Shown here: positions 1 to 64,000 of the stretch, piece by piece | Numbering within the stretch: position 1 is the first letter of the stretch | Layout: the number at the start of each line of letters is the position of its first letter | IMG/VR virus record: IMGVR_UViG_3300018080_000154 | Location: 1 to 64,000 of that record | From: a virus | Strand: one strand, 5' to 3' | Length of the DNA stretch: 64,000 nucleotides | Notes under the pieces: generated by a model | Databases searched by the model: none | What the model was told of the DNA's origin: nothing | The model's input: the letters and a program-made list of their open reading frames with translations, nothing else | Position numbers and translations under genes: made by a program

Positions 1-1674
1 CGCGTAAGGAAGTTGTGATGGTCCGGTTACCAGTCTATATCTAAGAGTTGACGATGGTGTTTTTCCTGTCCAGTCTAGATATATGTAGGTATCGTTCCAA
101 TTTTCTACAATTTCTCTTGAGTCAAGATTTCTCATCTTATCTGCGGTTACATCCCATTCCTGAAGAACAAGACCAACGACCTCTAATTTATCTCCAAGCG
201 AGTGAGGTACGATCGTCGTTGAAGTGTTTTCATACCACGGTGTTTTAAAACTACGAGTGGCCGTTATTAGTCCATTTGATTGACGTGTAAATCTAAAAAG
301 ACGAACTATAAGTTTATCACCTGCACCAAAACTTATTGAGCTAGAATTGATATGAGTTTCCGTATCATTTGAGTAAAGAATAAGACCACCACTTTCAAGA
401 GGCGTTTCCTTTTCTCCGGCCGGAGCAGAGTCGTCGTAAAACCAAATCTTTATCGTATCTGGTTGACCACCAATGTCGGTATGAGTAATTGTATTGTCGG
501 CAGCGGCGGACGTAATAGAGACGTCCTCCTGTGTCTCGGTGTATGGATAAAATCCACCAAGTTGTGTGTGAATAAAATTTTGTGCGTTGTAGTAACTACT
601 TCCTACCCATGTGTTACCTGTCGACGGTGTGATAAATCCTGATATGAAAATGAAACGTGCTGGATTTAGCTCGTACGTGTCTTTTCTAAGAACAAAATCA
701 GTGGTCTCATAAACTGGAACAACTTTTCTTTTCGTGTCGGTTAAAACAACCGGATCGCCAAGTTGGTCTAAATCAATATATAGACCATAATAACTAGAGT
801 TGTCTGGAGAGGCCACGATTGCAGATAAATCAACCTCTAGGTCTGCAAGACTTCCTTCGTTTGCAGGATTTCCCGTTATTAAAACTCTTAAATCATCTAA
901 CGGTAACATGGATTTTTTGATTATCGCCGTAGCACCACTCATTGACTTAACTCTAAAGGCAACGGCGGCACCATCTCCTCCACCTCCTGCACCACTTCCA
1001 AATCTAAAAATTCTAAAATCAGATCCAACTTTATTTTCAATTATATTGGTCGTCGATCCTGCGGTTTTGTATTTTGCTTCTCCAACGGTTGCGTCGGTAC
1101 ATTCAAGATCAACATATCCAATTGGAATACCTTCTATCTTTGCAAAAAGCTCTCCAGGATTTTTTAAGCTTGAAACATCAGTTGGATGTGAGTCAAAGGT
1201 TGAGTCGACGACGTTGTTTCCAGATTGATAAACAAAAACATGTCGTGCGTATTCACCAACCGTGCAATCAGGAAGTTGAAAGGCCTCACCATCTACGTAA
1301 ACCGTTCCGCCACTTACCGATCCACCTGAGGCGGCTTGATAGTCTATGGTAGTGTCTGGAAACAGGTTTATCAAATCATCAAGAGGTGGACTTGAAAGAC
1401 CGGCACCGTCTCCTTGTTCGACTCGGTTTGTTCCAATGTAAAGAAGTTGATTTGCTGTCGGTGACCCCGCATGAAGTCTAAAAGGAATATTGAGATGTTT
1501 GTTAAGACGACCATGAATTTCTTCAAGATCTGTTCTTTCTGGAACACCCAAAACATCCATTGCAGCGTCGACCACCATTTGATACGCTTGCATTACGTTT
1601 GCAGCCTGAGCCGTAACAAAAAATACGGCGAGGCTACTTAAAATGACTGCTGGAATTAAAAGTTTTTTCTTCAT
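1..1674 (-). CDS. Large virion/fibre-like protein with N-terminal Sec-type signal peptide (3' end beyond window)
   Basis: Not in the ORF track because it runs off the edge. ATG at 1674 follows a GGTGAGG SD. Manual translation gives MKKKLLIPAVILSSLAVFFVTAQA-ANVMQ... and I found no stop down to position 1 (558 codons). It shares a segment with the 914-aa tail protein. Confidence 0.8.
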   Translation of the reverse strand, partial: MKKKLLIPAVILSSLAVFFVTAQAANVMQAYQMVVDAAMDVLGVPERTDLEEIHGRLNKHLNIPFRLHAGSPTANQLLYIGTNRVEQGDGAGLSSPPLDDLINLFPDTTIDYQAASGGSVSGGTVYVDGEAFQLPDCTVGEYARHVFVYQSGNNVVDSTFDSHPTDVSSLKNPGELFAKIEGIPIGYVDLECTDATVGEAKYKTAGSTTNIIENKVGSDFRIFRFGSGAGGGGDGAAVAFRVKSMSGATAIIKKSMLPLDDLRVLITGNPANEGSLADLEVDLSAIVASPDNSSYYGLYIDLDQLGDPVVLTDTKRKVVPVYETTDFVLRKDTYELNPARFIFISGFITPSTGNTWVGSSYYNAQNFIHTQLGGFYPYTETQEDVSITSAAADNTITHTDIGGQPDTIKIWFYDDSAPAGEKETPLESGGLILYSNDTETHINSSSISFGAGDKLIVRLFRFTRQSNGLITATRSFKTPWYENTSTTIVPHSLGDKLEVVGLVLQEWDVTADKMRNLDSREIVENWNDTYIYLDWTGKTPSSTLRYRLVTGPSQLPYA

Positions 1675-1688
1675 TTTTTCCCTCACCG

Positions 1689-2024
1689 TTAAGTAGTCTT
1701 GTACATTCGTACACGTGAATTTTTTCTAACCGCATCGATAAACGTTACGGTCGTAGCCTCTAGATGTTCTTGATAGTTGAAATCTACACCAACGTGTTGA
1801 CCTTTGCCATTTACTTCAATTTTGAGCTCATCGATGAAACCGTTATACTTTTCACCTGATGGTAATGTAAATACCTTATGAGCCGCATCGTAAAGACCAC
1901 CACCATGAGGTGTACCAATATCAGTGTCAACGAGAACAGATTTATCGTATTGACGCAAATCTAAATCATCGTCAATCAATGACGGTATTCCATTTACAAA
2001 TCTCATTACTTTTGCCATAACCAT
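1689..2024 (-). CDS. Small virion structural protein (beta-sandwich module)
   Basis: 111 aa. VNGKGQHVGVDFN...VTFIDAVRKNSRV resembles LNGVNQEQGVDFN...IEFDRTVRKDGRV in the 914-aa protein. Lies in the fibre cluster. Confidence 0.6.
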   Translation of the reverse strand: MVMAKVMRFVNGIPSLIDDDLDLRQYDKSVLVDTDIGTPHGGGLYDAAHKVFTLPSGEKYNGFIDELKIEVNGKGQHVGVDFNYQEHLEATTVTFIDAVRKNSRVRMYKTT

Positions 2025-2035
2025 AATTCCCCTCG

Positions 2036-3523
2036 TTATGCTATATCAACACCAAGAAGACAACCAACACCACATTCAACCGCAAAAGTTGAGTCGGTTA
2101 CCAGTGTTGCTCTTACCTTTTGTTGACCTACAACAAACGATGCATAAGCGTCTCCAACACCTATGCCTAGTTTTGCATCAGTACTAAACGATCCACCTTT
2201 ATTCAAAAATAATGGAAGACCGTCGTCCAGTGCATCAAAGTTTGTATCCGATGCTTTAAGATTTAATGTCTCGGCGTATTTGATAACTTCAACAGGATCA
2301 TCGGCCACTAAAGCAGAGCCAGTTTGAACAACACCAATTCCCCAAAATTTATTTGGAAGATTTTCATGATCGGACGATGCCTTGTAAACCTTGCCGGCAT
2401 CTTCTCCGTTAAGACCATAACGTACAACAAATGTTCTATTCGCTTCAAATGCCTCACCCGCAACACCAGGAAAATTCAGAACAAAATGTTTTTTGTTTTC
2501 AAGTTCATCGTCCACGTATTTTTTATTTGCAATATGATAGTCGTCGGTCGGCGCAGATGAAGGTGTTTTGGTATGATTTACAAGTTCTGGTTCATTCGAT
2601 GTGTTTACCTTTAAAATTTCAACGTCATCGGTATCTAAAGCATTTCTTGCTCTTAATGTTTCATTATTAGCAAGTCTTAGTTTAGATCCATCGACGGCGT
2701 TTGCCACGATGGTAAACGTTCCATCATTTGCCATGCTAAGATCACCACCAGGTGTTTGTTCGGCGGCTTCATTAGAAGCGTTACCAACCCAAATCTTAGC
2801 ATTGCTTAAATCAATTGACTGGACCTTACGAATTTCCCATTCGGGTGTTCCATCGTCGACGTAAAGTAAATCTCTATCCAACGTGTCACAATAAGCAACG
2901 TAGCCTTCTAGAGGAGAAACCTTCACCCAAGATCCTGAAGTGAACTGAACAATATCTCCAGCAGATGCTCCGTCCCAATCAGCGTGAGGCGCTCCGCCTG
3001 TTGTTTGAAGAATGTATCTATCACCTTCAACCTCTGTTGGTGGCGCAACAGTATTGTCGGTGATAAGATTTATCACCTTAGTTCTTCTTGAGTAACCAGT
3101 TTGAAGATTGTTTATCTGTGTTTGAATGTTTGAAGTCACACCGTCAAGATGTGCAATTTCTGCCGCCGTGATATCTGAGTGTGTAGGAATTCCAGCAGCG
3201 TCGGAGATAAGTGCACGACTTGCAGTAATGGGATCAGCCTCAACGATTTTATCTCCAAGACTTCTCATTACTCTATTATTCACCAACGTGGTACTTGAAT
3301 TGGTACCACCGTTTGCAACCGGCAGAACATTGTCAACCTCACTGGTTAAATCAATATTTCCGCTTATTAGTTGTTTGTTGGCGTCAAGACGTGCAGGTTT
3401 GCTTTCCGTTACCGTAGGGTCTGTAACTTTAAAACTTGTGGCTTTAAGTACGTTGCTATCGGCGGTTAAATCTATGCTTTCTGGTAGTCCATCTACCATG
3501 TGGGCAATGACCGAAACTTCCAT
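2036..3523 (-). CDS. Tail/head fibre protein (DUF2793-like segment)
   Basis: 495 aa with fibre-type motifs: VLPVANGGT, LDGVTSNIQTQ, GDRYIL...W.G...IVQF..G.W..V.P.EG (DUF2793-like) and ANKKYVD. Confidence 0.7.
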   Translation of the reverse strand: MEVSVIAHMVDGLPESIDLTADSNVLKATSFKVTDPTVTESKPARLDANKQLISGNIDLTSEVDNVLPVANGGTNSSTTLVNNRVMRSLGDKIVEADPITASRALISDAAGIPTHSDITAAEIAHLDGVTSNIQTQINNLQTGYSRRTKVINLITDNTVAPPTEVEGDRYILQTTGGAPHADWDGASAGDIVQFTSGSWVKVSPLEGYVAYCDTLDRDLLYVDDGTPEWEIRKVQSIDLSNAKIWVGNASNEAAEQTPGGDLSMANDGTFTIVANAVDGSKLRLANNETLRARNALDTDDVEILKVNTSNEPELVNHTKTPSSAPTDDYHIANKKYVDDELENKKHFVLNFPGVAGEAFEANRTFVVRYGLNGEDAGKVYKASSDHENLPNKFWGIGVVQTGSALVADDPVEVIKYAETLNLKASDTNFDALDDGLPLFLNKGGSFSTDAKLGIGVGDAYASFVVGQQKVRATLVTDSTFAVECGVGCLLGVDIA

Positions 3524-3564
3524 GTTCTATCTCCCATATTGAAAAATAAATTAGTGTCGTGCCG

Positions 3565-3813
3565 TTAACCCTTTTCGGTAATGTCTAGCACAAATTTAAT
3601 GTTAACATTATGTTCAAGCATATCCTCGATAAAGTACTTGTACTTTTTACTGATGTTACTCAGCTCGTCGATAGCCTGTTCCACTTCTTTTCGTTTTTCT
3701 TCGTCGTTGATCACTACTTTATTGTTAAGAAATTCTACCAATTTCTTTGCGCCGCCTTTACTTTTTGCAGTCTTTACTTTTTTCTTAATAATTTTCTTTT
3801 TTGTTTTTGCCAT
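3565..3813 (-). CDS. Hypothetical protein, Lys-rich N-terminus
   Basis: 82 aa; its start overlaps the upstream stop (TAATG). Confidence 0.6.
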   Translation of the reverse strand: MAKTKKKIIKKKVKTAKSKGGAKKLVEFLNNKVVINDEEKRKEVEQAIDELSNISKKYKYFIEDMLEHNVNIKFVLDITEKG

Positions 3814-6557
3814 TACGCTACCCCAATCGGTGATATTTGAAGAACCAATCTACCTTCATCCCAAATTCCCATGTAAACAATCCAAAGACCACTTCCTGTT
3901 GTTGGCGGTGTGATAGAGTATTTACCAAGATCGTGTAACCAAATGCGTGATCCGTCTAAAGGTAAAGTTCCTTCTACAAAGTTTGATGCCGTGAGAATTC
4001 CTTCCGGCACTGTTCCATGTGTTTGAATAGATCCGTACTCGTTGTTTGGTACGTCTTTAAGTAGAACACCAAAAACACGTGAGTTAAGTTCAGTGTCTCG
4101 GCTTGCTATATGAAACTTACTAAGCTGTTTGCGTACGGCCCATCCTTTGTAAATAGTTTCACCAGATGTTTGAAGAAATTCTCTTGGTGCGGTTGCCGAA
4201 ATTGGAATTGACGCCCCGCCTCCTGTTTGATGAATTACTTCACCAGTGTTTTTGAGCCAAATACCAGACATGCCGGCCGGAAGTGGATTACTTGCCTGTT
4301 CGGTAAAACCAACTCCTTTAGGATCAATGATTCCTGTTACGTCAATGTCTCCAAGAAATCTTGCTATTTTTTCACCAGCAGGTCCAGAGATTTGCCACGG
4401 CGCACCGGCCACTGTTTCAATTGTTCTTCCATTATTGTAAACCGTCTGCATATCAGGTCCGGTTGCAATACTTCCAGCAGCGGCTCCTTCAATTCTTAAT
4501 AACTCAATTTCAACACGGCCGTCTTTTCTAACGGTTCGATCGAATTCAATTTCGGTGCTTGAAATTTTATTAAAATCTACACCCTGTTCTTGATTTACCC
4601 CGTTTAGTCTTACGTTAATATCTCTAACCGATGCGTTATCCGTCCAGTCAAATTGTGTAACCTGAAAAACTGTTTGACCAAGTGGATTGGTTACGTCAAA
4701 GAATTGTATCGTTCTTGCTTTAGAGAAAATAGCACTTGGGTTGGGACTCATTATTGTAATGTCGGCTTCGGAAATATCTTGAATCGTTCCTGACGTTCCA
4801 GTACCATCGTCCTTACATGTTACCATCCAAAGTGGAACACCATCGGCCATGACTGGTTCTTCCGCATCGACGCGGTTGACGTTTTCACCACTTGGTGTTA
4901 TGACTTTTAATTTCCCACTACGTGCAAGTACAACGCCGTAAATAAAGTACGTCCCAGGGGTCGTAGGCGTATACGGAGTGAAATCATCTCCACCACCTGT
5001 AACTACACCTGTTGAAAAGTTGATCGTTCCTCCGGGGTATTTAGACGCAGTATCTTCTACAACCATTGCGTAGGTTTCTCCAGTGGCCAAAGTTACTCGA
5101 CTACTGGATACGTTTACAATTTTATCCGGCGGATTTGATATTGTTGGTCTACAAATATTTCTAAAAAGTGTTCTATCAAAAACTTCATTTAGACTTGCAT
5201 CGACAGGTATCTCGGTTCCGTCACTTGTTTTTGAGTAAACCGGTCTTGATCCTGTGCGAATTTCTTTACTTCTTATCTTACCAGTTCCTTGAGCACCATC
5301 TGCGTCAAAGTGATATTCGTTATCGGCTTCAACAAATCTTATTTTGTCATCGTCCGAGAAGTAGATACTGTTTCCAATAACTACGTCTTCCAGTTGTCGG
5401 GACTCACCTTGCTCAAGTTGAAGACCTCCGCGTACGTTTACCACTCCATCGTTTCGATGAAAAATCCAAACGTTTCTCATATTTGTTAACGACGCCGCAC
5501 TTCGTGGTGCTTTTTGCATCGTAAGTGTTCCTGCAACAAACGGATCTGGAAGTTGTACGTAGGCTACTTCATCATCGGCCAACTCAACATTGCTTGCCGC
5601 GATGGTTACTTCTGTACTGTCACCAAGTGGACGTATCTTTAAATCACCACCCCATGCTACTTTACCAGTAACCGACGGGTCGTGGTTTATTGTTCCGCCG
5701 CCTTCAAGTAAGGTAAGAAGTTGTGCGGCAAGTCCAGATCCTGGCTCCATTGTCAGTGATGGTAGAAATTTTCTATCGGTTTGATCAAAGACAGTTGGAA
5801 TGGCTCCAGTATTTCCGTCAATGATTCCTAGAAAACAAACAGTGTCATCAAGACGAAGATCTGTATTTTTCTTAACGATAGGTCCAAGAAGTGCACATTC
5901 ATACTCATTTTCATCTTCACTTACTAGTCCTATTTGTTGACCAAGCGCAGTGGATGTTGTAATGACGTTATTGGATCCATCCCATGTTACGTCACATGTT
6001 TCAAATGGTGTGGACTCGGTTTGTGGACCAATTGATCCGCCATCTTGACGACGTTTCATCCAGATGGTTACTTTTCTTCCTGCGTTTGAAACACCAGCCT
6101 CAGTTACCGAGTCTACTATAAATGTAATGGTACCATCACCGTTGTCGTTAGCACCGTTTGGTGTTGCTTTAAGTCCCACTATTTCTTTGTAGACACGATA
6201 TTCAATAAGACTGGTTTTTACGTTGCGTTCGGTCTCGTCTGGAATTAGTATTGGTTTTATCCCAACGTAGTAACTTGATCCAGTATTATTTTCAAATGCA
6301 ATGTTGGAGGCCAATGACGGTTCAAGAAAACAATCGACGCCGTCTGAATTCATTCCTTCACATGGCGTTTCAAGAGTAAACGTGTCGGCAAGGGTTGACG
6401 ATATATCTCCGCCCCTGAATATACCGCCGCCCCTGTAAACCCGCTTACCAACATCAAGGGTAAGTTTCTTTAAATAATCCATGAAGAGTTCGGTGATTTC
6501 TTGCTGCGCAAGGAACTTCTTCAAATAAATGATTACGCTTTTGTCGTTAGTTGTCAT
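3813..6557 (-). CDS. Baseplate-attached tail fibre / receptor-binding protein
   Basis: 914 aa, beta- and Gly/Thr-rich and modular. Lies directly after the baseplate wedge (gpI-like) gene. Confidence 0.65.
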   Translation of the reverse strand: MTTNDKSVIIYLKKFLAQQEITELFMDYLKKLTLDVGKRVYRGGGIFRGGDISSTLADTFTLETPCEGMNSDGVDCFLEPSLASNIAFENNTGSSYYVGIKPILIPDETERNVKTSLIEYRVYKEIVGLKATPNGANDNGDGTITFIVDSVTEAGVSNAGRKVTIWMKRRQDGGSIGPQTESTPFETCDVTWDGSNNVITTSTALGQQIGLVSEDENEYECALLGPIVKKNTDLRLDDTVCFLGIIDGNTGAIPTVFDQTDRKFLPSLTMEPGSGLAAQLLTLLEGGGTINHDPSVTGKVAWGGDLKIRPLGDSTEVTIAASNVELADDEVAYVQLPDPFVAGTLTMQKAPRSAASLTNMRNVWIFHRNDGVVNVRGGLQLEQGESRQLEDVVIGNSIYFSDDDKIRFVEADNEYHFDADGAQGTGKIRSKEIRTGSRPVYSKTSDGTEIPVDASLNEVFDRTLFRNICRPTISNPPDKIVNVSSSRVTLATGETYAMVVEDTASKYPGGTINFSTGVVTGGGDDFTPYTPTTPGTYFIYGVVLARSGKLKVITPSGENVNRVDAEEPVMADGVPLWMVTCKDDGTGTSGTIQDISEADITIMSPNPSAIFSKARTIQFFDVTNPLGQTVFQVTQFDWTDNASVRDINVRLNGVNQEQGVDFNKISSTEIEFDRTVRKDGRVEIELLRIEGAAAGSIATGPDMQTVYNNGRTIETVAGAPWQISGPAGEKIARFLGDIDVTGIIDPKGVGFTEQASNPLPAGMSGIWLKNTGEVIHQTGGGASIPISATAPREFLQTSGETIYKGWAVRKQLSKFHIASRDTELNSRVFGVLLKDVPNNEYGSIQTHGTVPEGILTASNFVEGTLPLDGSRIWLHDLGKYSITPPTTGSGLWIVYMGIWDEGRLVLQISPIGVA

Positions 6558-6614
6558 GTGTTTGGCCTCGTAATAGCAATTCTATCTTCATAGTGGACAT
6601 AAATACATACAATT

Positions 6615-8411
6615 CTAAAGTAAGTTGTTTGGAAGTATTTTTTCTACATCAAGTGGATGTTGAAATACTTCTATCTCGGATACCTTTATTTTGCCACCTA
6701 CGGATGTTTCTAATCCAAACTTCCCTTTGGTAAACGTGGAGTCGTATATCTCCACAATCTTGTTACGATCGTGATAACAAATAATCTTGTCATCGAATAT
6801 TGCAACAGTAAAAAAATACTGGACGCCGGGATACATATCCACATAATGTGGACCAGATAACAGTGTTTGAACACCGTCTACAACTTTGTAAAGACTTACG
6901 GTTCTTGAAACTGTGTCAAATCTATAGACGTAATAATTATTTTCGTCCTGAATGTAGAAACGTTGACCACATTCTCCACTTACTGGAACTATTCCAGCCT
7001 GAAAAACATAGTTCACCCAGTCGATGTCTTCGGCCAATGCAGAATGTTCTCCAGTATTTGACTCAAGAACAAAATAGGTTTCACCGTCCACGTAGGACGA
7101 TCCATTTATTGTATTGAACTGACCTTTGCCGGCACCAAAATTTGTGTAGAAGTCTAAATACAAAACATTCAAACGTTCTGAAGTTATTCGCATAAGATTT
7201 AATATCTGTTTCAGAAGAAGTCGGTTAAGATCACCTCGATCAACAACTCGTACGTCGGAATAAAATTCCGGAAGAAGTTCTTCCTGATACTCGGTGAATG
7301 GAAGTACTGGCACTAAAAGTGAACCACTTGTTATGTTGTACACGTTATTCAATGAAATTCTAAGATTGTCGATGAAGCCTTCAAATCTATTTTCAAAACC
7401 TGTGTCGCAGGTCAATATGTCGGCCTCGTTTGTAAGATCATCAATTGCCGTAATACTTGTTGTTACGTAACCTATTCCATTGAAATACATTCGTGCTACA
7501 TTTGTGGTGCGGTTTACCATCAAAACAAGATGACGTAACGTCCCGTCTTTAAGGTTTGGTATCGTGCTTTCACCAGATGTGTTTTCCGTCCCGTCGGAGA
7601 TTGTCCATTTTATTTTCCCAGAGTTTGCTTTGTATTCTATTGTCACTTCTTTTGTCCCAGATTTTTTCTGAAACAACACCATATCTTTATCCGTGACGGT
7701 TCCAACAAACATCTCGATGGTAAAGTCACCGGAAAAATCATATCGACTAGAATGTTTTATCTTTGCAAACCCACCGTACAACCAAAGACCGTATCGACTT
7801 TCATTTCCTGCTACGGAATGTTGTACGAAATCAACATCACCAGATTTTTCAATCTCATTTCTTACAATACTTCTATCAAGAAAAGATTTTTCTAACGGCC
7901 AAAGACCTACTACGTTATTTGTTGGAATTGTCTCGGCATAGCCCGGTCGACTAATAAACCAAGAGTCTTCACCAAGTTGTTCTTCACCAAAGCTAGCCTC
8001 TCCAACAATGTATCTGAAATCAAACCAATTGAAAACCCTTGAATCGCTACCGGTAAAACTACGAACGATGTTTTTATAACCTACATCAAGTCCCTTTTGT
8101 CCGGTCAATTGCACAAAAAGACTTATCACTCTTCTAAGATCATCCTCGGATAGATCTTTAGTTATCTTATCAAGATTTTTTGTGAGACCTACGATAGGTT
8201 TTAAGTATTCAAGCGCAGCGGCTGGTGTTCTTGATGGTACCCAAAGATCTAAAATGCCATTTATTTTTGGCCAGATTTTTTCTTCCCATATTCGTTGAGG
8301 ACCAAACATGTATCTTTGAAGAAAATTTCCTTGACTTTCATCAGCAACCCGCAATGGTTTATGAATGAACCTAAACATATCATGCGGGAAATTTTCGTTT
8401 AATTTAGCCAT
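6615..8411 (-). CDS. Baseplate wedge protein (P2 gpI-like) with inserted LamG/concanavalin-like domain
   Basis: N-terminal FLQRY...P..TPAAALEYL...R.VI......KG...G resembles tail protein I. The middle has LamG motifs (FSGDFTIEMFV, RHLVLM, MYFNG, F.GFIDNLRIS). Follows the J-like gene. Confidence 0.75.
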   Translation of the reverse strand: MAKLNENFPHDMFRFIHKPLRVADESQGNFLQRYMFGPQRIWEEKIWPKINGILDLWVPSRTPAAALEYLKPIVGLTKNLDKITKDLSEDDLRRVISLFVQLTGQKGLDVGYKNIVRSFTGSDSRVFNWFDFRYIVGEASFGEEQLGEDSWFISRPGYAETIPTNNVVGLWPLEKSFLDRSIVRNEIEKSGDVDFVQHSVAGNESRYGLWLYGGFAKIKHSSRYDFSGDFTIEMFVGTVTDKDMVLFQKKSGTKEVTIEYKANSGKIKWTISDGTENTSGESTIPNLKDGTLRHLVLMVNRTTNVARMYFNGIGYVTTSITAIDDLTNEADILTCDTGFENRFEGFIDNLRISLNNVYNITSGSLLVPVLPFTEYQEELLPEFYSDVRVVDRGDLNRLLLKQILNLMRITSERLNVLYLDFYTNFGAGKGQFNTINGSSYVDGETYFVLESNTGEHSALAEDIDWVNYVFQAGIVPVSGECGQRFYIQDENNYYVYRFDTVSRTVSLYKVVDGVQTLLSGPHYVDMYPGVQYFFTVAIFDDKIICYHDRNKIVEIYDSTFTKGKFGLETSVGGKIKVSEIEVFQHPLDVEKILPNNLL

Positions 8412-8419
8412 TTATTCTC

Positions 8420-10939
8420 TCATACAATGTTCACGGTTATCGTGCCAGGAAACGGTAGTTCTCTTTCACCTAAAATCGGATCCGTTGCCGGTGTAATCAG
8501 ATTAACGTTCTTAATTGCTTTTGGATCTACGTTTGTAATCTCGGTTATCATAAGACTTCTTGGAACAGTGTCTTGAAAAGTCCAACGATACGTGTAACCG
8601 TCGTCGTATTTTGCCGTCGGTGTCAAAAGGGCAATAAGTGCGTTTTTGATTTCCTCTGGATTTCCTCCAGATACTTCAACTTCAATATCAATTATTTTAC
8701 GATCATAGTTGGTTACGGTAATCTCATGGTTTGAAACTAAAATACCTTCTATTTCTTTTGTCTTGTTACCGTTGAAATAGTCTTCAACATCTTCTCGTTG
8801 TGATAAAGACAATTGATTGCCACCAATACCTACGGCAACAACCTCAAGAGTTTTAACACCGAATGTTTCTTCAAATGCTATTGCACGTTCTATAAGTTGA
8901 CTATTATTTTCGGTCCTGTATTTTGTGGCCAAGAATTCTGCGTCTTCCGGTGATATTGCTCTACCTCTTGTAAGAAGTGTTGCAGGGCCTTCTATTTTTA
9001 GTCGTTCAATATCTTCCGGCGTTGCGCCTTCTTTTATTTTCCAACCAGTTGCCTGACGTGGATTGTAGACTCGGTTTACGAATGCAATACCACTTTTGTT
9101 TACGGTTATTGTTCTTGCACCTACGTTACCGTTTACGTCAGCGCCTATTGAGTAAAACGCCCGTATATTATTTGATCCAACGTTAGGTATTTTTCCTTGA
9201 CTACCACTACCAAAAATCACAACCGCAGTGTCGTCGGATTTAATATCTAGTCGATAGTCTTTACTTATGTTTGTAGAGTTTAGAAAATTGTCTACCTGTG
9301 ACCATTCGGTAAAACCGTCGCCTTCATCTATTTCAAGACGAAGTGTTCCATCAATGATCGGTGAGTTTGTTATCTCAAATTCTTGATTGGGTGACCCGTT
9401 ACTACTTCCAAGAGGATCGTCCGACGTGCTTCTTCCTTGAACAACTTCTACCAAAAGATATTGTTTACCGCTATCGATTAGCAGTCGATCGATGTTTGGA
9501 ATTCCACCAATTCCATTGTACGTATGCGGGTAGGTTGTTTCGGTAAGGCCAAGTATCTCTTTTGTTGCATCGTTTGCACCAGGTTCTTCTAGTTTAACTT
9601 GACTTTGTTGACCAACGGTTTGACTGGAGAGTTTTAATTGTCCACCTTCGTTCGATGCCACGGAGTTAAGACTTGCATCAACACCGGACAAAACAGAATT
9701 GATTTGAGAAATTACACCAGACAACGTATACGTACCAGCAGATGCTCCGTTATCTCCTGTTACGTCTACCACGGTCGAGGCAAACTCGTCTATCTTTATT
9801 TTTATATTGTAATTGGAAGGATCAAGATCTTCAAGTTTTAAATTTGTTCCAACTACATAGGCAGATGTTTTTTGGTATCCAGTAACTCTAAATCTTATCC
9901 AGAAGGCTTCAACACCATTTACTATTGATTTGATCCAATTTTGTGTTTCGTCTTGAGGTAAATCAAATTCAATTTTTCCTTCTTCGGTAAATCCATTTGT
10001 ACCATCAATTACATTTTTAAGTGGATTCCAATTTGATCCAACGGTGTAATCGTCTACGTCGGTACTTACAGACGATTGACCTAGAAGACCAACGGTCTCA
10101 ATAATATTTTTGCCACCAGAATAAATGCTTTCAACTTCTTCATACGCCGACGATGAATTCAGTACAACCTTAACCAATGATCCAGATCTATCTTCGTCTC
10201 CCAAAAGATCTGTCAAATCAAATCTAAGATTAGATCCAAGATTCGTCACTGCGTCTGGTTTTGTGTCGTCCGTGTCACCGTCGTAGTATTCCCAAACACC
10301 ACTTATCCCACTTCCTGGTGTGTTGTATTCAAACTCTACCGTATCAAACATGATAGAATCATGACCTACGTAAAACGCAGTGTTCAAAACCGGCTCCGAG
10401 TTGAACATGTCAACATAAACACCAACCGTACTTAATGCACCAGAATGGTTGGCGCCAAAAACACTGGCCTCGTGTTGATAAACGGCAGTTGGTCTATCGG
10501 TTCTAGAAATTTGATTGTCACCTGTTGCCTGATAAATAATTTGAGGCGTATCATCGGTTTCCTCTGTAGCAAACTGTGTTCCTTCTGGGACGATGTTTAC
10601 CGACGATGTAAAGACCTTTGAAAACTCTAATAAAACTTCAGCAGACGCCGGGAGATTATGCTCAAGCTTAACTGCTATAAGAGCCAACCAGTTACGCATT
10701 GACTCAAGAAGTCTTGCGGTTCCAAACAATGCTTCATTGGCCACGATGTCAAGGTTTACGTTATTGAGATGAGCACTTAAAGCATAAGATTTTAAAAGCT
10801 GGATGTACGGTTCGTGTTGATCTTCATCTGTGATTTCTGGTGCATAAATACGGTTGTACAATATCAACGCACGATATATGTCCGGATAGTAGAATGACGT
10901 GTATTCAAAATCTGGAACTTCAATAATCTGTCCTGCCAT
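8420..10939 (-). CDS. Baseplate J-like wedge protein
   Basis: Motifs VPEGTQFAT, LGSSNGSPNQEF, VIFGSG.QGKIP, GNVGARTI and RAISPEDAEFLA are typical of large J-family proteins. Confidence 0.85.
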   Translation of the reverse strand: MAGQIIEVPDFEYTSFYYPDIYRALILYNRIYAPEITDEDQHEPYIQLLKSYALSAHLNNVNLDIVANEALFGTARLLESMRNWLALIAVKLEHNLPASAEVLLEFSKVFTSSVNIVPEGTQFATEETDDTPQIIYQATGDNQISRTDRPTAVYQHEASVFGANHSGALSTVGVYVDMFNSEPVLNTAFYVGHDSIMFDTVEFEYNTPGSGISGVWEYYDGDTDDTKPDAVTNLGSNLRFDLTDLLGDEDRSGSLVKVVLNSSSAYEEVESIYSGGKNIIETVGLLGQSSVSTDVDDYTVGSNWNPLKNVIDGTNGFTEEGKIEFDLPQDETQNWIKSIVNGVEAFWIRFRVTGYQKTSAYVVGTNLKLEDLDPSNYNIKIKIDEFASTVVDVTGDNGASAGTYTLSGVISQINSVLSGVDASLNSVASNEGGQLKLSSQTVGQQSQVKLEEPGANDATKEILGLTETTYPHTYNGIGGIPNIDRLLIDSGKQYLLVEVVQGRSTSDDPLGSSNGSPNQEFEITNSPIIDGTLRLEIDEGDGFTEWSQVDNFLNSTNISKDYRLDIKSDDTAVVIFGSGSQGKIPNVGSNNIRAFYSIGADVNGNVGARTITVNKSGIAFVNRVYNPRQATGWKIKEGATPEDIERLKIEGPATLLTRGRAISPEDAEFLATKYRTENNSQLIERAIAFEETFGVKTLEVVAVGIGGNQLSLSQREDVEDYFNGNKTKEIEGILVSNHEITVTNYDRKIIDIEVEVSGGNPEEIKNALIALLTPTAKYDDGYTYRWTFQDTVPRSLMITEITNVDPKAIKNVNLITPATDPILGERELPFPGTITVNIV

Positions 10940-10942
10940 TTC

Positions 10943-11308
10943 TTACCTCGTAAACTTTGTTCTAAATTCATCTTCTTCATCTGTTTCTGGATCAAAAAAT
11001 CTTACCGTTACATCCAGTTGACCTTCAACGTTTCTTTCAAGAGTGATTGCATTTTCTGGAACTAATACAATCCGACCTTCAAAAAGTGAAACTATATCGT
11101 TGACTATTTGACGTATTTCTCCAGCATGATTTGACGACGCCACTCGATAAATGATTTCTTGATCTATTCCAATATTTTGAAATGGATTTTCATCGTCGTT
11201 TTCACCAAATGCAAGACCTAGAAGTTTTTTAAGCTGAGAACTTCCTTCGACGGTTTTGCTTCCTCCGTCGTTACTTGTTCTTACAGGTATGTCGATTCCC
11301 TTGGTCAT
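10943..11308 (-). CDS. Baseplate wedge subunit, gp25/gpW-like
   Basis: 121 aa, immediately upstream of the J-like gene, with a gp25-like FEGRI motif. Confidence 0.6.
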   Translation of the reverse strand: MTKGIDIPVRTSNDGGSKTVEGSSQLKKLLGLAFGENDDENPFQNIGIDQEIIYRVASSNHAGEIRQIVNDIVSLFEGRIVLVPENAITLERNVEGQLDVTVRFFDPETDEEDEFRTKFTR

Positions 11309-11463
11309 TTATTTTCCTCTCGGAGTTTTTTGCATTCCTTACAAAGAATTATTTTGCAAGTAGGTTGACCATCTTTTTTTAAAATAATATCATGCTTTTC
11401 AGTTTCAGTAAGGGGTTTCTTACACGAATAGCAATTATATTGTTTAACGAAAAGTTGACCCAT
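11305..11463 (-). CDS. 52-aa zinc-finger microprotein
   Basis: Below the ORF-track cutoff: MGQLFVKQYNCYSCKKPL...IILCKECKKLREENK. It has two CxxC motifs and is translationally coupled on both sides (TAATG and ATGA overlaps). Confidence 0.65.
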   Translation of the reverse strand: MGQLFVKQYNCYSCKKPLTETEKHDIILKKDGQPTCKIILCKECKKLREENK

Positions 11464-11948
11464 TATTCTATGCTCACTTTCACGTCTAGACGCACAGGCG
11501 GTGAAAATGCCGGTATTGGCATAAGCGGAAGACTTGGAAGTTTAAAACTTGGTAAACTTGGAAGCACCACCGCAGGAATTGAAGGTAGGCTTAGACTTGG
11601 AAGATCTGGCAAGGCAAAACCATCTCCATCTCCAAAATCAAAACTTGGAAGACTTGGAAGACTTGGAAGTTTGAAACTCGGAAGACTTGGAAGTGCCACA
11701 GCAGGAAGACTCGGTAGACTTAGACTTGGAAGACTCGGAAGACTTGGAAGAGTAAAACCATCTCCATCACCAAAATCAAAGCTTGGAAGTTTTGGAAGAT
11801 CTGGAAGTTTGAAACTTGGTAAACTTGGAAACGCAATCGGTGGAACAAGAGCAAGAAGAAGTGTGGCCGGTACCCGTAACTCGGTTTGGTAAATCAATAC
11901 ATCGTATCGATATGCTTTTATCGTTGTTACTAAAGCCGGTACGCCCAC
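11463..11948 (-). CDS. Low-complexity (Leu-Pro-Ser)n repeat protein in baseplate cluster
   Basis: 161 aa with many LPS/LPD/LPK tripeptides and two FDFGDGDGF motifs; fills the gap between neighbouring genes. Confidence 0.7.
   Translation of the reverse strand: MGVPALVTTIKAYRYDVLIYQTELRVPATLLLALVPPIAFPSLPSFKLPDLPKLPSFDFGDGDGFTLPSLPSLPSLSLPSLPAVALPSLPSFKLPSLPSLPSFDFGDGDGFALPDLPSLSLPSIPAVVLPSLPSFKLPSLPLMPIPAFSPPVRLDVKVSIE
11520..11845. repeat. Coding tandem repeat (9-bp GGAAGACTT-type units in ~130-140 bp higher-order units)
   Basis: Repeated ggaagactt/ggaagactc and aaaccatctccatc...ccaaaatcaaa are visible in the sequence. Confidence 0.8.
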
Positions 11949-11950
11949 CG

Positions 11951-12526
11951 TTAAATTACTCCTCCAAGATATGATAGTGGATTAGGACCAGCGTCTCCTG
12001 TTTTTGAGTCTAGTCCATCTACCTGGTATTTCAAAGACGCAAACGCTGCCAACAAATAATCTGGCATCTCGGTTGAAGTTCCAGTTGTTGGTGGATATTT
12101 GTCATCGGCCAATGGGATGGCCGTAATATCTGCTAGAAGAGTAGATGTTGCCAACGCTAACGATGCTGGATCTACAACACAAGAATTCACAACGCTAAAG
12201 GTTGTTCCTGGTGTAGGTGGATCGGTTGTTGCAAAACCTGGTGATGCCAACATGACCGAAGCGGCAACGGCAAGGTTAAACGCGTTTGAAATTACTACCG
12301 GTCCATTTCCAGATGGAGTAATTCCTGCTACGTTTGCTGCAAAAACTGCTCTATTAAAAGTAAAGACTGGTGGTACTCCTCCTGCCGGTGGACCAAGAGT
12401 CATCTTACCGTCAACTCGGTCTCCAAGAAAATCTGCAAATTTTTGAGGATACGCAGCGCCGGTTGGATCTGGGATCATGTCGATTTCCCATTTTGTTTTC
12501 CAAATTGTCAGAAGATCAATCGTCAC
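11951..12526 (-). CDS. Hypothetical virion protein adjacent to spike
   Basis: 191 aa, Pro/Ala/Thr-rich; its start abuts the spike gene stop. Confidence 0.6.
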   Translation of the reverse strand: MTIDLLTIWKTKWEIDMIPDPTGAAYPQKFADFLGDRVDGKMTLGPPAGGVPPVFTFNRAVFAANVAGITPSGNGPVVISNAFNLAVAASVMLASPGFATTDPPTPGTTFSVVNSCVVDPASLALATSTLLADITAIPLADDKYPPTTGTSTEMPDYLLAAFASLKYQVDGLDSKTGDAGPNPLSYLGGVI

Positions 12527-13416
12527 TACAAATTACCTCTAAGTTTCACGTAATCAGCAGCAGGACTTGTTGGCGGAGCCAACTCGGCAATCGCGCACGT
12601 ATTTGGTGGAAGAGGCGGACCACTTGGTCCTACGCCTGTTGCATGGATATGGGCGTCGAAAATTGTTTTCAAATTCTCATACAACACCCCACGAAATTCT
12701 GGTTTACCAAGAACAACCGATGCAACCAATGCGGAAAAACTTTTACCGTTAACGTTAACCTCTCCACTTGATATGATACCGATCTTACCATCCTCGGACA
12801 TCGTTATCATTTCCTTACCAGTGCTTCCAACCAAATTAATGTCTTTCGACAATGAAATACTGCTACCGTTTTTAGAAATTACAGACACGGCATTTTCTTC
12901 AGCGTCTAGGTTTATCAGGTTACCATTTGCAAGAATTTTTATCGATCCATTCTTGTCTATTTGAACTAACCCGCCACTTGGATTGTAAATCGTGATCGCG
13001 TCGGTGTTTTTATTGTCATCAAGTAGAATTATTTTTCCCTTACTTGACTGAAGAGCAATACGAGCACCGTCGTCCGAGTCGTCAAATATAAGGTAATGAC
13101 CTGCTTTGGTTCGTATTCCTTTTCTAAAAGGATAGTTGGTTGCAAATTCTTCCGGCATTTCTGTTTCAAGATTTAAAAGAACACAACGCCAACGTGGCTC
13201 TGGTTTTTCTTTTGATGTGTCTATTTCAATTTCAATCCAATCGTCAACGTTAGGCACGTCAAACCACTCGTGAGGAAATATCGGTTCGGCTGGTACTGGA
13301 AATTCTTGGTCTTCCAACAATTGATCACATTGAAAAAACACAGCACCTCGAAGCTGTTCACCAATATCTGGATCAGTGTTTCGTGTTACTTTTGCCTCAT
13401 AAATCTCAAGTGACAT
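12526..13416 (-). CDS. Baseplate central spike (gpV/gp5-like)
   Basis: N-terminal OB-type region, beta-helix-like repeats (IRTKAGHYLIFDD) and C-terminal FDAHIH (HxH metal tip) followed by GPSGPP. Start placed at the ATG overlapping the hub stop. Confidence 0.8.
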   Translation of the reverse strand: MSLEIYEAKVTRNTDPDIGEQLRGAVFFQCDQLLEDQEFPVPAEPIFPHEWFDVPNVDDWIEIEIDTSKEKPEPRWRCVLLNLETEMPEEFATNYPFRKGIRTKAGHYLIFDDSDDGARIALQSSKGKIILLDDNKNTDAITIYNPSGGLVQIDKNGSIKILANGNLINLDAEENAVSVISKNGSSISLSKDINLVGSTGKEMITMSEDGKIGIISSGEVNVNGKSFSALVASVVLGKPEFRGVLYENLKTIFDAHIHATGVGPSGPPLPPNTCAIAELAPPTSPAADYVKLRGNL

Positions 13417-14663
13417 TAGTCTACAACCTTTGAACAATCTACACTGCATTCATAAACAGGACTTCCACTTACGTCCATTTTATGCAGTACTTTTGTGAAA
13501 AAATAATTACCAGAAAGACCTTTACCAATTCCTTCAAAACGGTGAACCTGTCTTGATTGTAGAAATTCTGTTCCTACAACCGACGCAGGTCCAGTTACGA
13601 AGTTATCTTTTCTTGCTTGCATCCATTTTTGGATTATTCTTTCGGCGTCCTTTTCATCTCGTACTGGTTCGTTTGCAATGATTTCACGACTTACGCCAAA
13701 AGCTTTAAATTTTATTTGACCAGGATTCCTTACTTCTTTTTTGATTGGTTTGTACTTGTCAGTTCCTTTGAACTGTCGTTCTTCCTTTTCTTTAAAAGAG
13801 TATTCTTTAGATCCTTCATTGTAGGTGAATTTTTTGTTAACGTCGCGGGTTACCGTCTTAACTTTCTTTCCTTCTTTTTTGTTGAACGATGTAACCTCAA
13901 ACTCAAGTTTTTGATCTTTGGTGTTTAGATCTGGATTGAAATCTAATAGAGTATTCCAAAGAAACTTCTCGCTCATGTTGTAGGTGTAAGTGTAGATTGG
14001 TTCTTGCTTTTTATCTGATGGTCTGAAAAACAACACCCACCGTTTTGTTCCAGCAACCTTCATGTAACGAACATAGAAGTCGTACGAATTAAAATCTGCT
14101 ATCTTTTTTAAGAATTCGTAGTCGTTTTTGTTTTTCTCCTGAAAGCGATCGTGTACTCCTTCTGTTTTTCTGATGTATTCAAAAGTAGATGGATCTGATT
14201 TTGCAATGTAGATACCATTTCTTTCACCAATTATTGAAGCAATTTGACTGTCTCTAAAATTTTTGTACGATATACCTTTCTCAGGTTTTGAGTCAATCAT
14301 TCTATGAGAAATATCGTACGCCTCTATTTGAAGACTAGGAAGACCATCACGTGGGAAACTTGGTTTTATCTTGACAACCTCACCGGCGCCAACTGGTGAA
14401 AGTTTAGATCCGTATCCCATTTCAACTTCAATTAAATTGCCTTCGGTGAAAATCTTTTGATCCAGCATCGTCATAATCTGGCTGCCTTCAACAACCATTT
14501 GACTACCAACAGTGAAACTTAATTTATCACACATGTTGGCGTTGTCTTCATATTCGACGGCGCCTATGAATTTTGAAATAGATTTCGGTAATTCGTCGCC
14601 GTTCACCAATAATCTAAAATTAGGTGCGTAAGGGTCTCTTGCTAAATTTATTTCGTTTGCCAA
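13416..14663 (-). CDS. Baseplate hub protein (gpD / late control D-like)
   Basis: IEVEMGY, SQIASIIGERNG, Q...NDYEFLKKIA and GIGKGLSGNYFFTKVLH motifs. Confidence 0.85.
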   Translation of the reverse strand: MANEINLARDPYAPNFRLLVNGDELPKSISKFIGAVEYEDNANMCDKLSFTVGSQMVVEGSQIMTMLDQKIFTEGNLIEVEMGYGSKLSPVGAGEVVKIKPSFPRDGLPSLQIEAYDISHRMIDSKPEKGISYKNFRDSQIASIIGERNGIYIAKSDPSTFEYIRKTEGVHDRFQEKNKNDYEFLKKIADFNSYDFYVRYMKVAGTKRWVLFFRPSDKKQEPIYTYTYNMSEKFLWNTLLDFNPDLNTKDQKLEFEVTSFNKKEGKKVKTVTRDVNKKFTYNEGSKEYSFKEKEERQFKGTDKYKPIKKEVRNPGQIKFKAFGVSREIIANEPVRDEKDAERIIQKWMQARKDNFVTGPASVVGTEFLQSRQVHRFEGIGKGLSGNYFFTKVLHKMDVSGSPVYECSVDCSKVVD

Positions 14664-14674
14664 CTTGTTCTACC

Positions 14675-15562
14675 CTATACGAATATAGTTTTTGTACCGC
14701 TACGTGACTCGTACATTTCTTTTTTACGAGCGTTGTTCTCGGTCTTGTTTTTCAGCATTACCGACTGTTGTGTAACCTCGGTTCCAAGCGCATCGTCTTT
14801 TGTTATCAACAAAACCTTATCGCCAGGTTTTAAAATTCTCATATCAGGATGTGCACGTCTTAAAATATCTCCACTAAGAGCGTAGCCGTATTCTTTTTGT
14901 GCAATTGTTTCAAAGGTGTCACCTTCTTTAACGACATGTTTTCTTGTAGTTGTTTTAAGACTTCCACCAGGTACGTCTATCTTTCCAATTTTCTCGGCAA
15001 TACCACCAACGGATTGAACAACACCAACTGCGGTTTTAATTTTGGTTGCAAGACTCATCCCTTGGGCTTGAGTGGGAATATCTTCCAAAATGACCAGATT
15101 CATTGAAAACGTTGCACCACGAAGACTACCATCGTGTCTTGGTTCATCGTAAACAATTCCACCAGGACTTTTTACGAAACACTTAAAAGCAATCTCGGTT
15201 CCGTTTGTGAAAATAAATATCGGAGGTCGTCGTAGATCGTCTCGTCTTTTTGAAAACGATTTTAAAAGAACAACCTTATCGTGTATGTTTTGAAAACTAT
15301 ATTGTGCAAAAATACGTGCGGTGAATGTAAAGGTTTCTTCATCGCCGGATCCGAATTGATTTGACGGTCGTTCCGAGTTAACGGAGTTAGTTGTGCTTAT
15401 TCTTTGTCCAGTATTTTCCGTGGCGTTTTGTGCTACAAATTGTCCTACAAACTCTGTTCCAGGTTTATCAAGCATACGAAGACGCCAAACCTGTTTTTGA
15501 GTTGGGAAGCCAAGAAGCTCACTACCGAATTCTTTTATTTCACCAAATAAATCTGCCATCAA
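14675..15562 (-). CDS. Tail tube initiator with LysM domain
   Basis: N-terminal tube-initiator-like region (RRPPIFIF) plus LysM (HVVKEGDTFETIAQKEYG...LKPGDKVL); lies after the tape measure gene. Confidence 0.8.
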   Translation of the reverse strand: MMADLFGEIKEFGSELLGFPTQKQVWRLRMLDKPGTEFVGQFVAQNATENTGQRISTTNSVNSERPSNQFGSGDEETFTFTARIFAQYSFQNIHDKVVLLKSFSKRRDDLRRPPIFIFTNGTEIAFKCFVKSPGGIVYDEPRHDGSLRGATFSMNLVILEDIPTQAQGMSLATKIKTAVGVVQSVGGIAEKIGKIDVPGGSLKTTTRKHVVKEGDTFETIAQKEYGYALSGDILRRAHPDMRILKPGDKVLLITKDDALGTEVTQQSVMLKNKTENNARKKEMYESRSGTKTIFV

Positions 15563-15568
15563 TTACCT

Positions 15569-18052
15569 CTACTGTGCAAAGGCACCGTTCTCTATCATTT
15601 TTCTTTTCTCGATAGGTGATACTTGTTTACCGCTACGTTCAGAGTTTTCTATCGATTGTCGTGCTACGGTTGAAGCCAATGTTCTACCATCTACCTTCAG
15701 ATTTACTGTGGTTGAAATATCTCCACGAGACTCACCACCACCATTTATCACCTGTAGACTTCTTTGTGTTGCGCCTACCACGGTAGCCTTAGACTCGATA
15801 GATCTTTTCTGTAGTCTTGCAACATCTTGACTTGCTTTTGACGTTGTTGCAATTGTAGGGATTACGTCAGATTTTGCTCCAGTGTATTTATCGATAGCGT
15901 CGACGCCAGGAATTTTTCCAATGAAACCCTGTAGAGCCGCTGTATCTACACCAGCAAGACTAAGTGCTTTCCTACCAATTGCAGAGTCGGCAACCTTTAG
16001 AATCAAACCCTTCATCATGCTTAAAACACTTCGTATTGGAAACGTTAACGCATCAAAGATGAATGATCCAACTCCTACCATGAAATTCTTCACTATTCCA
16101 AACGCTCCCATTATTGCCTCGGCGGCTATACTAAATGCGTTTGGTATTGTTGTGGTTGCAAAATCTACCAACCAACTGAATCCCGAAGAAAACATGTCAA
16201 CCATTCCCGTAACGAGTTGATTGACAGTCTCCGAGACGCTTGTGAACACTTGTGAAATCATATTTCCCATCCACGTGAACGCTTCACCTGCTGAGGTTTT
16301 TATCCATGTCCATGCTTGAGAAAATGCCTGACCAACTTGTTGTACCACTTCCCATATCTGGTCTCGCCACACGTAAAGTGCTACACCGATTCCTACAATC
16401 GCTGCTACTATTAATGTTATAGGCCAACCTATGGCGGCAATCGCTGTTCCTATGGCAGGAAAAACAACTCCTGCAATTGCCCAGATGGTACTTATAACAC
16501 TCCATATCGTAGACATTACTGTGACCAAAATACTAAATCCTGTTGTTAACAATCCAACAAAACTTACAACGCCACTGATGATTGGAGTAAGAAGTGCAAA
16601 ACCAAGAAGAACGGTGCCAACCAAGGGACCAATAATGGCAATACCTGCAGCAATTTTTGTAACAAGTTTTCCAATTTCTTTTGCAGACATTTCTCCATCA
16701 CTGAATCCTGAGATAAATCCTTTAATACTTACCAAGGCAGAACTTACTGCTTCTTTAACTTCTCCAATTCCCTCGATGAAACCTTGGAGAAATTCTACCA
16801 TTTTTTGTCCGGTTTCTTGTCCCATTGCGTCGTAAAATAATTTGGCACCTTTCGATGCAGGATCTAACGAACCACTTGCAAGTTGAAACGCAACGGCAAG
16901 GTTAGAAATTGTTGACGCAGCCTCTTCAATAGGTTTTCTAAGAAATCCACCTATCACCGAGCCGGTCTCAATAAGAACACCACTCACGGCGCTTGAAAAT
17001 CTTGTGAATGCACCACTTAGGTTATTGAGTCTTTCTTCTGCCTGTCGACGAGCCTCTCCAGTTGAAGCAGCAACACCATCCGATAGTTTCTTTATTGAGT
17101 CAATGCCTTCATTTCTAAGTGCGTTGTATGCTCTAATTCCTCTAAGACCAAAAAGCTCGATGGCCATTGCACTTCTATCGGCCTCGTTAGGTATTGAGTC
17201 CAACGATGCGATAAGATCTTTTGTAATATTTGGCATCGACCTCATCTTACCTTCGGCGTCGGTAAGAGCAATTGAATGTTTTCTCATGAAGTCGGTTGCT
17301 TTTTCAGATGGTTTCAAAATCTTATTGAACATGTTCATAAGAACAGTACCACCAACACTACCTTTAAGACCAGCGTTGGCCAAAGCACCAATCGATGCAA
17401 TAATATCTGGAAGTTGAAAACCAAAACCGGCTAAAGATCCACCACCGTATTTGATTGCCTCACCAAGTTGCTCAATATTCGTGTTTGTTTTAGATTGAAT
17501 GAAAGCCATCTGGTCGGATAGTACGGCAAGATTTTTTGCACGACCTGCTGTTTGATCCATCGCCGGAGCCAAAGCACTCATTGAGTCGGTTGCAATATCA
17601 CTGGCACGACCAAGATCAAGACTACCAGCCGAAGCAAGTTGAAGAACACCTTCTAGTGACTCGGTTTGTTCTTGAGCGTTGAAACCTGCCAAAGCAAGAT
17701 ATTGAAAACCTTCCGCCGCTTGTTTTGCCGTCCATGCCGTCGTTGCACCAAGTCTTTTAGCCTCGGCTCCCATTGCTGCAAATTCTTCTTCCGTAACTCC
17801 TCTTGTCAAAGACTTTACAACACTCATTTGACTTTCAAAATCTGCAAATTTCTTTACCGACACACCAGCAGCAATTCCTAAAGGTAGTGAAGCCATGGCT
17901 GCAGTTTTAAGTCCTGTTGCAACACCAGATGCTTGTGAACTGGCCTTCCCCATTTGAGCCTTTAATTTAGCAAAACCAGCAGAGGTTTTTGCCATTTGCG
18001 TTTGAACACCAGGTGCTCTAAAAACCAAAAGTGCATTAATTGGGAAAGCCAT
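15569..18052 (-). CDS. Tail tape measure protein (TP901-family core)
   Basis: FESQMSVV...AKRLGATT.WTAKQAAEGFQYLALAG and GLKGSVGGT.L motifs, followed by hydrophobic and Trp/Phe-periodic repeats. Confidence 0.95.
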   Translation of the reverse strand: MAFPINALLVFRAPGVQTQMAKTSAGFAKLKAQMGKASSQASGVATGLKTAAMASLPLGIAAGVSVKKFADFESQMSVVKSLTRGVTEEEFAAMGAEAKRLGATTAWTAKQAAEGFQYLALAGFNAQEQTESLEGVLQLASAGSLDLGRASDIATDSMSALAPAMDQTAGRAKNLAVLSDQMAFIQSKTNTNIEQLGEAIKYGGGSLAGFGFQLPDIIASIGALANAGLKGSVGGTVLMNMFNKILKPSEKATDFMRKHSIALTDAEGKMRSMPNITKDLIASLDSIPNEADRSAMAIELFGLRGIRAYNALRNEGIDSIKKLSDGVAASTGEARRQAEERLNNLSGAFTRFSSAVSGVLIETGSVIGGFLRKPIEEAASTISNLAVAFQLASGSLDPASKGAKLFYDAMGQETGQKMVEFLQGFIEGIGEVKEAVSSALVSIKGFISGFSDGEMSAKEIGKLVTKIAAGIAIIGPLVGTVLLGFALLTPIISGVVSFVGLLTTGFSILVTVMSTIWSVISTIWAIAGVVFPAIGTAIAAIGWPITLIVAAIVGIGVALYVWRDQIWEVVQQVGQAFSQAWTWIKTSAGEAFTWMGNMISQVFTSVSETVNQLVTGMVDMFSSGFSWLVDFATTTIPNAFSIAAEAIMGAFGIVKNFMVGVGSFIFDALTFPIRSVLSMMKGLILKVADSAIGRKALSLAGVDTAALQGFIGKIPGVDAIDKYTGAKSDVIPTIATTSKASQDVARLQKRSIESKATVVGATQRSLQVINGGGESRGDISTTVNLKVDGRTLASTVARQSIENSERSGKQVSPIEKRKMIENGAFAQ

Positions 18053-18062
18053 CTTTCGTCCT

Positions 18063-18263
18063 TTACTTACCTTTAGTTGCAGATTCTATTGCTTTGTTTT
18101 CTTTTTCGATCTGTTTGCTCAATCTTTCAACCCACCATTGCTGTTCTTGTACTGACATTTCATTTATTTTCTCGAACGTCATTCCGTTTATGTGATACAA
18201 CAATAAAAACTCCTCTTCCCATAAGTCTTCTAGTCGGCGGGGAGAGAAGATTGTCCGAAAAAA
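18063..18263 (-). CDS. Tail assembly chaperone C-terminal extension (GT-type, via -1 frameshift; T4 gp51-like)
   Basis: This frame is open from the slippery T TTT TTC site to a stop at 18063. LLYHINGMTFEKINEMSVQEQQWWVERL resembles gp51-like chaperones. Confidence 0.7.
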   Translation of the reverse strand, partial: FFRTIFSPRRLEDLWEEEFLLLYHINGMTFEKINEMSVQEQQWWVERLSKQIEKENKAIESATKGK

Positions 18264-19039
18264 TGGTCGTAGCTCCAATTCAAGAATTTGCTATAATCAG
18301 TTCCACAAAACTCACACTTATCTTCAAGTGAAAGACTAGGACCACCATTGTGCTCGCTAATCTTTTGACTTAATTTTTCAATGTCTCTTTTATGTAGATT
18401 CTCAATAATACTTGCAGAGTCGATATGACCTTCGGCGTCGTTCATTCCAATGATAGAATTTCTGAAGATCAGTTCTTTCATCAATCCTTCATTTGCAGCA
18501 ACTTCGTCTTTTGCCGATTCCATTGCATCCCATTTTGTAACACGTATTTTGAGTTTCTCTACAGTTTCTCCACCAAAATCAAATGGCTTGAGCAGGGTGT
18601 AATAATCGTAGCGAGGTTCGGTTTTTTCCTTAACGTGAATGTCCATTGACTCAATGTTAAACGTTCGCTGTTTGTTAAGTCTACCGCACGTAGGGCAATT
18701 TACATCCATTACAACAAACTCACCCATGACTTCGTATCGTAGATACACCCACATATACATCACGTTGGGAAGATCTAGTTGATTTATCGTAAGGATTTTT
18801 TCGTTGGTGTCTTTGGCGTCAAAGTCTTCACCACAAAAACGATTCAACATGAGTTGAAAAACACTGGATACAAACTTACCCATCATACCAGAGCTGGTTT
18901 TCAGCTTGGCAATCTGTTTTTCTTCTTTCATTGTCCAGTTTTTAAATGTGAATTCTTGAGTTTCTCGATCTGGTAGTTCAACGGGTAGGTTGTTTTTTAG
19001 ATCTTTCAGTTCCTTGGCAGTGTTTTCTTTCTTTGTCAT
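18230..19039 (-). CDS. Tail assembly chaperone (T4 gp26-like, two CxxC motifs)
   Basis: 269 aa between tube and tape measure genes; CPTCG and CEFCG motifs. Confidence 0.75.
   Translation of the reverse strand: MTKKENTAKELKDLKNNLPVELPDRETQEFTFKNWTMKEEKQIAKLKTSSGMMGKFVSSVFQLMLNRFCGEDFDAKDTNEKILTINQLDLPNVMYMWVYLRYEVMGEFVVMDVNCPTCGRLNKQRTFNIESMDIHVKEKTEPRYDYYTLLKPFDFGGETVEKLKIRVTKWDAMESAKDEVAANEGLMKELIFRNSIIGMNDAEGHIDSASIIENLHKRDIEKLSQKISEHNGGPSLSLEDKCEFCGTDYSKFLNWSYDHFFGQSSLPAD
18257..18263 (-). other. Programmed -1 ribosomal frameshift site (T TTT TTC)
   Basis: GAC CAT TTT TTC GGA near the chaperone C-terminus; the -1 frame reads FFRTIFSPRR...; canonical position before the tape measure gene. 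Confidence 0.8.
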
Positions 19040-19043
19040 CTCT

Positions 19044-19172
19044 AATCTCCCAAATACAACGTTTGTTGAGATTTTATGTTATGTGGGTGACCGAACCGAT
19101 TTCAATCCTGCTGCCGGTTCAGCCACCCTATTCCCGATAAGCCATATCTAAAGTAATTCTATCAAATTACTT
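19044..19172 (-). promoter_or_regulatory. Structured intergenic RNA (three hairpins; one covers the chaperone SD)
   Basis: 14-bp stem at 19085-19128 pairs fully only on the minus strand (two G-U pairs). An 8-bp stem lies at 19151-19172, and an AATCTC/GAGATT stem at 19044-19073 overlaps the GGGAGA SD. Confidence 0.55.
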
Positions 19173-19185
19173 CGACACAGTTAAC

Positions 19186-19623
19186 CTACAAAACAACTTT
19201 CGCGGAGAAAGTCCAGACTACAAAACCGGGTTTTCCTTCGTCGCTCATGTCAACGTCAGGGTACTTACGTTTCTTGACCCATAGTTCTGTAAGCGGGATC
19301 ATCTTTGCAACCGCACCAGAAATTGTTCGATAGATCATGGTACCGTTTTTCTTGTAACCAAGAGCAACGTTACCTTTCCCTAGATTGTACCACGTTTCCA
19401 ATGCTGCAAGCTCGGTGGTATGGTGAAGAGGCATCTCGGCTGTGAATTCCACAGGAAGAGTATTCCCTCCACTTGCCATTGTCTTGTCGGGCATTTCAAC
19501 GCCTTCGATTTCTTCTTCAATTCCATCTACTTTCGTAAACGTGATTTGAGGAAGCTCAAGCACTATCAATTCAAACGCATTGACGGGTGCATGATCTGGT
19601 TTTAATACACCTTTGATTCCCAT
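19186..19623 (-). CDS. Tail tube protein (T4 gp19-like)
   Basis: 145 aa directly after the sheath gene; F..VDGIE, LETWY and KKNGTMI motifs. Confidence 0.8.
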   Translation of the reverse strand: MGIKGVLKPDHAPVNAFELIVLELPQITFTKVDGIEEEIEGVEMPDKTMASGGNTLPVEFTAEMPLHHTTELAALETWYNLGKGNVALGYKKNGTMIYRTISGAVAKMIPLTELWVKKRKYPDVDMSDEGKPGFVVWTFSAKVVL

Positions 19624-19653
19624 ATTGATCGTCTCCTATCGTTTAATGTTTTG

Positions 19654-22251
19654 TTACTCAGTTGATTCAAAAATACCAAGTTGTCCAACGGTAACAACAA
19701 GTCTTTCAACGGTGTCCACAACACGGAATCGTAGTGCGGCGTTGAGGTCTCCGGCTGCACGTGTGACCAATGTATTGTTTTCATCGTCGACTTTGAGAAC
19801 GAATGCCTTCTGGAAACTGTCACCTTCAAGAGCACCTTTATTGTACTCTAAAAGGTAATGCGCATTGAAAGCCGTGATGAGTTGTTGTTGCGTACTCGCC
19901 CGTTTCGAGTTGATTGCAAAAACAATCCAATCAAAGTTTTCACGAATGATGTTTTCCTGATGTGAAACATACTCACGTTTATGAGCAAATTTCCAAGCAG
20001 GATCAATCGCCGTGCTTCTATCACCCCAGATAACAAAATTCCCTTTGACTTTCTTGATAACCTGAATTCCTTGAGGATTCAAGAATTCTTCATTGAGTGT
20101 TCTGTTTCCAGTTGTGAGTTTCACGATGGCTGGTAATGTTGCATTGACGTCCGTGCCTGCCTTATGATAACCATCATAATTTTTGGCAATCAAAGCTTCT
20201 CGGCCTAAGATCATTCCAACTGTTGGAACAAGTTTTAGACCTTCACCATTTGGATCATTTACCCATGCCCAGGAATTCATGGTGAATTTTCCAAAATCAT
20301 TTCTACCAACCGAGTCGTTAAGCCATTGTTCGGCTGCAGACTCTGTTGTGATGTTAGATGGGCATTCGTATCTCCATTGGTAGTTTCTTGACTCGGCATA
20401 AAATGCACCAGCTTTTTGAACAGCGGTTGAAGCCACACCAGCTGCACAGAGTTTAACAAGACCAACGTTCTTTCCAAACATGTCGTTGAAAGGAGAATCG
20501 GACGGGTCAAGATGTTTGGTGTAATCGACGTCACCAATTCCTACAACGCCGTCGTATCCACCACCAAGTTCTTGTTTGTATTCAAGAACAAAGTTTTTAG
20601 TGGTGTCGGTAAGCGTTGTAAGATCTACTCCACTTTTCACGTCAATTTGATATGCGTTGTTTCCAACAATCTCATGACGAATTCTTCTGGCGGTTGCGTC
20701 TGGAACAAGAACTTCACCAACAAGAGCATTTGGCTCAAATGGTTGAACAACAACATCAACCGTATCACCAACGTCGAATTCTTTTGATACCATTCTTGAA
20801 GTTTCAAGAAGTTTAAGACCCATTGTGTACTCGTTTGGTTTTACAAATGCAACACCAGCCGTTAAGGTACCAACTGCACCAAGTTGATCATGGACAACAT
20901 CCCATGTTTGAGCAACTCCACCAGAGGTTACAGTGCCGCCCCATGTTGGTTTGTTTGAACCACCAGCCGAAGTCGTTGAAATTCCATTTCCTTCAACACC
21001 GGCAGTGTTTACAAAAATGTCCAACGCAGACGATCCAGATTTCTCAGGATATGTTGAAACAGCTTTCAAATATAGAAACGTCACAGTGTTGTCAACACAT
21101 TCTTCAACGGTTCCACCAATTTGAATTTCGGTTTCTGAATCTGACACGGTTGTTTTGAAAGTGTAAGTTACACCGTCAATCTCAATTGTGTCTCCATCGT
21201 CTGGTATTGCACCGAACGTAAGACCGGAAGTCGCATGTGAACCTTTTACCGCACAAGTCAATGAAAGTTTACCCGGAACAATTTCACTTCCATAGTCTGC
21301 TTCAACCGCTACGGCGGATCCACCATTTGCGGAATTCACAATGGCGTGATGAATTCTTGCCGTAAGTTTTGTTGCAGTGACTTGTTCAATCACTCCAAAG
21401 AAGTTTGAAGGTCTTGCGCTTGCAACATAAGCACCAACATGAACGTCTTCAACTTCAACGTAGTAGTTTGATGTGTCGTCGTTTATAACCGACTCAAAAT
21501 AATTTGGGTCGTCGGGGTCGATGCTCAAGTTTTCCCAGTTCTTGACCAAGACGCCATTGTCATAAACTTCCATTCCGAATTCTGTGTCTGGTTTTTGAAG
21601 ACCATCTTTAATGAGAAATCCAATTCCTTTCTCATTTACAAGTTCTACCTTGTATTTTTTATCGGAAACAAGACCTACGTCATCAACCAATAACGTATCG
21701 GCTGCAAAAGTAAGAACACCAGACTCATCGTTTGAAACAACCTTATAGCTTTTTCCGGGGACGCCATTTAAGGTTACGATCGCGTCTTTAAGTTCATCTT
21801 CTAGCATCGTACGGCCAGTAGACAATGTTATCTGTGTGATTGCAGAGTATTCTCCAACCAACGTCTGTTTTCTACCAGCCCAACGACCGGCGTTTCTTCC
21901 TTTGACCTTCATGACTTCGGTTCGAGGATCTTTTCTTGAGTAAACCGTTGCCTCTGCAATTTTTTCGGTTCCATCAGTGACTCGAACTAAATACTGTCGG
22001 CCAGCCCCTTTACTGAGAGTCCAAAAATCAAACATCGCATCAGGAAGATATGACTCTTTAATGTATGAGCCACAAATTGCCTTGAAGTCTGTTTTGCTCA
22101 GGACCTCAATAAGTTCTCCAATTGGACCACGTTCGAGGACTCCAATTCCTCCGATAACACCTAACGCAGCCTGTTCAATGGTTTTACCACCATCTTCTTC
22201 GATGACGGCAACACCTGCCCCTTGCGTAGGGCCAAATCGTCTTTGCACCAT
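19654..22251 (-). CDS. Tail sheath protein with inserted domains
   Basis: N-terminal GVAVIEE...GVLERGPIGE; C-terminal VPTVGMILG, LNPQGIQVIK, VIWGDRS and FDWIVFAIN. Confidence 0.95.
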   Translation of the reverse strand: MVQRRFGPTQGAGVAVIEEDGGKTIEQAALGVIGGIGVLERGPIGELIEVLSKTDFKAICGSYIKESYLPDAMFDFWTLSKGAGRQYLVRVTDGTEKIAEATVYSRKDPRTEVMKVKGRNAGRWAGRKQTLVGEYSAITQITLSTGRTMLEDELKDAIVTLNGVPGKSYKVVSNDESGVLTFAADTLLVDDVGLVSDKKYKVELVNEKGIGFLIKDGLQKPDTEFGMEVYDNGVLVKNWENLSIDPDDPNYFESVINDDTSNYYVEVEDVHVGAYVASARPSNFFGVIEQVTATKLTARIHHAIVNSANGGSAVAVEADYGSEIVPGKLSLTCAVKGSHATSGLTFGAIPDDGDTIEIDGVTYTFKTTVSDSETEIQIGGTVEECVDNTVTFLYLKAVSTYPEKSGSSALDIFVNTAGVEGNGISTTSAGGSNKPTWGGTVTSGGVAQTWDVVHDQLGAVGTLTAGVAFVKPNEYTMGLKLLETSRMVSKEFDVGDTVDVVVQPFEPNALVGEVLVPDATARRIRHEIVGNNAYQIDVKSGVDLTTLTDTTKNFVLEYKQELGGGYDGVVGIGDVDYTKHLDPSDSPFNDMFGKNVGLVKLCAAGVASTAVQKAGAFYAESRNYQWRYECPSNITTESAAEQWLNDSVGRNDFGKFTMNSWAWVNDPNGEGLKLVPTVGMILGREALIAKNYDGYHKAGTDVNATLPAIVKLTTGNRTLNEEFLNPQGIQVIKKVKGNFVIWGDRSTAIDPAWKFAHKREYVSHQENIIRENFDWIVFAINSKRASTQQQLITAFNAHYLLEYNKGALEGDSFQKAFVLKVDDENNTLVTRAAGDLNAALRFRVVDTVERLVVTVGQLGIFESTE

Positions 22252-22281
22252 GCTTTAACTCCTTTAAGAGAATTGTTAGCA

Positions 22282-23553
22282 TTACTCAGTTGTAGTCTCG
22301 CTGTTCAAACGTAGAACAAGTGGTACGTCTTCCGATTCCTTAAGATAAAAAACAACGTTACTAACCTCAAAAACACCAATCGAACTATTGGTATCATCAA
22401 GATCTGGTTTCTGGTCAAAAAATAATCTTGCCATCGGTTGCACGAAATACTTTTCACCAGTTCCCCATGAAGTAAAGTGAAGTTTTGTTTTAAGGTATCT
22501 TTCAACTTCCTCCGCTAGGTTTTGAAGGTCCACCTGTCTTGTCGTTAGACAAACGTACTCAAATCTGACACTATATTGGGCTGGCGATTCCAATAGAACC
22601 GCAGTTCCCGCTGTTTTATTTTTCACCGAGTCTTGTTCTTGACCGGATCGTTCAATTATTCTGTTGTATTCTATTCTTTCAATAACTACTACAGGAAATT
22701 TTGCAACCTCGTGGTAGTCTTGACTTGTATTCACTGCAACTTCTGGTTCACATTTCATTTTTATATCAACGTCGTGACCGGAAGGCACCTCGGTGGTAAG
22801 TGTTATCGTCCCGTTGTCGTAAGTACCGTCACGTCTTTGTGGTCCACGACTATATGATTGAAGTAAATTGACCTGTCTCAATGGATCTACAGTGATGTCG
22901 TAAACACTTTCACATGTGTCCATGTTGTAACCATCATTTTCTGGTTTGAATTCATTTAAAAGATCTATCTCGGTGGTAGGTTGATCGGTTACAATTCCAA
23001 GTTTAAGAACGTATCGTAAATTTTCTCTGAAATCTTGAACGATGGTATCAAAAATAAGATCATCTTTCCAATTGATGTCGTATCGACCAAGAAGTTTTAT
23101 CTGTTGTACGGTTGGTGTGGTGGTCTCGTTTGATGTTTTGAGTTTTATCTGTAGTTTTATTTTAAAAGTATTGTCACATAATTCAAACTCTTCTAGATGT
23201 TGGTTGATTTCATCCTCAGTGTTCCAATCATTTACACCAGCAATGGCCCAATTTGATCCATTATGAAAATATTTCTCAACGCCATTGTCAAGACGTAAAA
23301 ACCAGTCTGTATTTTCTGGTTTTGTTCCAACAACTTCTACGGCCAACCATTTTCTTACTGCGTGCGGTTCTACTTCATAGGTTGATGCATAAATATCGTC
23401 GTCGGTTGGATACTTACCACCAGTTGCTTTAAGCATCAATGCTGGATGTTCTGTGTCCTCGGTGTTTAGTCTTATTTTGTCAGTGTTGGAAAGAAAAATG
23501 TCGTCTCGTCTTTCATTTTCAAAAACAAAATTGTAGATAAGTCGATTTATCAC
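22282..23553 (-). CDS. Tail terminator / neck protein with N-terminal extension
   Basis: Directly upstream of the sheath gene; C-terminal FPVVVIE...SPAQYSVRFEY is terminator-like. Confidence 0.55.
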   Translation of the reverse strand: MINRLIYNFVFENERRDDIFLSNTDKIRLNTEDTEHPALMLKATGGKYPTDDDIYASTYEVEPHAVRKWLAVEVVGTKPENTDWFLRLDNGVEKYFHNGSNWAIAGVNDWNTEDEINQHLEEFELCDNTFKIKLQIKLKTSNETTTPTVQQIKLLGRYDINWKDDLIFDTIVQDFRENLRYVLKLGIVTDQPTTEIDLLNEFKPENDGYNMDTCESVYDITVDPLRQVNLLQSYSRGPQRRDGTYDNGTITLTTEVPSGHDVDIKMKCEPEVAVNTSQDYHEVAKFPVVVIERIEYNRIIERSGQEQDSVKNKTAGTAVLLESPAQYSVRFEYVCLTTRQVDLQNLAEEVERYLKTKLHFTSWGTGEKYFVQPMARLFFDQKPDLDDTNSSIGVFEVSNVVFYLKESEDVPLVLRLNSETTTE

Positions 23554-24128
23554 TTAGATGATTTCCTTATGGCACCGTTCACGGCCATCTCCCAGTTCTT
23601 GTTCATTAAAGCCTGAACCGCCGGGTCGTGAAACACAATATTCATGAATGGCCTAGGAGGGATTCTAATCAATCCACTCGAACTTTTGAACTTTATTTTT
23701 GTTCTTTTTCCACCACCACGTTCTTTTGCCTTTGCAAAAAGAAATCTTCTCATTCTTGGCGTCATGGTTATCGTGCCACCATCGTGAAGAAGACGAGCAA
23801 CATTTATCATAGGTCCACCGTGACTGGTTTCACTGTCTGTTAGAAAACCAACACGTGCAGTAAATGGTGTTTTCTGGTTTATCTCGATTGCGTTTATCAT
23901 TTCTTTCGTATCTACCAGAGGCATGTTCTTGCCTTTAAGTAGAATTGTAAGATCTGAGTTTTTGATGAATTTTCTGCTGGCAATTCCTTGTCGAACCAAG
24001 GTTTGAAGAGTAAGAGCATTTTTAAGAGTGGCTTTCCCAATCTCTTTTTGCAGTTGTGGAGAAAAGGTTTTCAAAAATCTAGAAAACCTTATATGACCAG
24101 TTCCCACCAATTTAATTTCACCCGGCAT
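23550..24128 (-). CDS. Neck/tail completion protein (virion morphogenesis family)
   Basis: PLVDTKEMINAI, ARLLHDGGTI and IRIPPRPFM motifs. Confidence 0.75.
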   Translation of the reverse strand: MPGEIKLVGTGHIRFSRFLKTFSPQLQKEIGKATLKNALTLQTLVRQGIASRKFIKNSDLTILLKGKNMPLVDTKEMINAIEINQKTPFTARVGFLTDSETSHGGPMINVARLLHDGGTITMTPRMRRFLFAKAKERGGGKRTKIKFKSSSGLIRIPPRPFMNIVFHDPAVQALMNKNWEMAVNGAIRKSSK

Positions 24129-24518
24129 CTATGGTGTCCTATCACTAAAATAGTAACGTACTAGACCAAACGAGGATCCGCTGGAGCTTTCCGCTCCAAA
24201 CATGTAACGTGTTACATATAGGTCTACCTCTTGGTCGCCCAGTTTCGTTATTTTATCGCCACGTTTTATATTTACACCAAGTGTGTTCATGTCTTTTGTT
24301 CTGACGATTACGTAACCAACAGAGTCTTCGTCTATTCCTTCACGTTTAAGCTCAAAATCTTTCTCGGACAACCACTTTACTTGTGCCTGAATCGTGATTG
24401 TAGATTTTCTTCTTATCCGACCGGAACTTTCTCGTCTAGTGTCTGAATATCTAGTCGAGTCCTTATCGATAGGCTCTATCTCGATCGGTACGGCAAAAAG
24501 TAAGTTTGGTGTAGTCAT
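24129..24518 (-). CDS. Head closure (stopper) protein
   Basis: 129 aa with IKRGDKI; lies between the adaptor and neck genes. Confidence 0.6.
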   Translation of the reverse strand: MTTPNLLFAVPIEIEPIDKDSTRYSDTRRESSGRIRRKSTITIQAQVKWLSEKDFELKREGIDEDSVGYVIVRTKDMNTLGVNIKRGDKITKLGDQEVDLYVTRYMFGAESSSGSSFGLVRYYFSDRTP

Positions 24519-24520
24519 GT

Positions 24521-25252
24521 TTAGTATCCTGTCAATGCGTTACGAGGAGAATCCATAATCGATCCTCTAATCACCGTCGGTGCTCTATACAATTTTACGA
24601 CATCGTCTACTATTTTTATCCCAATGTCACCAGGTGATTTTGTGATAGAACTAGATCCAGTGTTTGGATCAAAATACTCTATCTCATGCATGTCGGTTTT
24701 CTCACGACGTTTAACAAGAGGCGCACCACCTGTGCCGGATGATATTTGCTCGTCGATTGGATTTTTGATATCATTCACAACCAAAGCAATCACAGCCTTT
24801 TGTATCAAAGACGGTGTCGATCCATCTTCTTCGATAAATCCAAACTTACCTTTAATGGTTGTCATGTAACCACGAAGAAAAGTCCCTCGGCTTACTCCGG
24901 TGTAAATACTTCTATCATTGCCAAACAATTTAATTCGAGGATTTCTTCTATCGTCTGGATATGTTCGGTTATTGAAAACCTGATAGTAGCTAACCGGTAG
25001 GTCGTCGTCCTCTCCATTTATTTTCATATACTCGATCTCGATGATCGGTATTCCAAGATGAAGAAGACTGGAGTTATTACCTTCTACGTTCATGGTGATT
25101 TCGCGTTCGTTAAAGAAATTTCTTGTTCTCATGTCAATGTACGACATGTTTTCTTTAATTATTTTTTCAATCGCTGCGTCAGAAAGTGTACCAACATCGG
25201 TTGAGTCTTTAATGTCTTGAACCGTTACGTATGGTCCTGTATTGTTAGCCAT
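24521..25252 (-). CDS. Head-tail adaptor protein
   Basis: YVTVQDIK...YIDMRTRNFF and G.FGF.....TP.LIQKAV motifs; start after a GAGGTG SD. Confidence 0.7.
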   Translation of the reverse strand: MANNTGPYVTVQDIKDSTDVGTLSDAAIEKIIKENMSYIDMRTRNFFNEREITMNVEGNNSSLLHLGIPIIEIEYMKINGEDDDLPVSYYQVFNNRTYPDDRRNPRIKLFGNDRSIYTGVSRGTFLRGYMTTIKGKFGFIEEDGSTPSLIQKAVIALVVNDIKNPIDEQISSGTGGAPLVKRREKTDMHEIEYFDPNTGSSSITKSPGDIGIKIVDDVVKLYRAPTVIRGSIMDSPRNALTGY

Positions 25253-25883
25253 GTTTCTCACCTCGAATATCTATGATTGTTTCAAATACATTGTCGGCTT
25301 TTGCAATATCGTCTGGAGTTATTGTCATAATTCCAAAACGCTCACGTAAATTTAAAAGACCAGGTGAAGCCGACTCAAGACACCAGTAATACATCTCGGA
25401 GCAATAAACAGCCTTACGTGCTTTCTTATCTTTAAGAGGAGTTGGATTTTTGCTACGTGCAACAAAACTCCAATCGTACGGTGTTTTTCTATCTACAAAT
25501 CCATAAGCTTCGCTTACCATTTCTTTAATTACATCTGGACTCACTTTAGGTCGACGAACCATAACTCTACTCGATCCAACCATAAGTTCCAAAATGTCTC
25601 TATCTTCTACACCTTCTCCTGTTGCATCAATAATAAATTTATCGGCAACCTTCATTGCAGCATGAGTGAATTTTGATCCTTGTAGATATGTAGTAGACTC
25701 AAGAAATGCCCGTATCAAAATACAGTCACCTTCTTTAGTGTCTTCAATTACTTTTCGAAAATCTGCGCCATGTACAAGATATTTTTTTATTCCGATTTTA
25801 TCTATGAAAAAAAGAATAAAACGAAGACGACCATCTTCTTTTAGCCAATTGACAAATCTAATAAAAGCACCTTTAAACATCAA
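25245..25883 (-). CDS. Permuted papain-like NlpC/P60 amidase (YiiX/YebB-like)
   Basis: GDCIL...FTHAAM (His first)...PYDW...YCSEM (Cys last)...ITPDDI is the permuted catalytic order. Confidence 0.85.
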   Translation of the reverse strand: MMFKGAFIRFVNWLKEDGRLRFILFFIDKIGIKKYLVHGADFRKVIEDTKEGDCILIRAFLESTTYLQGSKFTHAAMKVADKFIIDATGEGVEDRDILELMVGSSRVMVRRPKVSPDVIKEMVSEAYGFVDRKTPYDWSFVARSKNPTPLKDKKARKAVYCSEMYYWCLESASPGLLNLRERFGIMTITPDDIAKADNVFETIIDIRGEKHG

Positions 25884-26812
25884 ACGTTTCCTTTACAGAA
25901 AGTAGTCATTTCAATTCCAATCCACGGATCTTCGCTACCGGCTGTTAGTTCAAATCTTATTTTCCAACAATTGTACAACAATTTTCCTACAACATCAGTA
26001 GATTGAAAAATAGCCTGTTGACCATCTTGTTTTCTACCATGTAAACAATTACCAAACGAGTGTAAGTCTATATCTATTGTGTACAGATTATAACCGCCTT
26101 GTTGATCAATGTTTGGCTGAATTACATTCGAAAATTTATCGTAATCAAAAAATCCAGTATTGCCTGCTGCTGGTACTGGCACGCACATTAATACGTCACC
26201 GTTGTTGTTAACAGTTGCGTCAAGATCTAAATCGTGTGTACCTGCACCTTCTCCTACATAAATAATAAGAACGCCACCTGCTATTATGTATTCTCCACCT
26301 TCACGTGGTATCAACCCTTGTGTAGCAGGTGCATAAAGATACGAAGAAACTTTATCTAATCTACTGCAGCCTTCAAATATTGCAGTTGCCCCACATGCAA
26401 ACCAATGACGAAGAAGTTGAAAATCTACAACGTTTTTTTGTTTTGTCAATTCTATTACATCACCGTCACCAAAAGTTCCTGCATCGATGTTGTCACTACG
26501 ACCAACAATGTAAAGACTATAACCTGATAGAATTCTGTTGACTGCAAAAATATCTAAACCGTCGCTAGTTTTTTCAGGTTCCCACGGAAGACCCACAAGA
26601 GCATTCATTTGTTTTAAAGGCTCTGTTGTAAGATCTGTTACACCATCTACACTCACCTTCGTTACGCCATCTAAAATGTCTTTCAATAGATTTACATCAT
26701 TCTTAAAAGAATTACGAAGATGATCTTCTATATGAAAAAAAGCATCTGGTGAAATAGGCCTACCAAAATATGTTTTTGTTTCTTCACTAGTGTTGTGTAT
26801 CCATAGACTCAT
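25880..26812 (-). CDS. Hypothetical protein (probable virion accessory)
   Basis: 310-aa ORF within the structural operon. Confidence 0.6.
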   Translation of the reverse strand: MSLWIHNTSEETKTYFGRPISPDAFFHIEDHLRNSFKNDVNLLKDILDGVTKVSVDGVTDLTTEPLKQMNALVGLPWEPEKTSDGLDIFAVNRILSGYSLYIVGRSDNIDAGTFGDGDVIELTKQKNVVDFQLLRHWFACGATAIFEGCSRLDKVSSYLYAPATQGLIPREGGEYIIAGGVLIIYVGEGAGTHDLDLDATVNNNGDVLMCVPVPAAGNTGFFDYDKFSNVIQPNIDQQGGYNLYTIDIDLHSFGNCLHGRKQDGQQAIFQSTDVVGKLLYNCWKIRFELTAGSEDPWIGIEMTTFCKGNV

Positions 26813-26821
26813 AATTCAATC

Positions 26822-27343
26822 CTATACATAGTCGTCGTTTACAAAATACAAAATTAGAGAAGCGTCTGAAGCATTTCTTCCAATATCTCTATAAATACAT
26901 CTAATCTCATCTTGGGCTTCAAACAAATCATTTCTGGCTATGACAGCATTTTTTGTATTGTCTCCTGGTGACCACGTATAGATAAGAGTGCCAGAAGTGT
27001 AATTTGATGCCTTTGTGTATCTATAAAAGTCAATTTCCCAATCGGCGTTTGATCTTGAGTTGTCGAAAACTGCTTCCTTCAATCGACTTCTCTTAGGAAC
27101 AATTATTTGTGCATTAGGAAGAAGTTCTGAGTATGTAATTCTCTGACCGTTAGATAAAGTTCCATTATTAAGAAGGGTGAGAGTAAAACGAGCAAGTTTA
27201 CCCGGTGCATTGTTGAAAACAAACTCTATAGCAGATTGAGTCTCGTCCCTATCAATCGTACCGACCTGACCATTTGTATCTGGATTTCTATTTGGTTCAA
27301 ATGGTGTCGATTCTGCAACATTTGTAATGAAAGGATTGGTCAC
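26822..27343 (-). CDS. Hypothetical virion protein
   Basis: 173 aa; ETQSAIEFV is a fibre-type motif. Confidence 0.6.
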   Translation of the reverse strand: MTNPFITNVAESTPFEPNRNPDTNGQVGTIDRDETQSAIEFVFNNAPGKLARFTLTLLNNGTLSNGQRITYSELLPNAQIIVPKRSRLKEAVFDNSRSNADWEIDFYRYTKASNYTSGTLIYTWSPGDNTKNAVIARNDLFEAQDEIRCIYRDIGRNASDASLILYFVNDDYV

Positions 27344-27712
27344 CTAACTAACCTCCCCTACTGCAATACTTCCAGTACCCGTCGTGACTTTTGCCCATAT
27401 CTTTGTATCTGGTCCAAACGGCAATATTGCTGTTTGTATTTTTCTTAATTGAAATGATTGAGAAGTTTGAGTAAAACCAAACACTACATTATTTGAAAGA
27501 GCCTGTATCATAATAAATTTACGAAGAGCTTTTGATGATGTTCCAACTCTAAGTTCTTTGGCCGTTGCAGTAAGTGGTATAACTGTATCAATACCACCAT
27601 TGTCAAGAATGTCGGAAGACCGTATTTCTTTATTTTCAGAAACTTTAACGAGGTTTCCATTTTCATCTGCTATGAAAACTGTTCCTTGTACAATGGTAAA
27701 CGGTAATCCCAT
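27344..27712 (-). CDS. Hypothetical virion protein (small beta-sandwich)
   Basis: 122 aa with RKFIMIQA..NNVVFG; coupled to neighbouring genes. Confidence 0.6.
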   Translation of the reverse strand: MGLPFTIVQGTVFIADENGNLVKVSENKEIRSSDILDNGGIDTVIPLTATAKELRVGTSSKALRKFIMIQALSNNVVFGFTQTSQSFQLRKIQTAILPFGPDTKIWAKVTTGTGSIAVGEVS

Positions 27713-28080
27713 TACGTCCTCGAGGTTACGACGTTAACGTCTTTAATTGTTTTATTTGTATTGTATGTAACGACGGCAGTAATTGTTGCTACAACGTTTG
27801 TGCCATCTTTATTGTAAATAGTTTTCACTATCTGTTCAATGAAAGGTAAAGGCGAATACGTAAAATCTACAACCGATCTTACATAATTTTTTAACGCCGA
27901 ATCGTATGTAGTTATGTTGTCAATGAATGGCGTAGATCCAACATAACTTGTCTCGGAAAAACCTTTACCAGTATCTTCTTCTGCAAGGTCGTTTATTATT
28001 CTTTCAAGTTGATCGTCACGAAAAACATTTTGTTCAGCATCTACGTCGTGACTTATTCGATTTGTGTTTTTTTGTGCCAT
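27712..28080 (-). CDS. Hypothetical protein
   Basis: 122 aa, Thr/Val-rich; TAATG overlap with the next gene. Confidence 0.6.
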   Translation of the reverse strand: MAQKNTNRISHDVDAEQNVFRDDQLERIINDLAEEDTGKGFSETSYVGSTPFIDNITTYDSALKNYVRSVVDFTYSPLPFIEQIVKTIYNKDGTNVVATITAVVTYNTNKTIKDVNVVTSRT

Positions 28081-28090
28081 TCGTTGGTAA

Positions 28091-28106
28091 GGGGCCCGAA
28101 GGCCCC
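28091..28106 (-). terminator. GC hairpin with C(UUCG)G tetraloop (terminator/processing candidate)
   Basis: The minus strand reads GGGGCC-TTCG-GGCCCC just after the 446-aa gene stop. Only a weak U-tract follows. Confidence 0.55.
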
Positions 28107-28115
28107 ACCCTTTGT

Positions 28116-29456
28116 TTACCTGTTAACATTTTCCATTGGTCGGCGATATGCTAGTTCGATTTCTTCGTCCTGTTCCAGAGGTTCATTCATTCGGTTGCGT
28201 TCGTCTGGTCTGATATGGAATGAAATCCATTTGTAACCAGTGTTTGCATTGACCAAAGAAGTACCATCGTTCACGTAACGAACCTGCTCGATTTCAGCAT
28301 AGTCACCAGTACCATCATCAAGACCACCAGCAAGACTAGTTGGTCCAAATGGCGTTACAACACCTGAACCGTCTCCACCAAACTTCATCTGAACAATTCT
28401 CTTAGCAACTGAATCGGCATTGATAGCATCACAAATTTCTTTTGCTGTTGCCGAACCGCTGTTGCTATTGACCTGTACGAGATATTGGGTTTGTGCAGAA
28501 ATGATTTCAGTTGAATTGGCTTTAAAGGTTTTTGTAACAGACACAGCCAATCCAGCTGCGTCTACAACTTCGATTTCAACTTCATTTCCCAAAAGACCCA
28601 TCAACATTGAGTCACAAATAAGTTGTGAGTCGCCAGATCCTTGAGAAAGAGTTGCTCGAGTTCCTGCGGTTCCAAGTTTCTTCTTTGTTCCATCGATGTA
28701 GACCTTAGAAGAATATTGTCTGAACAAAAACTCTGTTTCGAAAGCTGTCAATGTACCTTCCGACTCACCGTTGATAACGTTCCCGTCTTCGTTTTCAACT
28801 GGTCGATCAAGTTCATCGATTCTTTCTTGGTTTCTTACAATTGCTTTGTCAACAGTCAAAGCAGTGTTAAGAATAAAAGGATTGGTTGATGCAAGCGCAT
28901 CAATGACTTCGTCCACCACAATGGTAGCACGATTGTTTGAGTCGTCGGCGTTTGGTGAAACCGATACAATTGTAGAATCATCATCTACGATACCTTCGTC
29001 TGCCAAGACATCAACGGTGTCACCGGCTCTCCAAAGACTTGCATCTTCAACTTCAAAGGTAGTTTGACCAGCAGATGGTTTGTTGAGCTGTTGAGCCAAA
29101 ATATTTTGTCTCAAAGTCATTTCCAGTTTACCAGACAAACGACGACGATAAAGTCTATCGATTGCATCTTGCCCGTCATCAATTTCTTGACAACGAATTT
29201 TTGGAGTCCCAGTTGCTGCGGTTGTGTCAACAGCGGCAGACAAAGTGAGAGAAGTTTCTGGATCTATTGCCAGTACACTTAAATTGTTGGCGAGGACACC
29301 AATCACGTTTCCTTCAGAGTCTACATCAATAACATCTACCTTGTCATTGATTTCGAAGTATCCGGTGAAGTCGACGTCTTGAATGTCATCGTTCTTCGGG
29401 TTGAGTACAGTTACACGTGGGATGAACTGTAAACGTTTAATGTTTCCTTGTCCCAT
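28116..29456 (-). CDS. Virion structural/decoration protein
   Basis: 446 aa, acidic and beta-rich, with an internal sheath-like insert (TAKEICDAIN...LAGGLD). Confidence 0.6.
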   Translation of the reverse strand: MGQGNIKRLQFIPRVTVLNPKNDDIQDVDFTGYFEINDKVDVIDVDSEGNVIGVLANNLSVLAIDPETSLTLSAAVDTTAATGTPKIRCQEIDDGQDAIDRLYRRRLSGKLEMTLRQNILAQQLNKPSAGQTTFEVEDASLWRAGDTVDVLADEGIVDDDSTIVSVSPNADDSNNRATIVVDEVIDALASTNPFILNTALTVDKAIVRNQERIDELDRPVENEDGNVINGESEGTLTAFETEFLFRQYSSKVYIDGTKKKLGTAGTRATLSQGSGDSQLICDSMLMGLLGNEVEIEVVDAAGLAVSVTKTFKANSTEIISAQTQYLVQVNSNSGSATAKEICDAINADSVAKRIVQMKFGGDGSGVVTPFGPTSLAGGLDDGTGDYAEIEQVRYVNDGTSLVNANTGYKWISFHIRPDERNRMNEPLEQDEEIELAYRRPMENVNR

Positions 29457-29467
29457 TCATACCCTCC

Positions 29468-29809
29468 TCAGTATGGACTATCGAGTAGATAGTTGATTGA
29501 AAGTGGTTCGTCCTGAAAAGGTGGTGCGTTAAGTCTGTGAGGTTGTTCGGGATCAAGCCTCAAAAGAAACCCGCGTTGGTCAGGTCGTTCGGTAAAGTCT
29601 CTATCGGGATTGTTAGCCCCACCTATTAATTTTAACCCACTTAGGTGAACTTCCAAACTGCCTGGGACAAATTTTTCGTCGTCTGGTAGTAAGTATTCTA
29701 AATTTACACTATTTTTATCACCAATAGGCTTAACATCTCTTCGAAGCAAGTGTTCTAAAAGATAGTAAGTGTCTTGAGTCAATCTTGAATTGGCGCTTTC
29801 TCCACTCAT
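29468..29809 (-). CDS. Hypothetical virion protein (beta-sandwich module)
   Basis: FVPGSLEVHLSGLKL...DFTE...LSINY motif. Confidence 0.6.
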   Translation of the reverse strand: MSGESANSRLTQDTYYLLEHLLRRDVKPIGDKNSVNLEYLLPDDEKFVPGSLEVHLSGLKLIGGANNPDRDFTERPDQRGFLLRLDPEQPHRLNAPPFQDEPLSINYLLDSPY

Positions 29810-29812
29810 TTA

Positions 29813-30097
29813 CTAGATCCCGACCCATGCCCAAACTCTAACTTGAGTCGATCTTTTTTCTGGTATGCGAATGTAAACCTCGTCTTGATTTTCTAAGTCA
29901 AGCGATATCGATTTGTCTCGAGGATACAATTTACCGTCTAGATCATGACCGTTAAAGCTGAATTCTACAGTATTTTCTCTACTGTCGTTTACAATAATGA
30001 TATGCCGAGCGTTGAAACCAAACTTAAAATTGGGTACGTTAACCCACTTATCAGAATCGATTGTTTTTTCATCGAAAAAATGGTTACGATCAGACAT
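29813..30097 (-). CDS. Small hypothetical protein (paralog of 30101-30352)
   Basis: Shares FDEKT, FGF.A.H, VEFS.NG...GKL and VRV.AW with its neighbour. Confidence 0.7.
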   Translation of the reverse strand: MSDRNHFFDEKTIDSDKWVNVPNFKFGFNARHIIIVNDSRENTVEFSFNGHDLDGKLYPRDKSISLDLENQDEVYIRIPEKRSTQVRVWAWVGI

Positions 30098-30100
30098 ATC

Positions 30101-30352
30101 TTATTCCCATGCAAAAACTCTTACGACTGCGCCGGTTCCTTTGAGATACACTTTGTCAACGTTCGCACCGTGAAAATCTACAAGACCATCTGTGGTGAGA
30201 AGTTTACCATGAGTGTCAATACCGTTATAACTGAATTCAACATCAGCAGTTTTGGTACACATTTTCAAATGATTTGCAGCAAATCCAAAATCTACAACAG
30301 TGTCTTTGTAGTTTGCAGTTGCCGTTTTTTCATCAAATATTTTGTTCTGCAT
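30101..30352 (-). CDS. Small hypothetical protein (paralog of 29813-30097)
   Basis: Same shared motifs as its neighbour. Confidence 0.7.
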   Translation of the reverse strand: MQNKIFDEKTATANYKDTVVDFGFAANHLKMCTKTADVEFSYNGIDTHGKLLTTDGLVDFHGANVDKVYLKGTGAVVRVFAWE

Positions 30353-30722
30353 TTTTCTTTCCTTTCACCAATGAGCTATGTCGTAAACGACCAATCTTAA
30401 TGACGTCCACTCTACTCATTCGTGGGCGTTTACCAAAATACACTAAAACTGAAATCTGAACATCGTCGACTTGGCAAATAATTCTCTCACCAACGTACTC
30501 GTCATTTTTTCTGTGTTTGATTATTTCTGCAAAGTAAACACGGCGGGAAAATTTTTTGGGAGAGGGAAGGGTGTACAGCTGAGAATTATAAATAATCCCC
30601 ATTCCAGTTATCTGTTGTTGAAAACTGTAGTCCGTACACAACGCATCCCACTTCCCCTTCTGAACCGAGTCGGTCAGATCGAAAGTTAACGTATCACCAT
30701 TTTTTACGTTAACCTTTATCAT
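30333..30722 (-). CDS. Hypothetical protein
   Basis: ORF from the track; start reassigned to the ATG of MIKVNVKNG. Confidence 0.55.
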   Translation of the reverse strand: MIKVNVKNGDTLTFDLTDSVQKGKWDALCTDYSFQQQITGMGIIYNSQLYTLPSPKKFSRRVYFAEIIKHRKNDEYVGERIICQVDDVQISVLVYFGKRPRMSRVDVIKIGRLRHSSLVKGKKNAEQNI

Positions 30723-30792
30723 GATAGAAAAACCTTTTGTGCATAAATAACATGTATTCGCCAAATAAGAATTTTCAAAAAATTAAAGAAGA

Positions 30793-31128
30793 CTACTTCT
30801 TGTTGTTACCCGACTTGAAAGAAGATCCCATTTTTTTAGAAACGGGTTTCTTTTCATCTGTCTTTGGCTTTTCCTCGGTCTCGGTTTTCACTTCAACCTT
30901 GGGTTTTTTTACTTCCTTAACAACGGCTTTTCTTTCGTCGATAAGTCTGATCATTTTTGCCAATTCAGGTTTCGTTTCTTTAATGTGAAGATACTCGTCT
31001 CTTGAGACAATTTTCATTACCTTCGGCACCAAGTGAACTGAACCTTTGACAGAACGGTTACAACCTTCGGGGAAGTCTTCTAAATACTCAGGCATCTTAC
31101 CTAAATATTGTATCTTGACTTTATCCAT
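30793..31128 (-). CDS. Hypothetical protein, Lys/Glu-rich tail
   Basis: 111 aa with a GGGAG SD. Confidence 0.65.
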   Translation of the reverse strand: MDKVKIQYLGKMPEYLEDFPEGCNRSVKGSVHLVPKVMKIVSRDEYLHIKETKPELAKMIRLIDERKAVVKEVKKPKVEVKTETEEKPKTDEKKPVSKKMGSSFKSGNNKK

Positions 31129-31152
31129 TTTAGACTCCCGTCATAAAAGGTT

Positions 31153-31446
31153 TCACTTCTTCTTCTTCGCTGCTTTCACCACCGCTTTCTTGGTCGCCGA
31201 CTTAGCCACGGATTTCTCCGAAGCCTTCGGGGCAGGCTTCTCTTCAGAAGTATCCTCTTTATCAACAGGTTTTGAAGTAGTTTTCTTAGGTGCTTCAACT
31301 TCTACTTTCGTATACGTTAAATCACCTGAAGAGTATTTTGCAACTTCTTCTTCTGTTAGCAATTGAGGTTTACCCTTTTCGAACCTACGATCACGAAGGT
31401 GAACGAACTGTGCATCTCTTGGTTGCACTTTAAACATTGTCGGCAT
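31153..31446 (-). CDS. Hypothetical head-associated protein with Lys/Ala-rich tail
   Basis: 97 aa directly after the major capsid gene; AGGAG SD. Confidence 0.65.
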   Translation of the reverse strand: MPTMFKVQPRDAQFVHLRDRRFEKGKPQLLTEEEVAKYSSGDLTYTKVEVEAPKKTTSKPVDKEDTSEEKPAPKASEKSVAKSATKKAVVKAAKKKK

Positions 31447-31477
31447 ACACTTATCTCCTATTTTTAGTTAGACGGTG

Positions 31478-32686
31478 TTACACCAAACCAATGTTCTTAC
31501 CAAGAACGCATGCGTCTGTTTCTTCGATTTGAACAGCAACACGAGCGGTCATGGCAAATTGGTTTACAGACTTGAAGATGTCGCGATCTCTTTCAATCCG
31601 GATGTCTCGACCGATACCGTAAATCAAGTTGCGGTATTCAGTCAGGATGATTTGAGACTCAGTTTGATACGTTACCTTAACGGTAGCGCCATCACTGATT
31701 CCTCCACCACCTGTACGAGCCAATGTTCCGTTGACAAGATCGACTACGTAGTCTGTTGTGTCAACATAAGGAGCAGTTGGTGTACCAGCCAAATTTGAAG
31801 GAAGAACAAAAACGTTACTGAGTTTCTTGTGTTTGAGTTGAACTGCTGTCGTTCCACTTAATGTAACATGCTCAACTACTGTTGGCTGTTGATCAAGAAG
31901 AGGAACTGGAACAAGTTCGATTCCAAACGGTGTGAGGTTTCGTGTCGTCATAAGAGCAAGGTCGCCTTCGGCGGTTGCACGTGACGCAACGTTGTTACGA
32001 TAGTTTTGTTCCGACTCTGGTGAGCAAAGGAATTTCAACATACCGCGATTTCTTTTGAATTTCTTTGGCATGGCATTGATCATCTTGTTGAAGATCGTTG
32101 GTCCCATGTTTGCTCCAGCAAAATCCACGACGTGAGATGCACCGGCGAGTGTCAACCAACCGTCCTGAAGTGCAAGAAAACCGTCTTTGATATGATTGGT
32201 AGCGTGGCCGCCTTCAATGATATCTGCTTCAACAACCGATTGACCAAGCGTGTTGCCCGAAATGCAAAGCTCTTCCAAGTCATTTACAAATTGGGTCGCC
32301 ATCATCTTAACGATGTGGTCTTCAATTGTCATTTCTTCCAGGTTTTCGATTTCGAATTCATCACTGATTTCGAAAGGTACCATTACCTCTTTGGGGTTCA
32401 TGGAAATTTTCGATGTTGTTACACCGCGTCGAATTCCTGGATCCGTTGCTTCCACTTTAGGAACTGCAACCCTTTTGCCAACCTGAATCTTATCGATATC
32501 AGTTTGACCGCCTTTTAGTCTTGCGACCCTGACTTTTCCTTTCAAGCTTGAAAGATCGACAACGTAATCGATAAATTTGTCAGCCTGCTCTGGATTTAAT
32601 TTTCCATTTGTGGCGATGGCAGAAGTATCGATGATGCCCTTCTCAACGAGTTCTTTCATTTTAGCCAGAAGTTCTGTGTTGTTCAT
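31478..32686 (-). CDS. Major capsid protein (HK97 fold) with C-terminal insertion domain
   Basis: GKLNPEQADKFID, F.NDLEEL.I.GN, DGWL and NLIYGIGRDIRIERDR motifs; AAGGAGG SD. Confidence 0.93.
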   Translation of the reverse strand: MNNTELLAKMKELVEKGIIDTSAIATNGKLNPEQADKFIDYVVDLSSLKGKVRVARLKGGQTDIDKIQVGKRVAVPKVEATDPGIRRGVTTSKISMNPKEVMVPFEISDEFEIENLEEMTIEDHIVKMMATQFVNDLEELCISGNTLGQSVVEADIIEGGHATNHIKDGFLALQDGWLTLAGASHVVDFAGANMGPTIFNKMINAMPKKFKRNRGMLKFLCSPESEQNYRNNVASRATAEGDLALMTTRNLTPFGIELVPVPLLDQQPTVVEHVTLSGTTAVQLKHKKLSNVFVLPSNLAGTPTAPYVDTTDYVVDLVNGTLARTGGGGISDGATVKVTYQTESQIILTEYRNLIYGIGRDIRIERDRDIFKSVNQFAMTARVAVQIEETDACVLGKNIGLV

Positions 32687-32748
32687 GTTTTTCCTCCTTA
32701 AGACATTTGAACTTCACACCAAAAACATTCACATGCAACTGGGCATTT

Positions 32749-33717
32749 TTAGTAGCCGTGGATTACACTGTGAAACAATGACTTTGGTTTTTCTTTTTTC
32801 ACTTCTGTTTCAACAGTATCTTCAACGTCGCCGTCGGATTTACTTGTTGGAGCAGAGGCAGATTTTTCGAGATTTTCAACACGGCCAACGACCGCATCAA
32901 TTTTCTCATCGAGACCTTTGAGAAGTTTTACGACTTCGCTGTCTTCGTCTTTCTTCTCTTCGGTTTTTGCTTCGGTAGCAGTAGTTTCTTTAGAGGGTGT
33001 TTCCTCTGTTTTTACTACTTCTTCACCTTCAACCGGCTTAACTTCTTCAGGAGTTTGTTCGGTTTTGGGATCAGTTACTTCAGCGTCAGCACTTTTGTTT
33101 GTAGTTTTGTCGCTCACGTTGCTTCCTCCCTTTTCTGAGCTAGTATCTTGAGGACTAGCACCTTGAACAAGTTCCGACAAAATACTGATGACGTCTTCTA
33201 ATTTTTTGAGTCTTTCTTTTGAAAGTTTTCTACCAGCCTTTTCAACCGGTGCTTCTTTCGAGATTGGCTCTCCAAATTGTGCAATAACTTTGACAAGACT
33301 TTTTGCAACGTCTTTGATCTGAGTTATCACATCACCAGGAAGTCTTTGCTTGTCAACATTCTCTTCCTCACTGTCGTTGTCGACTGAAACCACTTCCAAC
33401 GCGTCAATAGATTTTGCAATCGACATTAGCGTTTCGGTAGTTTCTCTCACGGCCTTAAGAACACTTTCTTTAACGTCGTGAGATACCTGTTTGATGACAT
33501 CGTCGTCAGCAGGCGCATCGACTACATCACTAGATTCTGTGCTCTTATTGATGTCTTCGACAACATCATCGAAAAGTTCTGCTTCCTTTCGATTCATTTG
33601 CCCACCTTCCTTGCCTTTAAAGAAAATAAAATCTTCTTCATTGGCAGCCTCATCCACAATAGAAACCTCTCGTGGACGAATGTTTGTTAAACGACGCTTT
33701 GCTTTTTTACCTGCCAA
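32749..33717 (-). CDS. Capsid scaffold protein bearing a protease-type strand at its N-terminus; nested in-frame starts
   Basis: TTG start after AAGGAGG; N-terminal RLTNIRPREVSIVDEAAN...FFK; acidic coiled coil. Internal SD+start pairs at 33597 (ATG) and 33117 (GTG). Confidence 0.75.
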   Translation of the reverse strand: MAGKKAKRRLTNIRPREVSIVDEAANEEDFIFFKGKEGGQMNRKEAELFDDVVEDINKSTESSDVVDAPADDDVIKQVSHDVKESVLKAVRETTETLMSIAKSIDALEVVSVDNDSEEENVDKQRLPGDVITQIKDVAKSLVKVIAQFGEPISKEAPVEKAGRKLSKERLKKLEDVISILSELVQGASPQDTSSEKGGSNVSDKTTNKSADAEVTDPKTEQTPEEVKPVEGEEVVKTEETPSKETTATEAKTEEKKDEDSEVVKLLKGLDEKIDAVVGRVENLEKSASAPTSKSDGDVEDTVETEVKKEKPKSLFHSVIHGY

Positions 33718-33730
33718 AATAATCCTCCTT

Positions 33731-36700
33731 TCATGCAGCAAGTTTTAATAATTTCTTAAGTTCCCTCACGGTCGCAAGTGCGCCAATAGAAAATCCCGTA
33801 AGTTTTTTAAGTTTAACATTTTCCCAAATGGCATCATCAAGAATGCGAACCTTGAATAACCACGTTCCTTTCTTTATTTTTCTTTTTTGACCTTTCATGT
33901 CGACGATTGTCATGTTGGCCGGTGCGGTGTAAGATTGAAGAATTTTCACACGCTTGTTCACAATGAGTTTGTGCATAAGACCAGTGTTTGCAAAATGCTC
34001 CATGAAGAAATCTGCAGCTTTAACCACTGTGTCCTCGTCGTAAGTATCACCATGCGCGTCGGTGTCGTTAGGCTTAAGAACAATACCATAGGCAATACGT
34101 TCTTCTTTTTTCTCGACACCATTTTCATCTAGGACCTTGACGAATTCAATATCCTTTTCTTCAAATTCTTCCTCCGTGTTCTCTGACCTTCGACTTTTGA
34201 ACAACATGTTTTGTTGTTGTATTTGCTCGATGGCATCAACAATGGAAGTGTCTTGAATATTTTTTAGGATAAACAATTCTTTGAAATCAGATCCTGTGAA
34301 ACCGTCAGTCAATGCTGCGTATTCGGCTAAAAGATCTTTCTCAAGATAGTCGAAATAAAGCTTAAGAAATTTTTCTCTCGAGTTGGTTGAAGGTAAACCA
34401 ATCTCATATTTTTTATCAAATCGACTGGTTCGTTTTAAAAGAGCCTTGTCAAGACGCTCGGGATAGTTTGTTGTGGCAATTACCAACGAATTGTCTAGTT
34501 GACTCATACCGTCCAAGAAATTTAGAAAACTACTACGTCGACCAATGCTCGATGCCACAGTGTCGACGTCTTCGAATACTAGAACTTTTGCTTTGTCTCT
34601 AAGTTGCTTATCCAAGAAATCAAACATGTATCCATCTGGTGAATAACTTGAACAATCAATGAGAATCGAGTAACGATCCGACTTCATCTTGCTGATGTAG
34701 TCTTTAATGAATGTAGTTTTTCCATTTCCGGGAGGTCCATACAATAGTATCCCACGTTTATGTGGAATTCCTTGTGATTTGTACCAGCTTCGTTTTGTGA
34801 AAAATGTTTCCGTGTCGATGTTAAGTTTTTTGACGATATCCTCGTCAAATATTGGCTCTACTACGTTACGGTTTTCAATCGGTACCAAAACATACCCGTT
34901 ACGTGTCATTTCAATAGCGTAGTTTCCTGGCGCATAGTTCAGGTACGGATTATTCTGTACTTCCTCACCGTATCCAAGTATCTTTTCAATCTCTTCTTTA
35001 TCATCAAAGAAAATTATTAATTTACCATCAAGGATAAACGCGTCAATTTTCTCACCCTTGACAACAAGATTTACATAACCATGGTATTCAACATCGTCCA
35101 AACCAGTGTACGACGCAGATTCTACCTTGTAATTTTCCTCAAGGTATCTGATAAATCTCTTTTCTGGGTATTCAACGGTTACAAATTTTCTTTCAACGTT
35201 GTTTAGTTTTGCAACCTCCATCAAAAGAGATTGTGTTGTTCCCATTATTGCTTCTTCGGTTCCCCAGTAAACAAGATCCTTATCAAGACGTTTCATATTT
35301 CTAATCTGTTCTTGTGACTCGGAACGAAGCTTTTGATCTTTAGGTCTTACGAAAACAAATGATTTCTCAATCGGTGCATCAGGTGATGCGGTGAGACTGG
35401 AGACTTGAGTACCAGATAAAATAAATCGACCAACGAGGAGCCCTTTTTTGCCTTTAAAGATAAACTCTTTAAAGTTCTTCGCCTGTACGCCGGCTAACCA
35501 CGTGCCCTGTTCTATCGTCGATATTTTAGCAGACTTAAATCTAGTCGCACCGACACCACCCGATGGTACTTCCACTGTACTTTTTTGTGCAACGCTTAAC
35601 CAATTTTTTGATTGCTTTGACTTAAAAGTACATGGTAGTTCTTTGTTAGAACCTATCTCGGCTCTAAGTGCATTCACCGTCCCAATGTCTGAACTTCCAG
35701 AGATGAGTAAACCGGCCAGATAGTCTAGTGAATTCGGTTTTTGTACACTCATTCTAAGATCATAATGTTGCCCCTTACCAACACTATGACTATGAAGAAC
35801 AAACTTCCCCGTCGAACCTTCTTTAATGTTTTCATCAAAAATCATTTCACCAAAAGATGGTCCTTGAGGTGAAGTTGATTTATCTACCGACTTGTTTATC
35901 TCTGGACACAATGTGTCAAAAATTCTTGTGTCGATATTTTCATCATCAATGAATTTGCGGAAAGTATTTCTATCCCAGTTGTCCATCACGCTAAACATGT
36001 CTACAACTGATTTCTTTACTTCGGACGGTAAAGATATTTTTTCAATTTCATCTGTTGTGAACGGTAGAGTTTTCTCAAGTTTTTCAATAACGTCGGCCGA
36101 TACAATACTCAGACCAACTTTGTCTGATGTTTTATTTACAAGAAGTTCTTGTATTTCGATACTGGCGATGTCGCCCTTTTCTAATCTGACGTCAGTCGGA
36201 GAAGTGCTACCAAGAATTACAAAATTAAAACCTTGGTCGGAAGAAATCTTAGAATATTTTTTCACATCCTTTTCATTCACCATCACTCCAACTGAGTACG
36301 TGAATTTTTTATTGCCAGCAAATGTTTTATCAATAACCTTTACGTTTGCTTTACGAACTTTTTTGAATTTTCTTGCCGGTAGGTTTTTGACAAGTAACTC
36401 ATCGGTAAGAACTTTATCGATTACGTTGTCACCAAAATGAAGAACGTATCCTGTAAGATCATGGAAGTCTGTAAAGCTTGTGTCTTCAAACATCTTGTTG
36501 ACTTCAACAATAATCGGTTTGATTTTTTTGTAATCATTTTCCAACACACCGTCAGGGTCTATTTCTTCAAATTCTGGAAGCGTTATCTTGTTCATCTCGG
36601 TTGTAAGAGCTTCCATACCGATTGTAAATCGATCAAGATAACTCAATTTGTTTTCATCTTTCACAAGATTGGCAGACAGGTCAATGAATTCATTAAGAAC

Positions 36701-37168
36701 AGGTATGAAAGTATTGAGTCTTGCTTTTAGTTCGGCAAGTTGTTTTTGATATTTTTCTTTGAGTTTTGAAAGACGGTCAACCTGGTTGTCTGAAAGATGA
36801 GGACTTTCGGTTTCAATCTTATCTTGTATTCTGTCAAAAGAACTTGATGTTGTTGTTACTCCGGTTTCTTCATCAACCTTTACGTCGTCGAATTCCTTAA
36901 AGGTACCAACGATTGCCTTGACGCCAACTGTTATCTGGTGTTCCTTAAGACTTTCTTCAACGAATCGTTCTCGGCTTATTTGTTCGTAGGTGTAATATTT
37001 CCCAATATCATCGAATTTGCCAACGTCGTATCCATTTTTATCTGCCCATTCTGCTGCCTTTTCTGGAACTGTAAAAGTGTCCTTGTCGAACATTAATGAA
37101 TGAGTGTGAAGATCAAATCTTTTCTGAGCGATCACGTCCTTGTTTTTCTTGACAAGTTTCAATCCCAT
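33731..37168 (-). CDS. Multidomain head-maturation polyprotein: OB-like + LigD-type phosphoesterase-like + AAA+ ATPase + XkdF-type prohead protease
   Basis: PE-like FVLHSH...HYDLRM and IEQGTW...FKG...GRFIL; AAA+ RGILLYGPPGNGKT, VFEDVD and TTNYPERLDKALLKRTSRFD; XkdF-type YGIVLKP..TDAHGD...H...SY.AP...KGTW...W..VK...LTGFSIG. Confidence 0.85.
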   Translation of the reverse strand: MGLKLVKKNKDVIAQKRFDLHTHSLMFDKDTFTVPEKAAEWADKNGYDVGKFDDIGKYYTYEQISRERFVEESLKEHQITVGVKAIVGTFKEFDDVKVDEETGVTTTSSSFDRIQDKIETESPHLSDNQVDRLSKLKEKYQKQLAELKARLNTFIPVLNEFIDLSANLVKDENKLSYLDRFTIGMEALTTEMNKITLPEFEEIDPDGVLENDYKKIKPIIVEVNKMFEDTSFTDFHDLTGYVLHFGDNVIDKVLTDELLVKNLPARKFKKVRKANVKVIDKTFAGNKKFTYSVGVMVNEKDVKKYSKISSDQGFNFVILGSTSPTDVRLEKGDIASIEIQELLVNKTSDKVGLSIVSADVIEKLEKTLPFTTDEIEKISLPSEVKKSVVDMFSVMDNWDRNTFRKFIDDENIDTRIFDTLCPEINKSVDKSTSPQGPSFGEMIFDENIKEGSTGKFVLHSHSVGKGQHYDLRMSVQKPNSLDYLAGLLISGSSDIGTVNALRAEIGSNKELPCTFKSKQSKNWLSVAQKSTVEVPSGGVGATRFKSAKISTIEQGTWLAGVQAKNFKEFIFKGKKGLLVGRFILSGTQVSSLTASPDAPIEKSFVFVRPKDQKLRSESQEQIRNMKRLDKDLVYWGTEEAIMGTTQSLLMEVAKLNNVERKFVTVEYPEKRFIRYLEENYKVESASYTGLDDVEYHGYVNLVVKGEKIDAFILDGKLIIFFDDKEEIEKILGYGEEVQNNPYLNYAPGNYAIEMTRNGYVLVPIENRNVVEPIFDEDIVKKLNIDTETFFTKRSWYKSQGIPHKRGILLYGPPGNGKTTFIKDYISKMKSDRYSILIDCSSYSPDGYMFDFLDKQLRDKAKVLVFEDVDTVASSIGRRSSFLNFLDGMSQLDNSLVIATTNYPERLDKALLKRTSRFDKKYEIGLPSTNSREKFLKLYFDYLEKDLLAEYAALTDGFTGSDFKELFILKNIQDTSIVDAIEQIQQQNMLFKSRRSENTEEEFEEKDIEFVKVLDENGVEKKEERIAYGIVLKPNDTDAHGDTYDEDTVVKAADFFMEHFANTGLMHKLIVNKRVKILQSYTAPANMTIVDMKGQKRKIKKGTWLFKVRILDDAIWENVKLKKLTGFSIGALATVRELKKLLKLAA

Positions 37169-37169
37169 A

Positions 37170-37478
37170 CTATTTCACCTCTTCTGCAATAAAGCCAAGT
37201 TTTGGACCATCGGCAATTATTGTCTTAAAAAAATTCTTGTCGTCTGGTTGTAGTTCAACCTGCTCGGTGTATCTTACAATGCCTTCTTTTGTTTTTTCTG
37301 AACCGCCAGACTGTGTGACGTACGGCTGAGAAAACAAACAATAAAAGAAGTCTGCATTGTATTCTTCATCTTCTTCGTTAGACTGTTCGGCCTCTAAAAA
37401 TATTTTACCATTATTTTGTTCAACTTTGGCCAAAAGAGTACCATCAAAATTTTTCAACGCGTATTTCAATCCAACCAC
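37170..37478 (-). CDS. Small acidic protein downstream of MuF (possible partner/immunity)
   Basis: 102 aa overlapping the MuF stop; the function is inferred from position only. Confidence 0.55.
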   Translation of the reverse strand: MVGLKYALKNFDGTLLAKVEQNNGKIFLEAEQSNEEDEEYNADFFYCLFSQPYVTQSGGSEKTKEGIVRYTEQVELQPDDKNFFKTIIADGPKLGFIAEEVK

Positions 37479-39568
37479 ACTCCAAATAAACGTTCAAGTT
37501 CTGCAAGTTTTTCTGGTGCAACCCGCATTAGTCTTTCTTTATTCTTCCAATAGAACTTCATAACCTCTGCAAAATCTTCGCATGGATCGGTCTCGGCATA
37601 CCAGGTAATGTATCCGAATCGTCTATTACCCCAGACGTGTGCCATTTTTCTATCGACCATGTACCATGGTCCTTGAAGACTCATGATAGTGAAACGACCG
37701 GTTACCTTGGGACCACCGTTTCGTATGTAATGATCAAAGGCATGACCAAGCTCATGGACCAACGTGTCCCAACCTGTACTTCTAAGATTTCTAACAGATA
37801 AAAGTCTATCGTGTGTAAAGTTTTGAGAATAAAAACCTAACACATTTTTATTTCTTCTATAATATTTTTCAGCGTATTTGAACTTACCACCAAGATCTAA
37901 AAGATTTACGGAATCTGACATCATGATTTTTGAAAGACGTTTGTCTAATGCTACCTGCATCATCCAATCTTTAGCACGGCGTATGTTATCACCACTTGAA
38001 TCGTCCAGATAAAGACGTACGTTGTATCTTTTGTTTACGAGTTTTTTGAAATCACTGGCCGACGTGGCTTCATTTATCATCTTTGCAAATGCTTCGGCTT
38101 CTTTTTGTGATGTAAATGGAACGCCACGTGGTAAATCATCATATCTTGTCGGTATTGTTTCATCTGGTTTCGTAGTTGCTCGAGGTTTTCTAGGTTTCTT
38201 TACAGGTTTTGGTCTAGGTACATCGACCGGTTGTACCGGTATTGTTGTGCCGCCTGGTGGTTTTGGAATTGGTGGCGCAACAATTGGTGGTTCAGGTTCA
38301 ACAACAGATCCAAGACGATTTGCTTTTTTCTTAAATATGTGAACCTGAGTGGTTTTAAATTTACCTTCAGATGTAGTGTAACCTACGACGTCGATATTTC
38401 CTTTTGAAGGAACAACGAAACGTTTCGTTACTGTAACTTCTTGATTTTTGAAAAGATATTTTTCACCAATTACAATATCGTCGGCGCTGTCTAGGGCTGC
38501 ATTCATACCTTTCGGTAGAGTTTCATCTGGAATTACTTCAACACCACCAGGACTTGAAGCAACAACCTCCACCGTCGTCTTACATCTAAAATGATATGGT
38601 GGTAAAGCAAGACCAGCGTCGGCCAAAGTCTTGCTTGTTTTGCTGTTCATTTTTTGTCCAGCACCTTTGATACCAAAACTAGAAAGATCTCGTTGCCAAG
38701 GTGCAACTTTCTTCAAAGCGTCTACATCTTTGGCGCCAAGAACAGCCTTCATTTGAGAAACGCCTTGGTCTATTCTAAAAACACGACCATTCATTTGAAT
38801 GCACGTGTCGTTTACTGGAAGTGGGTTGAAAATTCTGTACTCAGTAAATCCAGCATCAACCATTGCCGTCAACGACGAGAAAGTTCTTGCTCTATTCATT
38901 GAAGTACTAGCAAGACCTTTAAAATAACTTGCACTGCTTCCCGTGTAACCAGAAGGAACTATTTTCTGATCAATTACTTTCTTTGAAAGACCAAGACGAC
39001 CAGACAATCTATCTCTAAGCGCCTTGCCAGCATTTGTCATATTCTTGCCTTCTTTATATGTATTGGCAAGAATTTGTGACACCTCTTTCGAAAGATTTCC
39101 TTTGTAGAAAGCATTCGCTGCAATCTTGTTCTGGTCTTTTAATATCTTGATTGTTTTTTTATCAGCATCTGTAAATGCTGGAATGATTTCTACGTTAGAT
39201 TTTTTCTTTGCTTTTTCTATGGGTCGTACCATTTGACGGTTGACAAAATCTGCTTTATTAAGACGATACATCAAAGAAATATCTCGCTCAATATCTTTGT
39301 CAAGCGGCTCGGCAAAGTCAATAAAAAGACTATCGCACAACCTCGCCACAGAGTCGTAGTCATTTTTGGTGGGTTGTTTATCACCCGTGAAGGTTTTAGC
39401 GATCTGTGCGTCAAGTCTAGCGAGGTTCTTCTTCCATTCAACGGCCAACGTACGAGTCAGTGAATTCTCACGTTTCTCGGCGACACGTTCAATGTTTCCC
39501 GTAGCCTTGTAGATGGCAAATTCTAGACCATGTACAAGGTCGGTAAGTTTACTAATCGACTTCGTCAT
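37466..39568 (-). CDS. MuF / SPP1 gp7-like head morphogenesis protein with C-terminal zincin metallopeptidase
   Basis: MuF motifs TCIQMNGRVF and LPPYHFRCKT, a Pro-rich linker, then HELGH...YAETDPCEDFAE (HExxH plus downstream Glu). Confidence 0.88.
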   Translation of the reverse strand: MTKSISKLTDLVHGLEFAIYKATGNIERVAEKRENSLTRTLAVEWKKNLARLDAQIAKTFTGDKQPTKNDYDSVARLCDSLFIDFAEPLDKDIERDISLMYRLNKADFVNRQMVRPIEKAKKKSNVEIIPAFTDADKKTIKILKDQNKIAANAFYKGNLSKEVSQILANTYKEGKNMTNAGKALRDRLSGRLGLSKKVIDQKIVPSGYTGSSASYFKGLASTSMNRARTFSSLTAMVDAGFTEYRIFNPLPVNDTCIQMNGRVFRIDQGVSQMKAVLGAKDVDALKKVAPWQRDLSSFGIKGAGQKMNSKTSKTLADAGLALPPYHFRCKTTVEVVASSPGGVEVIPDETLPKGMNAALDSADDIVIGEKYLFKNQEVTVTKRFVVPSKGNIDVVGYTTSEGKFKTTQVHIFKKKANRLGSVVEPEPPIVAPPIPKPPGGTTIPVQPVDVPRPKPVKKPRKPRATTKPDETIPTRYDDLPRGVPFTSQKEAEAFAKMINEATSASDFKKLVNKRYNVRLYLDDSSGDNIRRAKDWMMQVALDKRLSKIMMSDSVNLLDLGGKFKYAEKYYRRNKNVLGFYSQNFTHDRLLSVRNLRSTGWDTLVHELGHAFDHYIRNGGPKVTGRFTIMSLQGPWYMVDRKMAHVWGNRRFGYITWYAETDPCEDFAEVMKFYWKNKERLMRVAPEKLAELERLFGVWLD

Positions 39569-41222
39569 CCTTGTCTTCACCAAAAATATTTACGTCTAGA
39601 TATTTTTCAATTACATCGCTAAAGTTTTCGATTCTTTGAATTCGTTTTTCCACCTTATCGGGATTGGGAATTTGTCCTTGATTGGGTGCCTCTCCAGAAG
39701 TGTTCTTAACACGGTCGGCCATTGCAAGACTAAACGGTTCGTCTGGATTGAATGTGATTTTCTTAGGATCGTAGGCCGGTATGTCGATATTTAAAATATC
39801 TCCAATGATCATTCTTGCAACGTTAGGTGTCATGCCGCCAGATTTTTCTGTTCCACCTAGAACTTTCACCAGATCTTCATCATCTGTTACATTTGGAGAG
39901 TTTGATTTGAATTTCCAATATTTGATACCAAGATCTAGTATCAGTCTATTCATTTGGAAGTCAAACATTGCTCTTTCAGGTGAGAAAACCTGTTCATCAG
40001 CAAGACGACGTGAAGACTCTGCCGTTGCTCTAGTATAGTCATCGGCACGACCAACAAAAATTGGAGGAAGACGAAAACATCTTCTAATTTTATCGGCATT
40101 GTTCTTGTCGTATTCTTGAAAAAGCTGGTCATTGTTCTGTGCCTTGGTAAGATCTTCCAACTCAATTTTCATTGGACCATTTGAGTCGTTGTCTTCCGTG
40201 AACGGTTCGGCCTCCAAAATAAGAAACGAACTTCTATTTTTGCTTCTCTTGATATGAGACTCTACAAACTCTTCGATGCGTTCAATTGTCCCATCAGTTA
40301 ACTGGCCATTGTTAACGATAACCGCCATGGCCGGAATATTGTTGTTTTGAAAGGTGACAAAATTTATTTCTTCCGCCACACGACTTCCAAGAACCGAAAA
40401 AAGATTTCCAATGTATCGAGGCACACCATAAGAACTCGAACTGCTAAAAAGACGAAACCTTAAAACCTCCGACGCACGAAATTTTGGATCCAGATTTTCA
40501 TCTGCAATTTTACCAGTTCTAAGATCCATTATTCTTGGATCCCCGTACTCTTTGAACCAGACTTTTTTATTTGCACGAACCTGAACGAAACGAGTATATC
40601 GTTTCTTAAAGATCTTATTTTTTATTTGATAGTCTTTCGTGACGTATGGTATTTCGACGTCGGTTGTTTGTTTGTCCAAATTCGTGAGACGAACCGAATG
40701 ACTTTCCATGTGATACATCGAATGAATGTCTTCGTTAGAGTCACGAAGAATTTCAATGTATCCGTTTCCTGTTGTTTCGATGTCTCGACGGACACGTTTT
40801 CTAAGTTCCGTAAGATCATAATCAGGATTAACGTTATTGAAAACAAGGTCAAGTTTTTCAAATTCTCGTTCAAGTTCGTCCTGTAACTTTTCTCTGTCTT
40901 CTTTTGGTACCCGTGGAACAAATCGTCCACCAAAACCTTCTATGTTTGTAACCATTGCATCAACGCATTGACCAAGTTCCGTTGAGTTTTCAGGCATCTT
41001 GGTAAGCATTAAAAGATCGAACGGTGGACATTTAAGATCCTCAACGTTGCGAAACATGTTTTCTTGTTCTACCTGATTTGACTCGGTAGATTTTTGTATG
41101 TATTTTTCAACTTGGCCCACAGTGATCGCACGTAGCGCTCGACGTTGACCGTCTCTATCATTTATGTTCACGACCTGCTGTGAGTTCGCGGTAGCTTTCC
41201 TACGAGGTTTGTTATCACTCAA
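39552..41222 (-). CDS. Portal protein (PBSX-like)
   Basis: RDIETTGNGYIEI, YGVPRYIG, FQNNNIP and IRRCFRLPPIFVG...YTRATA motifs. Confidence 0.95.
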   Translation of the reverse strand: MSDNKPRRKATANSQQVVNINDRDGQRRALRAITVGQVEKYIQKSTESNQVEQENMFRNVEDLKCPPFDLLMLTKMPENSTELGQCVDAMVTNIEGFGGRFVPRVPKEDREKLQDELEREFEKLDLVFNNVNPDYDLTELRKRVRRDIETTGNGYIEILRDSNEDIHSMYHMESHSVRLTNLDKQTTDVEIPYVTKDYQIKNKIFKKRYTRFVQVRANKKVWFKEYGDPRIMDLRTGKIADENLDPKFRASEVLRFRLFSSSSSYGVPRYIGNLFSVLGSRVAEEINFVTFQNNNIPAMAVIVNNGQLTDGTIERIEEFVESHIKRSKNRSSFLILEAEPFTEDNDSNGPMKIELEDLTKAQNNDQLFQEYDKNNADKIRRCFRLPPIFVGRADDYTRATAESSRRLADEQVFSPERAMFDFQMNRLILDLGIKYWKFKSNSPNVTDDEDLVKVLGGTEKSGGMTPNVARMIIGDILNIDIPAYDPKKITFNPDEPFSLAMADRVKNTSGEAPNQGQIPNPDKVEKRIQRIENFSDVIEKYLDVNIFGEDKDDEVD

Positions 41223-41242
41223 ATTTCACAACCTTTCGAAGC

Positions 41243-41272
41243 TGTATTAATGATTAGACTGAATTTAATACA
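41243..41272. repeat. Inverted repeat between terminase and portal genes
   Basis: TGTATTAA-N14-TTAATACA. Confidence 0.45.
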
Positions 41273-41292
41273 TTTTTCTGTAATGTTAAACA

Positions 41293-42837
41293 TCAAATTA
41301 AACCTGGCTCTCGGCGACGGCGACGTCGACGTTTCGAGCGGCTGACTTTGTAAGCAAGATTTATTGAGTCGAAAACGTCTAGACTCTCCTTAGACGGAAA
41401 AGTTGCAAGTAAATCTCTAACCCATTCGGTTGTGGTAAGAACATGCCAGCGACCGTCTTCAAAAGATGGTTGAAGTTTCATGGCCTCTGTGATTTTGTCC
41501 TTATCGGTATAGAGAAGTTTAACCCTTACGTCCTCGTCGAGTTCCTTTACTTCCTGTTCTTTAATTGCCTGAAATGCGTTACCTTCGATAGCCACTTTTA
41601 TCGGATCCCAATCGTTATGCTGATTGACGATAATCTCCGTCTGTCGTTTTGCGGTCGGTTTACTTCTTATTGCATCTACAATATAGAAATGCTTTGGTTT
41701 AGTCTGAGTTTCTACTATCGTGGAATGCGCAAAGAAGGCTGACGATTCTGATTTACTTACCTGAAGGTCAACCCCTTGCCAAATACGAATATTTTTTCTT
41801 GGGTAATCGGTCTCGATACTTATCCAATTGGGGTTAAAGTATTCACCGATTTCACGATCGATTTCCATTTGCATCTGAGTGTACCAATGGATTCCAAGCT
41901 CTCGTTTCTTTGCCAAAAGTTCCTTGGTTGGGTAATGACTTGGCCAGTAGGAAAGAGCACCTTCTGGATTGTCTTCCGTTACCAGTTCTTCATGATACGT
42001 TAACGCTGGAACTCGAAGAATGTGTTCTTTGTATTCATGTTTTTTAGACAAACGCCGGTAAATATCGTCCCAATGATAGTATGTACCGATAAACCAAATG
42101 ATCACGTCTTTCTCAACGGCGTTATACAATGTTTTATGTACCCAGGTGTCGGCAAGGTCACGTTGATGTTGTGTTCTAGAATTTTCTTCATCAACAAGGT
42201 CGTCCACAATTATTTTTGTAAAGTGTTTAGACGTAAGACCACCACCGCAACCAATACATGTCACAGTCGACTCGTTAGCTTTGCAGGTTCTTGCCGCTAC
42301 GTTTATCTCACGGGTGTCCCATTTGGCCCCTCTTTGTTGTCCAAATATTGCTACCAAAAACGGGTCTTCAAGATGTGCCTTGATTACTCTAAGAAATGCT
42401 TCGGCCTGTAACTGTGTGTCGGATGTTATAAGAATTCTTTCGTTCGGGTCCTGTAAGATCCAACAAACTATTTGACTATAGTTTAGAATGTGAGTTTTTC
42501 CAGATCCCCTGGGCGCCAGAAGAATTCCACGACGTCGCGGTCCATCGGGATGTCCCGGTCGATTGAAAAACTTCCACATCCTGTCGTGATGGTCTGCAAT
42601 CTCATAACCAAGAACGTAGTTGGCAAGAATGTCGACTCGGTTTTCTTCTAAAACTTTACGACGTATCATTTCTTTAAGCGCCGAGAAGTTTTGTGCGTAC
42701 AATTGCTCGATGTATTTACGGGGGATAAAACCACGACGACGTTGACCATTGTTCTTGACCATTCCTAATACGTCTTCTTCTTCAAGACGGTCGTCTTCAT
42801 AATCCTTAGTCTGTTTTTTCACCTTTAGTTTTATCAT
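41293..42837 (-). CDS. terL: Terminase large subunit
   Basis: Walker A APRGSGKT, Walker B IIVDDLVD, IGTYYHWDD, and nuclease motifs GVD, IEGNAFQ and DVFDS. Confidence 0.93.
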   Translation of the reverse strand: MIKLKVKKQTKDYEDDRLEEEDVLGMVKNNGQRRRGFIPRKYIEQLYAQNFSALKEMIRRKVLEENRVDILANYVLGYEIADHHDRMWKFFNRPGHPDGPRRRGILLAPRGSGKTHILNYSQIVCWILQDPNERILITSDTQLQAEAFLRVIKAHLEDPFLVAIFGQQRGAKWDTREINVAARTCKANESTVTCIGCGGGLTSKHFTKIIVDDLVDEENSRTQHQRDLADTWVHKTLYNAVEKDVIIWFIGTYYHWDDIYRRLSKKHEYKEHILRVPALTYHEELVTEDNPEGALSYWPSHYPTKELLAKKRELGIHWYTQMQMEIDREIGEYFNPNWISIETDYPRKNIRIWQGVDLQVSKSESSAFFAHSTIVETQTKPKHFYIVDAIRSKPTAKRQTEIIVNQHNDWDPIKVAIEGNAFQAIKEQEVKELDEDVRVKLLYTDKDKITEAMKLQPSFEDGRWHVLTTTEWVRDLLATFPSKESLDVFDSINLAYKVSRSKRRRRRRREPGLI

Positions 42838-43052
42838 CAGTTAAGAAATTGTCCTTTCGGCGAGGAGGTGTTTTGTAGAAGTTCAATGTCGTGGTCGTTG
42901 TAAATCTTTGTCTCGTCCAAATAAAGTGCGTCATACTTTTCTACCAAGGCAAGTAAGGCGGTGATTGCTTCGTCTTCTTCTAGTGGAACAAAAATCAATG
43001 TCACTTCTTGAAGATCTGGACGACGACGATGTAGACAAAGATACTCTTTCAT
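42837..43052 (-). CDS. Hypothetical protein
   Basis: 71 aa; coupled to terL and to the upstream gene. Confidence 0.55.
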   Translation of the reverse strand: MKEYLCLHRRRPDLQEVTLIFVPLEEDEAITALLALVEKYDALYLDETKIYNDHDIELLQNTSSPKGQFLN

Positions 43053-43399
43053 TGTTTTTGATTGTCCTCTAATTGTGACGAGAGGTCGTCCGACGCAGTT
43101 CCAATTGTTGGAGACCCCTCGTCACGTGAGTCGTTTTTTGAAGAACGACCTTGGTACTTCTCGATGGCGTCGACCATTTCTTTCTCAATCTTTCGGACAA
43201 AAGCCGCATGACGCCGATATGTTTTATTTGCATGTGTCTCGGACAATATGATAAACACGCCAAGAATTGGATACATCACAAACAACCAACGTTGTCCTTG
43301 TGTCAATTCATAAATACCAATCAATATGAAAAACACCGTCAGTCCCCACGTCGACCAACCAACGGTTTTAAGGTCTTGTAGTTCTGCTATTTTTCTCAC
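43049..43399 (-). CDS. Small membrane protein (two predicted TM helices)
   Basis: WGLTVFFILIGIY and WLFVMYPILGVFIIL hydrophobic segments; GGAG SD. Confidence 0.65.
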   Translation of the reverse strand: MRKIAELQDLKTVGWSTWGLTVFFILIGIYELTQGQRWLFVMYPILGVFIILSETHANKTYRRHAAFVRKIEKEMVDAIEKYQGRSSKNDSRDEGSPTIGTASDDLSSQLEDNQKQ

Positions 43400-43410
43400 T
43401 TGGTTTCTCC

Positions 43411-44193
43411 TTATTCGTTTGACACAACTCGTAGAGCTTTTTTGATTTTACCGACCGAGGTAAGTTCTCCGGCGGCTACGCGATTTACAAGATCCTGTTG
43501 ACGTTGAACCAAACTAAGCATTTGATCGTTACTGAGCTCGGCAAGATCTACTTCGCCAATAACTTTTAGTTCTTCTGGTTTTTTCTCCATGAAACCCATT
43601 TCCTGTGCCTTGGCGGCAATGTCGCGCAGGATTTCAAACTTAACTTTAAGGGCATTGGCAAGGGCGTTGGAGTTTGTTCCGGATTTGAATTTCTCGATCA
43701 AGACGTCGAGGTCTTTTATCACCTCCATTTGATTATGTCTGTACTGGACAAACTGTTCTTCGGCGGTGGATTTTCTAAGACTTTCTATTTCTTCCTTATA
43801 TAGGGCTCGTTTGTAGTTGTGGAGTTCGTTTCCGGTAAGATCCAGCTCTAAACAAATCTCCGAGTCCGTGTAGGTATACGCCAACATCTTTTTTATCACA
43901 ATCTTTCTTGCTTTGTGAAGACTTAGCTTCGCCTTCTTGACCAAGGGGGCCTCTACGCGAAGACCACGAGTCAAATTGTCTAGAACATAAATATGCTCGT
44001 CGTCCAACCATCGACCTACACTTTCCGGCACAAAGACCGAGTCGGAAAACGTCTTCGCCATTTTCTGGTCTTTTATCTTTAGACGACGACCGTAAATTGA
44101 TTTTCTAAGCTCTGCAGATCTATTTTTGTTGTCCGTCTTACTTTTACGAGCATCGGTCTTAGGTTTGACCACCAGTCTTTTCTTCTCACCCAT
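43411..44193 (-). CDS. Probable terminase small subunit (HTH + helical)
   Basis: YTDSEICLELDLT is HTH-like; C-terminal DLAELSNDQML resembles TerS tails; lies upstream of terL. Confidence 0.55.
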   Translation of the reverse strand: MGEKKRLVVKPKTDARKSKTDNKNRSAELRKSIYGRRLKIKDQKMAKTFSDSVFVPESVGRWLDDEHIYVLDNLTRGLRVEAPLVKKAKLSLHKARKIVIKKMLAYTYTDSEICLELDLTGNELHNYKRALYKEEIESLRKSTAEEQFVQYRHNQMEVIKDLDVLIEKFKSGTNSNALANALKVKFEILRDIAAKAQEMGFMEKKPEELKVIGEVDLAELSNDQMLSLVQRQQDLVNRVAAGELTSVGKIKKALRVVSNE

Positions 44194-44196
44194 GAT

Positions 44197-45084
44197 TTAC
44201 TTCCTACCAATATGACTAAAAGTTGTTCTTGTTACTGGACGGTGTATGTATCTATCCAAACGGTCACGTCTTAACAACGTGGTGCATTTACCTACGTCTT
44301 GTGTGTATTGACTTCTACAGGTTGACGGCATGATTAAGCTTACGGACGACGTGTTTAAGTTTCCCCGTCTTTGGTTCGACTTCTTACGACGTCGACTTGT
44401 TAACAACGAGATCTTCGACTTTTCAGAAAAACGTCTAGACAAAAGTGGGCCTAGGAACGTACCCCCTAGAAAGAGACCGCACAGTTTTTTTGACACCCGG
44501 GGGCCCTTGACAAGATTTTTGCTCCCAACATAAGTCTTGTTGTGTCGTGACCTGTCAAGTGTGTCGATAGGCTTTACTAATGTTATCGGCCAAACGGATC
44601 CGTTCAAAAAACCCCCTTGTTTTCCTACCCTTGAAACGGTATAGTCTTCGGCCAAAAAGTATCGGTCAGTGTTGTTCAATAAACACTTGTTTTTTGAACG
44701 GTGTTTATCCTCTACTACCCCTTGCATATCCCCACTATTCTCACACAGGTTCTCCTTTTCTCGAGATTCTTTTCTCCAGATCTTGTCGACGGTCGTTTCG
44801 TATGGATCGACGCGTAGCGCCTCTACCCTGCTTATGACTTTAAAAGACGTCGTAAAAACTAGATCTAGTGTCGAAGCATGTCGGCGTACTTCGTGGCGTC
44901 GTAGGGTCTTAGTTTTGATTTGTGGTTGTTTGCCTATGCCAAATGGTGTGTGATTGATGTGGGGACGTAGTCTGTCGTAGTATAGCGTATGCTTTAGCTG
45001 TGTGTGGTTGTATATGTATTCCTTAGTAGTTGTATCTGTTTTCCTATATGTTTTGGTATGGTTTTTCACTACTGTTTTTCTCAT
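44197..45084 (-). CDS. Doubtful basic low-complexity ORF over skewed palindrome-rich region
   Basis: Open for 295 codons and ends 3 nt before the terS start, but the composition (R/K/T/H-rich) is atypical and there are no motifs. Confidence 0.35.
   Translation of the reverse strand: MRKTVVKNHTKTYRKTDTTTKEYIYNHTQLKHTLYYDRLRPHINHTPFGIGKQPQIKTKTLRRHEVRRHASTLDLVFTTSFKVISRVEALRVDPYETTVDKIWRKESREKENLCENSGDMQGVVEDKHRSKNKCLLNNTDRYFLAEDYTVSRVGKQGGFLNGSVWPITLVKPIDTLDRSRHNKTYVGSKNLVKGPRVSKKLCGLFLGGTFLGPLLSRRFSEKSKISLLTSRRRKKSNQRRGNLNTSSVSLIMPSTCRSQYTQDVGKCTTLLRRDRLDRYIHRPVTRTTFSHIGRK
44593..44869. repeat. Cluster of palindromes/inverted repeats
   Basis: AACGGATCCGTT (44593-44604); 13-bp inverted repeat CCGTTCAAAAAAC at 44600-44612 and 44689-44701; ACTAGATCTAGT (44858-44869). 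Confidence 0.6.
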
Positions 45085-45463
45085 TTATGTTATGGTTTTT
45101 TCCTTTACACGGTAGATTTATCTTAACTTTATTTTCTTTTATTGTACACAGTCTCTTGGCGGTTCGGTTTACGGTGAGGGTTTGGCTCGCCGGTCTTAAG
45201 TCTTTTCTTTACGGCTCGGCTCGGTTTTAGTTTGTGGTTCGCTTAGTTGTAGTTGAAAATCGGATTTCAAAAATCTAAAACGTGTCTAGTGTCTAGATTT
45301 TGATTTTACGTTTTGTGTTTTATTGACTCCACTTGTATCCTGGTGTGGTTTTTTTATCTATAACTATCTTATTGGTCTCTCACGCCAGACGCGTCGTCCT
45401 TTACTTCCCCAACAATCACATTCTACCTCCGACTCCCAGCAACAATACTCTTGGTCTATTCTT

Positions 45464-45740
45464 TTACGAGGTTTTTGAATTACTTTTATCACAACGTGTT
45501 CTAGTAGATTCATTGTCGAGGTGTCTCCACATATGAGGTTGAAGTCTAAAATCAAAGGTCCCAGTTAAAGGACTCGACACAATAAGAAAAGCGTGACCGT
45601 TTGGTCCACGCCACCATTTGACGGATAGATTTTTAGACCATCTCCACCAAATAGCCCAACGCCAGGTTATTGATTTTGGATTATGCCACGAGACCAATAC
45701 ATAACCACTATTCTTGACGTTGGTTTTTTTTAAAAAACAT
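45464..45740 (-). pseudogene. Trp-rich hypothetical gene apparently frameshifted in a T6A8 homopolymer
   Basis: ATG TTT TTT AAA AAA AAC at 45740 stops after 10 codons. Removing one A joins it to the frame reading ...SWHNPKSITWRW... to 45464. Confidence 0.35.
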
Positions 45741-45748
45741 TAGTCCAT

Positions 45749-45991
45749 TCATCTTGGTATCTCTTTTTTTATTTTCTTTATCAGTCTTTCATAGGCTCGT
45801 GCAACTCGTGGGTTACCGTACCAATCCAAAGCCAGATCAAGTGCCAACGCTGCAACCTCACAACGGTTAAACGACTTCTCGGATCTACCGTACCAATAGA
45901 TGATCTTTTTAGCATCTTCATCTCCTTCATCTGCTGACTTACCAATTTCTTTTCCGTATTTTTTAAGAAATGGTAGTTCAATGCTACTCAT
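45749..45991 (-). CDS. Hypothetical protein
   Basis: 80 aa; GGAG SD and ATGA overlap. Confidence 0.6.
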   Translation of the reverse strand: MSSIELPFLKKYGKEIGKSADEGDEDAKKIIYWYGRSEKSFNRCEVAALALDLALDWYGNPRVARAYERLIKKIKKEIPR

Positions 45992-46236
45992 CGAAGTCTC
46001 CTTCTATTACTTTTTTGAAGATGTTCATGTATTGCCTCTAATCCAATTTTAATTGCAAGCTCTGGACCAAATCTAATAACGTTAGATTCTTTACCGTCCT
46101 TTTCTCGTATTACTAGACCGTTTCCCCGAAAAGCTTCACTAAGTCTGCGGTTTCTCCAATCTATAAGAACACGTTCGACTGCAATTCTTCCAACTTCAAG
46201 CAGTTCTTCATTTTTTGAAATTTCAATCAAATCCAT
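45988..46236 (-). CDS. Hypothetical protein
   Basis: Start reassigned to MDLIEISKNE after a GAGG SD. Confidence 0.6.
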   Translation of the reverse strand: MDLIEISKNEELLEVGRIAVERVLIDWRNRRLSEAFRGNGLVIREKDGKESNVIRFGPELAIKIGLEAIHEHLQKSNRRRLR

Positions 46237-46392
46237 TATTGCCCTCAACTCTTGTACAGAGAATGACTCATTATTCTTGAAACCGTGTAAACAGGTATCC
46301 AACAAAAATACCATTTCACTACTTTGCTGGTTTGAAAATACTCGGTAAGATGATTTGTTTTCATTCTCTTTCTAATTAGATATTCTTGACTG

Positions 46393-46677
46393 CTAATAAG
46401 CATCAAAGTCTCCGTTTTTTCTCATTTTATCTGTGTTGTTAATTACTCGCCATATCTTTTTTTCAAGACGTTTCATGTGTTTTATTGTTTCCTTGGCAGG
46501 GTCTCCGGTTATTGTTTTGTAGTGCTTGATAAAAAAACTTAGACCATTAATAACGTTGTCGACGTCACCATTGTCTAGATTTATCAAAAGATACGGAGTA
46601 GGGATTTCTCCACCACATGTTGTTGGCTCTTTATCCGACGACTTACAAACACCGCAACTGCATTTCTTTTTTGTCAT
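46393..46677 (-). CDS. Hypothetical protein (N-terminal CxCxxC)
   Basis: 94 aa; GGAG SD. Confidence 0.6.
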   Translation of the reverse strand: MTKKKCSCGVCKSSDKEPTTCGGEIPTPYLLINLDNGDVDNVINGLSFFIKHYKTITGDPAKETIKHMKRLEKKIWRVINNTDKMRKNGDFDAY

Positions 46678-46898
46678 AGGGTCTCCATTTCTGGTCTAAG
46701 AAAATTAATGACAGTTTTTAGCGGTATTTCCACGTCTACGTCAAACGGTTCCACTTCTATCGACAATACATCGGGTTGGTAGGCTTTGTCGGTATACATT
46801 TCTTTTTTGTTGACAGATTTTCCAAGAACCGATAGCGTGACGCTATACACTTCATCGTCAACTCCAATTGTTTTAATTATTTTTCTCATATTTTGCAA
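46674..46898 (-). CDS. Hypothetical protein
   Basis: Part of a chain of overlapping ORFs. Confidence 0.55.
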   Translation of the reverse strand: MQNMRKIIKTIGVDDEVYSVTLSVLGKSVNKKEMYTDKAYQPDVLSIEVEPFDVDVEIPLKTVINFLRPEMETL

Positions 46899-47134
46899 AG
46901 CTCCACGAATTGTTTCTTGGTTGTTCTTTCTCTTATTTTCTTTATCTGATTTACACGGTGACGTAGACGCTCGGTAACGTAAACGTTAACTGCCAAGAGG
47001 TCGGTTGTGTTCCAATATTCGTTTACTTCATGTGTTGAGAAATAGATAAGTTCCTCGTCGATCATTAGTCTAAGATATTTTATCCGACCTACCGACTCTA
47101 TTGCTTCTTCACGTCTTTGTTTCTCAGTTTTCAC
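46886..47134 (-). CDS. Hypothetical protein
   Basis: Part of a chain of overlapping ORFs. Confidence 0.55.
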   Translation of the reverse strand: MKTEKQRREEAIESVGRIKYLRLMIDEELIYFSTHEVNEYWNTTDLLAVNVYVTERLRHRVNQIKKIRERTTKKQFVELCKI

Positions 47135-47313
47135 GAGTAACTCATCTCCATTATGATGGCATCAATTGGTGTGTCTTGGTCGTCGTAGTATTCGCGCCAA
47201 GACTCTCTATCACTTGATATTGGGAAATCCATACCAGAGGCTTCGTCGTAAAGATCTTGTAGCCATTTTTCAAAGGTAGGGTATCTATTTTCAAAACTAT
47301 ATTCTGTGCTCAT
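47131..47313 (-). CDS. Small acidic hypothetical protein
   Basis: 60 aa; FEKWL...WREYYD...TPIDAI. Confidence 0.6.
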   Translation of the reverse strand: MSTEYSFENRYPTFEKWLQDLYDEASGMDFPISSDRESWREYYDDQDTPIDAIIMEMSYS

Positions 47314-47386
47314 TATTTATCATCCCAGTAACTATGTATCAAATGAAACTTAAGAATTTTCATTAGCGTTTTATCAGTATCTTTTT

Positions 47387-47728
47387 TTAGTCGTTGTCAA
47401 GTTTCTCTCTCCACATCATTGCGTCTAATTCGCAAACAGGATTTGTTCTTCTATAATTTCCAAGATGACCAACAAGAAGATGACAATTTATCCCGTATTT
47501 CTTATTTTCACACAACGATATTAGATTGTCAGGATTCAGTTCACGATCCGGTGCTAAATGAAAAGGAATTTTATGATGAACTTCTGGATTGTCAGATCCA
47601 CAGATAAAACATTTTGGGTGTTTTTTAAGATGCTCTTTTCTCACCTTACGCCATTGGCTTGATCTACGTGCACCTGGCGGTGCTTTATTCATAATCCTGT
47701 CTTTGATTATGTCGATAATGTTCATCAT
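47387..47728 (-). CDS. HNH endonuclease
   Basis: W.KVR...HPKCFICG...EVHHKIP...NLISLC...CHLLVGH. Confidence 0.88.
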   Translation of the reverse strand: MMNIIDIIKDRIMNKAPPGARRSSQWRKVRKEHLKKHPKCFICGSDNPEVHHKIPFHLAPDRELNPDNLISLCENKKYGINCHLLVGHLGNYRRTNPVCELDAMMWREKLDND

Positions 47729-47746
47729 AGCGTCTAGCCTCTTTTC

Positions 47747-48100
47747 TCATGGATCTGTGTTGTTTATTTGATAAGTAAGAACGTTAATAAAATGTTGTGC
47801 AACGTCGGCTGGTGAGCCATTTGAACAAGATTTAGAAATCACACCAATTCCCGTTCCACTTAAAATACAAAGAGCCATAGTCCATTTTGCAAAACCAAGT
47901 TCGTCGCCTTTTGTAGCAAAATATTTTTCCATTTCTTCTGCAACTTTAGATATTTTATCAATGCAAGTGTTTATGTCTTTAGCGTCTTGTAATTGTTCGT
48001 GTGTACTATCGTCTGGTCGTGTGAATGGTAAAACTCTTCCCATTTGATCTGGATTTGACTTTAGAAAATTATTCACAAAATCTTGAATGTCATCTTTCAT
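47747..48100 (-). CDS. Hypothetical protein
   Basis: 117-aa ORF in the accessory array. Confidence 0.55.
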   Translation of the reverse strand: MKDDIQDFVNNFLKSNPDQMGRVLPFTRPDDSTHEQLQDAKDINTCIDKISKVAEEMEKYFATKGDELGFAKWTMALCILSGTGIGVISKSCSNGSPADVAQHFINVLTYQINNTDP

Positions 48101-48414
48101 AATCTACTCGCTTCCCAACCGGTAACCGATCTATCTATATCGTAATGTGTTCCAAAAAGTTTGTTTGCACAAAATCTAAAATGTGCAGGAAGACTTTTAG
48201 CTAAATAATGAGAAGGTGTGTATTTATTGTAAATACCGTGTTCTTTCATTTGTTCAACTATTTTTATCAAGTCCTCGTTTCCCATTGCGTCCCATTTGCT
48301 CATATTAAGATCAATATCCCACCAAAGTGGTAAATTGTTTTCGGCCCATTGTAGAATTCGTCTTGATCTTTCAAGTTTGGTTACCACCGTTGTTCTGTAT
48401 CTATGTTTACCCAT
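48097..48414 (-). CDS. Hypothetical protein
   Basis: 105-aa ORF in the accessory array. Confidence 0.55.
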   Translation of the reverse strand: MGKHRYRTTVVTKLERSRRILQWAENNLPLWWDIDLNMSKWDAMGNEDLIKIVEQMKEHGIYNKYTPSHYLAKSLPAHFRFCANKLFGTHYDIDRSVTGWEASRL

Positions 48415-48415
48415 C

Positions 48416-48688
48416 TTACATGTCCGAAAGACGTTTTTTCAGTATCATCAACTTTTCTTTTGCATCTATAAGAGCTTTTTGTATTCCTTCTATTGCAGTT
48501 GCAACGTCTACGCGTATTTCAAGAGGTTCAACGTGTGTTCTTTTTATCTGTATCGAAAAACTCTTTACCTCTTCCTTTCGAGACTCGGTTGTGTATTCCA
48601 ATGCTCTTTCAAGTCGACTTACTTCTGATTCAGCCTCACCGATTTCTTGCCGTAGTTTGTTTGCACGTTCAAGTGTTTCAATATCCAT
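48416..48688 (-). CDS. Coiled-coil hypothetical protein
   Basis: 90 aa; AGGAG SD. Confidence 0.6.
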   Translation of the reverse strand: MDIETLERANKLRQEIGEAESEVSRLERALEYTTESRKEEVKSFSIQIKRTHVEPLEIRVDVATAIEGIQKALIDAKEKLMILKKRLSDM

Positions 48689-48717
48689 GTTTTCTCCTAC
48701 ACCAAGATATTGTACAT

Positions 48718-49146
48718 TTATTTTAACGCAGTATTTTTGATTTTGTCCATTGCGTCTTTGTTTGTTTTATTCAATTGATTTGTCAACATCTTTAACGACG
48801 ATTGAATTTCATCATTGATTTCCAACGCCCCGTGTTCTTCCTGTTTGTACGTAAGTGTTTTAATACGTGACACAGGAATTGCAAGATTTTTTCCAACCAA
48901 CAAAAAACCTGAAATCTGTCGATGTTCTAAAACTTTTTTGATGTTTACTTTGTTGACCTGAACATGTCTTGTTTTGTAGTCATACGCAGCGTATCCCCAG
49001 TCAACCATTTTTATTTTATCACCGTCCATTGTCTCAATCTCTGTGGTGATTTTTCCAACGTTGTATTTCTTACCGGTTGGAATTTCCGATTTCGTTTTTG
49101 ATTTTTGTCTAAAAAATGGGATTTTCATTTTTGATTTCCTATTCAT
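48718..49146 (-). CDS. Hypothetical protein
   Basis: 142-aa ORF; the true start may be the internal MKIPFF. Confidence 0.55.
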   Translation of the reverse strand: MNRKSKMKIPFFRQKSKTKSEIPTGKKYNVGKITTEIETMDGDKIKMVDWGYAAYDYKTRHVQVNKVNIKKVLEHRQISGFLLVGKNLAIPVSRIKTLTYKQEEHGALEINDEIQSSLKMLTNQLNKTNKDAMDKIKNTALK

Positions 49147-49351
49147 CGTCGTTTATTGTACCAAAATAGCAGTTTTTTGGTAACTGATACGGTTCCGTTA
49201 TCTGAAGGTTTCTAACTCGTAGTTGTTGACCTTTATTCTCAACAATCGATGGACCAGTAAATGATCCTGTTTTTTCTGAACCGTCTTCAAGAATAAAAGT
49301 AATGTGAACAGTTTGACAAGATTTGTTATCTATTTTATCTGTCATAAGCAA
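49139..49351 (-). CDS. Hypothetical protein
   Basis: 70-aa ORF overlapping both neighbours. Confidence 0.5.
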   Translation of the reverse strand: MLMTDKIDNKSCQTVHITFILEDGSEKTGSFTGPSIVENKGQQLRVRNLQITEPYQLPKNCYFGTINDDE

Positions 49352-49730
49352 TGTTTCTCTTTTGTTCTTCTAAAAGTTTTCTTTCCGACTCAAGGTCTCT
49401 TTCATTTGCCTCGGTCTCGGTAAATTTGTCTTTGTATCTAAGTTTTAATTTATTGATGTTTGTCTCCATTATTTGCTCAAGAGACACGTCTAAAGATCTT
49501 GCCGCTAATGCCATATACCACATCACGTCACCAAGTTCTTCGATTAGATTTACACGATCAAGTTTTTGACCATAGAAAAAATTCTTTTTTAGACAATCGA
49601 CAAACTCACCAGTCTCTGTTGCAAGACCAAAACCTGCGTGCATTAAATCTATGTCTACTCTTTTAGCAACAAGTTCTCTATCTATCTCTGCTGTTCTACT
49701 AGAATCAATTACGTATCGTGTGGCGTCCAT
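49335..49730 (-). CDS. MazG-like nucleotide pyrophosphohydrolase
   Basis: GLATETGEFVDCLKK...EELGDVMWY...NINKLKLRY; start placed at MDATRY. Confidence 0.9.
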   Translation of the reverse strand: MDATRYVIDSSRTAEIDRELVAKRVDIDLMHAGFGLATETGEFVDCLKKNFFYGQKLDRVNLIEELGDVMWYMALAARSLDVSLEQIMETNINKLKLRYKDKFTETEANERDLESERKLLEEQKRNIAYDR

Positions 49731-50073
49731 GTTTGTAGTGTCTCCATGCATAATGTTTTCTTGTGTACATGTAATTTTCATCGTATTGGTTGGCATAAGC
49801 CTCTCGTTCGAGTCTAATATTTAGATACGCCTTAACGTGACTCTTTTTACGTATCAGACGATTTAATAGATAGTCGTATGCATATATGAGATAAAAACCG
49901 ACGACAAGTGTCTCCGTATATTGTCGAATGTGTATTTTTTCATGATTTAAAAGAATTTGATCAAAATAATCTAGCTTTACAAAAATAAATGGCCAAATTG
50001 TAATTGCATCGATTGGCATTTTCTTACTAATCAATTTTGGTAACCAATGATTGTACTTTACAATACCGTCCAT
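49705..50073 (-). CDS. Small zincin-like protein (HExxH)
   Basis: AITIWPFIF...LLNHEKIHIRQY...AY.NI.LEREAY. Confidence 0.75.
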   Translation of the reverse strand: MDGIVKYNHWLPKLISKKMPIDAITIWPFIFVKLDYFDQILLNHEKIHIRQYTETLVVGFYLIYAYDYLLNRLIRKKSHVKAYLNIRLEREAYANQYDENYMYTRKHYAWRHYKHGRHTIRN

Positions 50074-50850
50074 TTACTCACCACCCTTCTTACACGCACA
50101 ACCACCAGAAAGTTTCTCAATCTTGTTCTTCAACTCTTCTATTTCTAATCCAAGTTCATGAATTTTGTTGTCCCGTATTGATACTCGTTCCCAAAGAATA
50201 AGTTTTACAGATGCAAGTTCCTCGTCAAGATATTCTTTGAAAACTTCTCGTATTTTTGATTTGACTTTACGTATGATCTTCATGTCAACCTCATAAAGCA
50301 CCCTGTCAAGATCAGGGTGCAAGTTTAAGCCAAAATTGGTAGGTTTGAAAAACCATCTAACTTTTTTGATAGCAGGCAAGACGTTAGACTCTTGAACTGG
50401 GTCTGAACAAGAATTGTGAACACATATCTGATTTGCAATAAAATTGTGACAATCTTTTATTTCCAAATCATACACATCAACACATTTATTTATTTCTAGT
50501 ACACCAGTTATTGTTCTAAACTGTCTATGTAATATTTCACCACTTCCAAATGCAAGAACCCTTTGTCCATTGCTCAAATCCATTGCTTTTACATATTCAC
50601 CACCTTCAACCCTTACCATGTGCTCTGGTGTCAAATCCACATAACCACCACTATTTCCACCACCTGACCAATGCAACCTTAATACTTTTTTATTGCCTGT
50701 CCTACCTGACCACACAACTTTTTTAATATCTAATTCTCTGTTTTCATCATAACAAAAAACATCATCACCAGCCTTTACATCCTCAATGGGAACTAAACCA
50801 CGGACAACATCAATCATTGTTCCTTTTGCAAGACACATCCCAATCCACAC
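50074..50850 (-). CDS. Hypothetical protein with N-proximal mini-intein (Hint domain)
   Basis: MWIGM|CLAKGTMI...LTPEH...VYDLEI...HNFIANQICVHN|SCSD... Confidence 0.85.
   Translation of the reverse strand: MWIGMCLAKGTMIDVVRGLVPIEDVKAGDDVFCYDENRELDIKKVVWSGRTGNKKVLRLHWSGGGNSGGYVDLTPEHMVRVEGGEYVKAMDLSNGQRVLAFGSGEILHRQFRTITGVLEINKCVDVYDLEIKDCHNFIANQICVHNSCSDPVQESNVLPAIKKVRWFFKPTNFGLNLHPDLDRVLYEVDMKIIRKVKSKIREVFKEYLDEELASVKLILWERVSIRDNKIHELGLEIEELKNKIEKLSGGCACKKGGE
50413..50835 (-). mobile_element. Mini-intein (141 aa, no homing endonuclease)
   Basis: Block A CLAKGT, block B TPEH, block F VYDLEI and block G VHN followed by Ser. Confidence 0.88.
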
Positions 50851-50851
50851 T

Positions 50852-51157
50852 TCATTTCTTACTTGTTATCCAAATGTCATCGTTATCATCTTCATCGAAT
50901 GATAAAACTCTTACCTTTCTTGTTTGTCCAGCAACCTTGACATCAACATTGTCAACTTTACATTCTGACGTGAAATTTTCTGTAAATGCTTCTATTCCTC
51001 GTTCCAAAATTTGTTCGGCTACCCATTCGCGTGCAGCATCTACAGATCCTTCAAAATCTTCCGAGCATGCAAAATCTTTTATTGATATCTCACATTTGAC
51101 AACAACGTCAAGAGGTGTATGATCAATTAATCGAGTTGGTTTTCTGACTATTCCCAT
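50852..51157 (-). CDS. Hypothetical protein
   Basis: Start placed at MGIVRKP after GGAGG. Confidence 0.55.
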   Translation of the reverse strand: MGIVRKPTRLIDHTPLDVVVKCEISIKDFACSEDFEGSVDAAREWVAEQILERGIEAFTENFTSECKVDNVDVKVAGQTRKVRVLSFDEDDNDDIWITSKK

Positions 51158-51350
51158 TACATGTCCTCCACAAATCATAATAATATTGTCTCGGTCTAGG
51201 TTTTCTTCCAGTCTCTGTATACATGTTGCGTACCGTTGCTATTGAACAACCAACACGGCGTGAAACCTTTTCAAAACTCAAACCGCTATCATATAAGTTT
51301 ACAACGTCGTCGATATCTACATGACGTGTTTTGAAACTTCTTCTTTTCAT
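51123..51350 (-). CDS. Helix-turn-helix DNA-binding protein
   Basis: LYDSGLSFEKVSRRVGCSIATVRN. Confidence 0.75.
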   Translation of the reverse strand: MKRRSFKTRHVDIDDVVNLYDSGLSFEKVSRRVGCSIATVRNMYTETGRKPRPRQYYYDLWRTCNGNSQKTNSIN

Positions 51351-51625
51351 GATCTTTTTATCTCAAAAACATGAAAAACTAAATCACCATGAGACAACTT
51401 AACCGTACCAAGATGTCGTAAAGTTCCATAGTCTTCTATTGGATGGCCCGTTCCAGCAATACGTATTTTGGTTTTTATTTTATCTTCTTTTCTATCTGCT
51501 ACAACAGATGCCCAAAGACATATCTGGTCTCTTTGATTGTCGACGTGAAGTATTTCTGCCGACTCTGGTAAATCAATTTCTTGATAGTCTGCAATCATTA
51601 AAGGGTATTTGAAAATTTTTCTCAT
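51347..51625 (-). CDS. Conserved phage hypothetical protein
   Basis: IFKYPL...LP..AEILHV..Q...CLWA...GTGHPI...LGTV...LVFHVFE is a recurring phage small-protein pattern. Confidence 0.7.
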   Translation of the reverse strand: MRKIFKYPLMIADYQEIDLPESAEILHVDNQRDQICLWASVVADRKEDKIKTKIRIAGTGHPIEDYGTLRHLGTVKLSHGDLVFHVFEIKRS

Positions 51626-51963
51626 TTATTTGACTCCCATTTCTTAAAAATAAGTTCTGCAACATGTATCACCATGTCAACAGCCTCTTCAACGGTTTTC
51701 CACGTATGTATGCTTAAAATACTGTACATATTTTTGAATGCTTCATCCCAAACCATTGACGCTTTACCATCAAGTTTTTCTATTAGAAGATCGAATGCTT
51801 TGTCAGCATACTCTTCAGCCTCTTTGATGTCGACAATAGTTGAAGACGACAGAAATGCAACAATCAAATCTCCGTAATACGTTTCAATTAATTCGTCGAC
51901 TTCAACATTTTCGTTCATTTCTTCCTGATCTTCATTTTCTTTTTTTGTTTCTTCTTTTGACAT
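51622..51963 (-). CDS. Acidic hypothetical protein
   Basis: 113 aa; AAGGAG SD. Confidence 0.6.
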   Translation of the reverse strand: MSKEETKKENEDQEEMNENVEVDELIETYYGDLIVAFLSSSTIVDIKEAEEYADKAFDLLIEKLDGKASMVWDEAFKNMYSILSIHTWKTVEEAVDMVIHVAELIFKKWESNK

Positions 51964-51987
51964 AAAGAATCTCCTTAAATGTGAAAA

Positions 51988-52215
51988 TCATGAAAAGCAT
52001 GGTTCAAATCTAGTTTCACGATGAATAATTTCAAAACTAGATGATAGTTGAGTACCGCTTCTCATATATTCAATCTTATTTTTACAGTACGGACAAATTC
52101 GTTCGTACTTTGTTGTAAACATCTGACCTTCACATTTATCACCACCGGGTCCCAAACATTTTCTCCACTTTTTTTCTTCATGTGCAAACACAGATTTCGT
52201 CAGGTACTTACTCAT
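51988..52215 (-). CDS. Small zinc-binding hypothetical protein
   Basis: RKCL...C...F.....RICPYC. Confidence 0.6.
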   Translation of the reverse strand: MSKYLTKSVFAHEEKKWRKCLGPGGDKCEGQMFTTKYERICPYCKNKIEYMRSGTQLSSSFEIIHRETRFEPCFS

Positions 52216-52435
52216 AAGGTATCTCCTTTGAATGCCGTTTTTCGACCACGTCGTTTAGTATTGTACTGATTGGTCCACATTCTATTAGATATACACTTAG
52301 AGCATCACGTAAATCTTGTTCATCTACTTTCTTGATATTTGCAATATGTTCAACTCTTTCACCAAAGAATTCGTACAGTATTTTATCTATTTTTTCTTTG
52401 TCTATTGTTTTTCCAGAGTTTTCATAAAGTTCCAT
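52208..52435 (-). CDS. Hypothetical protein
   Basis: 75-aa ORF overlapping its neighbour. Confidence 0.55.
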   Translation of the reverse strand: MELYENSGKTIDKEKIDKILYEFFGERVEHIANIKKVDEQDLRDALSVYLIECGPISTILNDVVEKRHSKEIPYE

Positions 52436-52438
52436 TTT

Positions 52439-52927
52439 TTAGTCTCCGTACATGTATTCAATTACAAATCCAACGTACGGATGATCTTCCCATTTACCGC
52501 TGTATGGATGTTTTATTGCTTGGCCTATTCCTCTATTGTAGTAGTCTAACGCAAGTCTCCAGTCGTTTTTAGCCCATTCGATACATTGCGCAATGTATTT
52601 TGTCCCGTATTTAATATTTGTAGCAGGTTCTCTAAGTTTACTTAGGCTTCCTCTAAATCCAAGACCGTAAGCCGTTGAGTATTTCACCTGCATCAAACCA
52701 TAACTCCATCCCTTCTTATTTGCATCTATTCCTGCAACGTCTGGTACACCACTAGATTCTTTTGCAATCATTGCCTCAACCAACAATGGATCGACATTGT
52801 ATTGTGCTGAATATCTATCAATGAGTTTTGAATATCTTGATATGTTTTTTAGATACTCAGATCTATCGATGTGGTTTGTTGCCAGCAAAAAGAAAGAAAA
52901 AAATATTATGATTGATTTTCTGTGCAT
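52439..52927 (-). CDS. Lytic transglycosylase (SLT domain) with N-terminal hydrophobic/signal segment
   Basis: VDPLLVEAMIAKES, YGLMQV, NIKYGTKY and ALDYYNRG motifs. Confidence 0.9.
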   Translation of the reverse strand: MHRKSIIIFFSFFLLATNHIDRSEYLKNISRYSKLIDRYSAQYNVDPLLVEAMIAKESSGVPDVAGIDANKKGWSYGLMQVKYSTAYGLGFRGSLSKLREPATNIKYGTKYIAQCIEWAKNDWRLALDYYNRGIGQAIKHPYSGKWEDHPYVGFVIEYMYGD

Positions 52928-53193
52928 ACGGTTTCATCGTCCTTCTTATCTATTATTTCTCTTTTATGTATTTTATTTATCACGGTAGCCTTCATGCTTT
53001 CAAATGATTTCTCGCTCATTATTTTCATCGACAGTGCCTTATCATTACCAGCGATTGTACCATCTAAAGTCTTGCCCTTCTTTATTGTTTTAAGACCCAG
53101 ATTTGACATAACAATGAAAACAGTATCACCCATTGGATAAAACGCTGCCATTGGTGATTTTCTTTTTGGTGGTCCCTTTTTATTTTCAGTCAA
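52906..53193 (-). CDS. Hypothetical protein
   Basis: 95-aa ORF. Confidence 0.55.
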   Translation of the reverse strand: MTENKKGPPKRKSPMAAFYPMGDTVFIVMSNLGLKTIKKGKTLDGTIAGNDKALSMKIMSEKSFESMKATVINKIHKREIIDKKDDETVCTENQS

Positions 53194-53360
53194 AACGTAA
53201 CTCCCATTCCAATGATTACCGAGTAACTTTTATCTTTATTGCTTTTGCATATCTTTATTTTGATTTCTCTATCACCGCAGTGATTTTTCTTCTTTTTTGT
53301 ATCCTCTTTTGTAAGAAAATACTTACCTATCCTAAATATTACATCGTACTCACTACCCAT
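53190..53360 (-). CDS. Hypothetical protein
   Basis: Start reassigned to MGSEYDV, overlapping the end of the deaminase gene. Confidence 0.45.
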   Translation of the reverse strand: MGSEYDVIFRIGKYFLTKEDTKKKKNHCGDREIKIKICKSNKDKSYSVIIGMGVTF

Positions 53361-53817
53361 GATTCGAGCTCCAACTAAATTGTTCAAACTCTGTATTAGA
53401 TTGTTCGATTTGTTTTCGAATAAAATCAAACTCTTTACCAAGTTGATACGGTTCAGAGTAATAGACTTTCTTAATTCCACTGTTCAAAATAACTTTAGTA
53501 CAATCTACGCAAGGTTGAGTCGTACAAAATAAAATAGAGCCTTCACATGAAATTCCAAGACGTGCACATTGAATAATGCAATTCATCTCGGCATGAATAC
53601 AATCAGCCAACTCAAGACGTTGACCGCTTTTAATTTTGAATTGTTCTCTTACACATTTTTTTGGATGTGGTATCCCAGCAGGTACTCCATTGAAACCTGT
53701 CGCGATTATTCTTTTGTCCTTAACAAGAACCGCACCAACAGATCTTGAGCAACATGTACTCATTCTTGCACATTCTTGTGCAACGTTCATAAAAAATTCT
53801 AAATATCTTCTATTCAC
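53353..53817 (-). CDS. dCMP deaminase
   Basis: STC.SRSVGAVL...ATGFNG...HAEMN...PCVDC; GTG start after GAGG. Confidence 0.93.
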   Translation of the reverse strand: MNRRYLEFFMNVAQECARMSTCCSRSVGAVLVKDKRIIATGFNGVPAGIPHPKKCVREQFKIKSGQRLELADCIHAEMNCIIQCARLGISCEGSILFCTTQPCVDCTKVILNSGIKKVYYSEPYQLGKEFDFIRKQIEQSNTEFEQFSWSSNHG

Positions 53818-53835
53818 TTCAACCTCTGTATTGTT

Positions 53836-53911
53836 TGACCGGGCGTGGAGTCGAACCACTTCACTGTGCCTCTCATTTCATCAAGGTCAGCCCCATCCAA
53901 GAGTCCCGGTC
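53836..53911 (-). tRNA. tRNA-like element (degenerate; anticodon arm non-canonical)
   Basis: 76 nt, with a perfect 7-bp acceptor stem GACCGGG/CCCGGTC plus A and a T-arm GTGG-TTCGACT-CCAC. The D-arm is weak but has GG, and no CCA is encoded. Confidence 0.5.
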
Positions 53912-53919
53912 ATAATATT

Positions 53920-54810
53920 TCATCGCCTCATTCTTTGTTTTATGATTTCATTTTTCAACGAGTTGAAACCCAATCTTCTATATTGTCTCACCAGTTCGTC
54001 TTCATTGTACTCACCCAATACTTTTCTAACTGGTGTTCTTAGATTGTAGAAATTTACAAGTTTATCATTAAGGATTATTCTTTCTTCGTTGTCCTTTATT
54101 GCTTGACCCCAACGAGTTCCCTTTGTCAAATCATTTGTGTCAACGTATGTTATGACACCGTATATGTCATTGTACTCTCGTGCAAGTGATTGAATAAGTT
54201 TTGTAGGAAATCTTGGAATGCCTGGTACGTTATCAGATTTATCTCCTCTGAAGATCTTAAAAAACACTATCTTACTTGGATGGGGTATTCCGTATTCTTT
54301 ACATACGTCGTCGGATTTGAATATTTTTTCCTCTTTGCCTGGTCTCATTACGCAGACATTAGTATCGTCATCTACGAGTTGAAACCAATCACTATCACCT
54401 GTGACCAAAATGAGATGATCATTTTTTGAATAATCTTTCTTGTATCTTTCAGTAATGTAATATGCAACGTCATCGGCTTCATATCCCATTGCACTATATT
54501 GATCTACTCCAAGAAGTTTCAAACAATTTTTAAGAGTTTCTACTTCTTCTAGAAAATCAGGAAACCAATCCGGTTTATCCTCTCTATTTGCCTTGTAAGT
54601 TGGATCAAGCTTTTTTCTTTTTGTAGGCATTTTATCCCAACAAAAAATTACTTTGTAGTCAGGGTAATTTCTCATCATTCTTTTAACGCTACAAATTGTA
54701 CCGTAGATTGCACCAGTACATTTGCCTTCTTTATTTTTAAGATCTTTCATAACGAAACGATTACGATACGCAACATGCATACCATCAAATACAATTAGTC
54801 TCTTACCCAT
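53920..54810 (-). CDS. 5'-3' exonuclease / flap endonuclease (PolI 5' nuclease family)
   Basis: IVFDG, YKANR, EADD, VTGDSD..QL and GDKSDNVPGI motifs. Confidence 0.93.
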   Translation of the reverse strand: MGKRLIVFDGMHVAYRNRFVMKDLKNKEGKCTGAIYGTICSVKRMMRNYPDYKVIFCWDKMPTKRKKLDPTYKANREDKPDWFPDFLEEVETLKNCLKLLGVDQYSAMGYEADDVAYYITERYKKDYSKNDHLILVTGDSDWFQLVDDDTNVCVMRPGKEEKIFKSDDVCKEYGIPHPSKIVFFKIFRGDKSDNVPGIPRFPTKLIQSLAREYNDIYGVITYVDTNDLTKGTRWGQAIKDNEERIILNDKLVNFYNLRTPVRKVLGEYNEDELVRQYRRLGFNSLKNEIIKQRMRR

Positions 54811-55037
54811 CGTTCTACACCTTCAAGCATATTTTCAAGGGCATCGACCTGTTTTTGTGATGCCCTTCTATTTTCATTTATCCATGTTGAAATACTTTCT
54901 GCTCGTTCTCTTACTGACTCAATGAATTCTATTCCTTCATCTGGTATTTCTGGTCCAAAAACAGTTGAGTTGCAACAATCAATAACTTGCTTTACTAAAT
55001 CTCTAGCCTGACAAAGTAATTGAAGACGATTTCCCAT
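54795..55037 (-). CDS. Hypothetical protein
   Basis: 80 aa; SQKQVDALENM..GV.RW. Confidence 0.6.
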   Translation of the reverse strand: MGNRLQLLCQARDLVKQVIDCCNSTVFGPEIPDEGIEFIESVRERAESISTWINENRRASQKQVDALENMLEGVERWVRD

Positions 55038-55620
55038 TCAATATCTCCTCTACGTCGTTCCAAAGTACTCGACCTATTCCAATAGCATCTGCAATGTCGT
55101 TGTCTTTGTATTCCAAATTAAGGTTATACAATTCATTCACAACCTTAACGGTCATGTACTTTATGTCTTTCTTTACTTTCTTGCCATTCACTATCTCATA
55201 TTCGTAGACTCTCTTTTTTTCTTTTCTAATCTTACCAGTTCTCTTGTTTTTGACCTCACCATCTTTGTACGAATATTTTGGTGCCTTAATACCTAATCGA
55301 CTTCTCCACGTTGCGTTATGATACATCTCAACTTCATTTCCAGTCATGTCGTAAACCAACTCATGAAGTATTCCGTGCATTCTCAAAAGTGCAATGCTTG
55401 TTTTAAAGTTACTAGAAAAATTCAGTTCTTCCATTGCAACATGTTGTACACTATACATCTCAATTGTTTGAACTACAGCCTTTCTAGCACGATGTAGAAA
55501 TTCACCAATGCCTTCTCCCTTTTTTGAAGTAATTTTTACCTTTGACAGTAACGTACCATTTTTCAAAACAGCAAGACCAGTGCTATGATATGAAACGTCT
55601 ACACCCATTACGATAGGCAT
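55003..55620 (-). CDS. RuvC-like Holliday junction resolvase
   Basis: MGVD.S..STG.AV, VAMEE and NDIADAIGI motifs. Confidence 0.85.
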   Translation of the reverse strand: MPIVMGVDVSYHSTGLAVLKNGTLLSKVKITSKKGEGIGEFLHRARKAVVQTIEMYSVQHVAMEELNFSSNFKTSIALLRMHGILHELVYDMTGNEVEMYHNATWRSRLGIKAPKYSYKDGEVKNKRTGKIRKEKKRVYEYEIVNGKKVKKDIKYMTVKVVNELYNLNLEYKDNDIADAIGIGRVLWNDVEEILNGKSSSITLSG

Positions 55621-57875
55621 CTTATTTTGCTTCCTTCCGATGTTTTTATTATCGATATCTGTTGGTCGATCATTTTTTTAAGTCTATAATCTTGACTTAT
55701 GAGAAATATTTTTTTGAAACCAAAATCCATGTGCAATTCATGTAACAAATCTACAAGAGTTTCTCTACCTTCATCATCCAATGCACTGCAAACCTCATCT
55801 AAGAAAAGCGTCTCCAATTGATGACCACTTCTTTGAAGTAGAAAAACAGCATAACCAATATGTATTGCAAAATCAGCACGATTCTTTTCACCACCACTGT
55901 AAAGAGCATACTTGTAAGTTTTGTTATCAAGCGTCAACATCAAATCCATTGCATCACTTTTAACGTACTCACCATCTGCGTCTTTGTGTTTGAGTGTTTT
56001 TTCTGTTTGAAATTCGATAGACATTCTACCGTTTGACAATTTATCTAGAAAAGAATTCGTGTTGTCTTGTATTTCTGGTATTGCATTTTCAATTAAAACA
56101 TGAGGAATATCTTTTGAAAGAAGATCGATAGAAAAATCTATTACGTTCTTGTCTTCCTCCAAGGAGATTACCTCTTTTTTAAGATCCGAAACCTTAGAAA
56201 ACTGGTCAGATAGGTGGTCCCTAGAGACGTCCAAACCTCGTTTCTGGGCGGCCGAGTCCCCCAATTTGCGTGTTATATCCCCACAGTGCTCCTCTTCCTC
56301 CCTGAGGACGTCTGAGGCGGCCCCATACCTGTCCATTAGGCCGTTAGCGGCAGTAATATGATCGGCCATGTCGGAACGTTTCTGACGACGTTTTTGGATG
56401 TCCTTTTCGTACGCCGTTATTGATTTCAGGTATGAGTCTATTTGGGTTTTAAATTTCTCTATTTGTATTTCACATCTTTGAAGACCATCTTTGTATTCAT
56501 CTCTTTTTTTGATTACCTTTTCAATTGTTTTCTCAACATCTTCTTTTTGTTCTAAATCTTCTTCGCATTCTTCAATTGATTTTTCGATTACTTTTTTCTT
56601 CTTTTCTATTGCGTTATTCTTGGCAACGTATTTTTTTATCTCATCGTCAATTTCTTTTATCCGTTGCTTCTTTCTTTCTTCTGTGCCAAATGGGCAATCA
56701 TCGTGATCACATTTCACTACGGCAACGTTTTCACGATCCTCTCTTAGTCTACTTAGCTGAGCAGTATTTTTAGATATTTGTCCAACTAACTCCATTTTTT
56801 CTTTGTCAAGTTTTCTCATTTTTGAAACATCAACTTCAGGTATCGTAGCCTTAAGTTCTTTGATGTTGCGTACACAATAGTCGTAGTCAATTTTCCTGGT
56901 TGTTTTCTTTTCATTTTCTTTTTTGTATTGTCTACGTGCAAAGTCGAGTTTACCATTTTCATTTTCAATAACAGTCTCGAGGTCTTCTATTTCTTTATCT
57001 ATTGCTTCTATTTTTTCCTCAATGTCAGCATATTTACCAAGTTCGACTTCTAACTCGTTTACTTCCTTTTGTGTCTTCTTTATTTTAGCCTTTGATTTTT
57101 TCAGTTTCGTTTTCAATGATCGGATGGTCATTGTAAGATTTGCAATCTCTTTTTTGGTTGATTTTAATTGTTCCTCAATTTCAGATATTTCACCAACGTC
57201 GTCAAGGACTGCAAACTTGTTTGAAATTTTTTCTTTGACAATCTTTAATCGATCTTTGCACGATTGGGCGTAGTCGTGCCATTTTTGTAAGAAAAGAGCA
57301 ATTTTGAAAAGATCTTCTCTTTCTGTTTTTGACGATCTTGCAAAAGTATTCGTATTGCCTTGTTCACATAAGACACTATTGTGAAACAAATCACAATTGC
57401 AATTAATAGTATCATCAATCCTATGCTGGGTTCGGTTGATTGCAGTTTCACGTTTACCGGTCCTTTTGTTTACTCCGGCTGAAAGCGATAAGTCCTTCCA
57501 CTTTTTTCCAGATTTAATAAATATTTGTAGAGAAGTATTCCCACCAAGCTTCCTGCTTCGTGTCACTCTATACTCATTATTATTCATTTCAAATTGGACC
57601 ATCACCTTACAACGTTCCGCTCTTTTTTCTCCTTCAATAATGTGGATGACGTCATCCTTGACTAACTCTTTGTCGAACACGTTTCTTGTTCTTCCAAAAA
57701 GACTCCACATCAGTGCATCAAAGATGCTGCTCTTCCCTGCTCCATTCGACTCCTTTTCACTTCCAGACTCGTCGTTGATACCTGTAATTAAAATTACACC
57801 AGACATGTCGGTGAAGTCGAAAGTTTCTTGACGATAGCCAAGAAAATTTGTAATTTCAATTTTCGTTACATTCAT
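55608..57875 (-). CDS. Rad50/SbcC (gp46-like) SMC ATPase
   Basis: ITNFLGY, SNGAGKSSI, long coiled coil, YSGGE signature and LFLDE. Confidence 0.93.
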   Translation of the reverse strand: MNVTKIEITNFLGYRQETFDFTDMSGVILITGINDESGSEKESNGAGKSSIFDALMWSLFGRTRNVFDKELVKDDVIHIIEGEKRAERCKVMVQFEMNNNEYRVTRSRKLGGNTSLQIFIKSGKKWKDLSLSAGVNKRTGKRETAINRTQHRIDDTINCNCDLFHNSVLCEQGNTNTFARSSKTEREDLFKIALFLQKWHDYAQSCKDRLKIVKEKISNKFAVLDDVGEISEIEEQLKSTKKEIANLTMTIRSLKTKLKKSKAKIKKTQKEVNELEVELGKYADIEEKIEAIDKEIEDLETVIENENGKLDFARRQYKKENEKKTTRKIDYDYCVRNIKELKATIPEVDVSKMRKLDKEKMELVGQISKNTAQLSRLREDRENVAVVKCDHDDCPFGTEERKKQRIKEIDDEIKKYVAKNNAIEKKKKVIEKSIEECEEDLEQKEDVEKTIEKVIKKRDEYKDGLQRCEIQIEKFKTQIDSYLKSITAYEKDIQKRRQKRSDMADHITAANGLMDRYGAASDVLREEEEHCGDITRKLGDSAAQKRGLDVSRDHLSDQFSKVSDLKKEVISLEEDKNVIDFSIDLLSKDIPHVLIENAIPEIQDNTNSFLDKLSNGRMSIEFQTEKTLKHKDADGEYVKSDAMDLMLTLDNKTYKYALYSGGEKNRADFAIHIGYAVFLLQRSGHQLETLFLDEVCSALDDEGRETLVDLLHELHMDFGFKKIFLISQDYRLKKMIDQQISIIKTSEGSKIRCLS

Positions 57876-59019
57876 TTATAACCTGTTCGCACATTTCATA
57901 GACCCTGTTTTTGAATTCATCATCATGTTTTGACATGCTATCAAGACGAGCAGCAACAATTTGGGTATCTGTAAGTCTATGAGGATTTTTTATTTTTTGA
58001 GTTTTCGTTTTTCGTACCTTATCCCAAATGATTGGAACAAAATGAAACACGCCCTCTGATCTTAGAAAATCATATATCGGTTTTGGTCCGAATCGATTGT
58101 TTACACGTATTTTCAGTTTAACAATCTTGTCCTTAACATGACCTTTCAAATTTTCAAATATGTATTCGTAAAAGTCTTCTGCATCACAGTCTAGTGCATT
58201 GACCTCACAATCCATGAATTCTCTGACTGGAAGTTTCATTTTTTCATACGATACGTCTTTATCTATTTTCACTACGTTACAAAATTTATCGTAGTTTTCT
58301 CCAAAGTCTTTCTTGTAAATGCTACCAGAGTATCCACCACAAATGCCCTCGGACTCAAACATCTCATATTTATGAATGTGACCAAGTGCAACGTAATCAA
58401 ATCTTCTTAGAGGTTTCATTTTAAGTTTGACTTCGTCTACGTATAAACCTTCAAACGTTTTCTCTGTGCTGTAGTGTGAAACCAAAATATTGAAATACCC
58501 ATCTACGAGTTTCATCTCATCAATGGATTCATTTACGTATTTACTTATGTCGTCGTTCGTGTCGTACCGTGCACCGGTTTTTGTGTTGTACTTCATAAAA
58601 TACGGTACACAATGAAATGCAATCTTTTGTTTTTCAAATTTGAAAGTTTCTATTTCAAAATCTGCAATATGAACACGAGGTATTTGTAATTTTTTAAGAT
58701 ACGTAACAGAAGTACTCGTACCAATAGATGAGTCAATGTCATGATTACCTGGTATTATTATGACATCAATTCCTGCATCTACCAATTTTATTATTTGTTC
58801 ACAGAATTTCTCTATCAATATGCTATCGGGATTTCTTTCTTCATTTATGTCTCCTGCAATTATGACAAATCTAACCTTACGTTTTATTGCTTTATTCACA
58901 ATAAACATCAACGTGCGATACACGTCCTCAAATCTTCTATTCAAACCAGTCTTTGGATTTATCCCACCATACGGGTGGTATTTAAGACCAAGATCTGCGG
59001 TGTGAATAATCTCAATCAT
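57856..59019 (-). CDS. Mre11/SbcD (gp47-like) nuclease
   Basis: HTAD, AGD, PGNHD, YVALGHIH and YSGS motifs. Confidence 0.92.
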   Translation of the reverse strand: MIEIIHTADLGLKYHPYGGINPKTGLNRRFEDVYRTLMFIVNKAIKRKVRFVIIAGDINEERNPDSILIEKFCEQIIKLVDAGIDVIIIPGNHDIDSSIGTSTSVTYLKKLQIPRVHIADFEIETFKFEKQKIAFHCVPYFMKYNTKTGARYDTNDDISKYVNESIDEMKLVDGYFNILVSHYSTEKTFEGLYVDEVKLKMKPLRRFDYVALGHIHKYEMFESEGICGGYSGSIYKKDFGENYDKFCNVVKIDKDVSYEKMKLPVREFMDCEVNALDCDAEDFYEYIFENLKGHVKDKIVKLKIRVNNRFGPKPIYDFLRSEGVFHFVPIIWDKVRKTKTQKIKNPHRLTDTQIVAARLDSMSKHDDEFKNRVYEMCEQVINECNEN

Positions 59020-59288
59020 GCTTTCTCATTCAATCGTTGTTTGATGTTGTCAAGTTTTGTTTTGTACATATCTGGATTGTCTGCAATCAATGAAATCTCA
59101 CTAACGTATCCACCAAGTATCGTAACAAAACTTTCAAGTTTTTGCTCGGTAAGTTCACCAGTACGTCTTTCGTTAAATATTATTGTGTTTTCCAAAATTG
59201 TCTTAACACAACTACGTTGATGCCGATCATAGATTTCCAATCGATCACATACATTGTTTATCATTTTTTCGAAGGCTTCATCTGGCAT
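59016..59288 (-). CDS. Hypothetical protein
   Basis: 90 aa; coupled to both neighbours. Confidence 0.6.
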   Translation of the reverse strand: MPDEAFEKMINNVCDRLEIYDRHQRSCVKTILENTIIFNERRTGELTEQKLESFVTILGGYVSEISLIADNPDMYKTKLDNIKQRLNEKA

Positions 59289-60370
59289 TAGCTTAATACC
59301 TCTCCATAAACTTCAGCAATTTTTTCACAATTCTCTTCATACATTTTCCTGAAACCTTTGTATCCTGCAAATTTCGGAAAACCCTCAATTTCTTTCCACG
59401 CAGACTTAGGTACTCGTTTTATTAATTTTGCATCATTAAGTTTGTTGTAAATAGGCCAGCATCTATCTATGCCTATGCCAAAAATAATCAAACCCTTTGC
59501 AATCTTAAAAGGTGGTGCTACTTTATTTTTCACAACTTTAGCCTTGAATTCTTTACCAACTATTTCGTCATTTTCTTTGTAAGCAGTAGATGGTCGTATT
59601 TCAATTCGTGTCGATGCATAAAATTTAAGAGCCGAACCACCTGTGGTGTATTCTGGATTACCATACACTACACCAATCTTTGTTCTAATCTGATTTATGA
59701 AAATCACCACACATTTTGTTTTCATTGTTGACATAACAGATACAAGACGTTTTAGACCCTCACTCATTAGTCGTGCATGTGCACCGAGGCCAGCACCAGT
59801 TCCTGATTCTAATTCACCGGTCAACATGGCCTTCGGTGTCATTGCAGCAACACTATCAACTATGACGGCAATGGGTTTAGATGGTTTTTTGTATTCCACC
59901 TCATACTCGTATGCAGATTTTATAATCTTTTCGGTGATATCAAAAACCTGTTCACCATTGTCCGGTTGACTAAGAATAAGTTTCTCAATATCGACACCAA
60001 TATTTTGAGCATAATCTGGATCAAGTGCATGTTCAACATCTTCAAACACAACCTGACCACCAAGCTTTTGAATTTCGGCAGCGACATGTAAAGCAAGTGT
60101 AGTTTTTCCTGAAGCCTCTGGCCCATAAATTTCAATTATTCTACCTGCCGGTAAACCACCAATACCAAGTGCTTCATCTAGTGGTTCATAACCTGTAGAA
60201 CAAAGAGCCGGTACCCTATTACCTTCACCTTTCTTCATGGTCATAATACTTTCACGACCATAATCTTTTCTAACAACAGATACCAAAAAATCTGTGATGT
60301 TCTTTGGCTCTTTTTTATCGTCTGCTTTTTTCTTTACACTTACTTTTTTTGTAGTCTTACGCTTAGCCAT
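59288..60370 (-). CDS. recA: RecA recombinase
   Basis: GGLPAGRIIEIYGPEASGKTT, VDSVAA, FINQIR and GGSALKFYASTR. Confidence 0.97.
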   Translation of the reverse strand: MAKRKTTKKVSVKKKADDKKEPKNITDFLVSVVRKDYGRESIMTMKKGEGNRVPALCSTGYEPLDEALGIGGLPAGRIIEIYGPEASGKTTLALHVAAEIQKLGGQVVFEDVEHALDPDYAQNIGVDIEKLILSQPDNGEQVFDITEKIIKSAYEYEVEYKKPSKPIAVIVDSVAAMTPKAMLTGELESGTGAGLGAHARLMSEGLKRLVSVMSTMKTKCVVIFINQIRTKIGVVYGNPEYTTGGSALKFYASTRIEIRPSTAYKENDEIVGKEFKAKVVKNKVAPPFKIAKGLIIFGIGIDRCWPIYNKLNDAKLIKRVPKSAWKEIEGFPKFAGYKGFRKMYEENCEKIAEVYGEVLS

Positions 60371-60377
60371 TTTTCAC

Positions 60378-61484
60378 CTATACGTCTTCGTCTTCGTCTT
60401 CTGCCTCAAACTCTGTTCCACAATGCTCACAGCTTAAGCTATCTATGGAAATCATCTCTCCACATTCTGGGCATTCTGCAGTTTCATCTTCATCTGTTTC
60501 CTCTTCTTCCTCTGGCTCAGGTTCGGGTTCGGTTTCTTTCTTCTTTTTTGTTTTGACTTTGGTTTTTGTTTTAACCTTAGTTTTTGTCCTAGGTTTTGTT
60601 TCAACTTCTTCTTCCTCTTCTACTTCATCTTCTTCAACCTCAGGCTCTGGCTCTTTTTTCTTCTTTGACTTCTTCACCGATACAGAGAATTTTTTCTTAG
60701 GTGCATCTTCTTCATCATCATCTGATTTTCTACTACGTTTTGGTTTTACGTCATCAGATTTTTTCTTCTTATCACCCTTAACACCAACGTTGAGCCATTG
60801 ATCAAGTATTTTTGGGTCAGTGGGTTTTGTAAGTTCGTCAAGGTCATAAAGTTCCATTGTCTTTTCTTCTTTTGTGAGCTTAACTTCCTTATCCTTATAG
60901 CCTCTGTATTCAGTGTCTGTGCCTCTACCAGATTTCTTGATACGAATATCGTACGATTCTTCTTCGTAGTCACCATGTTCGTCAACGACGTCAATAATCT
61001 CGTCAAAAATACCACCACGACCAGATGAAATACCACCTTGAGAAGTAGATTTTGAAAGTATTTTTGTATGTTCATTTTCTTTACACCAGTTATCGTCACG
61101 ATCGATAACATTCATGTATGCAAATTCTCTTGCTTGCCAACTTGCAGGATACTTTTGAGTAGGTGCCGAACGATCACCAACTGCAATTTCAGCCATCTCG
61201 ATTTCTTCTTTTGTGTATTCACCGTCTGAATTCAAAAGCGCGGCAGCCTCAATATGTCGTTTACATACTTTACACTCACCGTTACCTTCTTCATCCTTTA
61301 CACAAATTGAATGAACCGGTGTTCCATCTGCAGCGATAAACCAGTGTTCCCAAACAAATTTCATATCACCAACAATACGAAATCTGTTATTACCTGGTTG
61401 CAACACTTTTTTCTTAAACTCAGGCATCACACTCTGAGCATCATGTTGCTTCTTCTTCTTCATAATCTTGTCAATATTACCCAT
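60378..61484 (-). CDS. Single-stranded DNA-binding protein (gp32-like) with acidic tail and C-terminal zinc ribbon
   Basis: RFRIV...EHW...C...CKVC, NVIDR and DIRIKKSGRGTDTEY, then an E/K-rich linker and CPEC...CEHC. Confidence 0.7.
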   Translation of the reverse strand: MGNIDKIMKKKKQHDAQSVMPEFKKKVLQPGNNRFRIVGDMKFVWEHWFIAADGTPVHSICVKDEEGNGECKVCKRHIEAAALLNSDGEYTKEEIEMAEIAVGDRSAPTQKYPASWQAREFAYMNVIDRDDNWCKENEHTKILSKSTSQGGISSGRGGIFDEIIDVVDEHGDYEEESYDIRIKKSGRGTDTEYRGYKDKEVKLTKEEKTMELYDLDELTKPTDPKILDQWLNVGVKGDKKKKSDDVKPKRSRKSDDDEEDAPKKKFSVSVKKSKKKKEPEPEVEEDEVEEEEEVETKPRTKTKVKTKTKVKTKKKKETEPEPEPEEEEETDEDETAECPECGEMISIDSLSCEHCGTEFEAEDEDEDV

Positions 61485-61497
61485 AGTGAACTTCTCC

Positions 61498-61707
61498 TTA
61501 TTCGAGTTCGTTATTTATCTCTTCTATTTTTTCAACAATGAAATCTTCAACATACTTGACACAACGCTTTCTTGCTTTATCAAGTGTTTCGTCTTCTTCA
61601 ACATCGGTAGAGTAACTAAAATGCACATCGATTGAACCAAAATCACCATCTGATATTTTTCTACTCATACCGTAATTTATTCTATCTGGTGTTTGTGGCA
61701 TAATCAT
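61498..61707 (-). CDS. Hypothetical protein
   Basis: 69 aa; SRKIS.GDFGS. Confidence 0.6.
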   Translation of the reverse strand: MIMPQTPDRINYGMSRKISDGDFGSIDVHFSYSTDVEEDETLDKARKRCVKYVEDFIVEKIEEINNELE

Positions 61708-62273
61708 GCTCCATGTTTGTGACGAATTTTAGAAAGCTCAAGGTCCAATGCAATATGTTTTGAAAGTGATTGTGCAGTATGAACACCAGCCTTCCAAACT
61801 TCAAGCATACCTAGAGCAACTTTACTTTTTGCCTCAAGATCTCGTATCTCTTTTTTGAAACCATCTATTTCTTCTTTGTACTCCTTATAGATTGCAGCAT
61901 CGATTGCTTTTTGTGTTGCTTTCTCTTCCATTGCGTTTGACATTTCATCAAACCATTCTTTCATTTTAAAATCAAATTTCTCTTTCTCTTCATTGTATCT
62001 AGCATCTATCAAACGATATTCCACTATTGCCCAACTGTACAACGAAGGGTAATCGGCAAGAAGTCTTTTCACTTCATGAGGATCAACATGCCCAGTGTCT
62101 TCTTTAATTACCTTTGCAACACTAACGAGACGTTTGTGCATCCCAATTGCAAATGTCTCTAAATCAAGATCATCTAAATTTTTAGAAAAATCTTCAGCAT
62201 CATATTTCTTTACATTAAATGATCTTCCTGAACTTGCAGTTTTGCCTGCTTTCTTTTTAGGCTTTAATGCCAT
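61704..62273 (-). CDS. UvsY-like recombination mediator (putative)
   Basis: All-helical 189 aa with ATQKAIDAAI; adjacent to the SSB and RecA genes. Confidence 0.5.
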   Translation of the reverse strand: MALKPKKKAGKTASSGRSFNVKKYDAEDFSKNLDDLDLETFAIGMHKRLVSVAKVIKEDTGHVDPHEVKRLLADYPSLYSWAIVEYRLIDARYNEEKEKFDFKMKEWFDEMSNAMEEKATQKAIDAAIYKEYKEEIDGFKKEIRDLEAKSKVALGMLEVWKAGVHTAQSLSKHIALDLELSKIRHKHGA

Positions 62274-62284
62274 ATCTTTCTCCT

Positions 62285-62923
62285 CTATTTTATTTTGCTC
62301 AATACTTTATTAAGCTCTATTTCATCAAGAATTTTTTCATAATAGTAAGTGGCCTGCATATCTGCATTATGGGTGTACAGAACACGTGGATCATATTTTA
62401 TTGCATTCGTCCACGCACGCCGACCTGCATCTGTACCGCACGACTCATCCCACATTCCCTCTGCCCATCTTATTGCTGCACACTCAGTTCGAGACAGATC
62501 AGGAACATATTTTCTTGTCAACGCCAATGAAACTTCAGCGTGAGTTAGAATGTCGTCACGATATTGACCTTCATAAAATTTCATTTGACACCATACGTTG
62601 TCAATTTTTCTATTTCTAAATCCAATTTTGTAAGTGCCGACTTTATTAAGATCATGACCTATTGCAACAATCAACGTGTCGAATGTGTCTGTAGTGAATT
62701 GATCTTTAATTTTGCTAGATCTTATTTGATCTTCAAGTATTTCATTCACGTTTAACATGTGATCGACAAGACCACCAGGGTAATTGTTATGATATCGTTG
62801 AGATGCTGGATCTGTGTAGAAAGAAGTCGTCTCCAACCACCCAATCAAATCATCGTACGACCTATTATTCTTTTTTGCATTGAGCTTTAAAAGACCTAGC
62901 AACTTCCCTTTTTGACTAGACAT
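62285..62923 (-). CDS. HD-domain phosphohydrolase
   Basis: PASQRYH..YPGGLVDH.LNV...HDLNK...H.AD. Confidence 0.88.
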   Translation of the reverse strand: MSSQKGKLLGLLKLNAKKNNRSYDDLIGWLETTSFYTDPASQRYHNNYPGGLVDHMLNVNEILEDQIRSSKIKDQFTTDTFDTLIVAIGHDLNKVGTYKIGFRNRKIDNVWCQMKFYEGQYRDDILTHAEVSLALTRKYVPDLSRTECAAIRWAEGMWDESCGTDAGRRAWTNAIKYDPRVLYTHNADMQATYYYEKILDEIELNKVLSKIK

Positions 62924-64000
62924 TTTTTCTTCCCCTTCTTTTTAGTAGTTATACAAATGCGTTTCTTAACTTTAAGAGCATCTGGTGATTGTTTCACTTT
63001 AAATGGACTTCTTTTGCCCAACAGAACATCCCTATTTTTCTTTGAAAGAAACCTGTCGTTATTTATTCTTTCTTCTACATATTCTCTTTTCTTTTTAGGG
63101 TCGTTTAACCACTTACGATACATTGTCATTTTCTTTTTTCTTTTTGCTATTGTTTCAAAAAGATACTGATCCCAATCATATTTAGGAAAAACGCATGCAA
63201 GTAGTCTAAGAAGAAGACCATAGATTTTCATATCCCAATAGTATTCTTTACTGTATGTACCATCAAAATCGTCTACGTGAATACCTTGAAGTCTAGGATT
63301 TTTTTCAGTCACAATATACGGGATGTGCATACCAACATAGAATTCTTTTTTTGACTTTATCATATCTTCTGCAACTCTAATGTGCACAGCCTTTTGCTTA
63401 TAGTTTTCTGGCCGACGAGATATTCTTGTCATGATGGTAATGTCTTTTAGATCAAACTTGCCGGTTTCAAAGATATTCATTTCTTTTCGTATGAAGTCTA
63501 TGTAGTGCTTCAAATTATAATCTTCATACAGAATCTGTCTTATCAACTCTATTTGAAGACGTCGACCGTACTCAATGGCATCCCTTTTAATATAGTCAAG
63601 ACCTTTACCGTAAACCTTATCAACCTTTTCTCCATCGATTTCAATTAGTCTACCTGCGTATTGCTTTTTATGAAGTAACAAAATCTTTGAATAAGTTTTT
63701 TCATGTTCCAAAACAATATGTGAAATATCTATATTAAAATCTTTTTTGAGATGTTCTGCATAACCTTCATGAATTTTTTCAAGAACTTTTGACACATCAG
63801 GATTGTCATCCATTTTCACAAAGACAGAGTCAGTGTTGTGAAGTATTGTACCACCACACGCATCAATAAACGTATGATCTTCTTCAACCTCTAAGTCATA
63901 TACGTAACCATCTGTTTTTCTAGTGTGTTCTGATTTATATAAAACTCTTTTTTCTTTCCATCGTTTTATTGCAGCTAGTGATTTCGTATTTGCAGTGTCT
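62896..64000 (-). CDS. Family B DNA polymerase, C-terminal part (intein-containing; 5' end beyond window)
   Basis: HN|TDSVFV, LEHEK.Y, KKQYAG, KGLDYIKRD and YY motifs; the frame is open to the window edge. Confidence 0.92.
   Translation of the reverse strand, partial: DTANTKSLAAIKRWKEKRVLYKSEHTRKTDGYVYDLEVEEDHTFIDACGGTILHNTDSVFVKMDDNPDVSKVLEKIHEGYAEHLKKDFNIDISHIVLEHEKTYSKILLLHKKQYAGRLIEIDGEKVDKVYGKGLDYIKRDAIEYGRRLQIELIRQILYEDYNLKHYIDFIRKEMNIFETGKFDLKDITIMTRISRRPENYKQKAVHIRVAEDMIKSKKEFYVGMHIPYIVTEKNPRLQGIHVDDFDGTYSKEYYWDMKIYGLLLRLLACVFPKYDWDQYLFETIAKRKKKMTMYRKWLNDPKKKREYVEERINNDRFLSKKNRDVLLGKRSPFKVKQSPDALKVKKRICITTKKKGKKKCLVKKGSC
63835..64000 (-). mobile_element. Intein C-terminal end in DNA polymerase (before catalytic TDS)
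   Basis: GYVYDLEVEEDHTF...ILHN followed by Thr. Confidence 0.9.

What the first reader, a model, noticed from the sequence alone, without database searches (positions are those of the whole stretch)
33731..37168. 1145-aa prohead-protease polyprotein carrying a DNA end-healing-like domain and an AAA+ ATPase
Seen, N to C: a small domain (SLMFDKDTF...AAEWADKNGY); a coiled coil; an OB-like region resembling DNA ligase C-termini (~36070-36350; no ligase KxDG motif found); a LigD 3'-phosphoesterase-like domain (~35330-35815); an intact-looking AAA+ module with a BCS1-like WY...GIP.KRGILLYGPPGNGKT (~34200-34850); and an XkdF-type protease (~33750-34105). The PE-like domain keeps the H...HYDxR metal motif but appears to have Q/W in place of the later His/Tyr. 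The gene occupies the protease slot between MuF and scaffold. Known: prohead proteases are normally about 200 aa, LigD PE heals 3'-phosphate DNA ends, and enzyme fusions to head proteins are reported in some phages. Inference: the protease fusion loads enzymes into the capsid for release by self-processing and ejection with the DNA, e.g. to repair genome ends or counter defences. The AAA+ could alternatively remodel scaffold or cargo. I do not recognise this PE + AAA+ + XkdF combination as described.
Basis: partly seen in the sequence, partly recalled or inferred. Interest (0 to 1): 0.88.

Follow-up and report, generated by a model that had tools for sequence, protein, structure and literature searches.

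The report
Phage head protease carrying enzyme passengers
An uncultured marine or sediment phage makes its only recognisable capsid-trimming protease as the last domain of a 1145-residue protein that also holds a ring ATPase and a leftover DNA-end-cleaning module, probably so that these parts are built into the virus head.

Summary
Window 33731-37168 (-) is one intact 1145-codon ORF.
- an XkdF protease (Pfam 2e-25);
- a Bcs1/YjoB-like AAA+ ATPase with intact motifs;
- a LigD phosphoesterase (PE) fold (Z 14.5 to 3p4h);
- a DNA-ligase-type OB fold (Z 10.6 to 3gde) with no adenylation domain;
- an N-terminal leader plus a helical stretch.

The PE-like domain keeps 4 of the 6 residues essential in LigD PE. 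The other two are His->Gln and Tyr->Trp, and this variant is the consensus of its clade.

Of 88 distant relatives, 46 end in XkdF. Their passengers vary: ligase, methyltransferase, Acb1, UDG, AAA+. Three other phage loci place such a gene in the same slot, MuF -> polyprotein -> scaffold -> capsid.

A model with controls supports docking of the scaffold protein's N-terminus on the protease domain. In other phages, protease and scaffold are one protein.

My reading is a polyvalent head polyprotein that is loaded through the scaffold and then self-processed. Delivery into the host and the enzymes' activities are untested.

The general idea was predicted in 2017. Earlier notes of this scan report the class on other DNA: repair cargo in at least 7 genomes, AAA+ fusions in at least 12. 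I call it a new variant of a known kind.

The parts
33731..37168 (-). Whole polyprotein ORF, 1145 aa (P0001)
   Evidence: identical contigs in other runs
36854..37141 (-). N-terminal leader domain, residues ~10-105. It is shared by 29 of 88 relatives. Many relatives carry G.H.H repeats in front of it; only one LHTHS is left here.
   Evidence: no Pfam, PDB-sequence or Atlas match
36389..36841 (-). Helical, coiled-coil-like stretch, residues ~110-260, found in 23 of 88 relatives
   Evidence: (only helical-bundle and scaffold-construct noise)
36023..36361 (-). Ligase/capping-enzyme-type OB domain, residues 270-382, without an adenylation domain
   Evidence: model pLDDT 91-98 over these blocks; 3gde Z 10.6, 3l2p 9.9, 2hiv 9.6, 1ckm 9.3, 6dt1 8.6; in relatives it directly follows PF01068
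35813..36022 (-). Helical linker, residues 383-452, with a low-confidence stretch at 425-434 that holds INKS and VDKS
35330..35812 (-). LigD-PE-like beta barrel, residues 453-613. H461, H468, D470 and R472 are kept; Q519 and W523 replace the phosphate-binding His and the Tyr.
34874..35296 (-). N-domain of the ATPase, residues 625-765, conserved with the AAA+ module in 12 of 88 relatives
   Evidence: weak Atlas leads only (BCS1_N, AAA_assoc); no PDB sequence match
34181..34867 (-). Bcs1/YjoB-like classical AAA+ module, residues 768-996. Walker A is G811-T818, Walker B is E866/D867, sensor 1 is N901, and the arginines are R913/R916.
33767..34111 (-). XkdF-type prohead protease domain, residues 1020-1134. 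It keeps D1037, H1066 and S1127; Q1078 sits where 43 of 47 sequences have Glu.
33724..33730 (-). AAGGAGG ribosome-binding site of the scaffold gene, 6 nt before TTG 33717
   Evidence: read from the sequence
33613..33711 (-). Scaffold N-terminal segment, residues 3-35, containing the EVSIV motif. It is modelled to lie against the Ser1127 strand of the protease domain.
   Evidence: the same kind of motif opens the next gene in L004 and L084
32749..33717 (-). Scaffold-like gene, 322 aa. It matches positions 243-400 of phrog_3017, while the polyprotein's XkdF matches positions 25-159 of the same family.

Best explanation
This is a polyvalent head-assembly polyprotein. Its C-terminal XkdF domain is the phage's prohead protease.

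Proposed mechanism:
1. The protease domain docks on the N-terminal strand of the scaffold protein, which is encoded by the next gene. In other phages the two are one polypeptide. The whole 1145-residue chain is therefore co-assembled into the procapsid with the scaffold (inferred).
2. The protease then cuts the chain at the flexible linkers and digests the scaffold (inferred).
3. This leaves the passenger modules in the head. They are a leader plus helical region common to this protein class, a nucleic-acid-binding OB domain with a PE-like metal phosphoesterase of altered active site, and a Bcs1/YjoB-like AAA+ ATPase with its own N-domain.
4. The OB + PE-like pair is what remains of a ligase-OB-PE end-healing and sealing module that is complete in many relatives.
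5. The passengers probably leave with the DNA at infection (inferred, least certain).

Shown here: the folds, the motifs, the gene order, the exchange of passengers among relatives, and modelled scaffold docking.
For: Domains and the head slot:
- The domains are confirmed.
- It is the only prohead-protease candidate in the record. There is one XkdF match and none for S78, ClpP or S49.
- Gene order is terminase, portal, MuF-like minor head protein, 102-aa ORF, polyprotein, scaffold, capsid.
- In Pakpunavirus EM a stand-alone 178-aa XkdF (537-bp CDS) sits in the same slot.

Relatives:
- By phmmer, 46 of 88 carry XkdF, always at the C-terminal end in the 12 I inspected.
- Of the 48 OB/PE relatives, Pfam finds ligase in 23, XkdF in 21, Methyltransf_11 in 5, metallo-beta-lactamase in 4, and Acb1, UDG, AAA and RNA ligase in 2 each.
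- 17 of 25 leader relatives carry XkdF.
- 9 of 88 join the ATPase N-domain, AAA+ and XkdF. Two of them, P0002 and P0006, also hold the PE-like domain.
- Same slot elsewhere: L004 and L003 have an AAA+-XkdF gene after portal and MuF. L084 has methyltransferase, ligase, UDG and XkdF between MuF and scaffold, cement and capsid genes.

Scaffold link:
- phrog_3017 covers the XkdF domain (positions 25-159) and this scaffold (positions 243-400, 1e-10).
- The complex model scores 0.85 against 0.01 for the best of 3 controls. That mark was reached by 58 of 80 solved complexes and 2 of 110 mismatched pairs. The runs agree in at least 80% of contacts and the partner's pLDDT is at least 55. My own alignment was used, so these counts hold only roughly.

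Constraint on the passengers:
- PE-clade columns are conserved, the AAA+ motifs are invariant in 11 of 11 sequences, and 4 of 6 strain differences are silent.

Concept in print:
- PMC5512222, section 8.
Against: - No experiment exists on any member. Packaging, cleavage and ejection are all inferred.
- The complex pass may rest on likeness to solved prohead proteases, because the two chains behave like halves of a split gene. The modelled peptide lies next to S1127 and H1066, so it could equally be a substrate.
- Position 1078 of the protease is Gln, where 43 of 47 family members have Glu.
- The PE-like domain lacks the phosphate-binding His. In CkoPE the H51A mutant gave under 1% product (PMC3082917, passages read).
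- No sealing domain is present in the protein or in the 83-kb record, although the record is only about 74% complete.
- An ATPase sealed in a capsid would have little ATP.
- The AAA+-XkdF linker carries no conserved cleavage motif across 11 sequences.
- The 2021 jumbo-phage paper calls XkdF unrelated to the SH prohead peptidases. The 2017 statement about assemblin-like peptidases may therefore not have covered XkdF.
Confidence: 0.55

Rival explanations
1. The ATPase is an assembly machine, not cargo. The N-domain + AAA+ + XkdF block works at or in the young capsid as an ATP-using device. One version is a Bcs1-like mover or holder of folded proteins that are being packed into the head. Another is a Lon/FtsH-like unfoldase feeding scaffold to the protease. 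On this reading the OB/PE-like part is a passenger or a relic, and nothing needs to be delivered to the host.
For: - The order N-domain, AAA+, XkdF is fixed in 9 of 9 fused relatives and in L003 and L004.
- All ATPase motifs are invariant.
- The module is of the Bcs1/YjoB type. YjoB is a hexamer with a chamber that holds folded clients (PMC9565160, abstract).
- Bcs1 orthologues of jumbo phages were proposed to translocate folded proteins packaged into the head (PMC7824862, passage read).
- AAA+ placed N-terminal to a protease is the Lon/FtsH layout (recalled).
- Earlier notes of this scan report the same ATPase type fused to S78-type prohead proteases in at least 12 genomes (unchecked).
Against: - The AAA+-XkdF linker ranges from about 10-20 to well over 100 residues in the alignment and is not conserved. 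That fits badly with a rigid stacked unfoldase-protease.
- I saw no aromatic-hydrophobic-Gly pore-loop motif among the invariant columns between Walker A and Walker B.
- The AAA+ block is optional in the class. 37 of the 46 XkdF-ending relatives lack it.
- Most phage relatives of the ATPase are stand-alone genes. The 16 loci L005-L020 that I inspected hold ORFs of 232-639 aa (15 of them under 510 aa) on the AAA+ match, and I did not scan them for protease domains.
Confidence: 0.28
2. The upstream domains are decaying baggage. Only the protease, and perhaps the leader and helical part acting as extra scaffold, matters. The OB, PE-like and AAA+ parts were inherited by recombination and have no present function.
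For: - The ligase adenylation domain has been lost.
- 2 of the 6 residues essential in LigD PE differ.
- P0002, the closest relative, lacks the OB domain, so modules come and go.
- The G.H.H repeats of relatives are reduced to one copy here.
Against: - The Gln/Trp state is the clade consensus, not a private lesion: Q in 38 of 49 and W in 48 of 49 sequences.
- The metal triad and the Arg are kept in 47 of 49.
- The AAA+ motifs are invariant.
- Both folded domains model at high confidence (blocks at pLDDT 90 or more).
- No frameshift or stop appears in four other runs, and 4 of 6 differences are silent.
Confidence: 0.12
3. The long ORF is an artefact, either an assembly chimera or a mis-joined contig.
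For: - The protein's 90% cluster has a single member sequence.
- The word-index search of residues 1-760 found only the protein itself.
Against: - That same cluster is recorded on 5 contigs.
- Contigs of runs X4 and X5, from two studies and not flagged as the source, are identical. Single contigs cross each domain boundary.
- The same domain order occurs in P0002 and P0006 at under 50% identity.
Confidence: 0.02

Closest known systems
Polyvalent proteins of phages with a C-terminal processing peptidase (Iyer, Burroughs, Anand, de Souza, Aravind 2017, PMC5512222; section 8 and passages read)
   Same: Several enzyme domains sit in one polypeptide of a terminase-portal phage. The gene lies in the head module beside a MuF-type gene, and a virion-assembly peptidase is at the C-terminus. 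The proposed logic is packaging into the head followed by release.
   Different: That text has 0 occurrences of 'LigD' and 'AAA+', and its 3 uses of 'ligase' concern RNA ligases. The peptidase there is called assemblin-like and 'rather limited in distribution'. Here the peptidase is XkdF, and I did not test its kinship to assemblin. The supplementary architecture lists were not visible to me and may contain such proteins.
LigD 3'-phosphoesterase domain (PaePE 3n9b/2lj6, CkoPE, MbaPE; PMC3300020 and PMC3082917, passages read)
   Same: It has the same beta-barrel fold (Z 14.5 and 12.1). It keeps the two metal-binding His, the Asp and the phosphate-binding Arg. In relatives it lies next to an ATP-dependent ligase, as in LigD.
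   Different: The second phosphate-binding His is Gln and the Tyr is Trp, and this is conserved across the clade. Pfam LigD_N does not reach E<=1 on this protein. Here it sits in a capsid-protease polyprotein without a ligase adenylation or polymerase domain.
Bcs1 and YjoB AAA+ proteins, and the Bcs1 orthologues of jumbo phages (PMC9565160 abstract; PMC7824862 passages)
   Same: It is a single classical AAA+ module behind a private N-domain. YjoB is the best solved relative (1.5e-32) and Bcs1 scores 2e-18. tblastn finds phage genes annotated as BCS1-like.
   Different: It is fused in one chain to a prohead protease and to nucleic-acid domains. Pfam BCS1_N was not detected. There is no membrane anchor that I looked for or saw.
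XkdF-type prohead proteases: stand-alone (Pakpunavirus EM, 178 aa) and protease-scaffold fusions of phrog_3017
   Same: The catalytic domain, the invariant D/H/S residues and the gene slot between portal and scaffold/capsid are the same.
   Different: About 1000 extra residues lie upstream. The scaffold part is split off into the next gene, with the VS.V-type strand at its start.
T4 internal proteins with a capsid-targeting sequence removed by gp21, P1 Dar proteins, and N4 virion RNA polymerase (recalled; the last two also named in PMC5512222)
   Same: Proteins are loaded into the head during assembly, some are trimmed by the head protease, and they are injected with the DNA.
   Different: There the cargo is a separate protein with a short targeting peptide. 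Here the cargo is covalently joined to the protease itself.

Membership tests
XkdF prohead protease (Pfam PF14550, Peptidase_S78_2) | Match to the family model above its curated cut-off | tested here: met
   89.6 bits against 24; 91.6 bits on the DNA
XkdF prohead protease (Pfam PF14550, Peptidase_S78_2) | Family-invariant Asp, His and Ser (my own column counts; the catalytic roles are inferred) | tested here: met
   D1037 in 47/47, H1066 in 47/47, S1127 in 45/47
XkdF prohead protease (Pfam PF14550, Peptidase_S78_2) | Nearly invariant Glu at position 1078 | tested here: not met
   Gln here; Glu in 43/47 and Gln in 4/47. Its role is unknown to me.
XkdF prohead protease (Pfam PF14550, Peptidase_S78_2) | Gene slot between portal/MuF and scaffold/capsid genes | tested here: met
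   cultured example
XkdF prohead protease (Pfam PF14550, Peptidase_S78_2) | Proteolysis of scaffold, capsid protein or itself | not testable with these tools
   none
LigD 3'-phosphoesterase (PE) superfamily | Eight-stranded beta-barrel PE fold | tested here: met
   3p4h Z 14.5, rmsd 1.9, 115/118; 3n9b Z 12.1; Foldseek top 6 all PE; profile-to-PDB 8e-10
LigD 3'-phosphoesterase (PE) superfamily | Metal ligands His, His, Asp (Pae H42, H48, D50) | tested here: met
   H461, H468, D470; each in 47/49 of the clade
LigD 3'-phosphoesterase (PE) superfamily | Phosphate-binding Arg (Pae R52) | tested here: met
   R472, 47/49
LigD 3'-phosphoesterase (PE) superfamily | Phosphate-binding His (Pae H84, Cko H51) | tested here: not met
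   Q519; Gln in 38/49 and His in 3/49
LigD 3'-phosphoesterase (PE) superfamily | Active-site Tyr (Pae Y88, Cko Y55) | tested here: not met
   W523; Trp in 48/49
LigD 3'-phosphoesterase (PE) superfamily | [quoted passage not shown] | not testable with these tools
   none
ATP-dependent DNA ligase | Nucleotidyltransferase domain with the KxDG lysine | tested here: not met
   No PF01068 hit at E<=1; no K.DG string; none in the record
ATP-dependent DNA ligase | C-terminal OB domain | tested here: met
   3gde Z 10.6, 3l2p 9.9, 2hiv 9.6, 6dt1 8.6; homologous to the segment that follows PF01068 in relatives
Classical-clade AAA+, Bcs1/YjoB type | AAA model match, Walker A, Walker B, sensor-1 Asn, arginines of the second region of homology | tested here: met
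   PF00004 6e-16; K817, E866/D867, N901, R913/R916 invariant in 11/11 sequences; YjoB 1.5e-32, Bcs1 2e-18
Classical-clade AAA+, Bcs1/YjoB type | Bcs1- or YjoB-type N-terminal domain | tested here: inconclusive
   No Pfam BCS1_N hit; no PDB sequence match; Atlas leads of 0.80-0.84 to clusters where 13-37% of members carry BCS1_N.
Classical-clade AAA+, Bcs1/YjoB type | Ring oligomer with ATPase activity | not tested
   none
Polyvalent proteins (Iyer et al. 2017) | Two or more effector or enzyme domains in one polypeptide of a portal-terminase phage, in the head-gene context | tested here: met
Polyvalent proteins (Iyer et al. 2017) | Packaged in the capsid and delivered at infection | not testable with these tools
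   Only indirect support: scaffold docking model and the fused family phrog_3017

The most novel reading that the evidence does not exclude
Head assembly in this phage, and in the other phages with such fusions, includes an ATP-driven step. A Bcs1/YjoB-like ring ATPase is tethered through the protease to the scaffold. It holds or moves folded passenger proteins into the procapsid or hands them to the protease. That would make it an energy-using cargo loader that no studied tailed phage is known to have. The variant PE-like clade (His->Gln, Tyr->Trp) would be a new branch of the PE superfamily with a changed substrate.
Probability: 0.25. Interest if true: 0.85.

Novelty: new variant of a known kind. 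Interest (0 to 1): 0.6.

Why it matters
- If the chain is loaded and cut as proposed, the prohead protease doubles as a general carrier that lets phages put almost any enzyme into the capsid. The swapped passengers seen here (ligase, methylase, Acb1, UDG, AAA+) suggest a large, untested set of proteins present at the first moment of infection.
- The scaffold-strand docking gives a concrete loading mechanism that can be tested by mutation.
- A ring ATPase fused to a capsid protease raises the question of whether some heads use ATP before DNA packaging.
- The conserved Gln/Trp PE clade offers a simple enzymology question about what the fold does without its second phosphate-binding histidine.

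Tried and rejected
Folding and fold searches
- Single-sequence AlphaFold of residues 1-760 was useless (mean pLDDT 35). I used none of it.

Leader and helical part
- The ESM Atlas on 1-262 gave no usable hit.
- The A3 profile against PDB gave only helical-bundle and designed-protein matches (best 6e-5), which I read as composition.
- Its fold is not established, and I do not claim that it is new.

ATPase N-domain
- phmmer against PDB gave one chance-level match (E 0.74).
- Atlas scores of 0.76-0.90 are leads only.

Homologue and locus searches
- The word-index search of residues 1-760 found only the protein itself. The full HMMER scan was needed.
- The search for related loci with residues 1-760 found no relative in viral contigs.
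- With alignment A2 the tool had no stretch conserved enough to search with.
- tblastn of the OB + PE part against 50,697 phage records gave no match at 1e-3.
- P0007 (ligase, PE-like, XkdF) matched 238 phage records, none over 80% of its length or more, and the listed matches fall on its XkdF or its ligase part only.
- These say nothing beyond those collections.

Alignment
- A4 (61 sequences on residues 1-765) was misaligned in the PE columns. I did not fold it and used A1 instead.

Cleavage-site lead
It occurs 13 times against 4.9 +/- 2.1 in 2000 residue shuffles, and 4 times against 0.72 in linkers that I defined myself.
- The site in the AAA+-XkdF linker is not conserved in relatives.
- The test is post hoc, so I keep it as a weak lead only.

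Lon-like rigid stacking
- I consider this unlikely because of the variable linker, but it is not excluded.

Expression and coverage
- No RNA holder was listed. This says nothing about expression.
- The listed contig pieces of X4 and X5 leave 34589-34639 without a listed piece, although the depth table shows cover in all 30 bins. X7 lacks cover in 2 bins. No conclusion is drawn from either.

Literature searches for a prior description
- Terms used: 'XkdF'; 'prohead protease' + polyvalent + ligase; 'Peptidase_S78_2'; XkdF + phage + fused; phosphoesterase + LigD + bacteriophage + capsid (0 papers).
- None describes this domain set. Supplements were closed and may list such architectures.

Full report
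THE ORF AND ITS SETTING

Window 33731-37168 (minus strand) is a single ATG-started ORF of 1145 codons. It lies in an 82,953-bp IMG/VR virus record that is classed as linear and estimated at 74% complete. The ATG follows the stop of a 102-codon ORF by one base and has a GAGGTGA-like site upstream.

The genes around it, all on the minus strand, are:
- large terminase, 41293-42837 (phrog_38, 3e-59);
- portal, 39552-41222 (PF04860, 3e-16);
- a 705-aa MuF-like minor head protein, 37466-39583 (phrog_115, 3e-7), with a C-terminal HExxH peptidase-like end (PF15890, 0.001, below cut-off);
- the 102-aa ORF;
- the polyprotein;
- a 322-aa acidic scaffold-like gene;
- the major capsid protein, 31478-32686 (phrog_1623, 2e-75).

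The record has one XkdF match and no S78, ClpP or S49 match. This is therefore the only recognisable head-protease candidate in what is held.

DOMAINS, C TO N

XkdF. Pfam finds XkdF at residues 1020-1134 (2e-25) and AAA at 807-924 (6e-16). I aligned the XkdF ends of 47 sequences. D1037 and H1066 are in 47 of 47 and S1127 in 45 of 47. Position 1078 is Glu in 43 of 47 but Gln here.

AAA+. The ATPase is closest to B. subtilis YjoB (7w42, 1.5e-32). Cdc48/p97 follows at about 1e-29, and Bcs1 scores 2e-18. In 11 aligned sequences the Walker A residues (G811...K817), E866, D867, N901, R913 and R916 are invariant. A conserved 140-residue N-domain (625-765) always goes with it. It has no Pfam or PDB sequence match and only weak Atlas leads to AAA-associated N-domains.

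OB and PE-like. Residues 260-640 were folded with a 49-row alignment, giving mean pLDDT 83.6.
- Residues 453-613 superpose on LigD PE structures: 3p4h Z 14.5, rmsd 1.9, 115 of 118 residues; 3n9b Z 12.1.
- All 5 Foldseek matches at E<=0.001 are PE chains.
- A sequence profile of the clade finds the four solved PE sequences at 8e-10 to 3e-5.
- Residues 270-382 superpose on the OB domains of ATP-dependent ligases and capping enzymes: 3gde 10.6, 3l2p 9.9, 2hiv 9.6, 1ckm 9.3, 6dt1 8.6. These stand above the generic OB rows at Z 6-7.
- No adenylation domain or K.DG motif exists in the protein. None was found in the record.

Leader. Residues 1-262 consist of a small domain and a helical stretch with no known family.

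THE PE-LIKE ACTIVE SITE

The literature names six essential residues: Pae H42, H48, D50, R52, H84 and Y88 (PMC3300020, introduction). Two His and an Asp bind manganese. An Arg and a His bind the phosphate. In CkoPE, H51A gives under 1% product and Y55A keeps 23% (PMC3082917, passages).

In the HMMER alignments the clade's residues line up as His, His, Asp, Arg, then Gln on the EDH histidine and Trp on the tyrosine. Of the 49 rows of A1, H461, H468, D470 and R472 are each kept in 47. Position 519 is Gln in 38 and His in 3. Position 523 is Trp in 48.

This is a conserved variant, not a private lesion. It fails two membership features of LigD PE. It probably still binds a metal and a phosphate ester, but its substrate cannot be read from sequence.

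RELATIVES

A full HMMER scan of 1.84 billion representatives with residues 1-760 gave 88 relatives. Mapping them on the whole protein gave these counts:

| Module | Relatives carrying it (of 88) |
|---|---|
| XkdF | 46 |
| PE-like | 52 |
| OB | 25 |
| Leader | 29 |
| Helical part | 23 |
| ATPase N-domain + AAA+ | 12 |

- 9 relatives join AAA+ to XkdF.
- 2 (P0002, P0006) join PE-like, AAA+ and XkdF. P0002 lacks the OB domain.
- 22 of the 52 PE-like relatives also end in XkdF.

Pfam on the 48 OB/PE relatives finds the ligase adenylation domain in 23 and XkdF in 21. It also finds Methyltransf_11 in 5, metallo-beta-lactamase in 4 and LigD_N in 3. Acb1, UDG, AAA and RNA ligase occur in 2 each. Of the 25 leader relatives, 17 carry XkdF.

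Single examples:
- P0007: ligase + OB + PE-like + XkdF.
- P0035: Acb1 + methyltransferase + ligase + OB + PE-like + XkdF.

In these relatives our residues 267-626 match the segment directly after the adenylation domain. The OB + PE-like pair here is therefore the remainder of a ligase-OB-PE module. Many relatives without XkdF may be cut gene calls, which I could not check.

SAME SLOT IN OTHER PHAGES

- L004: portal, MuF (PF04233), a 926-aa leader-AAA+-XkdF protein, then the next gene.
- L003: terminase, portal, a 380-aa gene, then an 856+-aa AAA+-XkdF protein cut by the contig end.
- L084: MuF-like gene, a 1511-aa methyltransferase-ligase-OB-UDG-PE-like-XkdF protein, a 325-aa gene, cement protein, capsid protein.
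- Pseudomonas phage EM: a plain 178-aa XkdF (537-bp CDS) in that slot.
- Of the 80 IMG/VR loci kept for the ATPase-protease query, only L002-L004 cover the protease part. The 16 loci L005-L020 that I inspected hold ORFs of 232-639 aa on the AAA+ match; I did not scan them for protease domains.

LINK TO THE SCAFFOLD

- From the sequence I read an AAGGAGG site at 33724-33730 and a TTG at 33717. The scaffold therefore starts 14 nt after the polyprotein's stop.
- phrog_3017, annotated as 'head maturation protease' and 402 positions long, matches the polyprotein's XkdF at positions 25-159. It matches the scaffold gene at positions 243-400 (1e-10). In other phages the two are therefore one protein.
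- The genes after the L004 and L084 polyproteins open with the same kind of motif.
- A complex model of residues 996-1145 (with a 22-row alignment) and scaffold residues 1-70 scored 0.85. The best of 3 controls scored 0.01. That mark was reached by 58 of 80 solved complexes and 2 of 110 mismatched pairs. The runs agree in at least 80% of contacts and the partner's pLDDT is at least 55.
- My own alignment was used, so those counts hold only roughly.
- Scaffold residues 3-35 touch the strand around S1127 and the segment around H1066.

These two chains behave like halves of a split gene, so the pass may come from likeness to solved proteases. The model also cannot tell strand completion from substrate binding. 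Either way it supports contact between the polyprotein and the scaffold, which would carry the polyprotein into the procapsid.

IS THE ORF REAL?

- Ten runs in 8 studies (sediment 2018, seawater 2021) hold the stretch. Three are flagged as possible sources.
- Contigs of X4 and X5 match with no difference, and single contigs span each domain boundary.
- X6 and X7 carry a variant with 6 substitutions in the ORF and no indel. Four are silent, and the others are L420M and A149T.

WHAT IT MOST LIKELY DOES

I rank three readings.

1. Polyvalent head polyprotein, about 0.55. It is tethered to the scaffold, built into the procapsid and cut by its own protease, with the passengers kept in the head. This follows the 2017 concept and fits the exchange of passengers among relatives.
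2. ATP-using assembly device, about 0.28. The ATPase block could serve assembly itself, as proposed for phage Bcs1 orthologues in 2021. It is optional within the class, and its linker to the protease is variable and not conserved. A rigid Lon-like machine therefore seems unlikely.
3. Decaying passengers, about 0.12. The conservation data argue against it.

Delivery into the host is the least supported step in every version.

COMPARISON AND NOVELTY

The principle is in print (PMC5512222). The proposal that phage Bcs1-like ATPases act on proteins packaged into heads is also in print (PMC7824862). I found no paper on XkdF-ended polyproteins with ligase/PE or AAA+ passengers.

This scan has noted the class before on other DNA. 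Repair-enzyme cargo on prohead proteases appears in at least 7 genomes. Bcs1/YjoB-type ATPases on S78-type prohead proteases appear in at least 12 genomes. Those notes are unchecked by me.

Particular to this case:
- an XkdF-type protease carries both themes at once;
- the ligase module is reduced to OB + PE-like;
- the PE clade has a conserved Gln/Trp active-site variant;
- there is modelled docking of the scaffold's first strand.

I rate it a new variant of a known kind, with interest 0.6.

Noticed in passing
window 32749-33741: The scaffold gene most likely starts at TTG 33717, behind AAGGAGG at 33724-33730, and not at the TTG 33741 listed by the ORF finder. Its first 35 residues carry an EVSIV...F.FFK motif. 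The same kind of motif opens the gene after the polyprotein in L004 and L084. phrog_3017 covers both the protease and this scaffold.
   Followed up: yes
window 37466-39583: The 705-aa MuF-like minor head protein has a proline-rich middle and a C-terminal HELGH zinc-peptidase-like end (PF15890, 0.001, below cut-off). This looks like a second polyvalent head protein next door.
   Followed up: partly
L003 6999-9566, L004 3155-5935, and alignment A3: Relatives start with six or more G.H.H repeats in front of the leader domain. One of 26 sequences hits Pfam YmaF. The window's protein keeps a single LHTHS at residues 20-24. The repeats may bind metal; I did not study them.
   Followed up: no
protein P0004 (1141 aa): A relative's AAA+ module is interrupted right after the Walker A lysine by an intein with a homing endonuclease (Hint at 478-554, Hom_end/LAGLIDADG at 682-757). 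The halves match our residues 621-818 and 817-1142.
   Followed up: no
L084 1232-5767: A 1511-aa polyprotein joins methyltransferase, DNA ligase, OB, a uracil-DNA-glycosylase-superfamily domain, a PE-like part and XkdF. The set resembles a base-excision and end-repair kit in a head gene.
   Followed up: partly
window 33731-37168 (protein residues 384, 424, 428, 989): [IVL]xK[SAG] occurs 13 times against about 4.9 in shuffles, and 4 of these fall in linkers. Two sit in the low-confidence stretch 425-434. They are possible cleavage sites, but the test is post hoc and the one before XkdF is not conserved.
   Followed up: partly
proteins P0047 and P0058 (alignment A2, columns ~700-830): These relatives seem to hold a second PE-like copy further along. 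It has a more canonical H...H.D start and an FEG..PP segment. I saw this by eye in the alignment only.
   Followed up: no
window 37170-37478: A 102-aa acidic ORF lies between the MuF-like gene and the polyprotein. It has no Pfam or PHROG match and is translationally coupled to the polyprotein.
   Followed up: no
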